Counted from the stretch's first letter, positions 1 through 64,000 are shown. The stretch: DNA of 64,000 nt from Acidobacteriota bacterium (GCA_012517875.1 JAAYUB010000017.1:84943-148942), one strand, 5' to 3'. The notes: generated by a model from the sequence alone, not told the origin. Numbers and translations: made by a program.

Positions 1-2
1 TC

Positions 3-581
3 AAGGCGGTCCTCGACGCCGACACGGGCCTGCGCACCGGTCGGGTGCTTAGCCATGTGGCGGTGGTGGCGATGCCGGCGTACCCCCGCCTGATGCTGTG
101 GACCGACGGCGGCATCAACATCCGGCCCACCCTGGACGTGCGGCTGGACATGATCCGCAACGCCGCCGAGTTCGCCGGCAAACTCGGCGTGGCCGTTCCC
201 AACGTCGCCCTGCTCTCGGCGATGGAGAAGATCAATCCCAAGATGGAGGAGACTCTGGATTACGAGCGGATCCTGAAGCTGCACCAGGACACCCCCGTGG
301 CGCCGGCGACCATCGAGGGGCCCATTGCCATGGACGTGGCGCTGAGCGCCGAGTCGGCTCGCATCAAGGAGATCGACAGCCGCATCGCCGGCGTCGCCGA
401 CATCTTCGTGACGCCAGAGATCTCCGCCTGCAACATCGCCGTCAAGGCGCTGATCTACCTGGCCGGCGCCCAGGCCGCCGGCCTGGTGGTGGGCGCCCGC
501 GTGCCCATCGTGCTGCTGAGCCGCAGCGACGACGCCGGAACCAAGCTCCGCTCCATCGCGCTCGGGGCGATCTGGGGCTGA
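3..581 (+). CDS. ptb: phosphate butyryltransferase/phosphotransacetylase family protein, C-terminal part (5' end lies outside the window)
   Basis: The frame is open from nt 3 with no start codon in the window. The C-terminal Pta/Ptb-like sequence (…RVPIVLLSRSDDAGTKLRSIALGAI…) is followed 48 nt later by a butyrate kinase gene. TGA stop at 579-581. Confidence 0.8.
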   Translation, partial: KAVLDADTGLRTGRVLSHVAVVAMPAYPRLMLWTDGGINIRPTLDVRLDMIRNAAEFAGKLGVAVPNVALLSAMEKINPKMEETLDYERILKLHQDTPVAPATIEGPIAMDVALSAESARIKEIDSRIAGVADIFVTPEISACNIAVKALIYLAGAQAAGLVVGARVPIVLLSRSDDAGTKLRSIALGAIWG

Positions 582-629
582 CGCACGGCCACCGCGCGTA
601 CCCGATTATCCGAATCGAGAGGATCACCG

Positions 630-1694
630 ATGAAAATTCTGACCATCAATCCCGGTGGCGTATCCACCAAGGTCGCCCTCTATGAGGGGCGCACCCTGCT
701 CTGGACGGAAGACATCCAGCACGCCGAGGCGGAGCTGAAGGGTTTTACCTCCGTGCTCGGCCAGTTCGAGTTCCGGCTCGGCGTGGTCCGGGCCAAACTG
801 GCGGAGAAAGGCGTCGAACCGGGCCAGCTGGCGGCGTGCGTCGGCCGCGGCGGACTGTTCAAGCCGCTGCACGCCGGCACCTACCGCGTTGACGCCGCCA
901 TGCTTGATGACATTCGGCAAGGGCGCACGAAGGCCGATCATCCGTCGAACCTGGGCGCGCTGCTGGCCGAGGCGATCGCCTCGCCGTCGGGGATTCCGGC
1001 GTTCATCGTCGATCCCGTGTCGGTGGACGAGTTCGACCACGAAGCGCGGCTGACGGGTCTGCCCGGTCTGGAACGGCGCTCCCTCGTCCATGCCCTGAAC
1101 GTGCGCGCCACCGCCTTTAAGGCCGCCGAGAAGCTGGGCCGCCGGCTGGCTGATCTGAACCTCGTGGTCGCCCATCTCGGCTCGGGCTTCAGCATCTGCC
1201 CCATCCGCGCCGGGCGGATCATCGACGTGAACAATGCCAACGACGGTGGTCCGTTCTCGCCACAGCGCACCGGCACGCTGCCGGTGACTCAACTGGTGGA
1301 GCTGGCCTACTCCGGCAAGTACCCCACGGCCAAGGCTCTGAACGACGCCCTGACCAAGAAGAGCGGCCTGCTGGCCCACCTGGGCACCCATGACCTGCGC
1401 GAAGTGGAGCGCCGGATCGACGCCGGCGACGCAACCGCCGAGCGGGTGCTGAGAGCCATGACTTATCAAATCGTGAAGGAAGTGGGCGCCATGAGCGCGG
1501 CGCTGGACGGCCACGTGGATGCCATTCTGGTCACCGGCGGCCTGGCTCATTCCAAGCGCCTGTCGGGCGAGCTGCAGCGGCGCCTGGAATGGATCGCCCC
1601 GGTGGAGGTGTTCGCCGGCGAGAACGAACTGGAATCGCTGGCCATGGGCGCCTGGCGGGTGTTGAGCGGTCAGGAGCAGCCGTCCGTTTACTAA
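630..1694 (+). CDS. buk: butyrate kinase (acetate/butyrate kinase family)
   Basis: 354 aa. The N-terminus MKILTINPGGVSTKVALYEG is typical of Buk. ATG at 630 is preceded by GAGAGGA. TAA stop. The upstream ptb gives classic ptb-buk synteny. Confidence 0.9.
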   Translation: MKILTINPGGVSTKVALYEGRTLLWTEDIQHAEAELKGFTSVLGQFEFRLGVVRAKLAEKGVEPGQLAACVGRGGLFKPLHAGTYRVDAAMLDDIRQGRTKADHPSNLGALLAEAIASPSGIPAFIVDPVSVDEFDHEARLTGLPGLERRSLVHALNVRATAFKAAEKLGRRLADLNLVVAHLGSGFSICPIRAGRIIDVNNANDGGPFSPQRTGTLPVTQLVELAYSGKYPTAKALNDALTKKSGLLAHLGTHDLREVERRIDAGDATAERVLRAMTYQIVKEVGAMSAALDGHVDAILVTGGLAHSKRLSGELQRRLEWIAPVEVFAGENELESLAMGAWRVLSGQEQPSVY

Positions 1695-1718
1695 AGCCTC
1701 AGTCCGCCGAAACAGCAA

Positions 1719-1753
1719 CCGGCCGGAGCGTGGCTCCGGCCGGTTTGGTTTTT
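1719..1753. terminator. intrinsic terminator between convergent buk and dnaK
   Basis: An 11-bp GC stem (ccggccggagc / gctccggccgg) with a 3-nt loop is followed by TTTGGTTTTT on the + strand. It sits in the 93-nt gap between the buk stop and the dnaK stop. Confidence 0.6.
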
Positions 1754-1787
1754 GCGGATCGCTAATCCGCGGTGCCGCTGCGGCTGG

Positions 1788-3740
1788 TCAGTTGATTTCC
1801 GAATACTCGGCATCGACCACATCATCGCGGCCGTTCTTGCCGTCGGTAGGGCCCGCCTGCGGCCCGGCCGACGGACCCCCGCCGGGACCGGCTCCGGGGC
1901 CAGCGCCGGAGCCGGGACTGCCCGCGGGTCCCGCGCCCGCCGAGGCCTGTTGATAGAGTTGCGTGGCGATTTGCTGCGTCAGGCTGTTGAGCCGGTCGCG
2001 CAGCGGCTCCAGACCCGCCGGATCCTGGCTACCCAGTTTGTCGCGGGACTCCTTCACCAGCTCCTGAGCCTGGCTGACCAGGGTGCCGTCGATCTTGGCG
2101 CTGTTTTCCCGGACCAGCTTGTCGAGGCTGTAGGTCAGACTGTCCACCTGGTTGCGGAGTTCGGCCTGCTCCCGGCGGCGCTTGTCGTCCGCCTCGAAAG
2201 ACTGGGCGTTGCGGACCATCTGCTCGATCTCATCCTTGGCCAGCCCACTGGACGAGGTGATGGTGATCTTCTGCTCCTTGCCCGTGGCTTTGTCACGGGC
2301 GGATACGTTGAGGATCCCGTTGGCGTCGATATCAAACGTGACCTCGATCTGGGGGATGCCGCGGGGCGCCGGCGGGATGCCCACCAGGTGGAACTTGCCC
2401 AGGCTCTTGTTGTCCGTAGCCATGGCCCGCTCGCCTTGCAGGATGTGGATCTCCACCGAATCCTGACCGTCAGCGGCGGTGGTGAAGATCTCGGATTTCC
2501 GGGTGGGGATGGTGGTGTTGCGCTCGATCAGCCGGGTGAACACGCTGCCCAAAGTCTCGATGCCCAGCGACAGCGGGGTCACGTCGAGCAGGAGCACGTC
2601 CTTGACTTCGCCGCCCAGCACGCCGCCCTGGATGGCCGCGCCCACCGCGACGACCTCGTCGGGATTGACGCCCTTGCACGGTTCCTTGCCGAAGAACTCC
2701 TGGACCATCTGCTGCACCTTGGGGATCCGGATGGATCCGCCCACCAACACCACTTCGTGAATGTCGGACGGCTTCATCCCGGCGTCGGCCAGCGCCTGAC
2801 GGCAGGGGGCCAGGGTGCGCTCCAGAATGTCGGCGATCATCTGCTCCAGCTTCGAGCGGCTCAGCTTCAGGTTGAGGTGCTTGGGGCCCGCCGCGTCGGC
2901 GGTGATGAACGGCAGGTTGATGTCCGTCTCCTGCATCGAGGAGAGTTCGATCTTCGCTTTCTCGGCGGCCTCCTTAAGCCGCTGCAGCGCCATCTTGTCA
3001 CTGGACAGGTCGATGCCCTGGTCGCGCTTGAACTCGGTGATGAGCCACTCCATGATCCGCTGGTCGATGTTGTCCCCGCCCAGATGGGTGTCGCCGTTGG
3101 TCGACTTGACCTCGACCACGCCCTCGCCCACCTCGAGAATGCTGATGTCGAACGTGCCGCCACCGAAGTCGAAGACAGCGATGGTCTGGTCCTTCTTCTT
3201 GTCGAGTCCATAAGCCAGGGCGGCGGCCGTCGGCTCATTGATGATCCGGCGGACGTTGAGTCCCGCGATCTGGCCGGCCTCCTTGGTGGCCTGACGCTGA
3301 GAATCGTTGAAGTACGCCGGCACGGTGATCACCGCGTCGGTTATTTTTTCACCCAAATAATCCTCCGCGGCCTGGCGCAGCTTCTGCAGGATCATGGCGG
3401 AGATCTCCGGCGGCGAGTACAACTTGCCGTTGATGTCCACCCGGGCATCGCCGTTCTGACCCGCCGTCACCGCGTACGGCACCAGCTTGGTCTCTTGGCC
3501 CACCTCGCTGAATTTGCGGCCCATGAACCGCTTGATGGAAAAGACCGTGTTAGCCGGATTGGTGATGGCCTGGCGCTTGGCGATCTGCCCTACCAGGCGT
3601 TCATTGTCCTTGGTGAATGCGATGACCGAGGGCGTCAGGCGGCTGCCTTCCGAGTTTTGAATGACCACGGGATTGCCGCCTTCCATCACGCTGACCACCG
3701 AATTGGTTGTGCCTAAATCTATGCCGATGATTTTTCCCAT
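1788..3740 (-). CDS. dnaK: molecular chaperone DnaK (Hsp70)
   Basis: 650 aa. [16 protein letters not shown]… and a full Hsp70 signature including the DLGGGTFD motif. ATG at 3740, TGA stop. Monocistronic, with no grpE or dnaJ adjacent. Confidence 0.97.
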
Positions 3741-3899
3741 GTCGACTTCTCTCCCTCATCAAAATGTCAGGTTCCTTTGTGCAAATAACCTGCCAAACCG
3801 GTACTTAGCCGAACTGTATTTTTTACAACAGGTTACCGCTTGGCCCCACAGGCCGTTCTAGGACAAAATGTCTCAAGTGGAGAATTTTTCACCGGTCGC

Positions 3900-3928
3900 T
3901 TCTCATTCTATGGCAGATCCTCTATAAT
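3900..3928 (+). promoter_or_regulatory. candidate sigma70-type promoter for the 3963 gene
   Basis: TTCTCA (3900-3905), a 17-nt spacer, then TATAAT (3923-3928), ~35 nt upstream of ATG 3963. It lies in a locally AT-richer divergent intergenic region shared with dnaK. Confidence 0.25.
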
Positions 3929-3962
3929 CGGAAGCGTCAATCCGTGACGGAAAGCGGTTGCC

Positions 3963-4709
3963 ATGTCCGATCAATACGATCCCTCGAATCTCGTGAATCT
4001 TCTGCGGACCCTTCAGGCGGAAGAGACCAGCCTGATCTTCCAGCTCGTGGCGGACCGCCTGGCCCACGACACCGGCAGCATCCTGCACGCGCTCGCCGGT
4101 ACCGCCAGCCTGCTGGAGGAGAATCCGGCGGGAGACCAGCGATTGCTGGTCGTGGGTGTGCGTCGGGAAAGCCAGCGGCTGGAGCGCGCCATCGTGCGGC
4201 TGTTGGAATTTCTGCGCGGCCTCGATGCGGCACCGACGCGTTTTCGCCCTGCCGATGTGCTGGCATCGCTGGTGCAGGCAACGCAGCCTTATCTGCACGC
4301 GCAGGGTGTGCAACTGACTCTGGGCCGGCTCGGTCGGCGGGCGGTTCTCGTGGGACGCCCCGAGCTGTTCATGGAACTGGTCTGGAAGTTCGTGTCGGAG
4401 TGCACCGCCTGGGCCGACTCCACCGACGCGCGGCCCCGGCCGGAGGTCCGGATATGCTGGACCGACACCGCCGGCGGCGGCCACCTCCGGTTTCACACCC
4501 GCAAGGTGCGGATCCCCGACGAATTCCGGATGCTGATCGCCAAGTCACCGCGCTGTCGCGACATCCTGCTGCAATCGTTTCCAACACCGTGGCTGATCAT
4601 GGCCGCCCTGATTGACCGGTTCCAAGGCCGCCTGCGCCTGCTGCGCCGGCCGCCGGCCGATTGGACCGTGACCCTGATCTTCAAAGGAGCTCCGCCGCAC
4701 GATGAGTAA
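3963..4709 (+). CDS. hypothetical protein with degenerate histidine-kinase-like features (H-box-like LAHDTGSILHALAGTASLLEE; DTAGGG G-box-like)
   Basis: 248 aa with no TM segment and no sensor domain. Its stop overlaps the start of the downstream NtrC-type regulator (ATGAGTAA), suggesting translational coupling. Confidence 0.6.
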   Translation: MSDQYDPSNLVNLLRTLQAEETSLIFQLVADRLAHDTGSILHALAGTASLLEENPAGDQRLLVVGVRRESQRLERAIVRLLEFLRGLDAAPTRFRPADVLASLVQATQPYLHAQGVQLTLGRLGRRAVLVGRPELFMELVWKFVSECTAWADSTDARPRPEVRICWTDTAGGGHLRFHTRKVRIPDEFRMLIAKSPRCRDILLQSFPTPWLIMAALIDRFQGRLRLLRRPPADWTVTLIFKGAPPHDE

Positions 4710-6099
4710 CACGTTCGCCATCCTGGTGGTTGATGATGATGAGGCCTCCCGCGTCATGATGATCGAGGCCTTGCGTCGCTCCGGCTACCAGCTCCGCGGC
4801 GCCGACAGTGCCGAAGCGGCGCTGGCCCTGCTGGCGCGCGCTCCGGTGGACCTGGTCGTCACCGACGTGCGCATGGGCGGCATGAGCGGGATCGAACTGG
4901 TCCGGAAGATCACCGAACGCTATCCGGAAATCCTCGTGATCGTCGTGACCGCCTTCGGCAACAGCGCCGTCACCATCGATGCCATCCGCTCCGGGGCGTT
5001 TGATTTCATCTCCAAGCCGTTTCACCCTGACCGGCTGCGGCAGGTGGTCGCCAATGCCGTCGAGAAGCGGGGGCTTCTCCGCGAGGCGGAAACCCTGGAA
5101 CCGGTGGATACACTCAAGAGCCACGCCAACCAACTCATCGGACAATCCGGCCGCATGATCGATGTATTCAAGCTCATCGGCCGCGTGGCCAACACCGAGA
5201 GCACCGTCCTGATCTGCGGCGAGAGCGGCACCGGCAAGGAGCTCGTCGCCCGGGCCATCCATGAAAACTCCTTCCGCCGCGAAAAACCCTTTCTGGCTAT
5301 CAACTGCGGCGCGCTGCCCGAAACGCTGCTGGAGAGCGAGCTGTTCGGCTATGAGCGCGGCGCGTTCACCGGCGCCGACAAGACACACATCGGCATCTTC
5401 GAGGCGGTCCACGGCGGGACCTGCCTGCTGGACGAGATCGGGGAGATGCCTCTGGCCGTCCAGCCCAAACTGCTGCGGGTCCTGCAGGACGGCGAGATCC
5501 GACGGGTGGGTTCGACCCGCGAAATCCAGGTGGACGTCCGGATCCTGGCCGCCACCAACCGCCAGTTGGACACGCTGGCGGCCAAGGGCCTGTTCCGCGA
5601 GGATCTGTTTTACCGGCTCAACGTCGTCCGGCTCGAGCTGCCGCCCCTGCGCGATCGCAGCGGCGACATTCCGCTGCTGACGGACCATTTTCTGAACCGC
5701 TACATGATCCGCAACCGCCGCAAAGGGCTCTCGTTCAGCCACGACGCCCGGCAGGCACTGGAGACGTATCACTGGCCCGGCAACGTGCGCGAGCTGGAGA
5801 ACGTCGTCGAGTCGGCGGCGACGCTCTCACCCACCAGTGTCATCGGACCGGACAGCCTGCCGCTTAAGGTCCGGACGGCCGGCTTTGAAGACTCTTTCAT
5901 CGAACGGCAGGTCCCGGCCGCCGCATCCGGCCAGATCATCCCGCTGGCCGAAGTGGAGCGGCTTTACATCCTGCGGGTGCTCCGCCAGGTCAACGGCAAC
6001 AAGTCCATGGCGGCGAGGTTGCTGGGGCTCGACCGGAAGACGCTCCGACTCAAATTGAAGCAGTATGGCTACGACGGGAGCGAGGATGAGAAAGAGTAG
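4702..6099 (+). CDS. sigma54-dependent response regulator, NtrC family (REC + AAA+ sigma54 activator + Fis-type HTH)
   Basis: 465 aa. REC domain (ILVVDDDE…DLVVTDVRM). Walker A GESGTGKE, GAFTGA motif, and a C-terminal HTH (NGNKSMAARLLGLDRKTLRLKLK). TAG stop at 6097-6099. Confidence 0.95.
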   Translation: MSNTFAILVVDDDEASRVMMIEALRRSGYQLRGADSAEAALALLARAPVDLVVTDVRMGGMSGIELVRKITERYPEILVIVVTAFGNSAVTIDAIRSGAFDFISKPFHPDRLRQVVANAVEKRGLLREAETLEPVDTLKSHANQLIGQSGRMIDVFKLIGRVANTESTVLICGESGTGKELVARAIHENSFRREKPFLAINCGALPETLLESELFGYERGAFTGADKTHIGIFEAVHGGTCLLDEIGEMPLAVQPKLLRVLQDGEIRRVGSTREIQVDVRILAATNRQLDTLAAKGLFREDLFYRLNVVRLELPPLRDRSGDIPLLTDHFLNRYMIRNRRKGLSFSHDARQALETYHWPGNVRELENVVESAATLSPTSVIGPDSLPLKVRTAGFEDSFIERQVPAAASGQIIPLAEVERLYILRVLRQVNGNKSMAARLLGLDRKTLRLKLKQYGYDGSEDEKE

Positions 6100-7028
6100 A
6101 ACCGGTCGGCCAGGTCGAGCAGGAGTTCGTGATCGCGCAAACCGGCCACCAGGTTCTCGGGGATCCGTTCAAAGGTGTTGAAGGCACCGGACAAGGCGCC
6201 AGCCAGAAATCCGGTTGTGTCTGCATTGTCTCCGGCGTAGATCACGCTGGACACGGTCATGAGAAAGTCATCCGGATACTTCAGAAACGCGAACAGCGCC
6301 GCAAACAGTGTCTCCAGCACGCTGTAGCCGGTGCCCAGTTCCTCCAGCCCCTCCTCGATGCCGGTGTCCAGCAGCGACAGCACCCACAGGAGCATGTCCC
6401 GGAACGCGGGGTGGTGGCCGGCGATGCAGTCCGCCGTGGCCCGGACGGCACCGAGGAGCTCCCGGCTGTCGCGGCACAGGCAGATGTTTTTGAGCAGCAA
6501 TCCGAAGCAGGCGCAGCCCGCCAACACCTTCGGTTCCACCAGGATGCCCCGGGCCAGGGCGGTGCTGTGGTGCACGATGGCGTCGTTGTCGGCGAAGTGG
6601 CGGATGACCAGCGGCGGCACGAATGCCAACGGCTTGCTCCCGTCGCGGTATCCGCCGGCTTCGAACCAGGGTCGGCCCCGCTGCAGCTGGCGGCACGCGG
6701 CCAGGATCGATCGCCCGGGAGTGATCCAGCTGTCCGTTTCGTACAACTGGAGCATGCCGGCCGCCACGCTGTCCACGTCCACGTCGCCGCACTCGAGCAG
6801 CGACTCCGCGGTCAGGATCAGGAGTTGGGTTTCATCGGTGTAGTGCCCCCGGCCCAGGGCGGCGTTGACATGCCCCTCCGGCGCGACGAGGTACGCTTCC
6901 GGGCGCTTTGGGAACAGCTCCCGCACGACCTGCGGATGCAGGAACTGGAACGGCATCCCCATGGCGTCGCCGATGGCGGCGCCAAGAAAGACCCCGCGCA
7001 CGTGGTCCTGGCTAGGCGCGTCGTTCAT
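6069..7028 (-). CDS. ADP-ribosylglycohydrolase family protein (DraG/ARH-like)
   Basis: 319 aa. The N-terminal GVFLGAAIGDAMGMPFQF matches the ARH family. ATG at 7028 is preceded by AAGGAG. TAG stop. Its 3' end overlaps the ntrC-like 3' end convergently by 31 nt. Confidence 0.85.
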   Translation of the reverse strand: MNDAPSQDHVRGVFLGAAIGDAMGMPFQFLHPQVVRELFPKRPEAYLVAPEGHVNAALGRGHYTDETQLLILTAESLLECGDVDVDSVAAGMLQLYETDSWITPGRSILAACRQLQRGRPWFEAGGYRDGSKPLAFVPPLVIRHFADNDAIVHHSTALARGILVEPKVLAGCACFGLLLKNICLCRDSRELLGAVRATADCIAGHHPAFRDMLLWVLSLLDTGIEEGLEELGTGYSVLETLFAALFAFLKYPDDFLMTVSSVIYAGDNADTTGFLAGALSGAFNTFERIPENLVAGLRDHELLLDLADRFYSFSSSLPS

Positions 7029-7336
7029 GGGGACTCCTTGGGCGGCGTCACCTGGTAGATGGTCTCACCCGGTTTCGCGTACATCATTTTCCGTCGGATC
7101 TCGTCTTCGACCGTTGCGGGATCTTTCTGCAGCTTGTCCACCCGTTCTTTCAGCTGCTGGTTCTCCCGCTTCAGCCGGTCAACATCCTGCTGGAGCGCCT
7201 CAAAGCGGGCCTCTTTTTCGCGCAAACTCAGCCATCCCCGCCGCCCGAACAGCGACGCCACAATGAAGCCGAGGCAACACAGAATGATGGCGATGTACAG
7301 CAACTCGCGGATGACGGCGCGCTTCTTGACGGGCAT
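7025..7336 (-). CDS. ftsB: septum formation initiator FtsB/DivIC family protein
   Basis: 104 aa from ATG 7336 (MPVKKRAVIRELLYIAIILCCLGFIVASLF): one TM segment, a coiled coil, and a C-terminal …YAKPGETIYQV FtsB signature. An alternative ATG at 7372 (MIIAKGSAGVRA…) is possible. The stop overlaps the ARH start (ATGA). Confidence 0.8.
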   Translation of the reverse strand: MPVKKRAVIRELLYIAIILCCLGFIVASLFGRRGWLSLREKEARFEALQQDVDRLKRENQQLKERVDKLQKDPATVEDEIRRKMMYAKPGETIYQVTPPKESP

Positions 7337-7441
7337 GGCTCTTACACCCGCGGATCCCTTTGCTATAATCATACTGCGTCGACCCGCGGTTTGCAAGCCT
7401 GGGCGGCAACCGACGGGCCGGCTATTAGCGCGAGGAAGCCC

Positions 7442-7792
7442 ATGACCGATGCCTGTGTGGTGCTCTGCACCGCCCCGGATCCCGCCGTCGCGGAAACCAT
7501 CGCCGACCGTCTGGTGGCGGACCGGCTGGCCGCTTGCATCAACGTGCTGCCCGGAGTGGTTTCGATCTACACCTGGCAGGGTGCGCGGTGTCGCGACATC
7601 GAATGCCTGCTGGTTATCAAGACAACAGCCGCCGCCTATCCGGCGCTCGAGCGAACAATCCGGCAGATCCATCCGTACGAGGTGCCGGAGATCCTGCGGT
7701 TACACGTGGATGATGGCTGGGGCGCCTACCTGGATTGGATCAGCCGGTCGGTGGCGGTGCCGGTTGCTGGTACGGAATCTCCATCCGGATGA
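7442..7792 (+). CDS. cutA: divalent-cation tolerance protein CutA
   Basis: 116 aa from ATG 7442 (RBS AGGAAG). …CVVLCTAPD…INVLPGVVSIYTWQG…YEVPEILRLHVDDG matches CutA1. An extended -10 (TGCTATAAT, 7361-7369) lies upstream. Confidence 0.85.
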   Translation: MTDACVVLCTAPDPAVAETIADRLVADRLAACINVLPGVVSIYTWQGARCRDIECLLVIKTTAAAYPALERTIRQIHPYEVPEILRLHVDDGWGAYLDWISRSVAVPVAGTESPSG

Positions 7793-8492
7793 TCCGGCGG
7801 TCCCGCTCGTCGTGAGGACGCACGCACCCGCCATGGGCCGCCGCGATGGCATGTAGCGCCCGGGCGGCAAATTCACGGCGCGGATCCACCAGCCGGGATG
7901 CGTCCAGCGGCGGCAACGCCTCCGAGGTGCCCAACCCCGACCCCTTGACCGCCGAGTCGGAAAATACGACAACCGCGCACGAGCCCGCACTGGCCAGTTC
8001 GATCCGGATTTCCCCGCCGCTTCCCTCCGCCAGCAATCGATCCCGGGCATCGAGCACGAACGTGAGCACAGCCAGAGTCAGCAGGACGGGATGGCCGGAC
8101 ACCACGTGCTCGACTTCTCCCGTCACGTGCAGCCGGATGCTGCGCTTGCTCAGATGATGGTCCAGCACCTTGTACACTTGCACGGCGCTTTGCTTGAGAT
8201 CCATGGGCTCGAACACATCCAGATCGGTCCGGGTCAGGCTGTGGATGTTCTGGACCAGTTGATGCAACCGGCTCGTCACGTCGTTGAAATTGTGGGCGGC
8301 CTTCAGCAGGATGTCCTCACGTTGGATCGCCAGGGCCATCTGCGCATAACCGCTCAAGGAGGTCAGCGCATTGTTGAATTCGTGGATCAGCATCTGGGTG
8401 AGCTGGCTGAGGCAGAGCTGGTGGTACAGTCTGAGGAGCGGCGAACCGGAAAAATAGTCGATCGGGACTGCCTCGATGCGTTGAGTGTGCAT
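7740..8492 (-). CDS. cytoplasmic sensor histidine kinase (HisKA + HATPase_c, no sensor domain)
   Basis: 250 aa. H-box IHEFNNALTSLSGYAQMA. Its 3' end overlaps the cutA 3' end convergently by 53 nt. Confidence 0.75.
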   Translation of the reverse strand: MHTQRIEAVPIDYFSGSPLLRLYHQLCLSQLTQMLIHEFNNALTSLSGYAQMALAIQREDILLKAAHNFNDVTSRLHQLVQNIHSLTRTDLDVFEPMDLKQSAVQVYKVLDHHLSKRSIRLHVTGEVEHVVSGHPVLLTLAVLTFVLDARDRLLAEGSGGEIRIELASAGSCAVVVFSDSAVKGSGLGTSEALPPLDASRLVDPRREFAARALHAIAAAHGGCVRPHDERDRRIIRMEIPYQQPAPPPTG

Positions 8493-8549
8493 GCGCTGAC
8501 CGCGGCTTCGATATCGGACTCGGCATAATCAGTATATAATACAAGACAG

Positions 8550-10178
8550 ATGGAACACAGCAGATTTCACCGGTCCCGGCTCTCCCGACGGGGCGTGTGG
8601 CGCGTCCGGATGGCCGTGGCTTGTGGCGGGTTGATCCTGCTGGGCATCGCCTGCCGGCAGGCGGCGCCCGGGCCGCCGGCGCCCAAGAGCGTGCCGCTGC
8701 GGGGAGGGATATGCCGGCTGGTCACACCCGTTGTCGCCACACTGGATCCGCTGTACGTCACCGACGTGTACGAAGCGACGATCATCGCCTGCCTGTTCAA
8801 CGGACTGGTGCGATACGATGACGCACTGAACGTTCTACCCGACCTCGCGGAGGAGTGGCGAGTGTCGTCCGACGGACGCACCTACACATTCACCCTCCGC
8901 TCGGGAGTTCGATTCCACGACGGTTCCCCGCTGGAAATCGACGATGTTCTGCACACCTTCCGGCGCTGCCTGACCGCCGGCGGCCAGCCTGCCAGCAGCG
9001 GCGTGATCCTGGAGCGCCTCGTCGACCAGGAGTACATCGACGGCCGGCCCACCTTTCGCATCAGCGCCCGCGATGCCCGCACACTGGAAATCGTCCTGCG
9101 GCACGCCTATCCGGAATTTCTCAAAATCCTGGCCATGGACCAACTCCGCATCGTCCCCCGGCGGTATTTCCCACCGGACCGCAAAGTCGAGCAGCCGCCC
9201 TTCATCGGCACCGGTGCGTTCATGCTCGATGTGTTTCAGACCGATCGGATCGAATTGAAGCGTAACGACCATTTTCACCGATCGCCGCCTCACCTCGACC
9301 GGGTGCGCTTCACCGTGACATCCGAATATTCCAGCCGTCACAACCGCCGCCTCTTCGAGGCGGGCCAACTGGACGTCATGGACGCGTATTCAGGCACCCC
9401 AAACGACGGGTTCATGCCACAGGCGCAACGACTCATCCAGGCTCAACTGACCACTTCAATGCTGGTTTTGAACTGCCGGCGCCCCCCCACGGATGATCCA
9501 TCCTTTCGCAAAGCGGTGTCGCTTGCATTCGATCGGACGGAATATCTCACGCACAGTCATCCGACGCTCAAGCCCACCGAATCCTTCCTGCCGGCGCGCA
9601 TGTTCGGATTCAGTCCGCCCTCCGGACGATTTGCTTTCGACCCGTCGGCCGCCGCCATGCATTTGGAACGATCCCGCCATTCCGGCGGGGAAACGCCGAC
9701 GCTGATCTACCTGGACTTCCAGCGTGAGCCGCAGTTTTTCAATCTGTTGACGGACACGGCTCGCCGGCTCGGATTTTCGCTCGCCTGCCGGGAGATCCCG
9801 TGGGCCGGTTTTCAGGAGGAAATTCGACGTGGCGACTTCAACATCACCATCATGGCCTGGACGGCCGACACCCCCATCGCCGAGCAGTACCTCGAGAGTC
9901 TGCTCCATTCCGATTCGCAACAGAACGTCGCCGGTTATCGCGATCCGGTCGTGGACGACCTCATCGACCGGCTCTACCGGGAGTCCAACCTCCATGCCAA
10001 GCTCCGGATCATCCAATCCATCGAGACCCGCCTGCAGGAAACCGTCCCCCTGATCCCGCTGGAGAGTTACGTGATGACTTATCTGCTGCAGCCCCACGTC
10101 CGGGGCGCCCGGCTGAATCCGTTCGGCATCTGTTCACTCAACCTGGAAGAGATCTGGTTCGATCCCGCGCCCCGGTAG
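8550..10178 (+). CDS. ABC-type substrate-binding protein, family 5 (oligopeptide/nickel SBP_bac_5), secreted/lipoprotein
   Basis: 542 aa with an N-terminal signal peptide (…MAVACGGLILLGIAC). SBP_bac_5 fold motifs. No ABC permease or ATPase nearby. TAG stop, then 6 nt, then the hybrid HK start in the same frame. Confidence 0.85.
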   Translation: MEHSRFHRSRLSRRGVWRVRMAVACGGLILLGIACRQAAPGPPAPKSVPLRGGICRLVTPVVATLDPLYVTDVYEATIIACLFNGLVRYDDALNVLPDLAEEWRVSSDGRTYTFTLRSGVRFHDGSPLEIDDVLHTFRRCLTAGGQPASSGVILERLVDQEYIDGRPTFRISARDARTLEIVLRHAYPEFLKILAMDQLRIVPRRYFPPDRKVEQPPFIGTGAFMLDVFQTDRIELKRNDHFHRSPPHLDRVRFTVTSEYSSRHNRRLFEAGQLDVMDAYSGTPNDGFMPQAQRLIQAQLTTSMLVLNCRRPPTDDPSFRKAVSLAFDRTEYLTHSHPTLKPTESFLPARMFGFSPPSGRFAFDPSAAAMHLERSRHSGGETPTLIYLDFQREPQFFNLLTDTARRLGFSLACREIPWAGFQEEIRRGDFNITIMAWTADTPIAEQYLESLLHSDSQQNVAGYRDPVVDDLIDRLYRESNLHAKLRIIQSIETRLQETVPLIPLESYVMTYLLQPHVRGARLNPFGICSLNLEEIWFDPAPR

Positions 10179-10184
10179 GCCGAT

Positions 10185-12557
10185 ATGCAGATCCTCGATT
10201 CGCTGCGCCGCCGTTTCACCCGCGTTCACAACCGCTACTTGTTCTTGTCCTTCCTGATCCTCTTCATTGCCATGTTCCTGCTGGCCGTGTTCATCCGCTA
10301 CCAGTTCCGCGACATCCTGCTGACGGAAACCCATGAGCGCGGCGAGGAATTTGAGAGGAATCTCAGGGCCACCTTCACCCCGCTGCTGGTGACCTATAAC
10401 TACGCTTCCATTTACAGCTATCTGGAAACCATGGTCGAGCAGCAGAACATTCTCTATCTGGCCGTTTACGACAAAGAGCTGACGCTGGCGGCCTGCAACA
10501 ACTACTATCGCGAGAACCAGGACGCGATCCTCCGAATCCGAGGCACAGACCTGAAGTACCTGCGGCAGACCGCGTTCACCGAGGGCCTGATCGTTCTGCC
10601 TGGCGGCCGGAAAAATTACGTGTTGGACATTCAGGCGCCCGTGTTCATCAAGCCTTCGACGGTCCGCTGGGGCATCCTCCACGCCGGCCTGTCGCTGGAC
10701 AACATGTACGCCCACCTGCACGAGATTCACATCTTCATCCTGTTGTCGTTCCTCGTCGCCCTGGTTGTCACCTACCTCGGGCTGCAGCAGGTGGCCCGGA
10801 TGATCCGGCGGCCCATGGACACCCTGCTGGCCGGTGCCCGCAGACTGGCCACGGGCGACCTGAACCATCATTTCGATCTGGCGGGCGCCAACGAATTCGG
10901 GACGCTGGCCCAGTCCTTCAACCAAATGGTGGCCGAGGTCCAGTTGCTCCAGAATCGCTTGGAAGAATGGAATCGGGAGCTGGAGCAGCGGGTGGCCGAA
11001 CGCACCGCCGCGCTTCAGGAGACGCGACAGTTCCTGGAGAACGTCTTCAACTCGCTCGCCGAGTGCATCATCACCATTGATCGGAAGGGGATACTCACCT
11101 ACGCCAACGCCCGCTTTTTTGAGATCTCCGGCTTCACGCGGGACGACCTGGGCAAACCGTTTTCCCGTCTGTTCCTCAATCGCGGCCTGCCCAAGATCAA
11201 GGCGTTCCGGACATTCGTCCGCTGCCGCCGCGGCGAAACCATCCGCTGGGAACAGGCGATGCTTTTCAATCGCCGCGAGCTGCTGCTGGAGCTGGCCGTC
11301 AGCCCCCTGCACAGCCTCACCGGACCGCCGCTGGGGCTGTTGGTCATCGGCCGCGACATCACCCGGCAACGCGAGATCGAGCAGCAGCTCCACCACGCGC
11401 GCAAAATGGAAATTATCGGCGGACTGGCGGGCAGCATCGCTCACGACTTCAACAACCTGCTGGGGGCCATCCTTCCCGCCGTGGAGCTGCTGAAACAGGA
11501 CCTGCACGGGCCGGAAGACCGCCGGCGGATCGAGATCGTGGAGCACTCGGCGCACCGGGCCGCCGACCTCATCGCCCAGTTGCTGTCTGTCTCCCGGCAA
11601 CGTGAGTTGCCGCTGATGCCGCTGGACCTGAACGAGATCGTCGAGTCCGTTCTGGCCACTCTCGCTTCAGTGCTGGCCCCCGATCTCCGCCTCCAGGTCC
11701 GGCTGGACAACGAGCCGGTCCAGATCCAAGGCAACCGGAGCATGCTGGAGCAGTTCCTGTCCGAGGTGCTGCTCCGGTCGCAGGCGCAACAGCCGCACGG
11801 CGGTGAAATCCTCCTGATCACAGACCGCTTCCAGCCCGACGACGGATTTCTCCGGCTGCATCCCGAAGTCCCGGTCGGCGATTACGTGCAGCTTCGCATC
11901 ATGGACACGGTCACCGGCGTTGAGGAGCAATACTTCCACCAGCTCTATGATCCGTTCTTCACCGCGACCGGCGGCACGGCCGACGCGTCCATCAGCGACT
12001 CGCTGGTTTACGGTGCGATCAAAAAACACAACGGCTACATATTCTGGAACGCCCAGCCGGACCGTGGCACCACCATCCAGATCCTGCTTCCCGCACTGAC
12101 GCCGGACGTGCCGTTCTCCGCGAACGCCAAGGGCCTGCTTGAGGTTGCCCCAACCATGCCGCGCGGACATGAGCGGGTGCTGGTGGTCGATGACGAAGAC
12201 ATGGTCCGAGAAGTCGCGCGGGATTTGTTGGCCGAGCTCGGTTACAATGTGGATTCCGTGTCCTCGGGTCAGGAAGCGGTGCGGATGATCGAGGCCGCCC
12301 CGGAGCGTTTTGACCTGATCATTCTGGACATGGTCATGCCCGGAATGGACGGGCTGGAGACCATCAGCTGTCTCCGGCGCATTCGGCCGGACTTGCGGGT
12401 GATCCTCGTCAGCGGCTATGACTCCGACGAGAAGATCCGTCGCGCGCTGCAGTCGGGATACGTGGAATTCATGCAAAAACCATACAAGATCAACGATCTG
12501 GCCACCCTGGTTCGGCGGATCCTCCAATCCGAAAAGCCGCCGCCGTCTAATCCGTGA
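10185..12557 (+). CDS. hybrid sensor histidine kinase (2 TM + periplasmic domain, HAMP, PAS, HisKA, HATPase_c, C-terminal REC)
   Basis: 790 aa. TM1 YLFLSFLILFIAMFLLAVF. H-box IAHDFNNLLGAI. C-terminal receiver VLVVDDEDMV…DLIILDMVMPGMDG. Confidence 0.95.
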   Translation: MQILDSLRRRFTRVHNRYLFLSFLILFIAMFLLAVFIRYQFRDILLTETHERGEEFERNLRATFTPLLVTYNYASIYSYLETMVEQQNILYLAVYDKELTLAACNNYYRENQDAILRIRGTDLKYLRQTAFTEGLIVLPGGRKNYVLDIQAPVFIKPSTVRWGILHAGLSLDNMYAHLHEIHIFILLSFLVALVVTYLGLQQVARMIRRPMDTLLAGARRLATGDLNHHFDLAGANEFGTLAQSFNQMVAEVQLLQNRLEEWNRELEQRVAERTAALQETRQFLENVFNSLAECIITIDRKGILTYANARFFEISGFTRDDLGKPFSRLFLNRGLPKIKAFRTFVRCRRGETIRWEQAMLFNRRELLLELAVSPLHSLTGPPLGLLVIGRDITRQREIEQQLHHARKMEIIGGLAGSIAHDFNNLLGAILPAVELLKQDLHGPEDRRRIEIVEHSAHRAADLIAQLLSVSRQRELPLMPLDLNEIVESVLATLASVLAPDLRLQVRLDNEPVQIQGNRSMLEQFLSEVLLRSQAQQPHGGEILLITDRFQPDDGFLRLHPEVPVGDYVQLRIMDTVTGVEEQYFHQLYDPFFTATGGTADASISDSLVYGAIKKHNGYIFWNAQPDRGTTIQILLPALTPDVPFSANAKGLLEVAPTMPRGHERVLVVDDEDMVREVARDLLAELGYNVDSVSSGQEAVRMIEAAPERFDLIILDMVMPGMDGLETISCLRRIRPDLRVILVSGYDSDEKIRRALQSGYVEFMQKPYKINDLATLVRRILQSEKPPPSNP

Positions 12558-14763
12558 GCCAGGTTTCCCAAAAGGCGGTCATGGCCTCGAACAGGTGAAC
12601 CCGCGACTCCGGGCTCCGGATACTGTGCTCCATGAGCGGGTAGAGCATGAGTTGGAACGGCTTGCCTGCCTCGATCAGCCGTCGGGAGAGTTGAACCGTG
12701 TTCTGCAGATGCACATTGTCATCGGCCGTGCCGTGCACGAGGAAAAATCGTCCGGACAGCGTCGCGGCGAAGTGGACGGGTGAAGACTGGCGGTAGCCGT
12801 CCGGGTTGTGTTGCGGCAAATCCATATAACGTTCGGTGTAGATGGTGTCGTAATTGAGCCAGTCGGTGACCGGCGCAACAGCGACACCCGCCCGGAAGAC
12901 GCCTGATGCCCGGGTCATCGCCAGACAGGTCATGTAACCGCCATAGCTCCAACCCCAGATGCCGATTCGCTGCGCATCCACAAACGGCAGCGTTTTGAGG
13001 TACTCCACCCCGATGAGCTGGTCATGGAGTTCCTGCTCACCCAACCGCCGATAGATCGCGTTCTCCCACGCCTTGCCTCTCCCGGCGGAGCCCCGGTTGT
13101 CCAGGCTGAACACCACGAAACCGCGTTGGGCCATGAGCTGATGCCACAGATAGTAGGCGCCCGCCCAGCTGTCGGTCACCACCTGGGCATGGGGTCCGCC
13201 ATAAACATAAACCAGGACCGGATACCGCCGGGCGGCGTCGAAATTCGGCGGCTTCAGGATCCGGGCGTGGAGCTCGGCGCCGTCGGGGGCCCGGAGTATC
13301 AAATATTCCCAGCGCGAAAACCCGTACGGCGTCAGCAGCCCGGGGTCGGGACGCCGGAACGCTTTTCCTGACAGCGGCCACGCCAGCCGGCCGATGCGGA
13401 ATTCCGGTGGCGATGCATCCGTGGAATATGCGTCCAGGTAGCGGGTCGCGTCGGGCGAGATCACGACGTCATGGGTGCCCGGCTCCGTAGTCAACCGTCG
13501 CGGCGGTCCGCCCTCCAGTCCCACCCGATAGAGATGGCGTTCCCGAACACTGTGTTCCGTCGCCGTGAAATAGACAATTCCCTGGGACTCATCCAGACCG
13601 TTCAGCTCGGTCACCATCCAGGCCCCCCGGGTGAGTCGCCCGATCAGGCGGCCATCCAGGTCGTACCGGTACAGATGCCGGAAACCGTCGCGTTCCGATC
13701 CCCAGATGAACTCTTGCCGCTGGCGGAGCGGGTACAACACGTCATGCACATTGACCCAGCAGGCATCCTGCTCGGTCAGGATGACCTGCCAGGTCGCCGC
13801 CGCCGGTAGCATCCGGACCAGCTCCAGGCGGTTTTGCCGCCGGTTGAGTTGCTGCACGAGCAGGTGCAACGAATCAGGCGTCCAGGCCACCCGCGGCAGA
13901 TACACGTCCGGCACGCCCCCCACCGCCAGTTGTCGGAGCTCGCCGGTGTCGAGGCGATAGTGGAAGAGCGCCGCCACGGGATTGGTGCCGCCTGCCTTGG
14001 GGTACTTCTGGAGCGTGATGACAGGATGTTGGGGCAACCAGTCCACAAGCGGATACTCCGCCACGTTGGATTGATCGAGACGCAGGATCGCCACAGCGCG
14101 CGAATCGGGCGACCACCAGTAGCCTTGCCCAAGCGCAAACTCCTCCTGGTAGACCCAATCCACAACCCCGTAAGCCGCCACGCGACTGCCGTCGGTTGTC
14201 GCGGCCACTTCCCGACCCGTCTCGCGAAAGAGGATCCAGAAGTTGCCGTCCCGGACAAACGATATCTTCGCGCCGTCCGGGCTGTAGCGCACTTCGGACT
14301 CCGCCTCCGGGGTGGTCGTCCACCGGCGGATCGCGCCGCTCAACAACTCGGTCTCATAGATGTCCCCGCGATACAGGAAGAGCGCCCGGTCTCCACTGGG
14401 TGAGAAGATCACCCCCGCCACCGCGGCTTCCGGCGGCGCCTTGTGGGCGAGGTCCGCCAGACCCGACAGTTTCTGGATCAGCCGCTCCGGGTCCAGCGCC
14501 AGCCGGCTCTCGCCTGTGAGCGGATCCACCGCTTGATACACGCTGCGGCCGGTCGCCGGGTCTTTGACCCGGCAGACTAGTTCACGGCTGTCGGCCCGCC
14601 AGGCCGGCTGTTCAACCACGCGGGACAGAAAGGCTGGATTGTCGTAGATCTCCCGGACGGTGATGGGCCGGAATCCGGCGACCCGGGTCCAGGTCGCCAG
14701 ACCGACGGTCATCACCCCCGCGACGACCACCACGTAAATCGCCCGATGTCGACGGTGCGCCAT
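12547..14763 (-). CDS. dipeptidyl-peptidase IV family serine peptidase (S9B; DPP-IV N-terminal beta-propeller + prolyl oligopeptidase domain)
   Basis: 738 aa with a signal anchor. The S9 catalytic region is …IGIWGWSYGGYMT…HGTADDNVH…. TAG stop, overlapping the HK stop convergently by 11 nt. Confidence 0.9.
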   Translation of the reverse strand: MAHRRHRAIYVVVVAGVMTVGLATWTRVAGFRPITVREIYDNPAFLSRVVEQPAWRADSRELVCRVKDPATGRSVYQAVDPLTGESRLALDPERLIQKLSGLADLAHKAPPEAAVAGVIFSPSGDRALFLYRGDIYETELLSGAIRRWTTTPEAESEVRYSPDGAKISFVRDGNFWILFRETGREVAATTDGSRVAAYGVVDWVYQEEFALGQGYWWSPDSRAVAILRLDQSNVAEYPLVDWLPQHPVITLQKYPKAGGTNPVAALFHYRLDTGELRQLAVGGVPDVYLPRVAWTPDSLHLLVQQLNRRQNRLELVRMLPAAATWQVILTEQDACWVNVHDVLYPLRQRQEFIWGSERDGFRHLYRYDLDGRLIGRLTRGAWMVTELNGLDESQGIVYFTATEHSVRERHLYRVGLEGGPPRRLTTEPGTHDVVISPDATRYLDAYSTDASPPEFRIGRLAWPLSGKAFRRPDPGLLTPYGFSRWEYLILRAPDGAELHARILKPPNFDAARRYPVLVYVYGGPHAQVVTDSWAGAYYLWHQLMAQRGFVVFSLDNRGSAGRGKAWENAIYRRLGEQELHDQLIGVEYLKTLPFVDAQRIGIWGWSYGGYMTCLAMTRASGVFRAGVAVAPVTDWLNYDTIYTERYMDLPQHNPDGYRQSSPVHFAATLSGRFFLVHGTADDNVHLQNTVQLSRRLIEAGKPFQLMLYPLMEHSIRSPESRVHLFEAMTAFWETWLTD

Positions 14764-14805
14764 CCTGTCGCCTCCCCATGCTGGCTTGGGGGTGGGGTGC
14801 CCCCC

Positions 14806-15843
14806 TCAAATGCGGCTGAAATCGGCCACGGTGGTCTTGTCGCCCAGAAACGCTCCCTTGCCGATGGTCACCGCCTCACCCAGCACACAATTGCGCCCCA
14901 CTGCGCTGTAGCGCAGGTAGGCGCCGCTCTTGAAGCGGCTGCCGCTCATGATCACCGAATCGCGGATCTGCACCCCTTCCTCGATCCGGCATTTTTCGCC
15001 GATCACGGCGTTCTCGATGACGACGTTGTCCTTGATCACGCACGACTCGTGAACAAAGGATTTCGCGTCCATCCGGCTCGACGCCGGCAGGCTGAGCGGT
15101 TTCGGTTCGAACAGGCCGAAAAATTTGGGCAGCGGCACGCGTCCGGACAGCACGTCGAAGTTGGCCTGCAAATAGCAGCAGGGATTGTCGATGTGGCACC
15201 AGTACTCGTCGGTTTTCTGGGCGATTATTTTGGCACCCTGCCCGATCAGCCCCGGGAACAGCTCGCGCTCCAGAGTGTAGTAGGTGTCGGCCGGAATGGC
15301 GTCCAGGATCTCCCGCTCCATGACGTAGACCCCCATGTTCACCCAATCGTCCTGAAGTTCGTGGTCGCGCGGTTTTTCAATGAAGCCGGTCACGCGGCCG
15401 GTCCGATTCTTGAGGATGACGCCGAGCCGTTCCGGCCGGGTTGACCGGCCCTCTACCAGCGTGACCAGGGCGCGGCGCTCGCGGTGGTGCGCGATGACCC
15501 GGCTCAGGTCCACCCCGGTCAGGATGTCACCGTTCAGCACCAGCGTAGGGCCGGTGATCAGCGGGGCGGCTGTGCGCAGCGCACCGGCGGTGCCCTGGGG
15601 CACGGCTTCCACCGTGTAATGGATGACCAGTCCGAAGTCGGAACCGTCGCCTAGCAACTCCTGAATATGGCGAGGCTGGTATGACAGGGACAGGATCACT
15701 TCCTTGATGCCGGCCTTCTTCAGCCGCTCCAGCTGGTAAAAAATGAACGGGATGTTGCCCACGGGCACGATGGGCTTCGGGGTGTTCGCGGTCAGGGGCA
15801 GCAGTTCCGAGCCTTTGCCGCCCGCCAGGATCAGTGCTTTCAT
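14806..15843 (-). CDS. sugar-phosphate nucleotidyltransferase (mannose-1-phosphate guanylyltransferase-like; NTP_transferase + left-handed beta-helix)
   Basis: 345 aa. MKALILAGGKGSELLPLTANTPKPIVPV is followed by C-terminal hexapeptide repeats. It lies 42 nt downstream of the DPP-IV gene on the same strand. Confidence 0.85.
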   Translation of the reverse strand: MKALILAGGKGSELLPLTANTPKPIVPVGNIPFIFYQLERLKKAGIKEVILSLSYQPRHIQELLGDGSDFGLVIHYTVEAVPQGTAGALRTAAPLITGPTLVLNGDILTGVDLSRVIAHHRERRALVTLVEGRSTRPERLGVILKNRTGRVTGFIEKPRDHELQDDWVNMGVYVMEREILDAIPADTYYTLERELFPGLIGQGAKIIAQKTDEYWCHIDNPCCYLQANFDVLSGRVPLPKFFGLFEPKPLSLPASSRMDAKSFVHESCVIKDNVVIENAVIGEKCRIEEGVQIRDSVIMSGSRFKSGAYLRYSAVGRNCVLGEAVTIGKGAFLGDKTTVADFSRI

Positions 15844-15912
15844 GGTGTGGTGATTCCTCCAGCCAAACAGCGGCCGATTATACCCTGTCCGGCGTCGGGG
15901 AGCAGCGGAAAT

Positions 15913-16404
15913 TTACAACAGGTAGCTGTCGTCTTCATCGTCCGGTTCCACGGGCGGCGGCGCGGGCGGAGACTGCGTGTTCCGCGACCAGCCGTCCTCC
16001 GGCGCCGGTCGCGGCGGACGAGGCCGGCCGGCGCGTCGCAAGTCAGGCGGTCCGGTCGGCCCCGGCAGGGCGGCGGCCAGTCGCACGGGATCGGAGTCGA
16101 AGAAATCAGCCAAAAACGCCGCTGCCAGCGACTGGCGCACCCGCTCGGGCGGCATGCCGGCGGTGTACTGGAACGCCCGACCGCTTTTTCGCCGTAGCAC
16201 CAGGTTTTTCCGGTGGAGCTGATCCAGCATGGTCATCACCGTGGTGTAGGCCAGTGGAGGGGAATCAGGCAGCCGCGCCCGGATCTCGGCGACAGAGAGC
16301 GGACCGTCCCGCCACAAGATTTCCAGAATGCCGAACTCCCGTGGACCCGGCAGCCGGAAGCCTGCATCAGATGACCGACTCGTCTTTTTACGTCGCGGCG
16401 GCAT
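15913..16404 (-). CDS. BlaI/MecI/CopY family transcriptional repressor (orphan)
   Basis: 164 aa from ATG 16404 (MPPRRKK…). Winged-helix …EFGILEILWRDGPLSVAEIRARL…AYTTVMTMLDQLHRKNLV. No adjacent BlaR1-like gene. TAA stop. Confidence 0.75.
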   Translation of the reverse strand: MPPRRKKTSRSSDAGFRLPGPREFGILEILWRDGPLSVAEIRARLPDSPPLAYTTVMTMLDQLHRKNLVLRRKSGRAFQYTAGMPPERVRQSLAAAFLADFFDSDPVRLAAALPGPTGPPDLRRAGRPRPPRPAPEDGWSRNTQSPPAPPPVEPDDEDDSYLL

Positions 16405-16531
16405 CACAATGATTCTAACAACGCCCGAACCGGTTTGCAACGCGCCGTCGGCGGGTGCGTATGTTTTCACTTGTACCCGGGATCCAAATCCGCTAGATTA
16501 ACGCTTCGCTTTTTTCTTTCAGGAGGTTGCC

Positions 16532-17533
16532 ATGAGGAAGACGACTGCTGGATGGATGACCCTGCTGGCGCTGCTGGTGCTCACGGCCGGGGTGTGGGCG
16601 CAGTCCGAACAGCCGCCCGCGCCGAAGACCGAACCGGCACCCGCCGCCGATCACAGCAAGGAGATCCTGGTCAAGATGGGGACCCGCGTCGTGACCGTCG
16701 GCCAGATCGAGGCGGAGTTCGCCCGCATTCCGCCCCAATTCGTCAGCCATTTCAATGATCCCCAGCGGAAGAAGGATTATGTGCAGAACATCGTGGACCG
16801 CATGGTGTTCGCCGAGGAGGCCAAGGTCCAGGGGCTGATGGAGCGTGAGGACATCAAGGAAAAGATCAACTCTTACGCCGAGCGGATCCTATACACCGAA
16901 TATCTGAAGACGGCCACCGACGGGCTTCAGGTGACCAGCGCCGAAGCGCGCGCATATTACGAGGCCAATCCGAACGAGTTCGTGACACCTGAACGCATCC
17001 ACGCCCGGCATATCCTGGTGAAGTCGGAGGAGGAAGCCGGTACCGTCAAAGCCGAACTCGACAAGGGTGCCGACTGGAACGAACTGGCAAAGAAATATTC
17101 CGTGGACAAGAGCAACGCCGAGCGCGGCGGCGATCTCGGATTCTTCTCCCGCGGCCGCATGGTCAAGGAGTTCGAGGAAGCGGCGTTCACCATGAATCCG
17201 GGCGAGATCAAAGGACCGATCAAGACGCAGTTCGGATTCCACATCATCAAGCTGGAGGAAAAACAGGCGGCCCAGACGCAGGATTTCGCCCAGGCGGAAA
17301 AAGCCGTGACCAGCAAGCTGATGACCCAGAAACGTGAAGCCAAGCTCCAGGAGATCCGGAACCAACTGGGCACCAAATACGACGTGACGGTCAACTGGGA
17401 CAAGGTCAACGACATCAAGGTGGGCAGCGGCGTCGCGGCCCCCGGCCGGCCGGGTTCGACGCCCACGCCGGTGCCCATCGGCCAGCGTCCGCGGACAGTG
17501 GTGCCGGCTGAGCAGCCGCCCGTCAAGAAATAA
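16532..17533 (+). CDS. parvulin-type peptidyl-prolyl cis-trans isomerase (PpiC/SurA/PrsA-like), secreted
   Basis: 333 aa with a signal peptide. The rotamase domain is HARHILVK…GGDLGFFSRGRMVKEFEEAAF. RBS AGGAGG. TAA stop overlaps the next ATG (TAATG). Confidence 0.9.
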   Translation: MRKTTAGWMTLLALLVLTAGVWAQSEQPPAPKTEPAPAADHSKEILVKMGTRVVTVGQIEAEFARIPPQFVSHFNDPQRKKDYVQNIVDRMVFAEEAKVQGLMEREDIKEKINSYAERILYTEYLKTATDGLQVTSAEARAYYEANPNEFVTPERIHARHILVKSEEEAGTVKAELDKGADWNELAKKYSVDKSNAERGGDLGFFSRGRMVKEFEEAAFTMNPGEIKGPIKTQFGFHIIKLEEKQAAQTQDFAQAEKAVTSKLMTQKREAKLQEIRNQLGTKYDVTVNWDKVNDIKVGSGVAAPGRPGSTPTPVPIGQRPRTVVPAEQPPVKK

Positions 17534-18987
17534 TGCCGGTTCGATCCGTCGGTCTGACCGCCACGGTCATTCACGGCTTCACGATCTCTCATCCAACCGG
17601 GGGCGGACAATCCCGCCCCCGGTTTCGTATCGGTGTCTCCATCCTGGCGGCACTTTACCTGCTGTTCCTCCCGCCCGTGATACCAGCTGCGTCCGCGAGC
17701 GCCTTGTTCTCCGAAAACGGGCTGGGTGACCAGGTGGACTTCTGGGAGCAGGTGTTCACGCGCTGGGGCCAGAATCAGGTGCTGATCCACGACCGCCAGG
17801 ATCTGCGCCTGGTTTACGAGATCATGCAGCTCGACGGCGACTATCTCCATGATCCGGCTGCCGCCAAGGCTCAGCAGCAGGCCGTCCGCTCGCGCCTGGA
17901 GCATTGGGAGGGGCTGTTGCGCCATGCTGCCGGTCGCATCGAGTCCGGCGCCCCACCGGATCCGGCGACGGCACGCATCCTGTCCGTTGTCGGCGGCAGG
18001 CTGGGTCGCCCGCCCGCCGCCGCGGAGTTGCGCGAGCTGGCCGGCCGGCTGCGGTCGCAGCGCGGCATCCGCGAAGAGTTTGCGGCCGGCTGGCGGCGCG
18101 CCGGGCGCTACTATCCGCACATGCAGACGATCTTCCGCGCCAACGGGATCCCCGAGGAGATTCTGGCGATCCCCTTCTTCGAGTCGTCGTTCCGGGAGGA
18201 TTCCCGTTCCCGCAAGGGCGCCACGGGCGTATGGCAGTTCATCCGCTCCACCGGCCGCACGTTCCTCCGCGTCAACCGGCATCTCGATGAACGACTCGAT
18301 CCCTTGCTCGCCACCTACGGCGCTGTCAAGTTTCTGCGGGACGCCCACGGCAAGCTGGGCAGCTGGCCGCTGGCGGTGATGGCCTACAACCACGGCACCA
18401 ACGGCATTTTCCAGGCCCGGCAGCGGCTGGGTTCAGATCCGCTCACCATTATCCGCTACTACTCCTCGAACCAGTTCGGGTTCGCCTCGCGCAACTATTA
18501 CTCTGAATTCCTGGCTTCGTTGCGGATCCTGCGGCAACCGGAACGCTACTTCCCCAACCTTGTCCAGGCGTCGCCCTGGGAGTTCCGCGAGATCCATCTC
18601 TCCCGCAGCGCCACCTTCGCCCAGCTGCAAAAACAGTACCGCGTCCCCGCCGGCGTCATGCTGGATTTCAATCCGGCCGTGATCCGGTCCCGGGCCACCG
18701 CCAAGCTGTCATTTCCCGCCGGTTTTCGCCTGAAGCTGCCGCCCGTCGAAATTCCGGGAACGACCGTGTCGGACGATGCCGCACCGATTGTCGCCACCGC
18801 CGCGCCGGCTGCGCCGGCTCCCGCCACGCCCGCCGGACCCGGGCCGAAAGTCCACCGCGTCCAGGCCGGTGAAACGCTGTATCGCATCGCGATGAACCAC
18901 AAGGTGACGGTGGCCCAACTCCGCCAGTGGAACAAGCTGCCGGGCAACACCATCCGGGTGGGTCAGCGCCTGGTGGTTCAGCCCTGA
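17533..18987 (+). CDS. membrane-bound lytic murein transglycosylase (SLT domain) with C-terminal LysM domain (MltD-like)
   Basis: 484 aa. SLT motifs GATGVWQFIRSTG and AYNHG. C-terminal LysM is HRVQAGETLYRIAMNHKVTVAQLRQWNKL. ATG at 17533 overlaps the ppiC stop. Confidence 0.88.
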   Translation: MPVRSVGLTATVIHGFTISHPTGGGQSRPRFRIGVSILAALYLLFLPPVIPAASASALFSENGLGDQVDFWEQVFTRWGQNQVLIHDRQDLRLVYEIMQLDGDYLHDPAAAKAQQQAVRSRLEHWEGLLRHAAGRIESGAPPDPATARILSVVGGRLGRPPAAAELRELAGRLRSQRGIREEFAAGWRRAGRYYPHMQTIFRANGIPEEILAIPFFESSFREDSRSRKGATGVWQFIRSTGRTFLRVNRHLDERLDPLLATYGAVKFLRDAHGKLGSWPLAVMAYNHGTNGIFQARQRLGSDPLTIIRYYSSNQFGFASRNYYSEFLASLRILRQPERYFPNLVQASPWEFREIHLSRSATFAQLQKQYRVPAGVMLDFNPAVIRSRATAKLSFPAGFRLKLPPVEIPGTTVSDDAAPIVATAAPAAPAPATPAGPGPKVHRVQAGETLYRIAMNHKVTVAQLRQWNKLPGNTIRVGQRLVVQP

Positions 18988-19015
18988 GGCCGGATTTTCC
19001 GAGGTAACTTGGCGA

Positions 19016-20020
19016 CTACAACCAGCGGACCGCCGAGGTCTTGAAGCTCAGGTAGACCTGGTCCCCGACCACCAACCGGTGCTCCTGCAGTGACCGCAGG
19101 GTGATCCGGGCCTCCAGACTGATCCCGCAATCCACCGTGATATCCGCCGCCTCGTCCTGCTGGCGCGTGGCGCGGATCGTTCCCCGCAACTGGTTGCGGG
19201 CGGTACCGTGAAGGGCCTCCCGGCTGACGACAATCTCGGTGGGAGGGATGTGCACCAGTCTGGGCGGCCGGGTGAACGGCAGAATTTCCAGGGTCACGTT
19301 CCCCGTTCGGAAGAAGAACTGCCGGTTCTCCATGCTGGCCGTGCCGCGCAGCACGTTGCGGGGATGATGCGGCACCAGCCGGCGCCCGACGATCTGGACG
19401 ATCTCGTCCGTCAAACGGATCGCAATCTCCTCCTGGTGGGTCGTGAACGCCACCGCCGCGCCCCGTTCCCGGGCCTGCTCCAGCAGCACGTTTTCCAGCA
19501 GCTCCCGGTTGACGGGGTCCACGTCGGCGAAGGGCTCGTCGAGCAACAGGAATTGCGGCTCCATCGCCAGCACCCGGGCCAGGGCCACCCGACGCTTTTC
19601 TCCGCCCGACAGCCGGGTGGCACGTCGCTTCGCCAGCGCCTCCAGATTCAGCCGCCCGAGGACGCCGGCGACACGCGCGTGCGCCGCCCGCTGGGACAAG
19701 CCGGCGAGGCGCAATCCGTACGCCAGGTTGCGCTCCACCGAGAAGTCGAACAGAACCGGCTCCTGCGCCAGCAGCAGCAGGTCACGCGGCTGGTTGCGCC
19801 CCTGGAAAAAGGCGGCCGGCGGCGCCTCATCGTAACGAATGACCCCGCTGAAATCGCGCTCCAGCCCGGCCAGCAGCCGGAGAAACGTGGTTTTCCCGCT
19901 GCCGTTCTCTCCGAGGATGGCCAGGATGCGTCCGCCGGTGACGGCCAGTTGCGGCACGCGGAACAGCTCCGTTCCGTTGCGGCGGACGCCGACGTCAGCG
20001 AGCGTGATCCTAGACAGCAC
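19016..20020 (-). CDS. ABC transporter ATP-binding protein with C-terminal TOBE/Mop domain (molybdate/tungstate/sulfate ModC-type)
   Basis: 334 aa. Walker A GENGSGKTT, LSGGEKRRV signature, and a C-terminal TOBE-like region. GTG start at 20020 overlaps the permease 3' end by 11 nt. TAG stop. Confidence 0.88.
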   Translation of the reverse strand: MLSRITLADVGVRRNGTELFRVPQLAVTGGRILAILGENGSGKTTFLRLLAGLERDFSGVIRYDEAPPAAFFQGRNQPRDLLLLAQEPVLFDFSVERNLAYGLRLAGLSQRAAHARVAGVLGRLNLEALAKRRATRLSGGEKRRVALARVLAMEPQFLLLDEPFADVDPVNRELLENVLLEQARERGAAVAFTTHQEEIAIRLTDEIVQIVGRRLVPHHPRNVLRGTASMENRQFFFRTGNVTLEILPFTRPPRLVHIPPTEIVVSREALHGTARNQLRGTIRATRQQDEAADITVDCGISLEARITLRSLQEHRLVVGDQVYLSFKTSAVRWL

Positions 20021-20708
20021 GGAACCTCCGGCGCAGGACGACGATCAAGGCGTTCAACGCCAGCGCCACCGCCAGCAGGATGAACCCGAGTCCGATCCCG
20101 AGAGCGAACTCACCCTTGCTGGTTTCCAGGGCGATGGCTGTGGTGATGTTCCGGGTGTAGCCGCGGATGTTGCCGCCGATCATCATCGCGCTGCCCACCT
20201 CCGAAATCGCCCGGCTCAGGGCGGAGAACACCGCTACGGCCAGCGGGATCCGGCAGTGGTGCAACAGCAGCCAGAACTGTTGGCGGTGACCCGCGCCCAG
20301 CGACCAGGCTTCCTCGCGCAGCCGGGGATCCGCTTGCTCCAGCGCCGCGCTGACCAAGGACACCAGCAGGGGGAGAATCAGCACCGTTTGACCGATGGCC
20401 ATGGCGGTCGGCGTAAACAGCAGGCCCAGCGGGCCGAGAGGTCCCTGACGGAAGAGTGTCGCATACAGCAACAGGCCCACTACTACGGTGGGCACCGCCA
20501 TGAGGGTCTGGCAGATCGTCAGGATGAGCCGGCGGCCGGGAAATCGACAGGTGCCGAGCACAAATCCGGCGGGCGCGGCGATCAGCGTGGCCGCCGTGAT
20601 GGCCGCCAAACTGACCGTCAGCGAAATCCAGAGCGCGCTGTAGAGGTCGGCGTCACCCGTGACGATCAGCCGGAACGCCTTGGCCAGCGCCTCGCTCAAA
20701 AAATCCAC
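20010..20708 (-). CDS. ABC transporter permease (ModB/TupB-like)
   Basis: 232 aa with multiple TM segments and the EAA-like motif EEAWSLGAG. GTG start at 20708. It lies 36 nt downstream of moaA on the same strand. TAG stop. Confidence 0.85.
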   Translation of the reverse strand: MDFLSEALAKAFRLIVTGDADLYSALWISLTVSLAAITAATLIAAPAGFVLGTCRFPGRRLILTICQTLMAVPTVVVGLLLYATLFRQGPLGPLGLLFTPTAMAIGQTVLILPLLVSLVSAALEQADPRLREEAWSLGAGHRQQFWLLLHHCRIPLAVAVFSALSRAISEVGSAMMIGGNIRGYTRNITTAIALETSKGEFALGIGLGFILLAVALALNALIVVLRRRFRAV

Positions 20709-20744
20709 ACGCCCTTCCTCTGCCGCGGAATTTCCATCAGCCGG

Positions 20745-21749
20745 TCAGCCGCCGATGCGGGACATGGCCGACGTGCATTTCCACCCACCACCGATGCCCC
20801 CCGCCGGTCCGGCCGGCTTCTGGGCCACTGCCGACCGGAACACTCCGGCGAGCGCCTCGTCGTCGACGCCCCCTCGCAGCAGCCGGCGCAGGTCCACCTC
20901 CGCCTCGTGAAACAGGCAGGTGCGGAGCTTGCCATCCGGGGTCAGGCGGAGCCGGTTGCAGTGCCGGCAGAAATGGTCGGTCATGGGGCTGATCAGTCCG
21001 ATCCGTCCGGCCGCGCCCCGAATCTGGAAGAGGCGGCCGGATACCGGTGCGCCCGCCGGATCATCCAGCGGCGCCAGTTCGTAGCGCTTACTGAGGATCT
21101 GGAGCACCTCCTCGCCCGGCACCAGTTGGGCGGAGTCCCAATAGGCGTGCCCCCCCACGGGCATCAATTCGATGAAGCGGACCTCGTAAGCGTGGTGCAG
21201 CGTCATGGCCGCAAAATCCGCGATCTCATCCAGGTTGACGCTCCGCATGGTGACCACGTTGAGCTTGACGGGATGCAGGCCGGCCGCCTCGGCCGCCCGG
21301 ATGCCCTCAAGCACGTTCGTCAGGACGGGCTGGCGGGTGATGGTCGCAAACCGCTCCGGCCGCAACGTGTCCAGGCTGACATTGACCCGGTGGAGTCCGG
21401 CGGCCCGAAGCGCCGCCGCATAGTGCCCCAGCAATGCGCCGTTGGTCGTCAGGCTGAGGTCGGCGAGGTCGGGCAGCCGGGACAGCTCAGCCAGCAGGGA
21501 CACCACGCCCCGGCGGACAAGGGGCTCCCCCCCGGTGACCCGGATTTTCCGTAGGCCCAGTGAAATGGCGATCCGCGCGCAGCGCAGAATGTCCTCGTAG
21601 GTCAGGATGTCCGCATGGTTCAGCAACGGGATGCCTTCCGTCGGCATGCAGTATTGGCAGCGGAAATTGCACCGGTCGGTGATCGAAATGCGAAGGTAAT
21701 TGATGAGCCGGTTGTGATGGTCGGCTAGTGGCGTGGGTGCATGTGTCAT
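20745..21749 (-). CDS. moaA: GTP 3',8-cyclase MoaA (molybdenum cofactor biosynthesis, radical SAM)
   Basis: 334 aa from ATG 21749. The CNFRCQYC radical-SAM motif and C-terminal …MSRIGG are typical of MoaA. The ORF-track extension upstream of 21749 has no homology. Confidence 0.92.
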   Translation of the reverse strand: MTHAPTPLADHHNRLINYLRISITDRCNFRCQYCMPTEGIPLLNHADILTYEDILRCARIAISLGLRKIRVTGGEPLVRRGVVSLLAELSRLPDLADLSLTTNGALLGHYAAALRAAGLHRVNVSLDTLRPERFATITRQPVLTNVLEGIRAAEAAGLHPVKLNVVTMRSVNLDEIADFAAMTLHHAYEVRFIELMPVGGHAYWDSAQLVPGEEVLQILSKRYELAPLDDPAGAPVSGRLFQIRGAAGRIGLISPMTDHFCRHCNRLRLTPDGKLRTCLFHEAEVDLRRLLRGGVDDEALAGVFRSAVAQKPAGPAGGIGGGWKCTSAMSRIGG

Positions 21750-21896
21750 CGTCCGTGTCCCCGGGCAGTATACTGGAAAGCCCCACCTGTTGCAACGTGG
21801 CCAGGTTGACGGCTCATACCGACAGCGGATCCCCGTTGGCACCGTGGGTCTGTTTCCAATATCATGATAGTCGGCGTCTGCAACCGCGGAGGCGGC

Positions 21897-22643
21897 ATGA
21901 ACAACGGAGACACCCTGGACCACGCCGCGAGCGTGTTCCAAAAGTCCCGATTCAATCTGGCGTTCACCGGCGCCGGTGTGTCGGTGGAATCGGGTCTGCC
22001 CGACTTCCGTTCCCCCGGCGGATTGTGGGATCGGTATGACGTGGCGGAATACGCCACGCTGACCGCGTTCCAGCGGCATCCCGAAAAGGTCTGGACATTC
22101 ATCCACGAGCTCCTGGACGGCTACGGCGGCGTCCAGCCCAACGCCGGGCACCGGGCCATGGCGGCGCTGGAGGCAGCCGGCGCGCTCCATGCCGTGGTTA
22201 CCCAGAACATCGACGGTCTGCACCAGGCCGCCGGCTCCCGCCGCGTGGTGGAGTTTCACGGCAGTCTGCGGCGGCTGGTCTGTCTCGGATGCGGGCGAAT
22301 GTGCCCAACCGACGATCCGTCCGTGCGCGCCCTCCCCGTGCCGCGCTGCGCCTGCGGCCGCGTTTTCAAGCCGGATTTCGTGTTTTTCGGCGAGGCGATT
22401 CCCGCCGCGGCGCTGACGGACGCCTTCGCCTTGGCCCGTTCATGCGGGGTTCTGCTGGTGGCGGGCACGTCGGCCGAGGTGGCGCCCGCCAGCCTCATTC
22501 CATATGAGGCCAAGGCGGCCGGCGCCACGATTGTGGAGCTCAACGTCCGGCCCACGGCGCTCACCGACGGTCTGACCGATCACTTCATCGCCGGTCCATT
22601 CGCACACACCATGGTCGCGCTCGCTCGACGGATCACTGGATAA
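21897..22643 (+). CDS. cobB: NAD-dependent protein deacylase, sirtuin family (CobB/Sir2-like)
   Basis: 248 aa from ATG 21897 (RBS GGAGG). [22 protein letters not shown], and a C4 Zn ribbon (CLGCG…CACG). TAA stop. Confidence 0.9.
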
Positions 22644-23814
22644 TCCAAATCTCCCGCTGGAACGACGACAGGAACCGGCCGCCCTCGGGCGTCACCACCG
22701 CGATCTCCTCCACCGTGGCCACGCCGTGACCAGCGATGTGCACCCGCGGCTCCAGGGTGTAGACCTGCCCCGCCTCGATTTTCAGGTACGGGAGCTGTCC
22801 GTAGCGCTCCCAACGCGGACAGAGCAGACCGGCGCCATCGTGGGCCGAGCGACCCACCTGGTGCCCCAGCGCGTGCTTGAATTCGTCGAAACCACAGGCC
22901 ATGATGTGATTGCGGGCGATCTCATCAATGCGCCAACCTTCCACTCCCGGCTTCAGGGCCTCGGCGGCACGAGTGATCGCGTCCACCACGGCGGCGAATC
23001 CCCGCCGGACGCTCTCCGGCGGTTCGTGCTCGCCTTCGCGCAGGACGTACCAGGTCCGCTGAAGGTCGGACACATAGTCGTCGATGCGCAACCCGAAATC
23101 CATGTTGATCACGTGCCCCCGCTCCACCGCCTTGTCGGTGGGCCCGGTGTGCGCCTCGCCATGGTCCGGCACGCCCGTGAACACGGCGGGGCAGTGCACC
23201 TCGTCCCAGGCCAGCTCGAAGCCCGCTTCCCGTACCCGCTGAAGGACGAACTCGTGGATCTGTCGTTCCGTCCGGCCCGGCCGGATGAAGCCGGTCACCG
23301 CCTGAAAGATCTTTTCGGCCTCGGTCACGGCGCGCTGGATACGGCGGACCTCCTCGGGCGATTTGCGGCCCCGCAGGGCCGCAATCAGGCGCTCCGAGGG
23401 CACCAGTCGGTTCGGATACGGCGTCCCTTCCAGGTATCGCAGCAACAGCAGGTACATGCCGTGGGACAGACCGTCGGCCATGACGTCGTCAGAGGAGTAA
23501 TTGATGGCGATGGTGGCCGGATCCAGCTCGGCCAGCGTCTGCCGAAGTGCATCGCGCACCCCGCCCACGTAGGTGATCACCGTGGCGTAGTCGCCTCGCT
23601 TCTGAATCTCGGCTGCGTCCAAACTGCCGACGATGGCGATGGTCCGGCCGGTTCGGGTGATGATGAACGCGGAGGCCCAGGTATAGCCGGCGCCCACGAC
23701 CAGCGGCCCGCATGGATCCATCGACGTGTGGGACTCGCGGCCGAAGATCAGCCAGGCGTCAATGTTCAACTCCTGCATGATGCCGATTGCTTGTTGGATT
23801 TTTTCACGAATCAT
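22633..23814 (-). CDS. M24 family metallopeptidase (Xaa-Pro aminopeptidase/prolidase-like)
   Basis: 393 aa with a creatinase/prolidase N-domain plus M24 catalytic domain (…HALGHQVGRSAHDG…). The stop overlaps the cobB 3' end convergently. Confidence 0.85.
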   Translation of the reverse strand: MIREKIQQAIGIMQELNIDAWLIFGRESHTSMDPCGPLVVGAGYTWASAFIITRTGRTIAIVGSLDAAEIQKRGDYATVITYVGGVRDALRQTLAELDPATIAINYSSDDVMADGLSHGMYLLLLRYLEGTPYPNRLVPSERLIAALRGRKSPEEVRRIQRAVTEAEKIFQAVTGFIRPGRTERQIHEFVLQRVREAGFELAWDEVHCPAVFTGVPDHGEAHTGPTDKAVERGHVINMDFGLRIDDYVSDLQRTWYVLREGEHEPPESVRRGFAAVVDAITRAAEALKPGVEGWRIDEIARNHIMACGFDEFKHALGHQVGRSAHDGAGLLCPRWERYGQLPYLKIEAGQVYTLEPRVHIAGHGVATVEEIAVVTPEGGRFLSSFQREIWIIQ

Positions 23815-23988
23815 TTACAAACTCGGCCTCCTTTGACTAAAATATCGCAAATGCTGTGCGCATGTTCGTTTGGGGACAACAGCAGGTTTCTACGACATCG
23901 ACTCGTTTGTTGCATCCTTAGTATACGACACGAACCCCCTTTGTTTGGGCTGAAACCGCATCATCTTTGATTGGTATAAGGAGGAGCT

Positions 23989-26448
23989 GTGAAACGTTCA
24001 ATCTGGTCCTGCCTGATCGTTCTGCTGGTTCTGGGCGCCTGGGTGCTGCCCGTGGACAAGAACGACTGGGAGGAAGTCAATTTCGTTTTCAATTCGTCCG
24101 TCCTCGTGGACGGGTTCCCGTCCATGCTCGAGGTGGCCGACCTTCTCAGCAAAAGCCCCGATCTCCATCTGCTGGTCGAAGGGCATTGCGATGTCGTGGG
24201 GTCCGACCGCTACAATGACCAGCTGGCCATCAAGCGGGCGACCGCGGTCCGCGACTTCCTGGTCAAATACGGCGCCCGCCCCGACCAGGTGGAAGTCGCC
24301 GGCAAAGGGAAACGCGAACCCAAGGCCGAGAACGAAACGCCTGAAGGCCGGTTCATCAACCGGCGCGTGGTGTTCACGTTGTACCGGATAAAGGACGGCG
24401 TGAAGGAAATCCTCAAGCGCGACGTGCCCATCAGCGGCGTGATCCAGCAGCTGCAGCAGGACACCTGCAAGGACAAGCTGGCCGAGCTGGGCCAGAAGCA
24501 GGACGCTATCCTGAACAAACTGGCGGACCTCGACAAGATCCTGGGCGAGCTCCAGCAGCTCAGGGATCGTCAGGCCCGGCTCGAGGACGAGCTCGCCCGG
24601 TTGCGGGAGCAGGCCAAACCGCTTCCGCCGCCGCTCCCGCCGCCGGTCCCGGCGGCGACGCCGGCCCTGGCCGAGGCGCCCGCCGCGCCACTGAAGATGG
24701 CGTGGGGCGACTTGGGATTGCTGGGCTTTGATCTGGGCGCCACCGAAGACGGCGACCTCACCGGCAGTGTGAGCGCCCGCTATTTCCACCGCTTCACCCC
24801 GAGCCTGGCGCTGCAAGGCCAGGGCGAGTACCTGCTGTATCCCGAGCGGCAGGAGTTCCAGTTCGACCTGGGCCTGGTTACGCGGTATAAGCGGTTCCAG
24901 GCGGGCGCGTTCGCCTCGCTCAAGCGCGTGGAGCTGGATGATTATGCCGACGGCGGCACCCTGGCCCAAGGCAGCGTGATCGCCGAGTACCTGTTCAACT
25001 GGGGCTCCGTCGGCGGGTTCGCCACCCAGGGCCTGCTTGGTGAGAGCGTGATCGACCGCGACTACATCTCGAACCACGTGTTCCGCGAAACCTACCTGAA
25101 CACGCTGAACCAGTACGGCGTCACCGCCCAGGTGGACCTGCCGGCCCGGTTCATGCTTGAGGGGAACGTGGGCTACATCGACCGCGGCGAGCTGGCCAGC
25201 CGGGCAGGCGGGCTGGTGCGCCTGGTGCGGCCGTTGGGAGACAACTGGAGCTGGTTCGTCGAAGGCAGCTGGAACGAATCCATGCTCGGCGACGAAACCA
25301 CCGGCCGTTACGCCGCCGGCATCCGCTACGGCGCCTGGAAGCAGCCGATCCGCGGCGAGGTGGCCGAGGTGGTGCCGGTGGATGTGCCCCGGCTCAAGTA
25401 CGATGTCCGAACCCGGATGGCCCGCTCCGGCAACGACGTGCCCATCGCCAACGCCGGCCCCGACCAGATCGACGTGGAGGCCGGCCTGATCGCGTTAGAC
25501 GGGACCGCATCCTACGATCCCGACGGCGACGCCATCGCCTTCCACTGGACCCAGGTTCAGGGGCCCGCCGTCTCGCTCGGCGGCGCGAATACCGCCACGC
25601 CGTCATTCACCGCCGAGGCCGGACATGTGTACGTCTTCCGGCTGCGTGTGACCGACACCGGCGCCGCCTATGCAGTGGATGACGTCGTGGTCACCACCCG
25701 GAAGATCGAAAACGTCGAGATCCTGTACTTTTTGGCCGACCCGGCGGTGATCAGCCCCGGCCAGCAGTCCCGTCTGAGCTGGAAGGTCCTGCACGCCGAG
25801 TCGGTGGAGATTGAAGGCATCGGCCCCGTGTCCATCGAAGGGTCCACCTATGTGGCGCCGGCGGCTACGCAGGAATACGTGCTGATCGCCCGCGCTCCGG
25901 GGCAGGAGGTCCGGGCTACTGTGGTCGTCACCGTCGCCGACGCGCAGATTCTGTTCTTCATCGCTGAACCCACCCAGATCAGTCCCGGCCAACAGTCCCG
26001 GTTGAGCTGGAAGGTGAGCAACGCCGCCGCGGTCCGCATCGAAGGCATCGGGGCGGTCCAGGCCGAGGGCAGCCTGATGGTCGCGCCCACGGCCAGCACC
26101 ACCTACACGCTGATCGCCACCAGCAGCAGCGGCGCGGAGATTCTGGCCTATGCGGTCGTTCAGGTGATCACGCCCAACTCGCCGCCCGTCGCCTACGCCG
26201 GCTCCGATCAGATCAGTCGCCAGTTCGGCACCTACACTCTGGATGGCTCCACATCGTACGATCCCGACGGCGACCCGCTGACCTTCCTGTGGCAGCAGCT
26301 GGATGGGCCGGTCGTCACTCTGTCGGCCCCGACCAGCGCCGTCACCACCTTCGAAGTCACCGTCACTGGAACGTATGTTTTCAATCTCCAGGTTTTTGAC
26401 GGCAAGGGCGGTGTCGCCAGCGACACGGTCCGGGTGACGGTCTACTGA
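23989..26448 (+). CDS. large secreted/outer-membrane-associated protein: signal peptide, N-terminal OmpA-like domain, coiled coil, beta-rich region, PKD - Ig-like x2 - PKD domains
   Basis: 819 aa. GTG at 23989 is preceded by AAGGAGG. OmpA-like motif LLVEGHCDVVGSDRYNDQLAIKRATAVRDFL. PKD-like repeats (NAGPDQ…DGTASYDPDGD…W.Q.GP). Confidence 0.85.
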   Translation: MKRSIWSCLIVLLVLGAWVLPVDKNDWEEVNFVFNSSVLVDGFPSMLEVADLLSKSPDLHLLVEGHCDVVGSDRYNDQLAIKRATAVRDFLVKYGARPDQVEVAGKGKREPKAENETPEGRFINRRVVFTLYRIKDGVKEILKRDVPISGVIQQLQQDTCKDKLAELGQKQDAILNKLADLDKILGELQQLRDRQARLEDELARLREQAKPLPPPLPPPVPAATPALAEAPAAPLKMAWGDLGLLGFDLGATEDGDLTGSVSARYFHRFTPSLALQGQGEYLLYPERQEFQFDLGLVTRYKRFQAGAFASLKRVELDDYADGGTLAQGSVIAEYLFNWGSVGGFATQGLLGESVIDRDYISNHVFRETYLNTLNQYGVTAQVDLPARFMLEGNVGYIDRGELASRAGGLVRLVRPLGDNWSWFVEGSWNESMLGDETTGRYAAGIRYGAWKQPIRGEVAEVVPVDVPRLKYDVRTRMARSGNDVPIANAGPDQIDVEAGLIALDGTASYDPDGDAIAFHWTQVQGPAVSLGGANTATPSFTAEAGHVYVFRLRVTDTGAAYAVDDVVVTTRKIENVEILYFLADPAVISPGQQSRLSWKVLHAESVEIEGIGPVSIEGSTYVAPAATQEYVLIARAPGQEVRATVVVTVADAQILFFIAEPTQISPGQQSRLSWKVSNAAAVRIEGIGAVQAEGSLMVAPTASTTYTLIATSSSGAEILAYAVVQVITPNSPPVAYAGSDQISRQFGTYTLDGSTSYDPDGDPLTFLWQQLDGPVVTLSAPTSAVTTFEVTVTGTYVFNLQVFDGKGGVASDTVRVTVY
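25714..26169 (+). repeat. intragenic tandem duplication (~228 bp x 2) encoding two Ig-like domains
   Basis: VEILYFLADPAVISPGQQSRLSWKVL… and AQILFFIAEPTQISPGQQSRLSWKVS… share long near-identical nucleotide stretches (cccggccagcagtcccgtctgagctggaaggt / cccggccaacagtcccggttgagctggaaggt). Confidence 0.8.
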
Positions 26449-26478
26449 TCCATCGACCGAGCACCGACTGTATGCATG

Positions 26479-26510
26479 CCCGGCCCGGACTGGCCGGGCC
26501 GGGCTTTTTT
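26479..26510 (+). terminator. intrinsic terminator
   Basis: Perfect 10-bp stem (cccggcccgg / ccgggccggg) with loop actgg, followed by CTTTTTT. It lies 30 nt after the stop of the 23989-26448 gene. Confidence 0.85.
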
Positions 26511-26572
26511 ACACGCAACTTTTCGCCGTCCGGTGCGATAATACAGTGGAATTTGATTTTGCGGAGGATTTG

Positions 26573-27286
26573 ATGAAACAGAGCTTTCTCTTCTTCGGTC
26601 TGATGACCCTGCTGGTGACAGCGGCGGCAGCCGCCGACGCCCGCATCGCCATCGAAGGGATATTTCCGGACTCCGGCCCTCCCGGCACCACGGTGATTGT
26701 CAAGGGACGCGGGTTCACGCTCGGCGACGCCAATCGGGTGTGGGCCGAGAACATGAAAAATGTGTCGGCGCCCGGATTCGTGGAGTTCAACGGCGCCCGC
26801 GCCCGGCTCCTGCTCTGGCAGGACAATATGGCCGTGGTGATCGTTCCGGACCATGCCAATTCCGGCCCGGTGCGGCTGACCCTCAGCTCCGGCATCAGCG
26901 TCCAGGGCAACCATTTCGAGCTGACCGACGCCGCCGGCGTCAGCGCCGACGCCGCCGGCCGGAAGGACTACGCCTTTCTGGAGTCGGAGTCCGCCGGATT
27001 CTATCCCTCCCCCTACTACTACTACTACGGCTATAACCCCCGCGTGCTGGACGGCCGTTATACCCCACCCTACTGGGCCTATACCGGCGACGGCTGTCTG
27101 GATTTTTTCCTGGTCTCCGGGCCGATCCTGTCCACCTGCGGGCTCAACACCGGCCTCGACAACGTGATGTTTTTCCCACGGCGGTTCATGGGTGATTTCC
27201 GAACCCGCCACAATTGGTGGCGGAACGCAGTGCCCTACTACGACCAGGTGGGCAAGCAGAAGAAACCGTACAGCTTCCAGCAGTAA
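26573..27286 (+). CDS. secreted hypothetical protein with IPT/TIG (Ig-like) domain and Tyr-rich C-terminal region
   Basis: 237 aa from ATG 26573 (RBS GGAGGA). Signal peptide MKQSFLFFGLMTLLVTAAAAA. IPT-like IEGIFPDSGPPGTTVIVKGRGF. A YYYYYGY run. Confidence 0.7.
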   Translation: MKQSFLFFGLMTLLVTAAAAADARIAIEGIFPDSGPPGTTVIVKGRGFTLGDANRVWAENMKNVSAPGFVEFNGARARLLLWQDNMAVVIVPDHANSGPVRLTLSSGISVQGNHFELTDAAGVSADAAGRKDYAFLESESAGFYPSPYYYYYGYNPRVLDGRYTPPYWAYTGDGCLDFFLVSGPILSTCGLNTGLDNVMFFPRRFMGDFRTRHNWWRNAVPYYDQVGKQKKPYSFQQ

Positions 27287-27307
27287 ACCCGCCGGCCGAC
27301 CGACTGA

Positions 27308-29140
27308 TCATTCGGCCGGCAACGATACGGGCAGATCCAGCTCCACGCCGGTGCCGCGGCCGGGTTCCGACTGGACGCGGATCGCCCCCCCGTGCAGGGC
27401 CACGATCTTGTGGACCACGGCCAACCCCATCCCGGTGCCGCCAGGTCGCGTCGTGAAAAACGGCGTAAAGATGCGTCCCAACGCCTTGGCGTCGATGCCC
27501 GGCCCGGTATCCTCGATCCACACCCGGACCAGCTGGCCCGACAGAGCCTCCAACCGAACCTCCACCCGTTTCACAGCCGACTTCTCCATCGCCTGGACCG
27601 CATTGAGCAGCAGGTTGTGCATCGCTTTCTTCAGCAGATGCTCTTCGCCCGAAACCAAGCAGGGAATCAGCTGGCGGCGGAATTCGATGTCGGGATGGCG
27701 CTCGGCGAACAAGTCCATCTGCTCGGCGATCACCCCATCCAGCGCAACCGGCCGGTGCTCCAGAGGCATCGGCCGGGCATATTCCAGAAAGTCGGTGATC
27801 ACCCGGGCCATCTCCTCCACCTCCTGAACCAGCGCGGCGGCTCGTTTCTGTTCCGCGCCCGGCCGGGCGTTGCCCAACAGCATCTGGGCATAACCGCTGA
27901 TGGTGGACAGTGCGTTCTTGAGCTCGTGCGCGATGCCCGCCGCCATCTCGCCCTGGGCGGCCAGGTTCTCCTGCAGGCGCAGGCGCTCCTGCAGCTGCAT
28001 CGGCCCGGTGACGTCCTCGATCACGCCGACCACTCCCTCGGCGTCCCCCAGCGGGAACAGCGACAGGCTGACCGTCCGCTCCGGCTCCTCGCTGCCGGGC
28101 GCCGACATCTTCAGCAGACGGCGGGTGAGGCTCTGCTGGGCGCCCCATGCGGCATCGATCGCCGCGCAAATCTCCGGCTGATCCTGAAAGATCTCCCGAT
28201 ACGACTGGTTCGTGAAGGCCACCCGGCGACGGCCCAGCAGCTCCTCGAGGGCGGGATTGCACTCCTGGAAGATGCCGCGCGCGTCCAACGACAGGATCGC
28301 CAGCGGCAGACAGTGGAACACATCCCGCACGCGCCGTTCGGACAGATCCGCCCGCTGGGTGGCCTGCTGGTGCAGGGCCTGCAGCTCCCGCTCCTTGTCG
28401 CGAAGTTGGCGGATCACGTCCTTGAACGAACCCACCAGGACCGAGACCTCGTCGGCATACGGCTCCGACACGGACCGCAGCCCGGTGGACGAATGCTGGA
28501 TTTCACGGACCAGCGATTCGTAGGGCCGGACGGCACGGCGCAGCAGGTACCAGCCCAGCGCCAGCAGCGCCAAGATGGCGATCGTTTGGAAGAGCACGGC
28601 GAACTGCTCAAACGTCCCCATGAGCGGCGGTTCCGGATCCTGAAGCAGCAGGAACACCAGATAGGATGGTTTCAGGCCGTCGGCGTACAGCATCGTTCGC
28701 GCCAGAATCGCCGGGATCCGGCCGTTGTGCGCGATGGTGAGCGCTTCCAGCAGCACTTGATCCGGGGCCGGGCGCGCGGACTGCAACTTTTCGAGAGACA
28801 GTTTGGCGGCGATTGCCGGCGCAATGCTGATCGAGGATCGGCCGAAATGCGTGACTCCCGCCGGGTCCCGGATCTGCAGCAGGTAGAGACCTTCCCGCTC
28901 GTAGATCCCCTGCAGCCGGATCAGGCGCTGCTGACGGGTCAGCGGGGAATGCATGACCAGCTGCAGTTGGGCGATCACCCGGCCCACCTTCGCCGCCCGG
29001 AGCGCGTCGTTGCGCTCGGTCTGAACCTTGTGCACATGGAGAGTGAGGAATGCGTTCATCGCCACCGCCGACACAATGGCCAGCGTGACGATTCCGCCCA
29101 AAATGTAGATCGTGTGCCGCGGAGGCATACAGCCGCTCAC
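27308..29140 (-). CDS. membrane sensor histidine kinase (TM, HAMP, PAS, HisKA, HATPase_c)
   Basis: 610 aa. H-box AAGIAHELKNALSTISGYAQML. GTG at 29140 overlaps the stop of the upstream prepilin peptidase by 4 nt (an alternative ATG lies at 29128). TGA stop. Confidence 0.9.
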   Translation of the reverse strand: MSGCMPPRHTIYILGGIVTLAIVSAVAMNAFLTLHVHKVQTERNDALRAAKVGRVIAQLQLVMHSPLTRQQRLIRLQGIYEREGLYLLQIRDPAGVTHFGRSSISIAPAIAAKLSLEKLQSARPAPDQVLLEALTIAHNGRIPAILARTMLYADGLKPSYLVFLLLQDPEPPLMGTFEQFAVLFQTIAILALLALGWYLLRRAVRPYESLVREIQHSSTGLRSVSEPYADEVSVLVGSFKDVIRQLRDKERELQALHQQATQRADLSERRVRDVFHCLPLAILSLDARGIFQECNPALEELLGRRRVAFTNQSYREIFQDQPEICAAIDAAWGAQQSLTRRLLKMSAPGSEEPERTVSLSLFPLGDAEGVVGVIEDVTGPMQLQERLRLQENLAAQGEMAAGIAHELKNALSTISGYAQMLLGNARPGAEQKRAAALVQEVEEMARVITDFLEYARPMPLEHRPVALDGVIAEQMDLFAERHPDIEFRRQLIPCLVSGEEHLLKKAMHNLLLNAVQAMEKSAVKRVEVRLEALSGQLVRVWIEDTGPGIDAKALGRIFTPFFTTRPGGTGMGLAVVHKIVALHGGAIRVQSEPGRGTGVELDLPVSLPAE

Positions 29141-29967
29141 AGCAGACTCCAGTACCAGTCGAGCAGAATCTCCCCGAAGAACAGGGCGCTGACTGCGGCG
29201 ATGCCCAGGAAGGTCCCAAATGGAATTTCATATTTCCGATCGCCGCCGGCCCGGCGGATGAGCACCAGACCCACCACCGCCCCGAGCAACGATCCCAGGA
29301 AAACCGTGAGCAGGGTGCGCCCCCAACCCAGCACCGCGCCCACCAGACCCATGAGGATGATGTCTCCATGCCCCATGCCTTCTTCCCGGCGGACGAGATA
29401 GTAGCCGACGGCCACCACGAGCAGCATCCCCGCCCCCAGCAGCGAGCCGACCAGCGATCCGATCCAGGCGAGAATTCGCTCGTCCGCCGTCATCACGCCC
29501 AGCAAACCCAGCAGCCGGCCGACGTTCGGCGCCTCATACTGATGGATCACCTGCCAGGGGGCGGTGGCCAGCCCGACGATCCAGCCGCCCACGGTGATGC
29601 CGTGGGGTAGGATGCGGTGCTGGGCGTCGATGAAGACCAAAACGAGCATCGCGCTGCCGAAGGCGGCGTAGAGCAGCGCCGATGGGGTCAAGGCCCACCC
29701 CAGATAGGCGGCAACCCACAGCAGGCCGTTGAGTGCTTCGACCACGGGGTACTGCCAAGAGATGGCGGTGCTGCACCGGCGGCATCGCCCGCGCAGGATG
29801 AGGAAACTCAGGATGGGAATGTTGTCATAGAAGGCGATGGGCTGGCCGCAGCCTGGGCAGGCTGAGCGGGGTGTGACGATGGAGCGTTCGCGAGGCACCC
29901 GGTAGATGCAGACATTCAGGAAGCTGCCCACCACAATGCCGAAGGCGAAAATCATTAGATAGATCAT
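29137..29967 (-). CDS. type IV prepilin leader peptidase (A24 family, PilD/TadV-like)
   Basis: 276 aa from ATG 29967. The N-terminal IVVGSFLNVCIYRVP…CPGCG…RGRCRRC zinc-binding motif is followed by a multi-TM A24 domain. Confidence 0.85.
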   Translation of the reverse strand: MIYLMIFAFGIVVGSFLNVCIYRVPRERSIVTPRSACPGCGQPIAFYDNIPILSFLILRGRCRRCSTAISWQYPVVEALNGLLWVAAYLGWALTPSALLYAAFGSAMLVLVFIDAQHRILPHGITVGGWIVGLATAPWQVIHQYEAPNVGRLLGLLGVMTADERILAWIGSLVGSLLGAGMLLVVAVGYYLVRREEGMGHGDIILMGLVGAVLGWGRTLLTVFLGSLLGAVVGLVLIRRAGGDRKYEIPFGTFLGIAAVSALFFGEILLDWYWSLL

Positions 29968-30104
29968 GACCGTTGGATGCCCTTCGATATTCGCAGGTAT
30001 CGACCGGGTCGTCGCATACCGCCAAGCCGGATCCGGACTGGTGCGGGGCGGATCCGACACCTTCAGGCGAGGCCACGTTAGCCGAAATAGCCCTGCGAAT
30101 CAAC

Positions 30105-30181
30105 AAAAAACTGCCCTGTGGGTACCAGGGCAGCCGTCACCATAAGGTGGATTGGGGAGGGTATGGAGAATGTTTCAAACA
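30105..30181 (-). ncRNA. candidate small RNA or 5' leader: ~77 nt from the predicted TSS to an intrinsic terminator, C-rich (CCCUCCCC)
   Basis: Bounded by a near-consensus sigma70 promoter (see next feature) and, on the minus strand, a hairpin ctgccctg-N7-cagggcag + TTTTTT. The region has no coding potential and lies between the sodN stop (30326) and the pilD start (29967). Confidence 0.3.
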
Positions 30182-30187
30182 GTTTTA

Positions 30188-30215
30188 ATTATACTGTTTT
30201 CCCGATACAGGTCAA
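30188..30215 (-). promoter_or_regulatory. near-consensus sigma70 promoter on the minus strand (TTGACC-N16-TATAAT)
   Basis: On the minus strand the -35 TTGACC is at 30215-30210 and the -10 TATAAT at 30193-30188. This sits in an unusually AT-rich 190-nt stretch of a ~66% GC genome. Confidence 0.45.
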
Positions 30216-30325
30216 GTTGAAACATCACCCGGCGGCCTCCCACCGAACATGCAGATACATCACTGTTTAAAGCGGATCCCGAGCCTGGATCTCGATTCGA
30301 ATATATCGTTATGACGGGCAACTCA

Positions 30326-30814
30326 TCAGTGATTGTGGCCGCGGGTACCTGCCTCGCCAAAGTAGGCCTTGCGGAACTCTGCCAGCAGTTCGCGCAGTCG
30401 GGCCACGCGGCTCAGGTCCGTGGTCTGCTTGGCCTGCATCGCCACGATGAGCATTTCGTGCAGCAGGGTCAACTGCCGGAGGTACCGGGCATGCGCCTCG
30501 GCATTTGTCGCATCCGCCGGCTTGATCCGCTGGGTGAGGAAATACTGGGCGACGGTTTCCTGGATGTAGCTGGCGTGCGTCTCCTTGTTCGTGACCCACC
30601 GCACCAGCTGGTTGTAGTTCTTCTCTCCCTGCACCGAAAGCTGGACGATCTGCTGCATGGATTTCTCCACGGTGTCAATGTCCTCGGCAATCGCCTGGAC
30701 GCGCAGCTCATCGCCGTAGATGCCGCACGGGATTTCGCAGTGGGCGCGGAGCGCCGGTGACAACACCGACAGCGCAGCCAACATGGCGAGCAGGAGTGTG
30801 GCTTTTTTCATCAT
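30326..30814 (-). CDS. sodN: nickel superoxide dismutase precursor (NiSOD) with Sec-type signal peptide
   Basis: 162 aa from ATG 30814 (AAGGAGG, 5-nt spacer). Leader MMKKATLLLAMLAALSVLSPALRA is followed immediately by the Ni-hook HCEIPCGIYGD (HCxxPCGxY). TGA stop. Confidence 0.85.
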   Translation of the reverse strand: MMKKATLLLAMLAALSVLSPALRAHCEIPCGIYGDELRVQAIAEDIDTVEKSMQQIVQLSVQGEKNYNQLVRWVTNKETHASYIQETVAQYFLTQRIKPADATNAEAHARYLRQLTLLHEMLIVAMQAKQTTDLSRVARLRELLAEFRKAYFGEAGTRGHNH

Positions 30815-30959
30815 CTGATCCTCCTTGCCGGGACGCATTGGCGCCCGGTTCACGGACAACAGATTCAGTCCGGTTCGGATGGATTCAGACTACCGCCGCA
30901 CCCGGCCATTCGGTTCACAACGTCCGGCGGGTAAGCATGCGGTGCGGCGGGCGATTCAG

Positions 30960-32348
30960 TCACCGGTGATAGCGGGAGATGAACTCCTCCACCTCGGGGA
31001 TCCCGCCCTGGAAGACGAGGTAGCCGTTGCAGGGCTCGCGTTCGGTGATCTCGCCGGCGATGGGCGTGTACATGATCCGCCGAACTTCCGCCAGGTCGCT
31101 CGTCTGCCCCAGCGCCCAGCCCAGTTTCACGTAGGCCACCTCGGGGAGCATGTTGGCCATGGGCACGACGCCCAGCTCCATCATGTCGCGCCCCGTGTCG
31201 TAGACGTACATCTGGACATAGCCCCACAGCGTCTGCACGGTCATATAGACGGCGATCTGCTTCTCCTTTGCCCGCTTCAGGGCCGGGTAGAGCGGTTTGT
31301 TGACGTGGCCGAGCCCGGTGCCGGCGATGATGATGCCCCGGTAGCCGTTGTCGATGAGAGAGTCGATGATGTCCGGCCGCATGTTGGGATAGTAGTAGAC
31401 GATGGACACCATCTCTTCGAACGCCGTGTTGATGGTCACGTTCCGGTCTCGCCGGCGCGGCTTGTAGTCGGGGCGTAGCGGAGTGATCGTCTCCCTGCTG
31501 ACCATGGCCAGCGGGATGTCGCCGATGGTGCGGAACGTGGACCGGTAGCTGGAGTGCATCTTGCGCACGCGCGTCCCCCGATGGAGCAGGCCGTACTCGT
31601 CGGAGGTGGGCCCGAACATGCAGACCATCACTTCCGCCAGGTCGCCTTCGGCGGCGGCCTTGACGCTGTGCATCAGGTTCAACGCCGCATCGGACGACGG
31701 CCGGTCGCTGGAGCGTTGCGACCCCACCATGACGATGGGCACTGGCGAGTCCTGGACCATGAACGAGAGGATGGCGGCGGTATGGTGCATCGTGTCGGTA
31801 CCGTGGCCGATGACGATGCCCTGGACCCCCTTGGCGATCTCGCGGCCGATTGCCTCAGCGGTGCCCCGCCACTGCTCCGGCCCCATGTTCTCGCTGAACA
31901 CGCCGTAGAGTTTTTCGGTTTCCAGGTTGCAGATGTCGGCCAGCTCGGGTACCGATCCGTAGAGCTCGCCGGGTGAAAACGCCGGGATGACGGCGCCGGT
32001 GCGGTAGTCCAGCCGGCTGGCGATGGTGCCGCCGGTGCCCAGGAGCTTGACCCGGGGTTTCTTCGGATCGAAGGGGAAATCTTTCTCGGGAATCTTGTAG
32101 TGGGCTTCCTTGCGGCCGGCGATGACGATGTTCGAAATGCCGGCGGCGGCGATGCCCACGTTGTACCCGTTGCGGAGCTTGAGCACAACATGGTAAGAGT
32201 CCGCGGTCTCCGAACGGGGCAAGATGATGCCGGTGAAGACGCCCTGCGGGGTGTGGACCTCGACGTCGCTCCAAACCATGGCGTTGAAATTCTTCAGCGC
32301 GGCCAGGGCTTCGCCGCGGTAACCCTTGTAGCTGTCGTCAGCGCTCAT
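30960..32348 (-). CDS. gatD: Glu-tRNA(Gln) amidotransferase subunit D (archaeal-type GatD; N-terminal GatD domain + L-asparaginase-fold domain)
   Basis: 462 aa from ATG 32348. The N-terminal domain has …VVLKLRNGYNVGIAA…. Asparaginase motif KLLGTGGTIAS. It overlaps the gatE 3' end by 11 nt. Confidence 0.8.
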   Translation of the reverse strand: MSADDSYKGYRGEALAALKNFNAMVWSDVEVHTPQGVFTGIILPRSETADSYHVVLKLRNGYNVGIAAAGISNIVIAGRKEAHYKIPEKDFPFDPKKPRVKLLGTGGTIASRLDYRTGAVIPAFSPGELYGSVPELADICNLETEKLYGVFSENMGPEQWRGTAEAIGREIAKGVQGIVIGHGTDTMHHTAAILSFMVQDSPVPIVMVGSQRSSDRPSSDAALNLMHSVKAAAEGDLAEVMVCMFGPTSDEYGLLHRGTRVRKMHSSYRSTFRTIGDIPLAMVSRETITPLRPDYKPRRRDRNVTINTAFEEMVSIVYYYPNMRPDIIDSLIDNGYRGIIIAGTGLGHVNKPLYPALKRAKEKQIAVYMTVQTLWGYVQMYVYDTGRDMMELGVVPMANMLPEVAYVKLGWALGQTSDLAEVRRIMYTPIAGEITEREPCNGYLVFQGGIPEVEEFISRYHR

Positions 32349-34320
32349 GGATGTCCTCCTGCAGCCGGGTCGCGAGGCGCACGGCCACCCCGGCGCCAGG
32401 CACACGTCCGTCCAGCTCCCGCATCACCAGTGCCATGGCCGTCCGGAACCGCTGCCCCGGGGTGGGGACGGCCAGTTCCTTGACGCGGGCCAGGCCGCGG
32501 GTGATCGCCGTCTCCACGCCGTCCGCTGGCAGCGGCGGCGGCAACTGCTCGGGTTCAAATCGTCCGGCTTCGGCCGCTCGGGCGAGGGCGGGCAGAATCC
32601 CTTCGCGGGCCAGCCGACCGCCGCGGTGCGCCGCCAGGATTCCTTCGAAATCGGCGGTCGTCAGCTGCGCCGTCGAGAGGCGTTTTCGTTTGAGCCGCTT
32701 GGGCAGTTGGACGAGGGCCACGGCAACCAGGACCGGCGGCAGCCCCCACTCCCGGACAACCTTTTCGAACAGCTCCCACTGGGGCGAGATGACCAGGGGC
32801 CGCACTACGTCTTCAGGCACCCCCTGCGTCCGGCACCACGCTTCGCGCGTCCAGTAGTATGCCGGCAGGTTCCGGCGAATCCGCTCCAGCCGCTCGCCGG
32901 CGATGCGCTTGGGGGGCAGGTCAGTGTCCGGGTACATGCGGTCGGGGCCAGGCAGGATCCGCTCGAAACCGTTGGTCCCGTCCCGGAGGGCTTGCCGGGT
33001 TTCCGACGGGATGCCTACCGTGGCCTCGCGCGCCCGGATGGCGATCTCCCGGGCGCCCGTCTCGACATCGGTGGGCGGGCCCCACACCACGACGACGGCG
33101 TCGTTGTCACCGGCGCCAGTGGCCTTCTTGATCTCATGCCATTCGGCGGCCGCCAGGGTCTCGCTCTGGCTGTCGCTGTGCACGATGTTGGGCAGCGTGG
33201 TCAGGCATGCGATCACCCGCACGCGGTCGGAGATCTCCCGGGAGAACGCGGTGTCGGTCTGGGTGGGCCAGCGCAGCAGGTCGCGGAAACCCACCAGGTT
33301 CACACCGAACACCACCTTCCCTTCGGCGATGGCTGTCCGGATGGGCTGGAAGCGCGTTTTGCGGAGGCTGCGGGTCACCTCCGTTGTCCGAGAAGCGAAG
33401 GAGGCCGGGGTCACGCCCCGCCGCCGCAGCTCGGCCCGCAGCCGCAACAGGCTCCACTGGCGCATGGCTTCGTGATAGGTCAGCAGCGGGATGTTGGGAA
33501 TGCGCGGCACGCCCTTGATCTCGATCCGCGTGCCGCCGGTGACGCTGACGTTTACATCCTGCCGGGCGGCGCCGATCCCCGTGCGCACCCAGCCGGTGCT
33601 GCGCACCAGCCGGCGGCAGATCTCGCCCACCTGGGCCACTTCGTGGGGCGTGCGCATGTCCGGACCGGTGACCGTCTCGATGAGGGGCATGCCCAGCCGG
33701 TCGGTCAGGTACACCCGTCGGTGGCCGATGTCGCTCACCTCCCGACAGGCGTCCTCTTCGAGTCCGAGCTGGACGATCCGCACCTCCCGGTCCTTGAACG
33801 GGATCCGGCCGTTGACGCCGACGATGGTCGTCCGCTGGAATCCGGTGGGGATGCTGCCGTCAAGGTACTGCTTGCGGGCGATGTGGATCTCGTCCACCAT
33901 GGAACACCGGTACAGCATAGCGATGCCCAGGGCGATATCGAGCGCGTCCTCGTTGAGCTCGAAGGGCGGCGTGTCGTCGATCTCGTAAGTGCAGACCGTG
34001 TCGCGGTTGATCCGATAGATGATCTCCTTGTGGGTCTTGAACTCCATCAGGGCGGTGCCGTCGTACTCACCGAGCTCGGACAGCGTCGGACGCATGTGCC
34101 GGAGGACTTCGGCGTGGTAGTGGTCGCTGTATCTGCCCGCGGGGCACCGACAAAAAAGTTTCTTGTCCGTGAGGAGCTGCTGGTGGATCTCGAGACCGGA
34201 CCGGAATCCGATGCGGTGGTAGTCCGCGTCGGTCATTTCGGCAAACGGCTTGAATTCGAAATCGAGGAGTGCCTGGAGATCGGGTGCGGCGGAAGGCGGA
34301 TCAGCGGGGGTCATACTCAT
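32338..34320 (-). CDS. gatE: Glu-tRNA(Gln) amidotransferase subunit E (archaeal-type GatE; GatB/E N-domain with AspRS-like insertion + YqeY-like tail)
   Basis: ~660 aa. …RIGFRSGLEIHQQLLTDKKLFCRCP… and …RKQYLDGSIPTGFQRT… are GatE-like rather than the GatB YFYPDLPKGYQIS. The size fits GatE (~630 aa) rather than GatB (~480 aa). The start is ambiguous: ATG 34320 (GGGAGA RBS), 34386 or 34236. Confidence 0.75.
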   Translation of the reverse strand: MSMTPADPPSAAPDLQALLDFEFKPFAEMTDADYHRIGFRSGLEIHQQLLTDKKLFCRCPAGRYSDHYHAEVLRHMRPTLSELGEYDGTALMEFKTHKEIIYRINRDTVCTYEIDDTPPFELNEDALDIALGIAMLYRCSMVDEIHIARKQYLDGSIPTGFQRTTIVGVNGRIPFKDREVRIVQLGLEEDACREVSDIGHRRVYLTDRLGMPLIETVTGPDMRTPHEVAQVGEICRRLVRSTGWVRTGIGAARQDVNVSVTGGTRIEIKGVPRIPNIPLLTYHEAMRQWSLLRLRAELRRRGVTPASFASRTTEVTRSLRKTRFQPIRTAIAEGKVVFGVNLVGFRDLLRWPTQTDTAFSREISDRVRVIACLTTLPNIVHSDSQSETLAAAEWHEIKKATGAGDNDAVVVVWGPPTDVETGAREIAIRAREATVGIPSETRQALRDGTNGFERILPGPDRMYPDTDLPPKRIAGERLERIRRNLPAYYWTREAWCRTQGVPEDVVRPLVISPQWELFEKVVREWGLPPVLVAVALVQLPKRLKRKRLSTAQLTTADFEGILAAHRGGRLAREGILPALARAAEAGRFEPEQLPPPLPADGVETAITRGLARVKELAVPTPGQRFRTAMALVMRELDGRVPGAGVAVRLATRLQEDIHER

Positions 34321-34421
34321 GACCGTATCTCCCTGGTTGGAATCCGGAAACGTATGGGGCAGGCCGAGCCGTGCATACTCCGCCATGATAGCGATGATGA
34401 TAGGATGAGGCAATAATTTTC

Positions 34422-34450
34422 AAAAAAACCGCCGGGGACAACCCCGGCGG
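34422..34450 (-). terminator. intrinsic terminator (minus strand) after hcp
   Basis: ccgccgggg-acaa-ccccggcgg hairpin with an A-run on the + strand at 34422-34428, which is a T-run on the minus strand. It lies 60 nt after the hcp stop. Confidence 0.75.
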
Positions 34451-34512
34451 TAACATCCGGACGCCCGTACCCGCTCAGACGGGCCGGGACCGCTTGTACC
34501 TGTGTTTGAGCG

Positions 34513-36177
34513 TCAGGCCGTCGGCGCCGTGCCCAAAATCGCAGCCAGGTCTTCTTCCACCGACCCGATGGGACGGATGGCGAATTTGTCCACCAGCACC
34601 TGGAGGACGGCCGGCGTCACGAAGGCGGGCAGAGTCGGCCCCAGGCGGATGTTGCGGATGCCCAGGTACAGCAGCGACAGCAGGATCACCACGGCTTTCT
34701 GCTCGTACCAGGACAGGATCAGGGACAGCGGCAACCCGTTCACGTCGGTCTTGAAAGCCGCCGCCAGTGCACCGGCGATCTTGACCGCGGAGAACGCGTC
34801 GTTGCACTGGCCCACGTCGAGCAGGCGCGGGATGCCGCCGATGTCCCCGAACGCCAGCTTGTTGAAGCGGTACTTGCCGCAGGCCAGGGTTAGGATCATG
34901 CAATCCTTGGGCACCGCCTGGGCGAACTGGGTGTAGTAGTTCCGCCCGGATTTGGCGCCGTCGCACCCGCCGATGAGGAAGAAGTGCCGGATGGCGCCCT
35001 TCTGGACGGCTTCGATCACCTTGTCCGCCACGCCGAGCACGGCGTTGTGGCCGAAGCCCACCCAAATGGTGTCAGCGGGACCGTCCGCCGCAAAACCGGG
35101 CGCCGCCTGGGCCGCCGCGATCACCGGCGCGAAGTTCCGGTCGGCGATATGAGTCACCCCCGGCCAGGCCACCAGGCCCGTGGTGAACATCCGGTTGAAG
35201 TAGGTTTCCTTCGGTTTTTGGATGCAGTTGGTGGTCATCAGGATGGCGCCCGGAAAGGCGTCGAATTCCTGCCGCTGGTCCTGCCAGGCGCCGCCGTAAT
35301 TGCCGGCCAGGTGCGGGTACTTTTTCAAACCGGGGTAGGCCAGCGCCGGCAGCATCTCCCCGTGGGTGTACACGCGGATCCCCGTCCCCGCGGTTTGCTG
35401 CAGCAGAGCATCCAGATCCTTGAGGTCGTGGCCCGACACCAGAATGGCCTTGCCCTTGAGCGGGTGGATGCGCACCCGGGTGGGTTCAGGATGCCCGTAC
35501 GCGCCGGTGTTGGCGGCGTCCAGCAGCTCCATGACCCGAATGTTGACTTCACCGACCCGCAGCGCGAGCGCCAACAGCTCATCGGCCTTCAGGTCCGGCC
35601 TGGTCAGCGTGTCGAGCGCCTCGTGGAAGAAGGCATACACCGCCTCGTCTTCCTGGCCCAAGATCTGGGCATGATCGGCGTAAGCCGCCATGCCTTTCAG
35701 CCCGTAGGTGATGAGCTCTTCCAGCCCCACCAGGTCCCGGCTGCGGGCGTTCAATCGACGCTGGATGCCGATCTGTTCCCCCTGCTGAAGCATGTCGCCG
35801 CGGCTGGCGGCGGGGACCAGGCTGGACGGATCGCCCAGACTCTCGGGGGTCCGGCCGGCCCGCCGGCTGGCGGCCATGTACGCGTCGCGGGCCTGATCCC
35901 GCAATCCGGCGACTTTCCGGATCATGGCCTCCAGCCTGGCCGGATCGAAGTTGACGTTGGTCACGGTGGTGAACAACGCCTCGATGACCGCCAAATCGTA
36001 CTGGCGGTCACGAACTCCAAGCAGCCGGAGCCGGTGAGCGTACATGGCCAGTCCTTTACTGAAGCAAAACAGCAAGTCCTGCAGGGAGGCGGTCTCCGCA
36101 TCCTTGCCGCAGACGCCGGCCTTGGTGCAACCGCTGCCCTGGGCCGTCTGTTCACACTGATAACAAAACATACTCAT
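34513..36177 (-). CDS. hcp: hydroxylamine reductase / hybrid-cluster protein
   Basis: 554 aa from ATG 36177 (GGAGG, 5-nt spacer). The start MSMFCYQCEQTAQGSGCTKAGVCGK is canonical for Hcp. TGA stop. Confidence 0.93.
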   Translation of the reverse strand: MSMFCYQCEQTAQGSGCTKAGVCGKDAETASLQDLLFCFSKGLAMYAHRLRLLGVRDRQYDLAVIEALFTTVTNVNFDPARLEAMIRKVAGLRDQARDAYMAASRRAGRTPESLGDPSSLVPAASRGDMLQQGEQIGIQRRLNARSRDLVGLEELITYGLKGMAAYADHAQILGQEDEAVYAFFHEALDTLTRPDLKADELLALALRVGEVNIRVMELLDAANTGAYGHPEPTRVRIHPLKGKAILVSGHDLKDLDALLQQTAGTGIRVYTHGEMLPALAYPGLKKYPHLAGNYGGAWQDQRQEFDAFPGAILMTTNCIQKPKETYFNRMFTTGLVAWPGVTHIADRNFAPVIAAAQAAPGFAADGPADTIWVGFGHNAVLGVADKVIEAVQKGAIRHFFLIGGCDGAKSGRNYYTQFAQAVPKDCMILTLACGKYRFNKLAFGDIGGIPRLLDVGQCNDAFSAVKIAGALAAAFKTDVNGLPLSLILSWYEQKAVVILLSLLYLGIRNIRLGPTLPAFVTPAVLQVLVDKFAIRPIGSVEEDLAAILGTAPTA

Positions 36178-36238
36178 ATTTGCCTCCGCTCTGGTAATGT
36201 CTCGCTTCCTGGACACATTTTAGATGCTCCATGGCGCA

Positions 36239-36259
36239 TTGACTTTGACTTAGGTCAAA
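36239..36259. promoter_or_regulatory. CRP/FNR-family (FNR/Dnr/HcpR-like) palindromic site upstream of hcp
   Basis: TTGAC + TTTGAC-TTAG-GTCAAA, a perfect TTGAC-N4-GTCAA dyad centred ~75 nt upstream of the hcp ATG. Confidence 0.4.
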
Positions 36260-36521
36260 CCCGGACCCGATCCTTGATCATGCACACGACCGCTCCGGCA
36301 GCCTTTCACCGAACGGGCTCGCCGGGGTTGCATCTATGCGGATCGCAGGCTCTGTGCTAAGATGATTTCTGGCTTGCGGCCCGTGCCGCCGTCTTGAGAT
36401 CAACCCGTGGTTGCGTTGATCGCGCCGGGCGGAAATGTCAACGCCGGCCGTCGATTCCGGCGCATGATCGACCCCGGCGATGCGGCGGCCCGGGCCGGAT
36501 CCGCCGGTCCGGGAGAGGTCT

Positions 36522-38360
36522 ATGGGCACGATCGAGAGCTACTGCCCCGGCTGCTTTCACGAAAAGGGTACGGCGCCGATCTGCCCGACCTGCGGTTACG
36601 ATGAACGCTCCCGGACCAGCCCCATCGCCTTGCCGCCGCGCTCCCTGCTGCGGGACAATTACCTCGTCGGCCGCGTCCTGGGCCGCCCCGGGGGATTCGG
36701 CATCACTTACCTCGGGTATGACCTCAGTCTCGAGACCCGCGTTGCGATCAAGGAGTACCTGCCCCGCGACTTGGCCGGCCGCGACGACGACCACCGGACC
36801 GTGGTCCTGCACAGCCAGGACGACACCGAGAGCTTCACCTACGGGCTGGAGCAGTTCCTCAAGGAAGCCCGCACCCTGGCCAAGTTCAACCACCCGCGCG
36901 TGGTCCGGGTGCGCACGTTCTTCCAGGAAAACGCCACCGCCTACCTGGTCATGGATTACATCGAGGGGATCTCGCTCGCCGAATTCCTCGAACGGCTGGA
37001 TCGGCCGCTCACCGAGCAGCAGGCGCTGGACGTCATGATGCCCATTCTCGACGGCGTCGGCGTCGTCCACAGCCAAGGGTTTTTGCACCGCGACATCAAA
37101 CCCCAGAACATCTACCTGACCGCCGCCCGGCAACCGATCCTGCTCGATTTCGGCGCCGCTCGTCTGGCAATGGGGGAAAAGAGCCGGAGCCTATCGGTCA
37201 TCCTGACGCCTGGATTCGCCCCCTACGAACAGTACCATCGGCGTGGCGAGCAGGGACCGTGGACCGACATCTACGCCTGCGCGGCCACGCTCTATTACAT
37301 GGTCACCCGCCAGGTCCCGCCCGACGCTTTGGAGCGGGAAAAAGGCGATACGCTGACACCGCCAGACTCGACCCAGCCCGGCCTGTCGCCCCATTTCTGC
37401 CGGGCCATCCTGCGGGCGCTGGCCACCGAACCGGCGTCCCGCCCCCGATCCATTGCCGAATTTCAGTTGCAGCTGCGGGGATTGTCCGTCGCGCCGGCAG
37501 CCGAATCCGATCCCACTCTGGCCATCCCGGCTCCCGTGAAGGTGCCCGAACGCATCACCGACACGGGTGCGTCCGCCACCCTGGCCATCGCACCGCCGCC
37601 ACCGACAGCGACCCGCCGGTCATGGGTGCCGCTCGCGGTCGGCAGCGCCGCAGCGGTGCTTCTGGCCGCCGCCGCGGTGGTCGGCTACTGGATGTTCCAA
37701 CCGGCGACCGATGACTCCAGGCGTACCGACAATCCCGTTGTCGCGTCGCCCGCAGCCGAATCGCAGCCGGCGGTGACGTCGGCCGACGACGACGCCAAAC
37801 CTGTTCCGCCGCCGCCAGTCGCCGCCGCGGCGGCCGATCCGATCCGCCCGGCGGCGCCTGCAGCCGGCGATGCATCGGACGCGGCGGCAACGCCGCCGGC
37901 GCCGGTCACCGCTCCGGCCGTGCGCACCACCCAGCCGGCTGCACCACCGCCCATCACCCCCGCGACCGACACCGCCCCGGCACCAAAGGAAGCTTCCGCG
38001 CGGCGCGAACCCCTGCGCCTCAGCGAACCTGAATTGCGGACCCGGTTGCGCGAATACATGCCGCCGCCCCACGTGCGGCAGCGCATCCGTTCGCTCACCC
38101 GGTTTGTCAAGACCAGTTGTCTCGTCCCGATCGAGTTGCTGGTGGATGAGACCGGCGCAGTCGTCCGGGCCACACCCCAGCCGTCGCCATGCCCCCCCAA
38201 CGTGGCGATGATCTATGCCGAAGCGGCGCGCCACTGGCGGTTCGACCCCACCCACGCGCCGGACGGCAGCGCGGTTCCGGTCATCGGAGTCGTCCATATC
38301 CCCTTCCCGCCCCCCGAAAAGGATGTTCCGGACGGAACCAGACCCCTCCCGCGCCGCTGA
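36522..38360 (+). CDS. Hanks-type Ser/Thr protein kinase with N-terminal Zn-ribbon, one TM segment, Pro/Ala-rich linker and C-terminal TonB-C-like domain
   Basis: 612 aa from ATG 36522 (RBS GGGAGAGG). N-terminal CPGCFHEKGTAPICPTCG. Kinase motifs HRDIKPQNIY and DFGAAR. TM segment WVPLAVGSAAAVLLAAAAVVGYWMF. The C-terminus is …PPNVAMIYAEAARHWRFDP. Confidence 0.85.
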   Translation: MGTIESYCPGCFHEKGTAPICPTCGYDERSRTSPIALPPRSLLRDNYLVGRVLGRPGGFGITYLGYDLSLETRVAIKEYLPRDLAGRDDDHRTVVLHSQDDTESFTYGLEQFLKEARTLAKFNHPRVVRVRTFFQENATAYLVMDYIEGISLAEFLERLDRPLTEQQALDVMMPILDGVGVVHSQGFLHRDIKPQNIYLTAARQPILLDFGAARLAMGEKSRSLSVILTPGFAPYEQYHRRGEQGPWTDIYACAATLYYMVTRQVPPDALEREKGDTLTPPDSTQPGLSPHFCRAILRALATEPASRPRSIAEFQLQLRGLSVAPAAESDPTLAIPAPVKVPERITDTGASATLAIAPPPPTATRRSWVPLAVGSAAAVLLAAAAVVGYWMFQPATDDSRRTDNPVVASPAAESQPAVTSADDDAKPVPPPPVAAAAADPIRPAAPAAGDASDAAATPPAPVTAPAVRTTQPAAPPPITPATDTAPAPKEASARREPLRLSEPELRTRLREYMPPPHVRQRIRSLTRFVKTSCLVPIELLVDETGAVVRATPQPSPCPPNVAMIYAEAARHWRFDPTHAPDGSAVPVIGVVHIPFPPPEKDVPDGTRPLPRR

Positions 38361-38467
38361 TCCCGCTCGCGGGCCATAGGCATGCGGTCCGCCGCATGCC
38401 CGGCCGCGTCGGCCCGACCGTGCTATAATACCGTGCCCGCACCGACCACCTGTTCAGGAGCCGTTGC

Positions 38468-41400
38468 ATGATCAGCCGTGAAGCTCTCCCCGTCGCCGCC
38501 CGGTCCGCCTGTGCCTTGCTCGTGGCGGCCGGCCTGCTCATGATCGCCACCACGCTTGCGGCCCAGGTCAGTGAAGGCGGGCTCCCCTACAGTTTTCAGA
38601 AGTCCACCCAGCCGGCGATCCACTCCATCGTGCTGCCGCCAGTGGATGTTCCCAGCCTGCTGGCGGAAGACCGCCGGGAGGCGGCACTGGGTCTGCCGTT
38701 CCGATTCGGATACCCCATTGAGCGGCGCCTGGATATGAACTCCGCCGGCACGTGGTCGTCTCTCCCGGATGGCGGCCGCCTCTGGCGGTTGCGCCTGGTG
38801 TGCCCCGGCGCCCACTCCATCAACCTGGTCTACGACGCGTTCTGGCTGCCCCGCGGCGCCCGCTTCTTCCTGTACAACGACGATGAGAGTTCGGTTCTCG
38901 GCGCTTTCACCCATCGCAACAACAAACCGCACGGGAGATTCGCCACCGGGCCCACCCGGGGCGACGCGTGTACCCTGGAGTATTACGAACCGCCGGGCGT
39001 CGATCGGTCCGGCTGCATCACCATCGCCCGGATCATCCACGGGTACCGGAATGTGTTCGACAAGCTGGATAAATCATTCGGCGACTCGGGCGCCTGCAAC
39101 GTGAATGTGCAGTGTCCCGAAGGCGCCGCCTGGGAGGCCCAGATCCGCTCGGTGGCCATGATTTTGACCAGCGGCGGCTGGCGACTCTGCTCCGGCGCGC
39201 TGGTCAACAACGTCCGCAACGACTATACGCCCTACTTTCTCACCGCCAACCACTGCCTCGGCGGCGAGGAAACATGGGTGATCATGTTCAACTATCAGAG
39301 CTCCAGCTGCGCCAACTTCGACGGGCCGACGACGGACACGGTGTCCGGTACAACCCTGCTGGCCAACAACTGGGATTCCGACGTCGCCCTGCTTCGACTC
39401 AGCGAAGATCCGCCGCCGGAATACAACGTGCATTTCGCCGGCTGGTCGGCCGTGGACACCGCGCCGCCGCATACGGTGTGCATTCATCATCCCAGCGGCG
39501 ACATCAAAAAGATCACGTTCGATAACGATCCGCCCGTATCCGCCACCTATGGCGGCACCCCAGCCAATTCGCACTGGAAGACGATCCGGTACGAATTGGG
39601 GACCACCGAACCCGGCTCTTCGGGTTCACCGCTGTTTGACGATCTCCACCGCATCATCGGCCAGCTCCATGGCGGCACCGCCGCGTGCGACGGGGCGGAG
39701 CCGAACGACCAGCCGGATTATTACGGCAAGTTCGCCCGCTCCTGGGACAACGGCGCCACCGCCGCCCAGCGTCTCCGCGATTGGTTGGATCCCGACAACA
39801 CCGGCGCCACCACGTTGGACGGCATCGATGCAGCCGACGGCCACTCGCCGGTGGCGGAGATCACCGCGCCCGCCCCGCACGCCCTGCTCGTCGGGCTAGT
39901 GACTGTCGCGGCCACCGCCACCGACGATGTGGTCGTGACCCAGGTGGAGTTTTTCATCGACGACGTATCCATCGGCGCCGACACCGCCGCCCCCTACGCC
40001 GTCGACTGGGACACCACCGCCTGGGCCGACGGGCCCCACACAATCCGCGCCACGGCCACCGACACCGACGGGTTGCGAGGCAGCGATTGGATTGCGGTCA
40101 CCCTGGCCAACCACATCTTGGCCTGCACCGCCCAAACGACGCCTGCTGCCGGGGTGGCCCCGCTGGACGTGACGTTCAGTGCCACTGTTTCCGGCGGTGC
40201 AGGACCGTACCAGGTGGTGTGGGATTTCGGCGACGGCAGCGATCCCGCCACCACGCTGGGAACCGTCCACACCTATGAGCGTGCCGGCACGTATCACTGG
40301 GGCTTCACGGCGCAGGACGCGCTGGGCGAACGGACACGCTGCGAAGGCGACGTGCCGGTTTCGCTGCCGCCCGCCGACGCCGCCGACCAGGTCATTGCCG
40401 CCCACGTCACCCGGCTGCCCGGCTGGGCCAGCCAGATCGTGCTGACCAACACCGGCGACACGCCGGTCGCGCCCCGGCTGTACGCGCTGGCCGCCGACGG
40501 CACCCACCTGGCCACTGCCACCCTCCACGAACTGCCGGCTCGCGCTCACACCAATCTGACACCCGATGCCCTGTTCCCCGGGGTACCCGCGGCCACCGAT
40601 TTCTGGGTGCTCGTCGCCGACGCATCCCGGATCGAAGGCGTCACCGTGTTCGGCACCGATGACGACCAGAGCCTCGTCACCATGCCCCTCCTCCGCGGAG
40701 GGGATATCGCGCTGGTCTTTCCGTTCGTGTACATTTCCGATATCTATTACACCGGCCTGACGCTCGTCAATCCAGGCCAGGCGGCGGTGGCCGCCCGGTT
40801 GACCGCGTTGGCGGAATCGGGCGACGAGCTGGCGGCGATCGATGTGGTCATCCCAGCCCGAGGCAAATATGTCCGGCTGTTGGACGGCATCTTCCCGGGC
40901 GTCGAGCCGATCCTCATCCGATTCGTGGCCGTGTCCGCCGAGCGGGAGCTGATGGGCTTCGAATTGTTCGGTTCGTTCGTGGACCAGGGATTGGCCGGTC
41001 TGCCGGCTGTCCTGATGACACCGCTGACCGGTCCGCCGGTGCTTCGGGACATCCCGCCGGCCGCTGATTCGGTGGCCCGGCCCGCGGGATTCCAGGGCTG
41101 GGGCATCTCCGACACCGCCGTGCGCCTGCGGTGGGACGCCAATGTCGAGCCCGGCGTTCATTATGTGATCTACCGGAAGAACGGGATGTACACCACCGAG
41201 GTCGGCCAGACCGAATCGACTGCCTTCACGGTCACGGGACTGGAGACCGGCCGCACCTACACGTTTCTCATGAAAGCCGTCGACGGCGCGGGCACCTTCT
41301 CCGCGTACAGCCGGCAGATCCGGGTCGCGCCGCTGCCGTCCGGCCAGATGGATTGGCCGCACCGCCTGTTCTATGGCGCGGTGCCCGATCCCGCGCGGTA

Positions 41401-42004
41401 CTACACCGGGGTCACGTTCTCCATTTCGGGCACGGATCCGGTCACCGCACACGCGTTCATCCAGGATGCCGACGGCCGGGTGCTGGCCGAAGCCGCCTGG
41501 CCGACGGCGCCCGGTGAACAGATCACGCGTGAGCTTCCGGCCCTCTTCGGGCAGGCGGAGATTCCCGGGGCCGCCTGTTTGCGCGTCGGCGCCGACGTCC
41601 CTCTGACAGGATTCTCGCTCTACATGACCCGTCCGGGCCTAGCGGAGCCGTACCTGTTCGACGGGGCGCCCGCCTGCCCGTGGGGGAGTTACGGTCTGAT
41701 CTTTCCCATGGTCCCGGACGAAGCCGCGTGGACCGGTGTGCTCCGCTTAACCAGTCTGGCCGGACAGGACGGCACGTTCACCGTGAGCGGTTACGACCGG
41801 GGCGGCGCGCTGATGGGTGTCCGGTCGGCGCCCCTGGCGGCCGGCAGCCAGTTCCTGCTGGCCGTGGACGATTTGTTCCCCGACGCTCCGTCCGCGTCCG
41901 CCTGGCTGCGGGTCAGCGCCGATCAGCCCGTCATCGGCCAACTGCTGTTCGTGTCCCCTGGCTTCAACCGGTTGGGCGGTTATGCGGGGATCGCCACCGA
42001 ATAG
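38468..42004 (+). CDS. secreted multidomain S1 serine protease, lysyl-endopeptidase-like (S1 catalytic domain + Big/Ig-like + PKD + fibronectin-III domains)
   Basis: 1178 aa with a signal peptide. …CSGALVNNVRNDYTPYFLTANHC… and GSSGSP resemble Achromobacter/Lysobacter lysyl endopeptidase. PKD is LDVTFSATVSGGAGPYQVVWDFGDGS. A -10 TATAAT lies at 38424-38429. TAG stop. Confidence 0.85.
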   Translation: MISREALPVAARSACALLVAAGLLMIATTLAAQVSEGGLPYSFQKSTQPAIHSIVLPPVDVPSLLAEDRREAALGLPFRFGYPIERRLDMNSAGTWSSLPDGGRLWRLRLVCPGAHSINLVYDAFWLPRGARFFLYNDDESSVLGAFTHRNNKPHGRFATGPTRGDACTLEYYEPPGVDRSGCITIARIIHGYRNVFDKLDKSFGDSGACNVNVQCPEGAAWEAQIRSVAMILTSGGWRLCSGALVNNVRNDYTPYFLTANHCLGGEETWVIMFNYQSSSCANFDGPTTDTVSGTTLLANNWDSDVALLRLSEDPPPEYNVHFAGWSAVDTAPPHTVCIHHPSGDIKKITFDNDPPVSATYGGTPANSHWKTIRYELGTTEPGSSGSPLFDDLHRIIGQLHGGTAACDGAEPNDQPDYYGKFARSWDNGATAAQRLRDWLDPDNTGATTLDGIDAADGHSPVAEITAPAPHALLVGLVTVAATATDDVVVTQVEFFIDDVSIGADTAAPYAVDWDTTAWADGPHTIRATATDTDGLRGSDWIAVTLANHILACTAQTTPAAGVAPLDVTFSATVSGGAGPYQVVWDFGDGSDPATTLGTVHTYERAGTYHWGFTAQDALGERTRCEGDVPVSLPPADAADQVIAAHVTRLPGWASQIVLTNTGDTPVAPRLYALAADGTHLATATLHELPARAHTNLTPDALFPGVPAATDFWVLVADASRIEGVTVFGTDDDQSLVTMPLLRGGDIALVFPFVYISDIYYTGLTLVNPGQAAVAARLTALAESGDELAAIDVVIPARGKYVRLLDGIFPGVEPILIRFVAVSAERELMGFELFGSFVDQGLAGLPAVLMTPLTGPPVLRDIPPAADSVARPAGFQGWGISDTAVRLRWDANVEPGVHYVIYRKNGMYTTEVGQTESTAFTVTGLETGRTYTFLMKAVDGAGTFSAYSRQIRVAPLPSGQMDWPHRLFYGAVPDPARYYTGVTFSISGTDPVTAHAFIQDADGRVLAEAAWPTAPGEQITRELPALFGQAEIPGAACLRVGADVPLTGFSLYMTRPGLAEPYLFDGAPACPWGSYGLIFPMVPDEAAWTGVLRLTSLAGQDGTFTVSGYDRGGALMGVRSAPLAAGSQFLLAVDDLFPDAPSASAWLRVSADQPVIGQLLFVSPGFNRLGGYAGIATE

Positions 42005-42054
42005 CCCCGCGCGCCACGGAATGATGACGGACACGCTCTGAACCGGTACGCGCC

Positions 42055-42480
42055 ATGATCCAGCTTTCCGACGACGTGTTCCTGGACGAAGCCGAACTGA
42101 CGTTCACGGCCACGCCGAGCAGCGGGCCGGGCGGCCAGCACGTGAACAAGGCCAGCACCCGCGTGACCGTCCGCCTGGATGTTGCCGCCTCCGCCAGTCT
42201 GTCGGAGGCGGCCCGGCGGCGGATTCAGGAGCGGCTGGCCAGCCGAATGAGCCGCGACGGCGTCCTGTTCGTCTCGGCGCAAGATACCCGCAGCCAGAAG
42301 ACCAATCGCGACCGGGCGCTGGCCCGCCTGGTCCGCCTTCTGCGGGCGGCCCTGCGCGAGGATCCCCCGCGCATTCCCACACCGATCCCTCCGGCGGCCC
42401 GACGCCGCCGTCAGGCTGACAAGCGCCGCCGGTCCGCCGTCAAGGCTGTCCGCCGCAAACCGCCGCCGGATTTGGAATAG
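42055..42480 (+). CDS. arfB: alternative ribosome-rescue factor ArfB (peptidyl-tRNA hydrolase, GGQ motif)
   Basis: 141 aa. …SGPGGQHVNK… followed by a basic C-terminal tail. TAG stop. Confidence 0.88.
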   Translation: MIQLSDDVFLDEAELTFTATPSSGPGGQHVNKASTRVTVRLDVAASASLSEAARRRIQERLASRMSRDGVLFVSAQDTRSQKTNRDRALARLVRLLRAALREDPPRIPTPIPPAARRRRQADKRRRSAVKAVRRKPPPDLE

Positions 42481-42599
42481 GCCGAAGCCGCATCCCGCGT
42501 CATCCGCATTGGATAGAAGTTGAAAAAACATCCATCTCAAGATAGCATGGCCTGTTGGGCCGGTCTTCCGCCCGCGCCCCGGCGCCGAAGGAGTCGATC

Positions 42600-43607
42600 G
42601 TGTCATCCAAACAAACCACCGTCAGTCGTGTCGTCGCGTGCGATGACTCGCCTTCTGCCGTCTGCCCGCCACTGGCGGCCGTGCTGCTGATCGTGCTCAT
42701 CGCCGCGGGACTCGGACCGGCCTGTTCCGTGAAAAAAATGGCAGTGAACCGCCTCGGTGACGCGCTGGCCGGCGGCGGTGAAACATTCGCCGCCGACGAG
42801 GATCCTGAACTGGTGAAAGCGGCGGTGCCCTTCAGCCTGAAGCTCATCGAAAGCCTGCTGGCTGAAAGCCCCCGTCACAAAGGCCTGCTCCTGGCGGCCG
42901 CTAGTGGATTCACCCAATATGCCTATGCGTTTGTCCAGCAGGATGCCGATGAACTCGAGGATGCCGACTTCGCCGCCGCCACCGCCATGCGTCTGCGGGC
43001 GAGGAAACTCTACCTGCGGGCGCGCACTTACGGTCTACGCGGATTCGACGCAGCCCATCCCGGCTTCTCCGATGCCCTTCGGCGCGACCCGAAAGCCGCG
43101 ATCCAGCAGGCCCGCGCCGCCGACGTGCCCCTGCTGTATTGGACCGGCGCCGCTTGGGCCGCCGCCATATCGCTGGGCAAGGACGACCCGGACCTGGTGG
43201 CCGACCTGCCCATCGTCTAGGCGATGATGGACCGGGCGCTGGCATTGGATCCAGATTTCGGGGGAGGCAGTTTGCAAGCGTTCATGATCACCTTCGCCAT
43301 GGGCCGCGCCGCCAGCGGGCGGAATCCTGAGGCCGAAGCCCGGCAGCACTTTGAGCGCGCACGGCGGCTGTCCGACGGCCAACAGGCCGGACCGTTTGTC
43401 TCGCTGGCCGAAGCGGTCAGTGTGCAGACGCAGAACCTGACCGAATTCCGGTCCCTGCTGGAGCAGGCGCTGGCGGTTGATGTCGACGCCCGGCCCGAGT
43501 GGCGGCTGGCCAACCTGGTCGCGCAACGCCGTGCCCGCTGGCTGCTGGCCCGCGCCGACGACCTGTTCCTGACGGCAGATTCCGACGAGGAGACGGAGCA
43601 TGAGTAG
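42600..43607 (+). pseudogene. tatT: TRAP-transporter T-component (TatT family, TPR-like) interrupted by a single in-frame TAG at 43218-43220
   Basis: ORFs 42555-43220 and 43224-43607 are in the same frame and together give a ~335-aa TatT-like protein (…DLPIV*AMMDRALALDPDF…). The probable start is GTG 42600 (AAGGAG RBS). tatT-dctP-dctQM synteny supports the call. Confidence 0.6.
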
Positions 43608-44652
43608 ACCCGTTGGCACGCTGGTGGGGACGATCGCCCGGCGGCTGTTCCCCGCCGCCCTGCTGCTGCTGGGTGCGGGCACCTTCGCGGCGGCAGCCGG
43701 CAAAGTCACCATCAAACTCGGCACGCTGGCGCCCCGCGGCACCTCGTACCACAAGACCCTGATGGCCTTGGGCGAGAAGTGGCGCACCACCTCAGGCGGT
43801 GTGGTCAAGCTGGTGGTCTTCCCCGATGGCACGCAGGGCGGTGAGGCCGACATGGTGGGGCTCATGCAGACGGGCAGCCTGGACGCCGGGATGCTCACGG
43901 GCGTCGGTCTGTCCGAGATCGAGAAGGGCGTGGCGGCCCTGGGCGGCACGCCCATGAACTACCGCAATCTGGACGAACTGGAATACGTGATCGAGAAGCT
44001 GCGCCCCACGCTGGAAAAGCGCATGCTGGAGAAGGGGTTCGTGGTGTTGTTCTGGGGCGATTCGGGTTTCGTCCGCTTCTTCTCCAAACAGCCACTGGTC
44101 CATCCCGATGATCTTCGCCGGGCCAAGTTTTTCTGCTGGGCGGGCAACGCCGAGGAGTTCGATCTGTGGAAGTCCGCCGGCTATCATCCCGTCGCCCTCG
44201 AGACGGTGAACATCATGCCCAGCCTCCAGACCGGCCTGATCGACACGGTAGCCATGCCCCCATTCTTTGCCCTGGCCAGCCAACTGGACGCCCAGGCATC
44301 CAACATGCTGCTGCTCAACTGGGGACCACTGGTGGGCGGCACCGTCGTCACGCGGAAAACCTGGGAGAAAATCCCGGCCGAACTGCGTCCCGCCCTGCTC
44401 AAGATGGCTGCCGATGCGGGCCGGGAGATCAAGGCCGCCGGACGGGCGGAGAACGAGCGCTCCGTGGAGGCGCTCAAAAAGCGCGGGGTGAAGGTCACCG
44501 TGCCCACGCCCGAGATCGAAGCCGAGTGGCGCAAAGCCGTGGACCCCTACCGGGACAAGATCCGCGGTCGGCTGGTTCCCGCCGATCTCTTCGATGAAGT
44601 CGCCCGGTTTCTAAAAGAGTACCGGTCCCAAGCCGGGGCGGCCGGCCGATGA
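43600..44652 (+). CDS. TRAP transporter substrate-binding protein (DctP family; TatP-like)
   Basis: 350 aa with a signal peptide. DctP-family SBP. ATG at 43600 overlaps the tatT end. TGA stop overlaps the next ATG. Confidence 0.88.
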   Translation: MSRPVGTLVGTIARRLFPAALLLLGAGTFAAAAGKVTIKLGTLAPRGTSYHKTLMALGEKWRTTSGGVVKLVVFPDGTQGGEADMVGLMQTGSLDAGMLTGVGLSEIEKGVAALGGTPMNYRNLDELEYVIEKLRPTLEKRMLEKGFVVLFWGDSGFVRFFSKQPLVHPDDLRRAKFFCWAGNAEEFDLWKSAGYHPVALETVNIMPSLQTGLIDTVAMPPFFALASQLDAQASNMLLLNWGPLVGGTVVTRKTWEKIPAELRPALLKMAADAGREIKAAGRAENERSVEALKKRGVKVTVPTPEIEAEWRKAVDPYRDKIRGRLVPADLFDEVARFLKEYRSQAGAAGR

Positions 44653-46523
44653 GTGTCGACCCCCCCGTCGAGCTCCCGCAACGGGAGCCGGGCCATGCGC
44701 GCCCCGCTTGGCAGCGCGCCCTGGTCAGCGGGGAGAACCTGCTGGTGGTGCTGCCGTTGGCCGCGCTGGTGGTGTTGCCACTGGCTGAAATCGTTCTTCG
44801 GGCTCTGTTCCGCACCGGCATTTCCGGCTCCAGCACCATCGTGCAGCACATGTGCCTGTTCGTGGGCATGTTCGGCGGCGCCATCGCCGCCCGCGAAAAC
44901 CGGCTGCTGTCACTGTCCACCGTCACCACCTTTTTGAGCGGCCGCGCCAAATCCACGGCCCGGCTTATCAGTAGCAGCGTCGCGGCGGCGGTCACCCTGT
45001 TCCTGTGCGTCGCCAGCTTCGAATACATCCAGGCGATGCGCCCGCTCGCCAAGGTGCTGGTGTACGGAATCCCGGTATGGGTCGTCCAGCTCGTGCTGCC
45101 GGTGGGCTTCGCCCTGGTGGTGCTCCGCCTGATCTGGCACGCCGGTTCCGGGTGGCGAGAGCGCGTCATCGCCTGCGCGCTGGCTGCCGGCCTGGCGGTG
45201 CTGGCCGTCGGGCTGCCGTTCGAGCCCGAGCTGCTCATGGTGCCGGCGCTGGTGGTGCTGGGCTTCGCCATCCTGCTGGGCGCCCCCGTGTTCACAGCCC
45301 TGGGCGGCGCCGCCCTCATCCTGTTCTGGGGACAGGGCGAACCCACCCTCTCCATCCCGCTGAAGCATTACGGGCTGGTGACCAATCCCACCCTGCCCAG
45401 CATTCCGCTGTTCACGCTGGCCGGGTATTTCCTCGCCGAAGGGGGCGCGTCGCGACGGCTGGTCCGCGTGTTCCAGACCCTGGTGGGCGCATTTCGCGGC
45501 GGACCGGCGTTGGTGGCCGTGCTGGTCTGCGCTTTCTTCACCTCGTTCACCGGCGCCTCAGGCGTGACGATCCTGGCCCTGGGCGGCCTGCTTATGCCCG
45601 TGCTGCTCGCCGCCGGCTACCGCGAGCGTCCCGCGCTGGGTCTGCTCACCGGCGCCGGTTCGCTGGGGCTCCTGTTTCCGCCGTGCCTGCCGCCGATCCT
45701 TTATGTCATCGTGGCCAACACCAGTGCTCAGGCCAACATCACCATCCAGCAGATCTTTCTCGGCGGTATGGGACCGGGCGTCCTGCTGGTGATCCTGACG
45801 GCCTGGTGGGGGATGCGCCAGGGGCCGAGGATCAAATCGGGCGGCCGCCTCATCGACTGGCGCGAGGCCGGATCAGCGGTCTGGGCCGCCAAGTGGGAAC
45901 TGCTCATCCCGGTGGTGGCGCTGGCGGCGCTGTTTTCCGGCTACGCCACGCCCGTGGAGGCGGCGGCGGTGACCGCCCTATACGCCTTTCTGTGCGAGAG
46001 CGTCATCCACCGGGACCTGCGCATCGTTCGCGACGTCCCCCGGGTCATGACCGAGTGCGGTCTGCTGGTGGGCGGCGTGTTGCTGATCCTCGGCGTCGCG
46101 CTGGGCTTCACCCATTTCCTCATCGATGCCCAGGTACCGGACCAGGCGGTGGAGTGGGTCACCGGCGCCATCCACTCCCGCTGGGTGTTTCTGCTTGCGG
46201 TCAACGTGTTGCTCCTCGTGGTGGGATGCCTGATGGACATTTTCTCCGCCATCGTGGTGGTGGTCCCGCTGCTGGTGCCGCTCGGCACCGCCTTTGGCAT
46301 CGATCCCGTCCACCTGGGCATCGTCTTCCTGGCCAATCTGGAGCTCGGATATCTGACGCCGCCGGTGGGCATGAACCTGTTCCTGTCCTCCTACCGATTC
46401 GGCAAACCCATGCCCGAAGTCATTCGGGCCATCATCCCGATTCTGATCGTTCTGCTGCTGGGCGTGCTCCTCATCACCTATGTGCCCCCGCTCACCACCT
46501 GGCTGCCCCGCTGGCTGGGCTGA
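44649..46523 (+). CDS. TRAP transporter fused permease (DctQ-DctM fusion)
   Basis: 624 aa, polytopic. An N-terminal DctQ-like 4-TM part is followed by a DctM-like 12-TM part. Confidence 0.88.
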   Translation: MSVDPPVELPQREPGHARPAWQRALVSGENLLVVLPLAALVVLPLAEIVLRALFRTGISGSSTIVQHMCLFVGMFGGAIAARENRLLSLSTVTTFLSGRAKSTARLISSSVAAAVTLFLCVASFEYIQAMRPLAKVLVYGIPVWVVQLVLPVGFALVVLRLIWHAGSGWRERVIACALAAGLAVLAVGLPFEPELLMVPALVVLGFAILLGAPVFTALGGAALILFWGQGEPTLSIPLKHYGLVTNPTLPSIPLFTLAGYFLAEGGASRRLVRVFQTLVGAFRGGPALVAVLVCAFFTSFTGASGVTILALGGLLMPVLLAAGYRERPALGLLTGAGSLGLLFPPCLPPILYVIVANTSAQANITIQQIFLGGMGPGVLLVILTAWWGMRQGPRIKSGGRLIDWREAGSAVWAAKWELLIPVVALAALFSGYATPVEAAAVTALYAFLCESVIHRDLRIVRDVPRVMTECGLLVGGVLLILGVALGFTHFLIDAQVPDQAVEWVTGAIHSRWVFLLAVNVLLLVVGCLMDIFSAIVVVVPLLVPLGTAFGIDPVHLGIVFLANLELGYLTPPVGMNLFLSSYRFGKPMPEVIRAIIPILIVLLLGVLLITYVPPLTTWLPRWLG

Positions 46524-46638
46524 CAGCCACCGCCCACGACCTTCATCGTTCCCAAGGCTCCCTGATTCTGCTAAGATAGCGGGCGTTGGTGTCACCAATT
46601 CATGGATAACCATTCCACATTCATATCCAGGAGGATGT

Positions 46639-48162
46639 ATGGCCATCGTATTGGACGGTAAATCCCTGACCATCGATCGGCTGGTCCAGATCGCCCGCCA
46701 CGGCGAGAAGGTGGCGCTCAGCACCGACGCCCTGGAGCGGATCCGCGCCTGCCGCGGCATGCTGGAGGAAAAGATCCAGGCCCATGAGATCATGTACGGC
46801 GTGAACACCGGCATCGGCGAATTTTCCGAGGTGGTGCTCAACGACGAGCAGGTCATGCAGTTCCAGAAGTACTTGATCTACAATCACGCAGCCGGCATCG
46901 GCGACCCCGCCCCCATCGAATACGTCCGCGGCGCCATGGCCGGACGCATCAACGTGCACGCCCACGGGAAGTCCGGCTGCCGGCCCGAGATCACCCAGAC
47001 GTTCGTGGAGATGCTCAACAGGGGCGTCACCCCCGTCGTCTGCCAGAAAGGCTCGGTGGGCGCCTGCGGCGACTTGGCGCCCATGTCCCAGATCGCCCTC
47101 CTGCTCATGGGCGAGGGCGAAGCCTGGTACCAGGGCGAGCGGCTGCCCGGCGCCGAGGCCATGCGCCGCGCCGGCATCCCGGTCCCGGGCCTGATGGCGC
47201 GCGACGGCCTGGCCGCCATCAACGGCTCCAACTTGATCACCGCGATGAGCGCCATCCAGCTCTACGACATGAACCGGTGGCTCAAGCAGGCCGAGATCGC
47301 CTGCGCCATGTCCCTCGAAGCCCTCTATGCCAACCTGAAGCCGTACGACGTGCGCCTGCACCAGGTCCGGGGATTCCCGGGCGCCGTGCGGAGCGCCCAG
47401 GCGATCATGAAGTGCATCGAGGGGAGCGACCTGCAGACCGGCAAGCTGAAGATGAAAGTCCAGGACGCCTACTCCATGCGCTCCAGCCCGCAGGTGATCG
47501 GCGCCGCCCACGACGCCCTGGCCTTCGCCCGCCAGCAGGTGGAGATCGAGCTCAACGGCGTCGGCGACAATCCCATCTTCTTGCCCGAGCATCGGCTCAC
47601 CCTGACCGGCGCCAATTTCCAAGGCACCCCGGTGTGCCTGCCCATGGACATGGTGGGCGCTGCCATCACCACGGTCTGCGTGATGTCGGAACGCCGGCTC
47701 AACCGCCTGACCAACCCCGCGCTCAGCGTGGGGCTCCCGCCGTTCCTGACCAAGGGCGCCGGCATGTTCTCCGGCATGATGCTCAGCCAGTACACCGCCG
47801 ACAGCCTCATCGTGGAACAGCGCATCCTGTCGATGCCGGCCAGCACCCAGTCCATCCCGGCCGCCGCTGACCAGGAGGACTTCGTGTCCATGGGCATGAA
47901 TACGGCGATCAAGAACCACCAGATCTTCGACAACGCCTGCGGCGTGCTGGGCATCGAGTTCATGGCCGCCGCCCAGGGACTGGACTTCCGGACCTTCACG
48001 CCGGGCAAGGGCGTCCGGGCGGCGCACGGCGTGGTTCGCAAATACGTCGCCCATCTCGGCGAGGATCGGCCGCTCTATCCCGACCACACCCGGATGAAGG
48101 AGCTGGTGCGCTCCTGCGAGATCCTGGATGTGGTGGAGCAGGCCGTCGGCAGTCTCGAATAG
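46639..48162 (+). CDS. aromatic amino acid ammonia-lyase family protein (histidine/phenylalanine/tyrosine ammonia-lyase fold)
   Basis: 507 aa from ATG 46639 (RBS AGGAGGA). HAL/PAL family motifs …YGVNTGIGEF… and GSVGACGDLAPMSQ. The MIO triad position reads Ala-Cys-Gly (TGC at 47065-47067). TAG stop. Confidence 0.85.
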   Translation: MAIVLDGKSLTIDRLVQIARHGEKVALSTDALERIRACRGMLEEKIQAHEIMYGVNTGIGEFSEVVLNDEQVMQFQKYLIYNHAAGIGDPAPIEYVRGAMAGRINVHAHGKSGCRPEITQTFVEMLNRGVTPVVCQKGSVGACGDLAPMSQIALLLMGEGEAWYQGERLPGAEAMRRAGIPVPGLMARDGLAAINGSNLITAMSAIQLYDMNRWLKQAEIACAMSLEALYANLKPYDVRLHQVRGFPGAVRSAQAIMKCIEGSDLQTGKLKMKVQDAYSMRSSPQVIGAAHDALAFARQQVEIELNGVGDNPIFLPEHRLTLTGANFQGTPVCLPMDMVGAAITTVCVMSERRLNRLTNPALSVGLPPFLTKGAGMFSGMMLSQYTADSLIVEQRILSMPASTQSIPAAADQEDFVSMGMNTAIKNHQIFDNACGVLGIEFMAAAQGLDFRTFTPGKGVRAAHGVVRKYVAHLGEDRPLYPDHTRMKELVRSCEILDVVEQAVGSLE

Positions 48163-48231
48163 CGGATTCTCCCACCGGCCGCCGGGCGGTTTTCCGCCCG
48201 GTGGCCGCCGATTCGTCGGCTGGCCACCGCC

Positions 48232-49800
48232 ATGAGACGCACCATTCTTCGAGCGGTTGTGTCGCTCCTGCTGCTGCTGGCGGCCCTGTCCGCCGGCTGT
48301 CACCGGCCGGACAACTGGCTTCGACTTGACGGCCGGTCCGAGCTGCGCATCGCCCTCCCCACCGGACCGCTCCATCTGGACCCCCACCTGGACGCGGAAG
48401 AGATCAGCAACATCTTCTACCACCACCTGTTCGATCCGCTCGTCTTCCTAGACGAGAACCTGACGTGCCGACCGTGGCTGGCATGTTCCTGGAGCAACCC
48501 TAACCCGCGCACATGGCTCTTCAACCTGCGCACCGACGCCGTCTTCCACGACGGGCGCCCCGTCACGGCCGCCGATGTGGCCTACAGCCTGGAGCGCATC
48601 CGGCAGCTCGGGCAGTCGCCCAAGCAGACGTTGCTCTCGTCCGTGCGATCCGTCCGGGCGGTGTCTCGCGGCACTGTCGAAATCACGACCCATGAGCCAT
48701 ACGCGCCGCTACTCGGCAAGCTCTCGCAGATCATGGTCGTGCCGGCCGACCGCTATCGCAACCGGCCTCTCCACGACACCAAGCGCAACCCGTTCGGCTC
48801 CGGCCCGTATCGGCTGGCCGCCCGCCATGGTGATCGAGAGTATCTCCTTGAGGCGGTGCCGAACCACTGGCATTTCCAGCGGTTGTTCCGTCGCGTGCGC
48901 ATCCGGGTGGAGCCCGACGACGCGGCCCGAGCCGAGCTGCTGGTGCAGGGCCGGGTGGACCTGATCTCGGCGCCGGCGCCCGGTCAGATCCCGGCCCTGC
49001 GGGCCGACGGCCGCTTCACCGCCCCGGTCTCGCCGGGGCTGCGCCTGGTTTATCTGGGGCTCACGTTCCGCGCACAGCTCGCCGACGGCCGGCCCAACCC
49101 CTTCCGCGAGGCCGCGGTGCGCCGCGCGGTATCCATGGCATTGGACCGGACTCGGCTGACCACCGGGCCGCTGGAACACATGGGGGAGCCCGCCGTCCAG
49201 GTCGTCTCCCGGTCGGTGTTTGGGTATACTCCCGACGCCGCGCATCCCGGCCATGACCCGGAACAGGCCCGCGCGCTCTTGCGCCAAGCCTGGCGTCCCC
49301 GGGGGAGCGCCGTCGAACTGCGCTACCCCCGTGCCAAGTACTTCCGCGTGCGTGAGGTGGCCGAGGAGTGCGTTCGGCAGTTGGCGGGCGTCGGCATCTC
49401 GGCCACCCCGGTCGGGATCGACAAGCTGTCCTATCTCCAGCCTGTGGAGACATCCCGGTCCGACATGTTTCTGGCGAGCTGGATTCCCCTGACCGGCGAC
49501 GCTTCCGACATCTTCGAGGCCTGTTTTCATTCCCGCGGCCGGGATCCCAACTTCGGCTGGTACAACATCGTCGGCTACCGCAACCCGGAGCTCGACCGGA
49601 TGATCGCCGCCAGCACCCGGACGGCTGACCGGCAGCAACGTCTGGAACTGCTGCAGCGGATCCTGATTCGAGCTCAAGCGGATAATATTTGGATTCCCCT
49701 GTACTTCCAGAAAGACAGCTACGCCCTCCGGCGGGAGCTGATCTGGCGGCCCCGCCTCGACCGCTACATCCTGGCGTTCGAGGTGGAGGTCCGACCCTGA
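48232..49800 (+). CDS. ABC-type substrate-binding lipoprotein, family 5 (SBP_bac_5), orphan
   Basis: 522 aa. Lipoprotein signal MRRTILRAVVSLLLLLAALSAGC. No adjacent ABC permease or ATPase. Confidence 0.82.
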   Translation: MRRTILRAVVSLLLLLAALSAGCHRPDNWLRLDGRSELRIALPTGPLHLDPHLDAEEISNIFYHHLFDPLVFLDENLTCRPWLACSWSNPNPRTWLFNLRTDAVFHDGRPVTAADVAYSLERIRQLGQSPKQTLLSSVRSVRAVSRGTVEITTHEPYAPLLGKLSQIMVVPADRYRNRPLHDTKRNPFGSGPYRLAARHGDREYLLEAVPNHWHFQRLFRRVRIRVEPDDAARAELLVQGRVDLISAPAPGQIPALRADGRFTAPVSPGLRLVYLGLTFRAQLADGRPNPFREAAVRRAVSMALDRTRLTTGPLEHMGEPAVQVVSRSVFGYTPDAAHPGHDPEQARALLRQAWRPRGSAVELRYPRAKYFRVREVAEECVRQLAGVGISATPVGIDKLSYLQPVETSRSDMFLASWIPLTGDASDIFEACFHSRGRDPNFGWYNIVGYRNPELDRMIAASTRTADRQQRLELLQRILIRAQADNIWIPLYFQKDSYALRRELIWRPRLDRYILAFEVEVRP

Positions 49801-49891
49801 TCGTCGGCCCCGCACACCAAGTCACTTGACGCCCGGCGCGCTTGGTGGCATTGTATCCTTTTATTCATCGCCGCGCCCGACGGGAGGAACC

Positions 49892-51406
49892 GTGCCGACT
49901 CACTCAGGTTTCGACAACGACAGGTATTTGCGCGAACAGACCGCCGCCATCCTGGAGCGGGTGCACCGGTTCAACGACAAGCTGTACCTCGAATTCGGCG
50001 GCAAGCTGCTCTTCGACCTCCATGCCGCCCGGGTGCTGCCCGGGTACGATCCCAACGTCAAGATGCGGCTGCTGCACCAGCTTCGCGACCAGGCCGACAT
50101 CATCCTCTGCATCTTCGCCGGCGACATCGAAAAGCGCAAGGTGCGCGCCGACTTCGGCATCAGCTACGACGCCGACGCCCTCAAGCTCATCGACGACCTG
50201 GCCGACTGGGGCATCGAGATCACGGCCGTGGTCATCACCCGCTATGACGACCAGCCGGCCGCCCGGATTTTCAAGAACAAGCTGGAGCGGCGCCAGGTGC
50301 GCGTCTACACCCACCGCGCCACCCCCGGCTACCCCACCGACATCGACCGGATCGTGAGCGACGCGGGTTACGGCGCCAACCCCTACATCGAAACCACCAA
50401 GCCGCTGGTCGTCGTGACGGGGCCCGGCCCCGGCAGCGGCAAGCTGGCCACCTGCTTGGCCCAGCTTTACCACGACTACCGCCGCGGCCGCTCGGCGGGC
50501 TACGCCAAGTTCGAGACGTTTCCCATCTGGAATCTGCCCCTGAAGCATCCGGTCAACGTCGCCTACGAGGCCGCCACCGCCGAACTGCGGGATGTCAACG
50601 TCATCGACCCGCACCATCTCGAGATCTATGGCCAGACCACCGTCAACTACAACCGCGACGTCGAGATCTTTCCCGCCCTGAAGCGGATCATGGAGAAGAT
50701 CACCGGCGCGGCCTCGCCCTACAACTCCCCCACCGACATGGGCGTCAACCGCTGCGGGTTCGGCATCGTCGACGACGCCGCGGTCCAGGCCGCCTCCCGT
50801 CAGGAGATCATCCGCCGCTACTTTCGCTATGCCTGCGAGTACATGCTGGGTCTGGTGGACCGCGAGACCGCCCAGCGCGTGGAGCTGCTGATGCGGGACA
50901 ACGGGCTCACTCCCGAAGACCGGCCGGTGGTGAATCCCGCCCGCGTCGCCGCCCGCGCCGCCGAAGAGGGCGGCAAGGGGCACGACGGCATCTTCTGCGG
51001 CGCGGCGGTGGAGCTGCCCGACGGCTTTGTGGTGGACGGGAAGAATTCACCCCTCATGCACGCGGCCTCGAGTCTGGTGCTCAACGCCGTCAAGCGGCTG
51101 GCGGGGATCCCGGACCAGATCCACCTGCTCTCCCCCACCATCATCGATTCCATCGCCAGCCTGAAACGGCAGGTGTTCGGGAAGGATGTCAGCCTCGACC
51201 TCAACGAGACCCTCAACGCGCTGGCCATCAGCGCCACCACCAATCCAGCCGCACAGGTGGCCATCGACAAGCTGCGCGCCCTGCGGGGATGCGAGGCCCA
51301 TATCACCCACATCCCCGCTCCCGGCGACGAATCCGGTTTGCGCGATCTCGGCATCAATCTGACCTCCGATCCGCAGTTTTCCAGTCACCGGCTGTTCGTC
51401 CGCTGA
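49892..51406 (+). CDS. UPF0371/DUF1846 family protein (function unknown)
   Basis: ~504 aa from GTG 49892 (GGAGG, 4-nt spacer). The N-terminus GFDNDRYLREQTAAILERV resembles UPF0371 proteins. The start codon is uncertain. Confidence 0.7.
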   Translation: MPTHSGFDNDRYLREQTAAILERVHRFNDKLYLEFGGKLLFDLHAARVLPGYDPNVKMRLLHQLRDQADIILCIFAGDIEKRKVRADFGISYDADALKLIDDLADWGIEITAVVITRYDDQPAARIFKNKLERRQVRVYTHRATPGYPTDIDRIVSDAGYGANPYIETTKPLVVVTGPGPGSGKLATCLAQLYHDYRRGRSAGYAKFETFPIWNLPLKHPVNVAYEAATAELRDVNVIDPHHLEIYGQTTVNYNRDVEIFPALKRIMEKITGAASPYNSPTDMGVNRCGFGIVDDAAVQAASRQEIIRRYFRYACEYMLGLVDRETAQRVELLMRDNGLTPEDRPVVNPARVAARAAEEGGKGHDGIFCGAAVELPDGFVVDGKNSPLMHAASSLVLNAVKRLAGIPDQIHLLSPTIIDSIASLKRQVFGKDVSLDLNETLNALAISATTNPAAQVAIDKLRALRGCEAHITHIPAPGDESGLRDLGINLTSDPQFSSHRLFVR

Positions 51407-51607
51407 TCCCCGGGACCGTCCACCGATTCACCCAAACACGTCGGTGGTCCGCCTGCACGCCACAGCTCATCCCGCCCACAATCCCTGTTGTCCCTCGCCG
51501 GATCCGCTTCGTCCCGTCATCGCACCACTCGGCCCGCGGGAACTGAACTATCCCCGTTTCTCGCGCGTATTGGTTCACAGTAATTCATGACAGCGGGAGA
51601 AACGGTC

Positions 51608-52870
51608 ATGCTGAAGAAACTATCCACACGAGTCAAGGTTTACATGTTTCTGGGCTTCTGCGCCATCCTGGTGATCGGCGCAGTCGCTCTGAACAGCACT
51701 TCCAAAACCGCCGCAGCCGCTTCGAAGCCGAAAGCCGGCCAGAGCCCGGACGGCGACAAGGAGGCGGTGCCGGTGGAACTGGCCGCGGTCCAGCGGGGCG
51801 AGATCTCGTCGATCATCACCGCCAGCACCAACCTGCGCGCCTTGCGCGAGGTCGACGTGGTCAGTCAAACTGCCGGAATCGTTCACCGGTTGTCGGCCGA
51901 GGAGGGCGACTACGTCCAGTCGGGCGCCGTGCTCTGTGTGCTGGACGATGCGGAGCTTCAGATCCGGTTTCAGTCCGCCCAGCAGAAACTGGCCCAGGCC
52001 AAACTCCAGTCGGAGAAAGCCGGCATCCAGCAGGAGAAAACCGCCGTCCAGATCGCCAACCAGAAGGAAGAGCTGGCCCGCTATCAGGAACTCTACCAGA
52101 ACCAGTTGGTCAGCGAGCACGAGGTCGCCCTGATCCGCTATCGCCTGAATGAGCTGGAACACGACGCCCGGGTGTCCGCATCCCAGAGCCGGGAGCTGAC
52201 CCACCGTGTGGCTGAGCTGGAAGCCGAACTGGCCCAGGTGTCCCTCGAAATCGCCCGCTGCCACATCAAGGCGCCGTTCAGCGGCTACATCGTCCAGCGC
52301 CAGGTGGAACTGGGTCGAACCGTACGTCCAATGGATGCATTGTTCAAGCTCAGCGCCTTCTCCCCTCTGTACGCCGACGTCTTTCTCTCCGAATCCGAAT
52401 GCCGGTCGGTCCTGAGCGGGCAGGCGGCCACGATTCGCCTGGGTGCCGACACCAGCGCCCATGCCTCGGGAACGGTGGCCCGGATCAGCCCGGTGGTGGA
52501 CCAGTCCTCCGGCACGGTCAAGGTGACTGTGGAACAGCGGCAACCTGAGCAGGGCTTCCGGCCCGGGGCGTTCGTCACGGTGCGGATTGAAACCGCCCGC
52601 CGCGCCGACGCCCTGCTGATCCCGAAGCGCGCCGTACTCGACGAAGACGGCGAGACGTACGTGTACACCGTGCAGAACCTTATCGCCCATCGCACGCCCG
52701 TCCGGCTCGGCACCGAAACCGGCGGCCAGGTGGAGATCCGTCAGGGCCTGCAGGAGAACCAGCAGGTCGTCGTGGCCGGCCAAGGCGGCCTCAAGGACGG
52801 CGGCAAGATCAAGATCGTCCAGGTCAAGGGGAAGAACGGCCAGAACCAGCTGGCTCGACTCCACAGCTAG
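51608..52870 (+). CDS. efflux RND transporter periplasmic adaptor subunit (MFP/HlyD family)
   Basis: 420 aa from ATG 51608 (GGGAGA, 7-nt spacer). TM anchor, coiled coil, and a beta-barrel/MP domain. TAG stop. Confidence 0.88.
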   Translation: MLKKLSTRVKVYMFLGFCAILVIGAVALNSTSKTAAAASKPKAGQSPDGDKEAVPVELAAVQRGEISSIITASTNLRALREVDVVSQTAGIVHRLSAEEGDYVQSGAVLCVLDDAELQIRFQSAQQKLAQAKLQSEKAGIQQEKTAVQIANQKEELARYQELYQNQLVSEHEVALIRYRLNELEHDARVSASQSRELTHRVAELEAELAQVSLEIARCHIKAPFSGYIVQRQVELGRTVRPMDALFKLSAFSPLYADVFLSESECRSVLSGQAATIRLGADTSAHASGTVARISPVVDQSSGTVKVTVEQRQPEQGFRPGAFVTVRIETARRADALLIPKRAVLDEDGETYVYTVQNLIAHRTPVRLGTETGGQVEIRQGLQENQQVVVAGQGGLKDGGKIKIVQVKGKNGQNQLARLHS

Positions 52871-53004
52871 GCGGATCCGGCCGAGGCGGGCGCCGCTGCC
52901 CCCTCGGCGACCGTTTGGGCAACGGCCCGCACCGAACCCGCCCGGAGTCCGTCTCCGAACCGGCGATCCCCGGCGCAGCCTGACCCCACGAACAGGAGGC
53001 TCTC

Positions 53005-56000
53005 ATGAACTATATCCGCGGCGCGATCTCCCGACCCGTCACCGTGTCCATGTTCGTGGTGGCGGTGATCCTGTTCGGGATCGTCTCGCTCGACCGTTTG
53101 GCGCTCAATCTGTTGCCCGACATCTCCTACCCGTCCCTGACCATCGACACCGCCTACACCGACGCAGCGCCGGAGGAGATCGAGAGCCTGATCACGCAGC
53201 CGGTCGAGGAGGCCGTCGGCGTGGTCTCCGGCCTCACCCGGATCAGTTCGGTCTCACGACCGGGGCAGTCCGAGGTGGTGCTGGAATTCAACTGGGACAC
53301 CGATATGGACCTGGCGGTGCTGGACGTGCGGGAGAAGCTCGACTTCGTGGAACTGCCCCGTGACGCAGAAAAATCCGTGATCCTCCGCTTCGATCCGTCC
53401 CGTGATCCCGTCATGCGCGTCCGGCTGCAGGGGCTGTCCGACCTGCGTATGCTCCGGTTTTTCGCTGAAAAGGAGTTGAAGAAGAACCTGGAAGCGATGG
53501 ACGGCGTGGCCGCGATCAAGGTGGTGGGCGGCCTCGAGGAAGAGGTCCAGATCAATATCGACGAGAAGAAGCTTGCCGAACTGGACATCCCCATCACCCA
53601 GGTCACGGACATCCTCCAGCGCGAGAACCTGAACATGGCCTCCGGCTCCCTGTACGACCAGGAATCGAGCTACATGGTCCGCACCCTGAACGAATTCAAG
53701 TCGCTCGAAGAAATGCGCCGGATCATCATCCGCGACGAGGGGGGACGGCAGGTGCGCTTGGAAGACATCGCTCAGGTGGTCCGCGGCGCCAAGGACCGCG
53801 AGGTGATCGCCCGGCTCAACGGGCGCGAGAGCGTCGAGGTGGCGATCTACAAGGAAGGCGACGCCAACACCGTCACCGTCTCCCGTGCCGTGACCCGCCG
53901 GCTGGCCTCGTTGCAGGAAGCCAAGATCATCCCGGCCGACGTGAGCTATGCCATCGTCGCCGATCAGGCGGACTTCATCGAGCAGGCCATCGGCGAAGTG
54001 CGCAGCAACGCCTGGATGGGCGGGCTGCTGGCGACCATCATCCTGTTCCTGTTCCTCAAGGACGTGCGCAGCACGTTGATGATCGGGCTGTCCATCCCCA
54101 TTTCCATCATGGCCACGTTCGCCCTGATGTACCAAACCGATCTGACGCTGAACATCATGTCACTGGGCGGTATCGCCCTGGGGATCGGTATGCTGGTGGA
54201 CAACTCCATCGTCGTGCTCGAAGCCATCGACCGGCACAAGCGGTCAGGGCTGGAACTGGCCGAAGCAGTGTACCGGGGCACGACAGAGGTCAGCATGGCC
54301 GTCACGGCGTCTACGCTGACCACGGTGGCGGTGTTCCTGCCGCTGGTCTTCGTGGAAGGAATCGCCGGCCAGCTCTTCACGGACCAGGCGCTGACCATCA
54401 CCTATTCGTTGCTGGCGTCGCTTGTGGTGGCCCTGACTGTGCTGCCCATGCTCATGGCGGTGCGCTTCCGCCGGGCAGAAGAGCTGTACGGCGCCGACCC
54501 CACGACGGAGACAGTGACCGCCACTGCGGAGCGGCTGCTAAGCAAGCGGCGCTGGCTCCGTCCTTTCCAGCAGCTGGAACGTTGGATCGTCCGCGGGATA
54601 CGGGCTTTGTTCCGCTTCATCTTCGGTGCCATCTTCCAGGTGGTCCTGGCCGACATACGCCGCATCATCGGCTGGATCGGCCGGCTGCTCGGCCGGGCCA
54701 TCCGGCCCGTGCTGGGGTCCTTTGACCGGGTGTTCCTCTCGCTGCAGCGAGCCTACCCGAACTGGCTGCGGCTGGCGTTGGACCACAAGGTCGTGGTGAT
54801 CGGGCTGACGCTCGTCGTCACGCTGGCCGCCGCCGGGCTCTACACCACGCTCGGCACCGAGCTGATTCCACCCCTGACCCAGGGCGAGTTCACCTTTGAA
54901 ATCCAGCTGCCGGAAGGAACATCCATCGAACACACGGACCGGCTCATGCAGGATGTCGAGGGCCGGATCAAACAATATCCGGAAGTGGCCACCGTTTTTT
55001 CCAGCATCGGCGGCTCCAACGAAAACCAGTTCGCCCGCCAGGTCCGCAAAGAAAACACCGCCGCCGTCTACCTCGTGATGAAAGACCGCTTGGACAAGGC
55101 CGCCGAAGCGCGGTGCATCGACCGGGTTCGCGGCGAGTTGGACACCCTGCCCGAGGTCTCCTACAAGTTCAGCCGACCGGCCCATTTCACCTTCAAGCGG
55201 CCGATCGAGGTGGAGGTCGTGACCTACGACCTGGAGCAATTGAAGACGCTTTCCCAGCGCACCGAGGGCATCCTGGCGAGAATCAACGGACTCGACGACA
55301 TCAAGACCACCGCCGAGATGGGCAATCCGGAAATTCACGTGATCTTCGACCGGGAGCGACTGGCTCGGCTCGGCCTGGACGAGAACCAGGTGGCCCGCGT
55401 CATCCGGAACAAGATCCGCGGCGACGTGGCCACTCGTTTCAAGGAGCAGGACAAGCAGATCGACATCATGGTGCGCGCGAACGAGTCCGACCGCACCACC
55501 GTGGCCCAGGTGAAGGAGCTCGTCATCAACTCCGCCGCTGCAGCCGATGCTCCAGCTCCGGCGGGGCTCGGTGTTCCGGTGAAGCTGGGCGCAGTGGCCG
55601 AGGTCGTCATGGCCCGCGGACCAAACGAGATCCACCACATCAAGTCGTCCCGGGCCGCGGTGCTTTCGGCCAATTTGTCGGGCCGTGACCTCGGGAGCGT
55701 TTCGGCAGAAATCAACCGGGAACTGCGCCGCCTGGCGCCGGAGCTCCCCGCCAACGCGACGGTCGCCCTGAGCGGTCAGAACGAGGAGCTCCAGACCGCC
55801 TATCGCAGCCTGCTGTTCGCCCTAGGGCTGGCCGCGTTCCTGGTCTACCTGGTCATGGCCGCCCAGTTCGAGTCGCTGGTCCATCCGTTCATCATCATGT
55901 TCACTGTGCCGCTCGGCGCAGTGGGCGCCGTTCTGGGTTTGGCCTTCACCGCCACCCCGGTCAGCGTGATGGTGTTCATCGGGATCATCATCCTGGTGGG

Positions 56001-56364
56001 CATCGTCGTAAACAATGCCATCGTACTGGTGGATTACGCGAACCAGCTCCGCGCCGAGGGTTTGTCAAAGCGGGAAGCGCTGGTGGCTGCGGGGCAGGTC
56101 CGCCTCCGGCCCATTTTGATGACGACGCTGACCACGATGCTGGGGCTGCTCCCCATGTCACTCGGCCTCGGTGAGGGCGCCGAGATCCGGGCCCCCATGG
56201 CCATCACCGTCATGAGCGGCCTGATGTTTTCGACGCTGCTCACCCTGATCGTGATCCCGGTGGTCTACGAGGCCGTGGATCGGCGGGTCACCGCCGCCGA
56301 CCAGGCGACCGCCGCGGCGAAGCCCGAACCGCTGACCGGGCTCCGGCCATCCGCCTGCGAGTGA
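53005..56364 (+). CDS. RND efflux permease (HAE1/AcrB-MdtB-like), with ~100-aa cytoplasmic insertion after TM6
   Basis: 1119 aa. ATG 53005 (RBS CAGGAGG). The N-terminus MNYIRGAISRPVTVSMFVVAVILFGIVSL is AcrB-like. 12 predicted TM segments. Confidence 0.92.
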   Translation: MNYIRGAISRPVTVSMFVVAVILFGIVSLDRLALNLLPDISYPSLTIDTAYTDAAPEEIESLITQPVEEAVGVVSGLTRISSVSRPGQSEVVLEFNWDTDMDLAVLDVREKLDFVELPRDAEKSVILRFDPSRDPVMRVRLQGLSDLRMLRFFAEKELKKNLEAMDGVAAIKVVGGLEEEVQINIDEKKLAELDIPITQVTDILQRENLNMASGSLYDQESSYMVRTLNEFKSLEEMRRIIIRDEGGRQVRLEDIAQVVRGAKDREVIARLNGRESVEVAIYKEGDANTVTVSRAVTRRLASLQEAKIIPADVSYAIVADQADFIEQAIGEVRSNAWMGGLLATIILFLFLKDVRSTLMIGLSIPISIMATFALMYQTDLTLNIMSLGGIALGIGMLVDNSIVVLEAIDRHKRSGLELAEAVYRGTTEVSMAVTASTLTTVAVFLPLVFVEGIAGQLFTDQALTITYSLLASLVVALTVLPMLMAVRFRRAEELYGADPTTETVTATAERLLSKRRWLRPFQQLERWIVRGIRALFRFIFGAIFQVVLADIRRIIGWIGRLLGRAIRPVLGSFDRVFLSLQRAYPNWLRLALDHKVVVIGLTLVVTLAAAGLYTTLGTELIPPLTQGEFTFEIQLPEGTSIEHTDRLMQDVEGRIKQYPEVATVFSSIGGSNENQFARQVRKENTAAVYLVMKDRLDKAAEARCIDRVRGELDTLPEVSYKFSRPAHFTFKRPIEVEVVTYDLEQLKTLSQRTEGILARINGLDDIKTTAEMGNPEIHVIFDRERLARLGLDENQVARVIRNKIRGDVATRFKEQDKQIDIMVRANESDRTTVAQVKELVINSAAAADAPAPAGLGVPVKLGAVAEVVMARGPNEIHHIKSSRAAVLSANLSGRDLGSVSAEINRELRRLAPELPANATVALSGQNEELQTAYRSLLFALGLAAFLVYLVMAAQFESLVHPFIIMFTVPLGAVGAVLGLAFTATPVSVMVFIGIIILVGIVVNNAIVLVDYANQLRAEGLSKREALVAAGQVRLRPILMTTLTTMLGLLPMSLGLGEGAEIRAPMAITVMSGLMFSTLLTLIVIPVVYEAVDRRVTAADQATAAAKPEPLTGLRPSACE

Positions 56365-56373
56365 GGTGCAGCC

Positions 56374-59300
56374 ATGAACCTGTCCGACTTCTCCATCAAG
56401 TCGCCTGTGACGGTCTGCATGTTCATGCTCTGCTTCCTCGTGCTCGGCGGCATCTCCGTCATCAAGATACCCATGATCCTGCTCCCCGAGATCGATTTCC
56501 CCCAGGTGGAGGTCTTCGTCCCCTATCCCAACGCGTCACCGGAACAGGTGGAGCGGAGCATCACCAAGCCCCTTGAGGAAGCCCTGGCCACGGTGGCGCA
56601 CCTCAAGACGATGAACGCCACCTCCCAGTCCGATGGCAGCTACATCAACCTTGAGTTCGACTGGGGCCTGGACATCGACGTGATTCGTGCCGAGATCCGC
56701 GAGAAAGTGGAGCAGGCCCGCGTCGACCTGCCCGACGATGTGGACGACATCTTCGTCCGCAACTTCCGCTCCAGCGACATTCCCATCATCGAGGGGCGCA
56801 TCTCGTCGGGGCGCGATCTGCGCGGCAGCTACGACTTTCTCAAACACAAGATCAAGAAACCCCTGGAGCGGATCCAGGGCGTCGCCGATGTCGAGATCGG
56901 CGGAGTGTCCAAGCGGGAGATTTCGATCTATCTCCGCATGGCCGACATCAAGAAGTACCGCGTCGACGTGGGCCGGCTGTTCCGCCGGCTGGACAGCGCC
57001 AACCTCAATGTCTCCCTGGGCCGGGTGCGCGACGGGGTCCACCGCTTCGGCGTGCTGGCCCAGAACGCCCTGGCTGACCTCGAGACCATCCGCAACTTCC
57101 CGGTCGATGACCGCGGCCTGCTGCTCCGCGATGTCGCCGACATCGATTATTCCGAGCCCCTGCTCGACTACGGCCGCCACCTCAACGGCGACTACGCCAT
57201 CGCCGTCACGATTCTCAAGGCGTCCGACGCCAACATCGTCGAGACCGTCCGGGCGATCCGCGCGAAGATCGACGAGATCAACCAGGATCCCGCCCTTGAG
57301 GGGATCCAGCTCCTGATCTGGCACGACTCTGCCGAAGAGATCACCAAGGCGCTCAACGGCCTGTTGGAGTCGGGCTTCTACGGCTCGCTCCTCGCTGTCG
57401 GCATCCTGTTCCTGTTCCTGCGCCGGATCGGCGCCACCCTGGTGGTGGGCTTCGCCATCCCGTTCTCCATCATCTCCGCCGTGGGCATCCTCTACCTGTC
57501 GGGTGGGACGCTCAACGTGCTGTCCATGATGGGGCTGATGCTTTCCGCCGGCATGCTGGTGGACAACGCCGTCGTGGCCCTGGAATCGATCTTCCGCCAC
57601 ATCGAGAAAAGCAAGACCCGGCTGGAGGCGGCCCGGATGGGCACCCGGGAAGTGGTCATGGCGGTCGTGGCCTCGACGCTGACCTCGATCATCATCTTCG
57701 TCCCCCTCATTTTCGGCCGGAAGAGCGAGTTCTCCACCTGTTTGTCGGAGGTGGGCATCTCCATCATCATCGCCCTGTGCTGTTAGCTGTTCGTCTCGCT
57801 GGCTTTCATCCCGCTCGCCATGGCCCGCTTCATCAGGATCCGTCCGCCCAAGGTTGAATCCACCCGGACCGCGCTGGCATGGGGTTACGGCCGCGCCCTC
57901 GACTGGACCATGCGCCACCGCGTCCTCACGACCCTGAGCATTCTGGCGATCATCGTGCTGGCGACCGTTCCCTTCCAGATGCTGCCGGACAACACGCCCG
58001 AAGCCAAGGAGATGCGTGACCTGCGGATCCAGTACGAGTTCACCGAAAACTACCACTATGCCGTCATCGAGCAGACCTACGTCAATCCGGTCGAGGCCTA
58101 CCTGTTTCACAACAAGGCACGCTGGAAGATCAAGGACGTGTACAGCTTCTACAACAACGGCAGCGCCTCCACCCAGGTTTACTTCGACCAGGCCCGCCTG
58201 GTGGCCGGCGAAGCCTCCAAGATCCGCGATCAGATCGGTGAGAAACTGCCGGTCATCCCGGGCGCCCGGATCAGCCTGGGGCGGATGCGCGGCGTGGACA
58301 CCGCCAACTGGGTGGGCGTGAATCTCTACGGCGACGACACCCAGACGCTCAACGAGCTGGTTCTGGAGGCCAAACGCCGGTTCCGCGCCAATCCGACAGT
58401 CAAGGAAGTGCACACCGCCCAAGAGCGCGGTCTGGAGGAAGTGCAGATCCGGCTTGACCGCGAGCGCGCGGGCAAGTATGGGATCAGCGCCCAGGCCGTC
58501 GGTCAGGTGCTGGGCATCGTGCTCCGCGGGCGCGAGATCCGGGGCTTCCACTCCAGCGATGGCGAGGTGGAGATCTGGGTCAAGCTGCAGGAGGAGGACC
58601 GCGAGAACATCGAGGACCTCAAGAGCGTGATCGTGGGCGGCGGTGCCGACGGCGGAGACATTCTCCTGTCGCACGTGGCCGATTTCGAGATCGTCAAGAC
58701 CGCCCAGTCCATCGAGCGGGAGGACCGCCGCACCCGCGCCTACATCGGGGTGGTCTGCGGCCTGGAAAACCGCGACGAGAGCCGCCGGCTGGTCACCGAC
58801 ATCATGAACAGCATGCCGCTGCCCATGGGTTACACCTGGAGCTTCGACCGCTGGGTGGCGGAGCAGGATGAGGGCAACCAGGAATTCATCTTCAACATGC
58901 TGCTGGCCCTGTTCATGGTCTACTTCGTCATGGCCTCGTTGTTCGAGAGCCTGGCCCATCCGTTCGCCATCATGTTCTCGCTGCCGTTCGCGTTCGTCGG
59001 CGTGGCGGTCTTCCTGTGGATCACCCACACCCCCTTCAACTTCATGGCCCAGATCGGCCTGCTCATTCTCATCGGCGTTGTGGTGAACAACGGCATCGTC
59101 CTCATCGACCACGTGAACAACTATCGGCGCGCCGGCTTGCCCCGCGCCCAGGCGATCCGGGAGGGATGCCTGGAGCGGCTCCGCCCCATCCTGATGACCG
59201 CCGGCACCACCGTGGTGGGCCTGCTGCCGCTGGCATTCGGCACCACCAGCATCTTCAACGACCGGTACTTTCCCATGGCCCGGACGGTGATGGGCGGGCT

Positions 59301-59460
59301 CATCGCGTCCACCATCCTGACCCTGCTTGTGCTGCCCACCGTCTACTCGCTCATCGACGACTTCGCCCTGAGCGCGCGCCGCATGTGGATTCGGACCCGT
59401 CCCACCGCCGCAGCGCCGGCTGTGCCGCCGGCCGCGCCAGCCTCCGAACGGGCGGTCTGA
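56374..59460 (+). pseudogene. second RND efflux permease (MdtC-like) interrupted by a single in-frame TAG at 57784-57786 within TM6
   Basis: ORFs 56374-57786 and 57820-59460 are in the same frame. Reading through gives 1028 aa, a typical AcrB length: …ISIIIALCC*LFVSLAFIPLAMARFIRIRPP…. Confidence 0.65.
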
Positions 59461-59488
59461 TTTTTCGACTCTGGCATGACCGATTGAT

Positions 59489-59518
59489 CCCGCGCGCCGC
59501 AAGGCGCGCGGCTCTTTT
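59489..59518 (+). terminator. intrinsic terminator after the RND operon
   Basis: cccgcgcgcc-gcaa-ggcgcgcgg hairpin followed by CTCTTTTCC. It lies 29 nt after the RND stop. Confidence 0.65.
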
Positions 59519-59520
59519 CC

Positions 59521-59654
59521 TCGGCATCAAAATTTTTGCAACCTGGACAATTCAGACTGCGTATTAGTATTAAGAAATTAGTTGACAATCCAAACCAGCC
59601 GACAGAGAATAGAAATCGAAATATTAAAGAATTAGTTATAAGGACACAAATCCC
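59521..59654 (+). promoter_or_regulatory. AT-rich promoter/operator island upstream of blaI-blaR1
   Basis: ~35-40% GC against ~66% for the genome. Perfect TTGACA at 59582-59587, then a 17-nt spacer, then GAGAAT. Direct repeats AAGAAATTAGTTGACA and AAGAATTAGTTATAAG flank it. Confidence 0.4.
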
Positions 59655-60044
59655 ATGGCCCGCAAGAAATCTCCAACCCTCACCGACGCCGAACTGAAGA
59701 TCATGGAAGTGCTCTGGGAGCGCCGCGCGGCGACCGTGGGCGACGTGGTGGCCGCCCTGAGCGCCGAGCGGGGCTGGGCGTACAACACCGTCCTGACCTT
59801 CCTGCGGATCTTGGAGGAAAAGGGGTACGTCCAACACACCAAACAGGGGCGCGCGCACCTGTATCATCCGGCCACCGAGCGGACCGACGCGCGCCGCCAC
59901 GCCCTGCACCACATGGTCAGCCGGTTTTTCGATGGCTCACCGGAGCTGCTGGTACAGAACCTGCTGGAGCACGAATCGCTGACCAGCGACGAGCTGACCC
60001 GGATCCGCGAGCTGATCGACCAGACTGAGGGGGAGGAATCCTGA
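59655..60044 (+). CDS. BlaI/MecI/CopY family transcriptional repressor
   Basis: 129 aa. MARKKSPTLTDAELKIMEVLWERRAATVGDVVAAL…YNTVLTFLRILEEKGYV. TGA stop overlaps the blaR1 ATG (TGATG). Confidence 0.9.
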   Translation: MARKKSPTLTDAELKIMEVLWERRAATVGDVVAALSAERGWAYNTVLTFLRILEEKGYVQHTKQGRAHLYHPATERTDARRHALHHMVSRFFDGSPELLVQNLLEHESLTSDELTRIRELIDQTEGEES

Positions 60045-61951
60045 TGGATCCCGTCTTCGTCATGGATTCGCTGGCTCGCCCTGCGGCCGCCGGCTTGATC
60101 AACGGCCTGATCGCCGGCTTGCTCCTGACCCTGGGGGTGGCCGTGATTCTTCGGTTCGGGCGACGACTGAACGCCGGCACCCGCTATGGGGTGTGGTGGG
60201 TGGCGCTGGCGGCGATCGTGGGATTGACTCTCGGCTTCATGGCCCTTTCCTCGAAGCCCCCCGCCTTCCGGAACCCACCCGCACCGGCACGGGGTGAACC
60301 CACGGTGGACCTCCCGGACACGATGTCCGCCACCGCCCTGATGCCCGGTCAGCTCCCGGCTCCGACACGACCGCCGCGGGCTCGGCCGCCTGTCGCTGAA
60401 ACGGCACCGGATTCCGGGCGCTGGGCGCCGCTGGTGGTCCCCGGTGGCAGTTGGTCTCTGACCCTGATGCTGGTTTGGGTCGTCGGCGCCGCCGGGGGCA
60501 TGTTGCGCCTCGGATTTCATTGGCTGCGGCTGCAGCGCTTTCGCCGCCGGGCCCGACTCATTGAGCCGGAGCCTCGGCTGGCGGACGAGCTGGCACTGCG
60601 CCGGGGCGCGTTTCAACGGAATTTTCGCCTGGCGGTGGCGCCCGGGATCACCATCCCCACCGTCGCCGGCTTCCTGCGTCCCCTCATCCTCTTCCCCGAA
60701 GCCATGGTCAACCGCCTCACACCCGAAGAGTTCCGCCAGGTGGTGCTGCACGAGGCCGCCCACCTGCGTCGATGGGACGACTGGGCCAACCTGCTGCAGC
60801 AGGTGGTCACGGCCCTCTTTTTCTGCCAACCGGCGGTGCGCTGGATCGGTCGTCGTCTCTCCGAAGAGCGCGAGATCGCCTGTGACGACTGGGTGGTCTC
60901 CGCCACCGGCCGCCGCCGTTCGTATATCTTGTGCCTGTCCCGGGTTCTGGAACTGGCCGCCGGTGTCGGCGCCGCCATGCCCTCGCCCGGCGCGGTGCAC
61001 ACCCGCCAAATCCTCAGGAGGAGAATTGAAATGTTACTCGATAAACAGCGCAATCATAATCCCCGCCCCAGCCGATGGCTGCTCTTGGGCGCCATCGTGC
61101 TGCTGGGGCTGACGGCCTTGTTGTTCGCCCGTGAGTTGAGTTTCCTGCAGATCACGGAACCGGACATCCTCCCCCCTCCTACAGCAGCATGCACCGACAT
61201 CGGAGCGCCTCCACCTGATGCCCAGCCCGCCGAGGCAACGCCAACCGACCAGCCGCAATCGGCGCCGGCCGCCAAGGATGAGGCTCGCCTGAAAGCAGAG
61301 CAGGCTGCCGCCGAGAAGAAGTGCCAGGAGCTCGAGGCGCACCGGGAGCAGCTTGAAAAGAAGCTGCAATTTCTGGAGCAGAAGATCGATGCGGTCGGCC
61401 AACAGATCAACGGGGCGCTCCAGGCCAAGATGGAGCATCTGCAAGCCCGGTTGGAAACGGAGCTGCGCGAAGCGGGCAATTCCACGGAAGCCCGACGGGC
61501 CGTCGCGGAGCGCGTCCGCCAGTCCCGCGAGGAGCTGCGCGCCGCCGCCCGAACGGTGAAAGCCGATTTCACGGCCAAGCTGCAGCCCCTGATCGAGGAG
61601 ATCCGGAAAACGGCCCAGGAGCTGGCCCGGCTCGAAGTGGAAGCTTACCGCCGACATACGGACCACTGGACCCGCGACATGGACGACCTGGTTGGAGATA
61701 TGGATGAGTTGCTGAGCGGCCTCGATGATCTCGATATCGATATCGATCTGGACCTCGGCCGGGACACCGAACCGCCCGAACCGCCGGCGCCGCCCAAACC
61801 GCCGGCACCCCCGAAAAAGGCGGCCGCAACTGCTCCACCGGCGCCGCCCGACGCTCCGGCACCGCCGGCGCCGCCTGCCAAGCCGGACAAAGCTCCGGCG
61901 CCGCCCCCGCCGCCGGAATCGCCCAGCCGGCAGGTCGCCGCAAGCGTGTGA
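60044..61951 (+). CDS. BlaR1-like M56 family membrane metalloprotease (signal transducer/anti-repressor) with C-terminal coiled coil and TonB-like Pro-rich tail
   Basis: 635 aa. TM segments. HEXXH zinc motif VLHEAAHLRRWDD and downstream EIACDD. A long coiled coil, then PPEPPAPPKPPAPPKK…. No penicillin-binding sensor domain. Confidence 0.85.
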   Translation: MDPVFVMDSLARPAAAGLINGLIAGLLLTLGVAVILRFGRRLNAGTRYGVWWVALAAIVGLTLGFMALSSKPPAFRNPPAPARGEPTVDLPDTMSATALMPGQLPAPTRPPRARPPVAETAPDSGRWAPLVVPGGSWSLTLMLVWVVGAAGGMLRLGFHWLRLQRFRRRARLIEPEPRLADELALRRGAFQRNFRLAVAPGITIPTVAGFLRPLILFPEAMVNRLTPEEFRQVVLHEAAHLRRWDDWANLLQQVVTALFFCQPAVRWIGRRLSEEREIACDDWVVSATGRRRSYILCLSRVLELAAGVGAAMPSPGAVHTRQILRRRIEMLLDKQRNHNPRPSRWLLLGAIVLLGLTALLFARELSFLQITEPDILPPPTAACTDIGAPPPDAQPAEATPTDQPQSAPAAKDEARLKAEQAAAEKKCQELEAHREQLEKKLQFLEQKIDAVGQQINGALQAKMEHLQARLETELREAGNSTEARRAVAERVRQSREELRAAARTVKADFTAKLQPLIEEIRKTAQELARLEVEAYRRHTDHWTRDMDDLVGDMDELLSGLDDLDIDIDLDLGRDTEPPEPPAPPKPPAPPKKAAATAPPAPPDAPAPPAPPAKPDKAPAPPPPPESPSRQVAASV

Positions 61952-62042
61952 GTCGGTCCGACCCGCGGGCATGACACCCTGGTCGGCTGCCGGACCCACC
62001 CGTTGGCCCCGACGAGTCAGCCTGATGTCCGACACTCATTGA

Positions 62043-62068
62043 CCCGGGGCCACCGGCCCCGGGTTTTT
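62043..62068. terminator. intrinsic terminator between blaR1 (+) and the PilZ gene (-)
   Basis: cccggggcc-acc-ggccccggg followed by TTTTT (62064-62068). Confidence 0.6.
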
Positions 62069-62418
62069 CAATTCATGACCCAGTGTTTGTCCCGGTCCAC
62101 GAACTGGATCCCGCACTGGACGCCGTGCTGCCAGATGACGGCCACCCAGGCATTCAGGGTTTGCCTGCCGAAATTGAGCGAGGCGCGGAACGGTCTGCCC
62201 AGTTCGAGCCAGTTGGGAAACAAAGCGGGTCCGCCCAGATCCAGTCGGCAGCCGCTCCGGGAAACATCGGCGGTGACGGAGTCTAGAAAGAACACCTCTC
62301 CCCGGTCCCCGGTGACCTCCATCATGACCGGCACACGCACGGCCACCCGCAGTTCCTCCCGCGGCCAATACGTTTCGTCGCGCACGATCCACCTCCCCTT
62401 CGTATGGTGTCTACCCAT
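62068..62418 (-). CDS. PilZ domain protein (c-di-GMP receptor)
   Basis: 116 aa. ATG at 62418. RxxxR (KGRWIVR) and D-x-S-x-x-G (DVSRSG) motifs. Confidence 0.7.
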   Translation of the reverse strand: MGRHHTKGRWIVRDETYWPREELRVAVRVPVMMEVTGDRGEVFFLDSVTADVSRSGCRLDLGGPALFPNWLELGRPFRASLNFGRQTLNAWVAVIWQHGVQCGIQFVDRDKHWVMN

Positions 62419-62501
62419 ACAAACGGATGAGGCGGCCGCGCGTTCGACCCGGACGTGTTTCTTTCGCTGACAATGCCGATTGGGCCGGCTCCGGCGGCGC
62501 G

Positions 62502-62987
62502 TTAGGATTCCCGGACGGTCACCCGGATGATGCGGTCTCCCTGCCGGATGGCGTCCACCACCGTCTGGCCGGCGGTGACCTTGCCGAAAACCGTGTGGCG
62601 GCCGTCCAGGTGCGGCTGGGGCGAATGGGTGATGAAAAACTGGCTGCCGTTTGTGTTGGGCCCGGCGTTGGCCATCGAGATCACGCCCTTGTCATGCCGG
62701 AGCGGATTGTCCTTGAACTCGTCTTCAAAGCGGTAGCCGGGACCGCCGCGTCCTGTCCCCGTTGGATCGCCGCCCTGGACCATGAAGTCGGCGATCACGC
62801 GATGGAACGTGATGCCGTCGTAGAAGCCCTCCCGGGCTAAAAACACGAAGTTGTTCACCGTCTTGGGCGCATGCCGGGCGTGGAGCTCCAGTTCGACGAT
62901 TCCTTTGTCCGTCTCGAGCGACACCCGGTAGCTTTTCGCGGGATCGATCTGCATCGGGGGAGGCGTTGCCCATTGTTTGAGCGCCAT
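62502..62987 (-). CDS. cyclophilin-type peptidyl-prolyl cis-trans isomerase
   Basis: 161 aa from ATG 62987 (AAGGAGG, 7-nt spacer). [15 protein letters not shown] and [19 protein letters not shown] stop. Confidence 0.9.
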
Positions 62988-63067
62988 CGTCTGTCCTCCT
63001 TGGCGCAATTTGCGCTGACGCTCGAATCATACCATCGAACGGTCGCGGCCCGGCGGAAATGTCACCC

Positions 63068-64000
63068 TCAGGCGACAGGCGGAACGTCGTCCGACGGCCT
63101 GGTCGACAGCTCAACCACGGGCCAGGCGACCAGGCGGTCCGGGTGCGTCAGGAACGCCTCGCGGAAATCGTCCGCGGGAAGCGCCCGGCTGAACAGGAAA
63201 CCCTGCACTTCGTCGCAGCGGTAATCCCGCAGCAGGTCCACCTGGCGGATGGTTTCCACCCCCTCGGCCACCACTTTCACACCCAAGGTGTGCGCCAGCA
63301 CGATCACCAGCCGCAGGATTCGCGCCCGCTCCGGGTCCCACTCGACGTTTTCGACAAATGAGCGGTGCAGCTTCAGAGACTGCACCGGCAGACGGGAGAG
63401 CGAGCCGAGGGACGAATAGCCGGTGCCGAAATCGTCCATCGACAGATGGATACCCTGGGCCTGCAGCGCTTCGAGCAATTTGACGCTGGCTTCCAGGTCG
63501 CACATGGCCACCGTCTCGGTGATCTCCAGTTCCAGCTGGTCCGGCGGCAGCCCGGTCTCCTGCAGCAGCGCCGCGAGCTGTTCCGGCAAGCCCGGCTTAT
63601 GGAAATGGCAGGCACAGATGTTGACGGCCAGGCGGAGGGCGGGATACCCGGCCGTTCGCCACGCCACGGCCTGGGTGCAGGCCGCCCGCAACACCCACTG
63701 GCTGATGGGCAGGATCAACCGAGTCTCCTCGGCCAGCGGAATGAAATCCCCCGGGCCGATCAGGCCCCGCTCCGGGTGGCGCCACCGCACGAGCACCTCG
63801 GCGCTCCCGATGCGTCCCGAGGCCAGGTTGACGCGGGGCTGAAAGTGAATCTCGAATTCCCCCCGCTCCACCGCCCGCCGCAGGTCGCGCTCCAGGTTCA
63901 GATCGCTGACGTAGCGGCCGTTGTGCTCGGAACTGAAAAAAAAGAACTGGTTGCGACCGCCGTCCTTGGCCTTGTACAGAGCGATGTCGGCATGCTTCAT
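63068..64000 (-). CDS. GGDEF-EAL domain protein, C-terminal part (5' end beyond window end)
   Basis: The tail of a GGDEF domain (…ADIALYKAKDGGRNQ) is followed by a complete EAL domain (…QPRVNL…ELEITE…DDFGTGYSSL…). The frame is open to nt 64000. TGA stop at 63068. Confidence 0.88.
   Translation of the reverse strand: MKHADIALYKAKDGGRNQFFFFSSEHNGRYVSDLNLERDLRRAVERGEFEIHFQPRVNLASGRIGSAEVLVRWRHPERGLIGPGDFIPLAEETRLILPISQWVLRAACTQAVAWRTAGYPALRLAVNICACHFHKPGLPEQLAALLQETGLPPDQLELEITETVAMCDLEASVKLLEALQAQGIHLSMDDFGTGYSSLGSLSRLPVQSLKLHRSFVENVEWDPERARILRLVIVLAHTLGVKVVAEGVETIRQVDLLRDYRCDEVQGFLFSRALPADDFREAFLTHPDRLVAWPVVELSTRPSDDVPPVA

Follow-up and report, generated by a model that had tools for sequence, protein, structure and literature searches.

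The main finding of this work is that an Acidobacteriota bacterium carries what we take, with a probability of roughly three in four, to be a functional GatDE operon with translational coupling, native to its host and belonging to a monophyletic bacterial clade. The operon lies in a stretch of 64,000 nucleotides (GCA_012517875.1, JAAYUB010000017.1:84943-148942), referred to here as the window. GatDE is in use as an archaeal signature protein, and according to reviews up to 2022 it co-evolved with archaeal tRNAGln, which has been put forward to explain why archaea never took up GlnRS and why GatCAB suffices in bacteria. The enzyme has been described as restricted to Archaea (PMC2811023, PMC8007984, PMC9499178). 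This restriction does not hold, since the window and 76 species genomes with gatE are bacterial. The earlier note on this DNA had proposed an archaeal-type GatD-GatE operon in a bacterial context, a proposal borne out by equivalog HMMs, catalytic residues, the GatE fold and the neighbouring genes. The features of the locus, in the order of transcription, are as follows.

34428-34451, minus strand: intrinsic terminator of the upstream hybrid-cluster-protein gene (stem of 10 bp with 9 G-C pairs, then a T run)
34385-34423, minus strand: two overlapping sigma70-like promoter matches 5' of gatE (consensus match only)
34328-34333, minus strand: Shine-Dalgarno-like GGGAGA of gatE, read from the sequence
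32338-34320, minus strand: gatE, 660 aa, tRNA-dependent kinase/amidotransferase subunit E
33556-33588, minus strand: short loop VRTGIGAARQD, GatE residues 245-255, whose archaeal counterpart adjoins the tRNA 1:72 base pair in the complex
33076-33408 (approximate), minus strand: AspRS-like (GAD) insertion domain of GatE, residues ~305-415, without counterpart in GatB
32341-32523 (approximate), minus strand: probable YqeY-like C-terminal tail domain of GatE, residues ~600-660, placed by NF003107 coverage and the AF2 model
32354-32359, minus strand: Shine-Dalgarno-like GGAGGA of gatD, within the 3' end of gatE, read from the sequence
32338-32348, minus strand: gatE stop and gatD start overlapping by 11 nt, ATGAGCGCTGA, read from the sequence
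30960-32348, minus strand: gatD, 462 aa, glutaminase/asparaginase-type subunit D with a GatD N-domain

The two genes thus form the overlapping minus-strand pair, with a first protein of about 660 aa, that had been described beforehand. Both start with ATG, and the gatE start agrees with that of a 660-aa homologue (P0001). The 11-nt overlap, which implies translational coupling, also occurs in relatives (L001-L005). Upstream, the terminator of the hybrid-cluster-protein gene indicates that gatED is a separate transcription unit, and a scan of the region gave 3 matches to sigma70-like promoters, where shuffled sequence would give 0.6.

Equivalog HMMs, comparison with PDB sequences and the predicted fold support the identification of the first protein as a true GatE orthologue. 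It scored 508 bits against NF003107 (cut-off 456; model positions 2-628 of 630) and 426 bits against TIGR00134 (cut-off 320; full model length), and matched the archaeal GatE chains 1zq1_C (315 bits) and 2d6f_C (289 bits), whereas GatB sequences reached at most 79 bits. In its AF2 model (pLDDT 80), Foldseek ranked 1zq1_C first (E 1.6e-32, TMt 0.72), followed by 2d6f_D (5.4e-31); GatE structures spanned E values of 1e-32 to 1e-29, against 1.1e-17 for the best GatB match. The cradle-domain Mg2+ ligands of M. thermautotrophicus GatE, His15, Glu157 and Glu184 (PMC2330236), are present as H46, E188 and E215, and are kept in 96-98% of 64 bacterial-clan GatE sequences. The AspRS-like inserted region that had been read from the sequence is also present: the Pfam GatB_N match covers 435 residues for 271 profile positions, an insertion of ~160 aa, which aligns with that of P. 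abyssi 1zq1_C and M. thermautotrophicus 2d6f_C, and the AF2 model gives local Foldseek matches to AspRS. PF02938 (GAD) was found in 26 of 62 close homologues, the Pfam search of the window GatE itself returning no significant match to this family. Similarly, a Pfam search of the window GatE for PF02637 (YqeY tail) gave no match and 51 of the 62 homologues were positive; the tail is modelled as a helical bundle with pLDDT above 90 and falls inside the full-length NF003107 alignment.

The second protein is likewise supported as a true GatD orthologue by equivalog HMMs and PDB sequence comparison. It reached 512 bits against NF003217 (cut-off 310) and 508 bits against TIGR02153 (cut-off 324), and its Pfam architecture of PF18195 (GatD_N), PF00710 (Asparaginase) and PF17763 (Asparaginase_C) is the fusion of a GatD N-domain to an asparaginase fold that had been suggested. 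Among PDB sequences, 1zq1_A (394 bits) and 2d6f_A (392 bits) stood far above asparaginases (at most 142 bits). The active-site motifs TGGTIAS (residue 105), HGTDT (182) and RKMH (262) are intact and aligned with their counterparts in both archaeal chains, in which an asparaginase-type mechanism uses a Thr nucleophile and Thr-Asp-Lys residues (PMC2330236). All the motifs named in the earlier note, GLEIHQQL...KLFCRC, LDGSIPTGFQRT, LKLRNGYNVGIA and TGGTIAS, were found in the translations.

The archaeal enzymes of M. thermautotrophicus (2D6F) and P. abyssi (1ZQ1) are the best matches in both sequence and fold. They share with the window pair the two subunits and the domain architecture (a GatE cradle with AspRS-like insertion, helical domain and probable YqeY-like tail; a GatD N-domain with asparaginase fold), as well as the Mg2+ ligands and the Thr nucleophile and Thr-Asp-Lys residues. 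The window pair differs in its bacterial host, in its overlapping gatE-gatD operon, in an identity of only ~35-40% for GatE and ~51-55% for GatD, and in a GatD whose N-terminus extends ~25 aa further, a feature shared with Heimdallarchaeota. GatDE is a heterodimeric tRNA-dependent amidotransferase, which in archaea is an alpha2-beta2 enzyme. By homology with the archaeal enzyme, a non-discriminating GluRS would put Glu onto tRNAGln, and GatE would take up the resulting Glu-tRNAGln and phosphorylate the gamma-carboxyl with ATP/Mg2+. GatD would release ammonia from Gln or Asn by means of the asparaginase-type Thr nucleophile and Thr-Asp-Lys triad, and this ammonia would pass through an internal tunnel to GatE, converting the intermediate to Gln-tRNAGln. 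We infer both the Glu-tRNAGln substrate and the alpha2-beta2 stoichiometry of bacterial GatDE from this same homology.

The window locus is one of many. A scan of species genomes revealed at least 76 bacterial genomes with gatE, all of them MAGs, in about 12 phyla, including Acidobacteriota (with Aminicenantes), Ignavibacteriota/Bacteroidota, Calditrichota, Caldisericota, Gemmatimonadota, Eisenbacteria, Krumholzibacteriota, Fibrobacterota, Planctomycetota and Myxococcota, among others. In the majority of the 76 loci gatD follows gatE, and across phyla this pair alone is conserved, the neighbouring genes otherwise not. Basal members of the clan also have bacterial neighbours, among them genes for HU, ClpS, WaaA, Mur ligases and Lnt. 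The bacterial sequences form one clan with 95-99% NJ bootstrap, as analysed by neighbour joining only, with three archaeal sequences only in the GatD tree.

Regarding the origin of this clade, the most likely scenario, judged from the trees, is that an Asgard-like archaeon passed the genes to bacteria once, in ancient times, and that they then spread to further bacteria. The same enzyme could instead have descended vertically, if GatDE was already present in LUCA, as proposed by Sheppard and Soll (PMC9499178), and the bacterial clade were a minority relic, sister to all archaeal GatDE. The clan is indeed deep and diverse as well as monophyletic, with identity falling to 44% within it, and with uncorrected p-distances the GatB root separated bacteria from archaea in 55 of 100 replicates. 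However, when distances were corrected (Poisson, Kimura or gamma) and GatB served as outgroup, archaea were monophyletic in 0-12% of replicates, and in 74-86% the sister of the bacterial clan was drawn from a six-sequence subset led by Asgard archaea: three labelled as such (Heimdall, Thor, Odin), one with an Asgard-like gene context and two without label. The GatD tree joined bacteria with the Heimdall GatD in 487 of 500 replicates and recovered archaeal monophyly in 1 of 500. Moreover, the distribution among bacteria is patchy, and GatD identity between different bacterial phyla reaches 84-88%, a level that points to exchange among bacteria and not to old vertical inheritance. Vertical descent is therefore unlikely, although it retains some plausibility. 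When rooted with GatB or asparaginase sequences, the bacterial clan groups with Asgard GatE and GatD and does not fall outside all archaea, which favours a single ancient transfer from archaea to bacteria and subsequent bacterial spread. The closest archaeal relatives in both subunit trees are the Heimdallarchaeota TET29438.1 cluster (P0178/P0291) and Thor- and Odinarchaeota sequences (P0200, P0238). They resemble the window pair in GatE identity (41-42%), in GatD length and N-terminus and in the adjacency of gatD and gatE, but their genes are divergent rather than co-directional, their context is archaeal (TFIIB zinc ribbon, S13-S4-S11) and they keep the archaeal loop motifs VKRGIGTI and G..A.G.LMG.

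Those motifs belong to the elements of GatE that read the tRNA. A GXXAXGX tail motif, which serves in D-loop recognition, is implicated in distinguishing Glu-tRNAGln from Asp-tRNAAsn. In the archaeal complex a short loop adjoins the 1:72 base pair (PMC2811023), and both loop and tail have roles in tRNA discrimination (PMC2811023, PMC2330236). Where archaeal GatE has V-K-R-G-[LI]-G-T-I-RQD (VKRGLGTI in the enzymes of known structure), the bacterial clan has V-R-[TR]-G-x-G-A-A-RQD, and the tail motif is not conserved in the window GatE, which has PGQRFRTAMALVM in place of the archaeal G..A.G.LMG..M. Neither loop nor tail resembles those of GatB. Archaeal GatDE depends on the A1-U72 pair of archaeal tRNAGln, whereas U1-A72 is the usual pair in the bacterial tRNA (PMC2330236). 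Assigning Glu-tRNAGln as substrate by homology therefore calls for a change in specificity, and the systematic differences in loop and tail suggest that tRNA recognition may have been retuned to bacterial tRNAGln. Scans of the window and of 80-odd loci found no tRNAGln gene.

It is also conceivable that these differences reflect an enzyme that derives from GatDE but has taken on a different substrate or role. It might amidate Asp-tRNAAsn or some other aminoacyl-tRNA, or work beside GatCAB as a reserve or specialised amidotransferase, and not be the cell's route to Gln-tRNAGln. Both recognition elements differ systematically from their archaeal counterparts, the occurrence among phyla is patchy, and a 2014 survey recorded gatCAB in 6 of 6 cultured Acidobacteria and GlnRS alone in most Bacteroidetes (PMC3927822), which may make GatDE redundant in both phyla. 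Nevertheless, the AspRS-like insertion, modelled in archaeal GatE to clash with AspRS (PMC2330236), is kept, the catalytic residues and strong purifying selection fit the canonical reaction, and no neighbouring genes point to secondary metabolism, which together make a changed role rather improbable. Returning to retuned recognition, a bolder form of the idea, which we put forward tentatively and as somewhat doubtful, is that an Asgard-derived bacterial GatDE switched from A1-U72 to U1-A72 tRNAGln through the VRTGxGAA loop and the altered tail, and may serve many anaerobic members of the Acidobacteriota and the FCB group as their dedicated, possibly sole, Glu-tRNAGln amidotransferase. If so, these hosts would either share out the work between GatDE and GatCAB in the archaeal manner or use GatDE in place of GatCAB or GlnRS, and the tie that co-evolution is supposed to have set between GatDE and archaeal tRNAGln would be broken.

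The host is an Acidobacteriota MAG lineage from anaerobic digesters. Most of the bacterial neighbourhood described for the operon was recovered, as the 64-kb window holds a sigma54 activator, SLT-LysM, BlaI/BlaR1, RND efflux and OmpA genes, to which DnaK, a bacterial-type prepilin peptidase and ArfB can be added. The contig is bacterial, as indicated by these neighbours, by the ~97% identity of GatE to proteins on Acidobacteriota MAG contigs and by a 91%-identical copy on a 5.0-Mb Acidobacteriota contig. In that relative the order hcp-gatE-gatD-sodN-prepilin peptidase-HK is conserved, and synteny around gatE-gatD is identical in three related species. Codon usage and GC3 of the operon match its flanks: by distance from the pooled rest, the two genes rank 7th and 16th among 39 window genes, and their GC3 is 0.86-0.89. 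Against three orthologues dN/dS was 0.03-0.14 and dS 0.2-0.34, values indicating purifying selection and a long residence of the operon in the lineage. With typical composition, kept synteny and purifying selection, the gene pair is native to this lineage. GatDE being textbook-archaeal and the related genomes all MAGs, one might think of a recently acquired island, or of an archaeal fragment mis-assembled or mis-binned into a bacterial genome. Such an origin is highly improbable and is refuted by the position of the operon midway in 64 kb of bacterial genes, by its composition, by the shared synteny, one instance being on the 5.0-Mb contig, by a nearest archaeal GatE just ~42% identical, and by the divergence and selection given above. 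The earlier note had left open whether the operon was horizontally acquired or native; both hold at different time depths, as the pair is native and the clade most likely stems from an old archaeal donor.

Finally, GatE and GatB are paralogous and GatD holds the asparaginase fold, but the idea of an ordinary bacterial GatB beside a free-standing type I asparaginase can be discarded, being refuted by HMM scores (GatB models, including TIGR00133, gave 102-116 bits against cut-offs of 315-338, the top one 116 against 338), by domain architecture (a 660-aa GatE with an insertion domain, compared with ~480 aa for GatB, and a GatD_N domain with both GatD equivalogs passed, compared with the ~330 aa and asparaginase domains only of a free asparaginase), by the PDB comparison and by the fold. 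GatE and GatD models scored above their cut-offs, and GatB and asparaginase models below theirs; the type I L-asparaginase subfamily model TIGR00519 was matched by GatD at 383 bits, less than both GatD equivalogs, a match explained by the asparaginase fold that GatD contains. Bacterial GatCAB, the expected bacterial route to Gln-tRNAGln and Asn-tRNAAsn (PMC2330236), resembles GatDE in the overall reaction and in the GatB/GatE cradle fold. It differs in that GatB has no AspRS-like insertion and carries a 3-10 turn (KMEEG) and a Lys-rich tail motif, and in that its glutaminase is GatA, of the amidase family, in place of a GatD of asparaginase type.

The existence of a bacterial clade that is large, under selection and spread over many phyla contradicts the claim that GatDE is confined to archaea. 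It offers a natural experiment on how the tRNA identity rules of an amidotransferase change, on whether two amidotransferases can work side by side in bacteria, as they do in archaea, and on whether the LUCA-origin scenario for GatDE holds. Uncritical use of GatD and GatE as archaeal markers in metagenome binning or contamination screening is thus unwise. A literature search found no paper describing the bacterial clade or its auto-annotated members. The label 'Glu-tRNA(Gln) amidotransferase subunit GatE' is already carried in GenBank/IMG by proteins of Acidobacteriota, Aminicenantes, KSB1 and Bacteroidota MAGs (e.g., HNR37685.1, NLI45899.1). These belong to the same clade, share the operon and 65-97% identity with the window GatE, and show no substantive difference from it beyond being database labels; near-identical labelled proteins, together with the at least 76 genomes, make the window locus itself less novel.

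The earlier note had read two minus-strand ORFs as an archaeal-type GatDE operon; both ORFs and every motif that it quoted were found in the interval, and searches with profile HMMs bear out the identity of the two products. GatE scored 508 bits against the NCBIfam equivalog NF003107 (cut-off 456), covering the whole model, and 426 bits against the equivalog TIGR00134 (cut-off 320), whereas the GatB models, with cut-offs of at least 315, gave at most 116 bits. GatD also passed its cut-offs, with 512 bits against NF003217 (cut-off 310) and 508 bits against TIGR02153 (cut-off 324), and carries the Pfam domains GatD_N, Asparaginase and Asparaginase_C; in GatE, Pfam recognizes GatB_N with an interruption of about 160 residues. 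The best PDB sequence matches of GatE were the archaeal GatE chains 1zq1_C (315 bits) and 2d6f_C (289 bits), against at most 79 bits for GatB, and those of GatD were 1zq1_A (394 bits) and 2d6f_A (392 bits), against at most 142 bits for asparaginases. In a Foldseek search with the AlphaFold2 model of GatE (pLDDT 80, pTM 0.79), 1zq1_C and the 2d6f chains ranked first, with E between 1e-32 and 1e-29, ahead of GatB chains at 1e-17; the model gave local matches to the AspRS insertion domain as well. A GatB accompanied by a free-standing asparaginase is therefore excluded by the equivalog HMMs, Pfam, and the PDB and fold matches. Besides the fold, the residues related to the chemistry are present. 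In Methanothermobacter thermautotrophicus GatE, His15, Glu157 and Glu184 are Mg2+ ligands whose mutation inactivates the enzyme (PMC2330236); their counterparts in the window GatE are H46, E188 and E215, which 96-98% of the bacterial relatives share, and GatD retains the Thr nucleophile motif TGGTIAS, HGTDT, and the Lys of RKMH.

The arrangement of the operon and its surroundings is as follows.

30326-30859, minus strand: nickel superoxide dismutase gene, on one flank of gatE-gatD
30960-32348, minus strand: gatD, 462 aa, ATG after GGAGGA
32338-34320, minus strand: gatE, 660 aa, ATG after GGGAGA
34423-34385: promoter-like hexamers, after the terminator and before gatE
34451-34428, minus strand: strong intrinsic terminator of the upstream hybrid-cluster-protein gene (hcp)
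34513-36216, minus strand: hybrid-cluster protein gene, on the other flank of gatE-gatD

Both starts are backed by homologues and by a Shine-Dalgarno-like sequence, and the stop of gatE overlaps the start of gatD by 11 nt (ATGAGCGCTGA). Since the hcp terminator and the promoter-like hexamers lie upstream of gatE, the sequence makes gatE-gatD look like a transcription unit of its own. Both flanking genes encode proteins associated with oxidative or nitrosative stress, and the three closest relatives have the same flanks whereas other phyla do not.

The operon is a long-resident, selected part of the genome of this lineage. The bacterial neighbourhood described earlier was found again (sigma54 activator, SLT-LysM, OmpA, BlaI/BlaR1 and RND systems), together with DnaK, a bacterial-type prepilin peptidase, Ni-SOD, ArfB, a TRAP system, PilZ and EAL. 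Contigs of Acidobacteriota MAGs from sludge digesters match the window GatE at about 97% identity, and a 5.0-Mb Acidobacteriota contig carries a copy with 91% identity to it in the same gene order as the window: hcp, gatE, gatD, sodN, prepilin peptidase, histidine kinase. The GC3 of gatE and gatD (0.86-0.89) is typical of the window, and by distance of codon usage from the pooled rest the two genes rank 7th and 16th among 39 window genes. Compared with three orthologues, dS is 0.19-0.34 and dN/dS 0.03-0.14. The shared synteny, the typical codon usage and the low dN/dS speak for a lineage that natively uses the enzyme, one of the two options offered in the earlier note, and reject both a recent island and an artefact of assembly; horizontal acquisition as a recent island does not agree with the composition of the operon, which is that of the window. 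No aminoacyl-tRNA synthetase, gatCAB or asnB was found among the approximately 40 window genes scanned with Pfam or NCBIfam, and an Rfam search of the window returned zero matches. A tblastn search with GatE in 1.3 Mb of flanks, taken from genomes that carry GatDE, gave no second GatB/GatE paralogue, which is uninformative because only about 0.4 would be expected by chance.

The distribution of the family among bacteria is wide. A protein search with the window GatE gave at least 8000 scored relatives. Identity is 65-91% for the 120 best of these, and those that a source names are annotated as GatE from MAGs of Acidobacteriota, Aminicenantes, KSB1 or Bacteroidota. When one genome was scanned for each GTDB species, at least 76 loci emerged, a lower bound since the patterns used were specific to the window protein, and all 76 are bacterial: Acidobacteriota, Aminicenantes, Ignavibacteriota, Bacteroidota (including Lentimicrobiaceae), Calditrichota, Caldisericota, Gemmatimonadota, Eisenbacteria, Krumholzibacteriota, Fibrobacteraceae, Planctomycetota, Myxococcota (on a 5.18-Mb chromosome) and one MAG labelled Pseudomonadota. 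In most of them gatD directly follows gatE. It was not found downstream (0.8-10 kb of DNA per locus) in L057, L058, L060-L064 and L074, which come from Caldisericota MAGs and one unclassified bacterium; there it may lie elsewhere in the genome or be absent; in a few further loci without gatD the contig stops just past gatE. Beyond gatE-gatD no neighbour is conserved across phyla, including any translation-related partner, and synteny is lineage-specific, within Aminicenantes. There, loci L015, L021, L023-L025, L028, L029, L034, L037, L039 and L072 share a tRNA-Arg(CCT) gene whose distance downstream of the gatE start is nearly constant, at about 9.7 kb (up to 11.9 kb in L029); H+-PPase, a TonB-like receptor, FtsX, PadR and RecO belong to the same synteny. 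Across bacterial phyla (loci L006-L078), identity to the window proteins is 84-88% for GatD versus 66-69% for GatE, and the former is unusually high for comparisons between phyla. Together with the patchy distribution, this suggests recent gene flow of GatDE among anaerobic bacteria.

Concerning the origin of the bacterial enzyme, 1.84 billion cluster representatives were searched exhaustively with HMMER, and 651 clusters matched at E <1e-30; their scores fall stepwise from sequences of the bacterial type, with 42-59% identity, to archaeal sequences, with 30-38%. In neighbor-joining (NJ) trees, the only kind used for the origin, the window and every taxon-labelled bacterial locus fall in one clan of 64 sequences (290/300 bootstraps); the two basal members checked have bacterial neighbours (HU, ClpS and WaaA in one; Mur ligases, Lnt and RsmH in the other). 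The closest archaeal GatE cluster is from Heimdallarchaeota, in an archaeal contig context with gatD present as well. In that contig (L084, 5939-9488) gatD and gatE are adjacent and divergently transcribed, unlike the co-directional gatE-gatD operon of bacteria, with its overlapping stop and start. When the GatE tree was rooted with five GatB sequences from PDB alignments, the sister of the bacterial clan was, in 74-86% of replicates, drawn from six sequences (Heimdall, Thor, Odin, one whose neighbours are PolB/TRAP-beta/STT3, and two others). Independently, a GatD tree with thin sampling and two archaeal type I asparaginases as the outgroup joined bacteria with Heimdall GatD in 487/500 replicates. 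On these groupings we prefer a single ancient transfer, with an Asgard-like archaeon as donor, to vertical descent from LUCA, without taking the matter as decided. Vertical descent draws on uncorrected p-distances, with which 55% of replicates had the root between bacteria and archaea, and the differences in mean distance are small (0.635 vs 0.651); under Poisson, Kimura or gamma distances, however, archaea were monophyletic in only 0-12% of replicates, and the GatD tree likewise disagrees with it. Horizontal acquisition, as proposed in the earlier note, is thus favoured by the phylogeny with an ancient archaeal donor, and not as a recent event. A second bacterial acquisition was considered for P0252, a GatE sequence labelled 'MAG: bacterium' (NPA86110.1, locus L085, 188-kb contig) that sits within the archaeal clan; it was rejected because genes for RNA polymerase subunit L, DUF2067 and DUF2122 on that contig are archaeal. 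The label is uninformative.

By homology with the archaeal reaction scheme (PMC2330236), a non-discriminating GluRS would form Glu-tRNAGln, which GatE would phosphorylate and then amidate with ammonia released by GatD from Gln or Asn; we infer Glu-tRNAGln to be the substrate of the window GatDE. Recognition of the tRNA needs explanation, since archaeal GatDE reads the A1-U72 pair and the D-loop of archaeal tRNAGln (PMC2330236, PMC9499178), whereas bacterial tRNAGln normally has U1-A72 (PMC2330236). A short, positively charged GatE loop adjoins the 1:72 pair (PMC2811023); it reads V-K-R-G-[LI]-G-T-I in archaea, Asgards included, and V-R-[TR]-G-x-G-A-A throughout the bacterial clan (VRTGIGAA in the window). 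Instead of the GXXAXGX motif of the GatE tail, implicated in telling Glu-tRNAGln from Asp-tRNAAsn (PMC2811023, PMC2330236), the bacterial clan has P..[KR].R..MG..M (window, PGQRFRTAMALVM). These differences are consistent with changed rules of tRNA recognition, as correlations rather than proof of retuning. A tRNAGln gene, sought in order to read its 1:72 pair and D-loop, was found neither in the window nor in the 80-odd loci scanned; the tRNA genes that turned up were those for Arg, Leu, Glu, SeC, Thr and Val alone.

Reviews from 2008 to 2022 describe GatDE as restricted to archaea and as an archaeal signature protein (PMC2330236, PMC2811023, PMC8007984, PMC9499178), and full-text searches of open-access papers found no description of a bacterial GatDE. 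In GenBank and IMG, automatic annotation already gives near-identical proteins the name GatE, so the enzyme family of this locus is a known one; its distribution, with the implications for the co-evolution of tRNA and amidotransferase, is what has been under-appreciated. A 2014 survey recorded gatCAB in all six of its cultured Acidobacteria, and use of GlnRS alone in most Bacteroidetes (PMC3927822). Given this pattern, GatDE could be redundant, could have replaced another route, or could serve, as in archaea, as a second amidotransferase dedicated to Glu.

Two other genes of the window are broken by TAG. The gene for a TRAP transporter T-component (TAtT; 42555-43607, plus strand) has an in-frame TAG at 43218-43220, where three related genomes have GAG (Glu) and an intact gene; pseudogenization or a sequencing error is the likely cause. 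Recoding of TAG was rejected for both genes, since this codon terminates 11 of 41 window genes. The other is a second RND permease gene (56374-59460, plus strand), split by TAG at 57784-57786 into two ORFs of the same frame, and an intact RND permease gene lies upstream of it (53005-56364).
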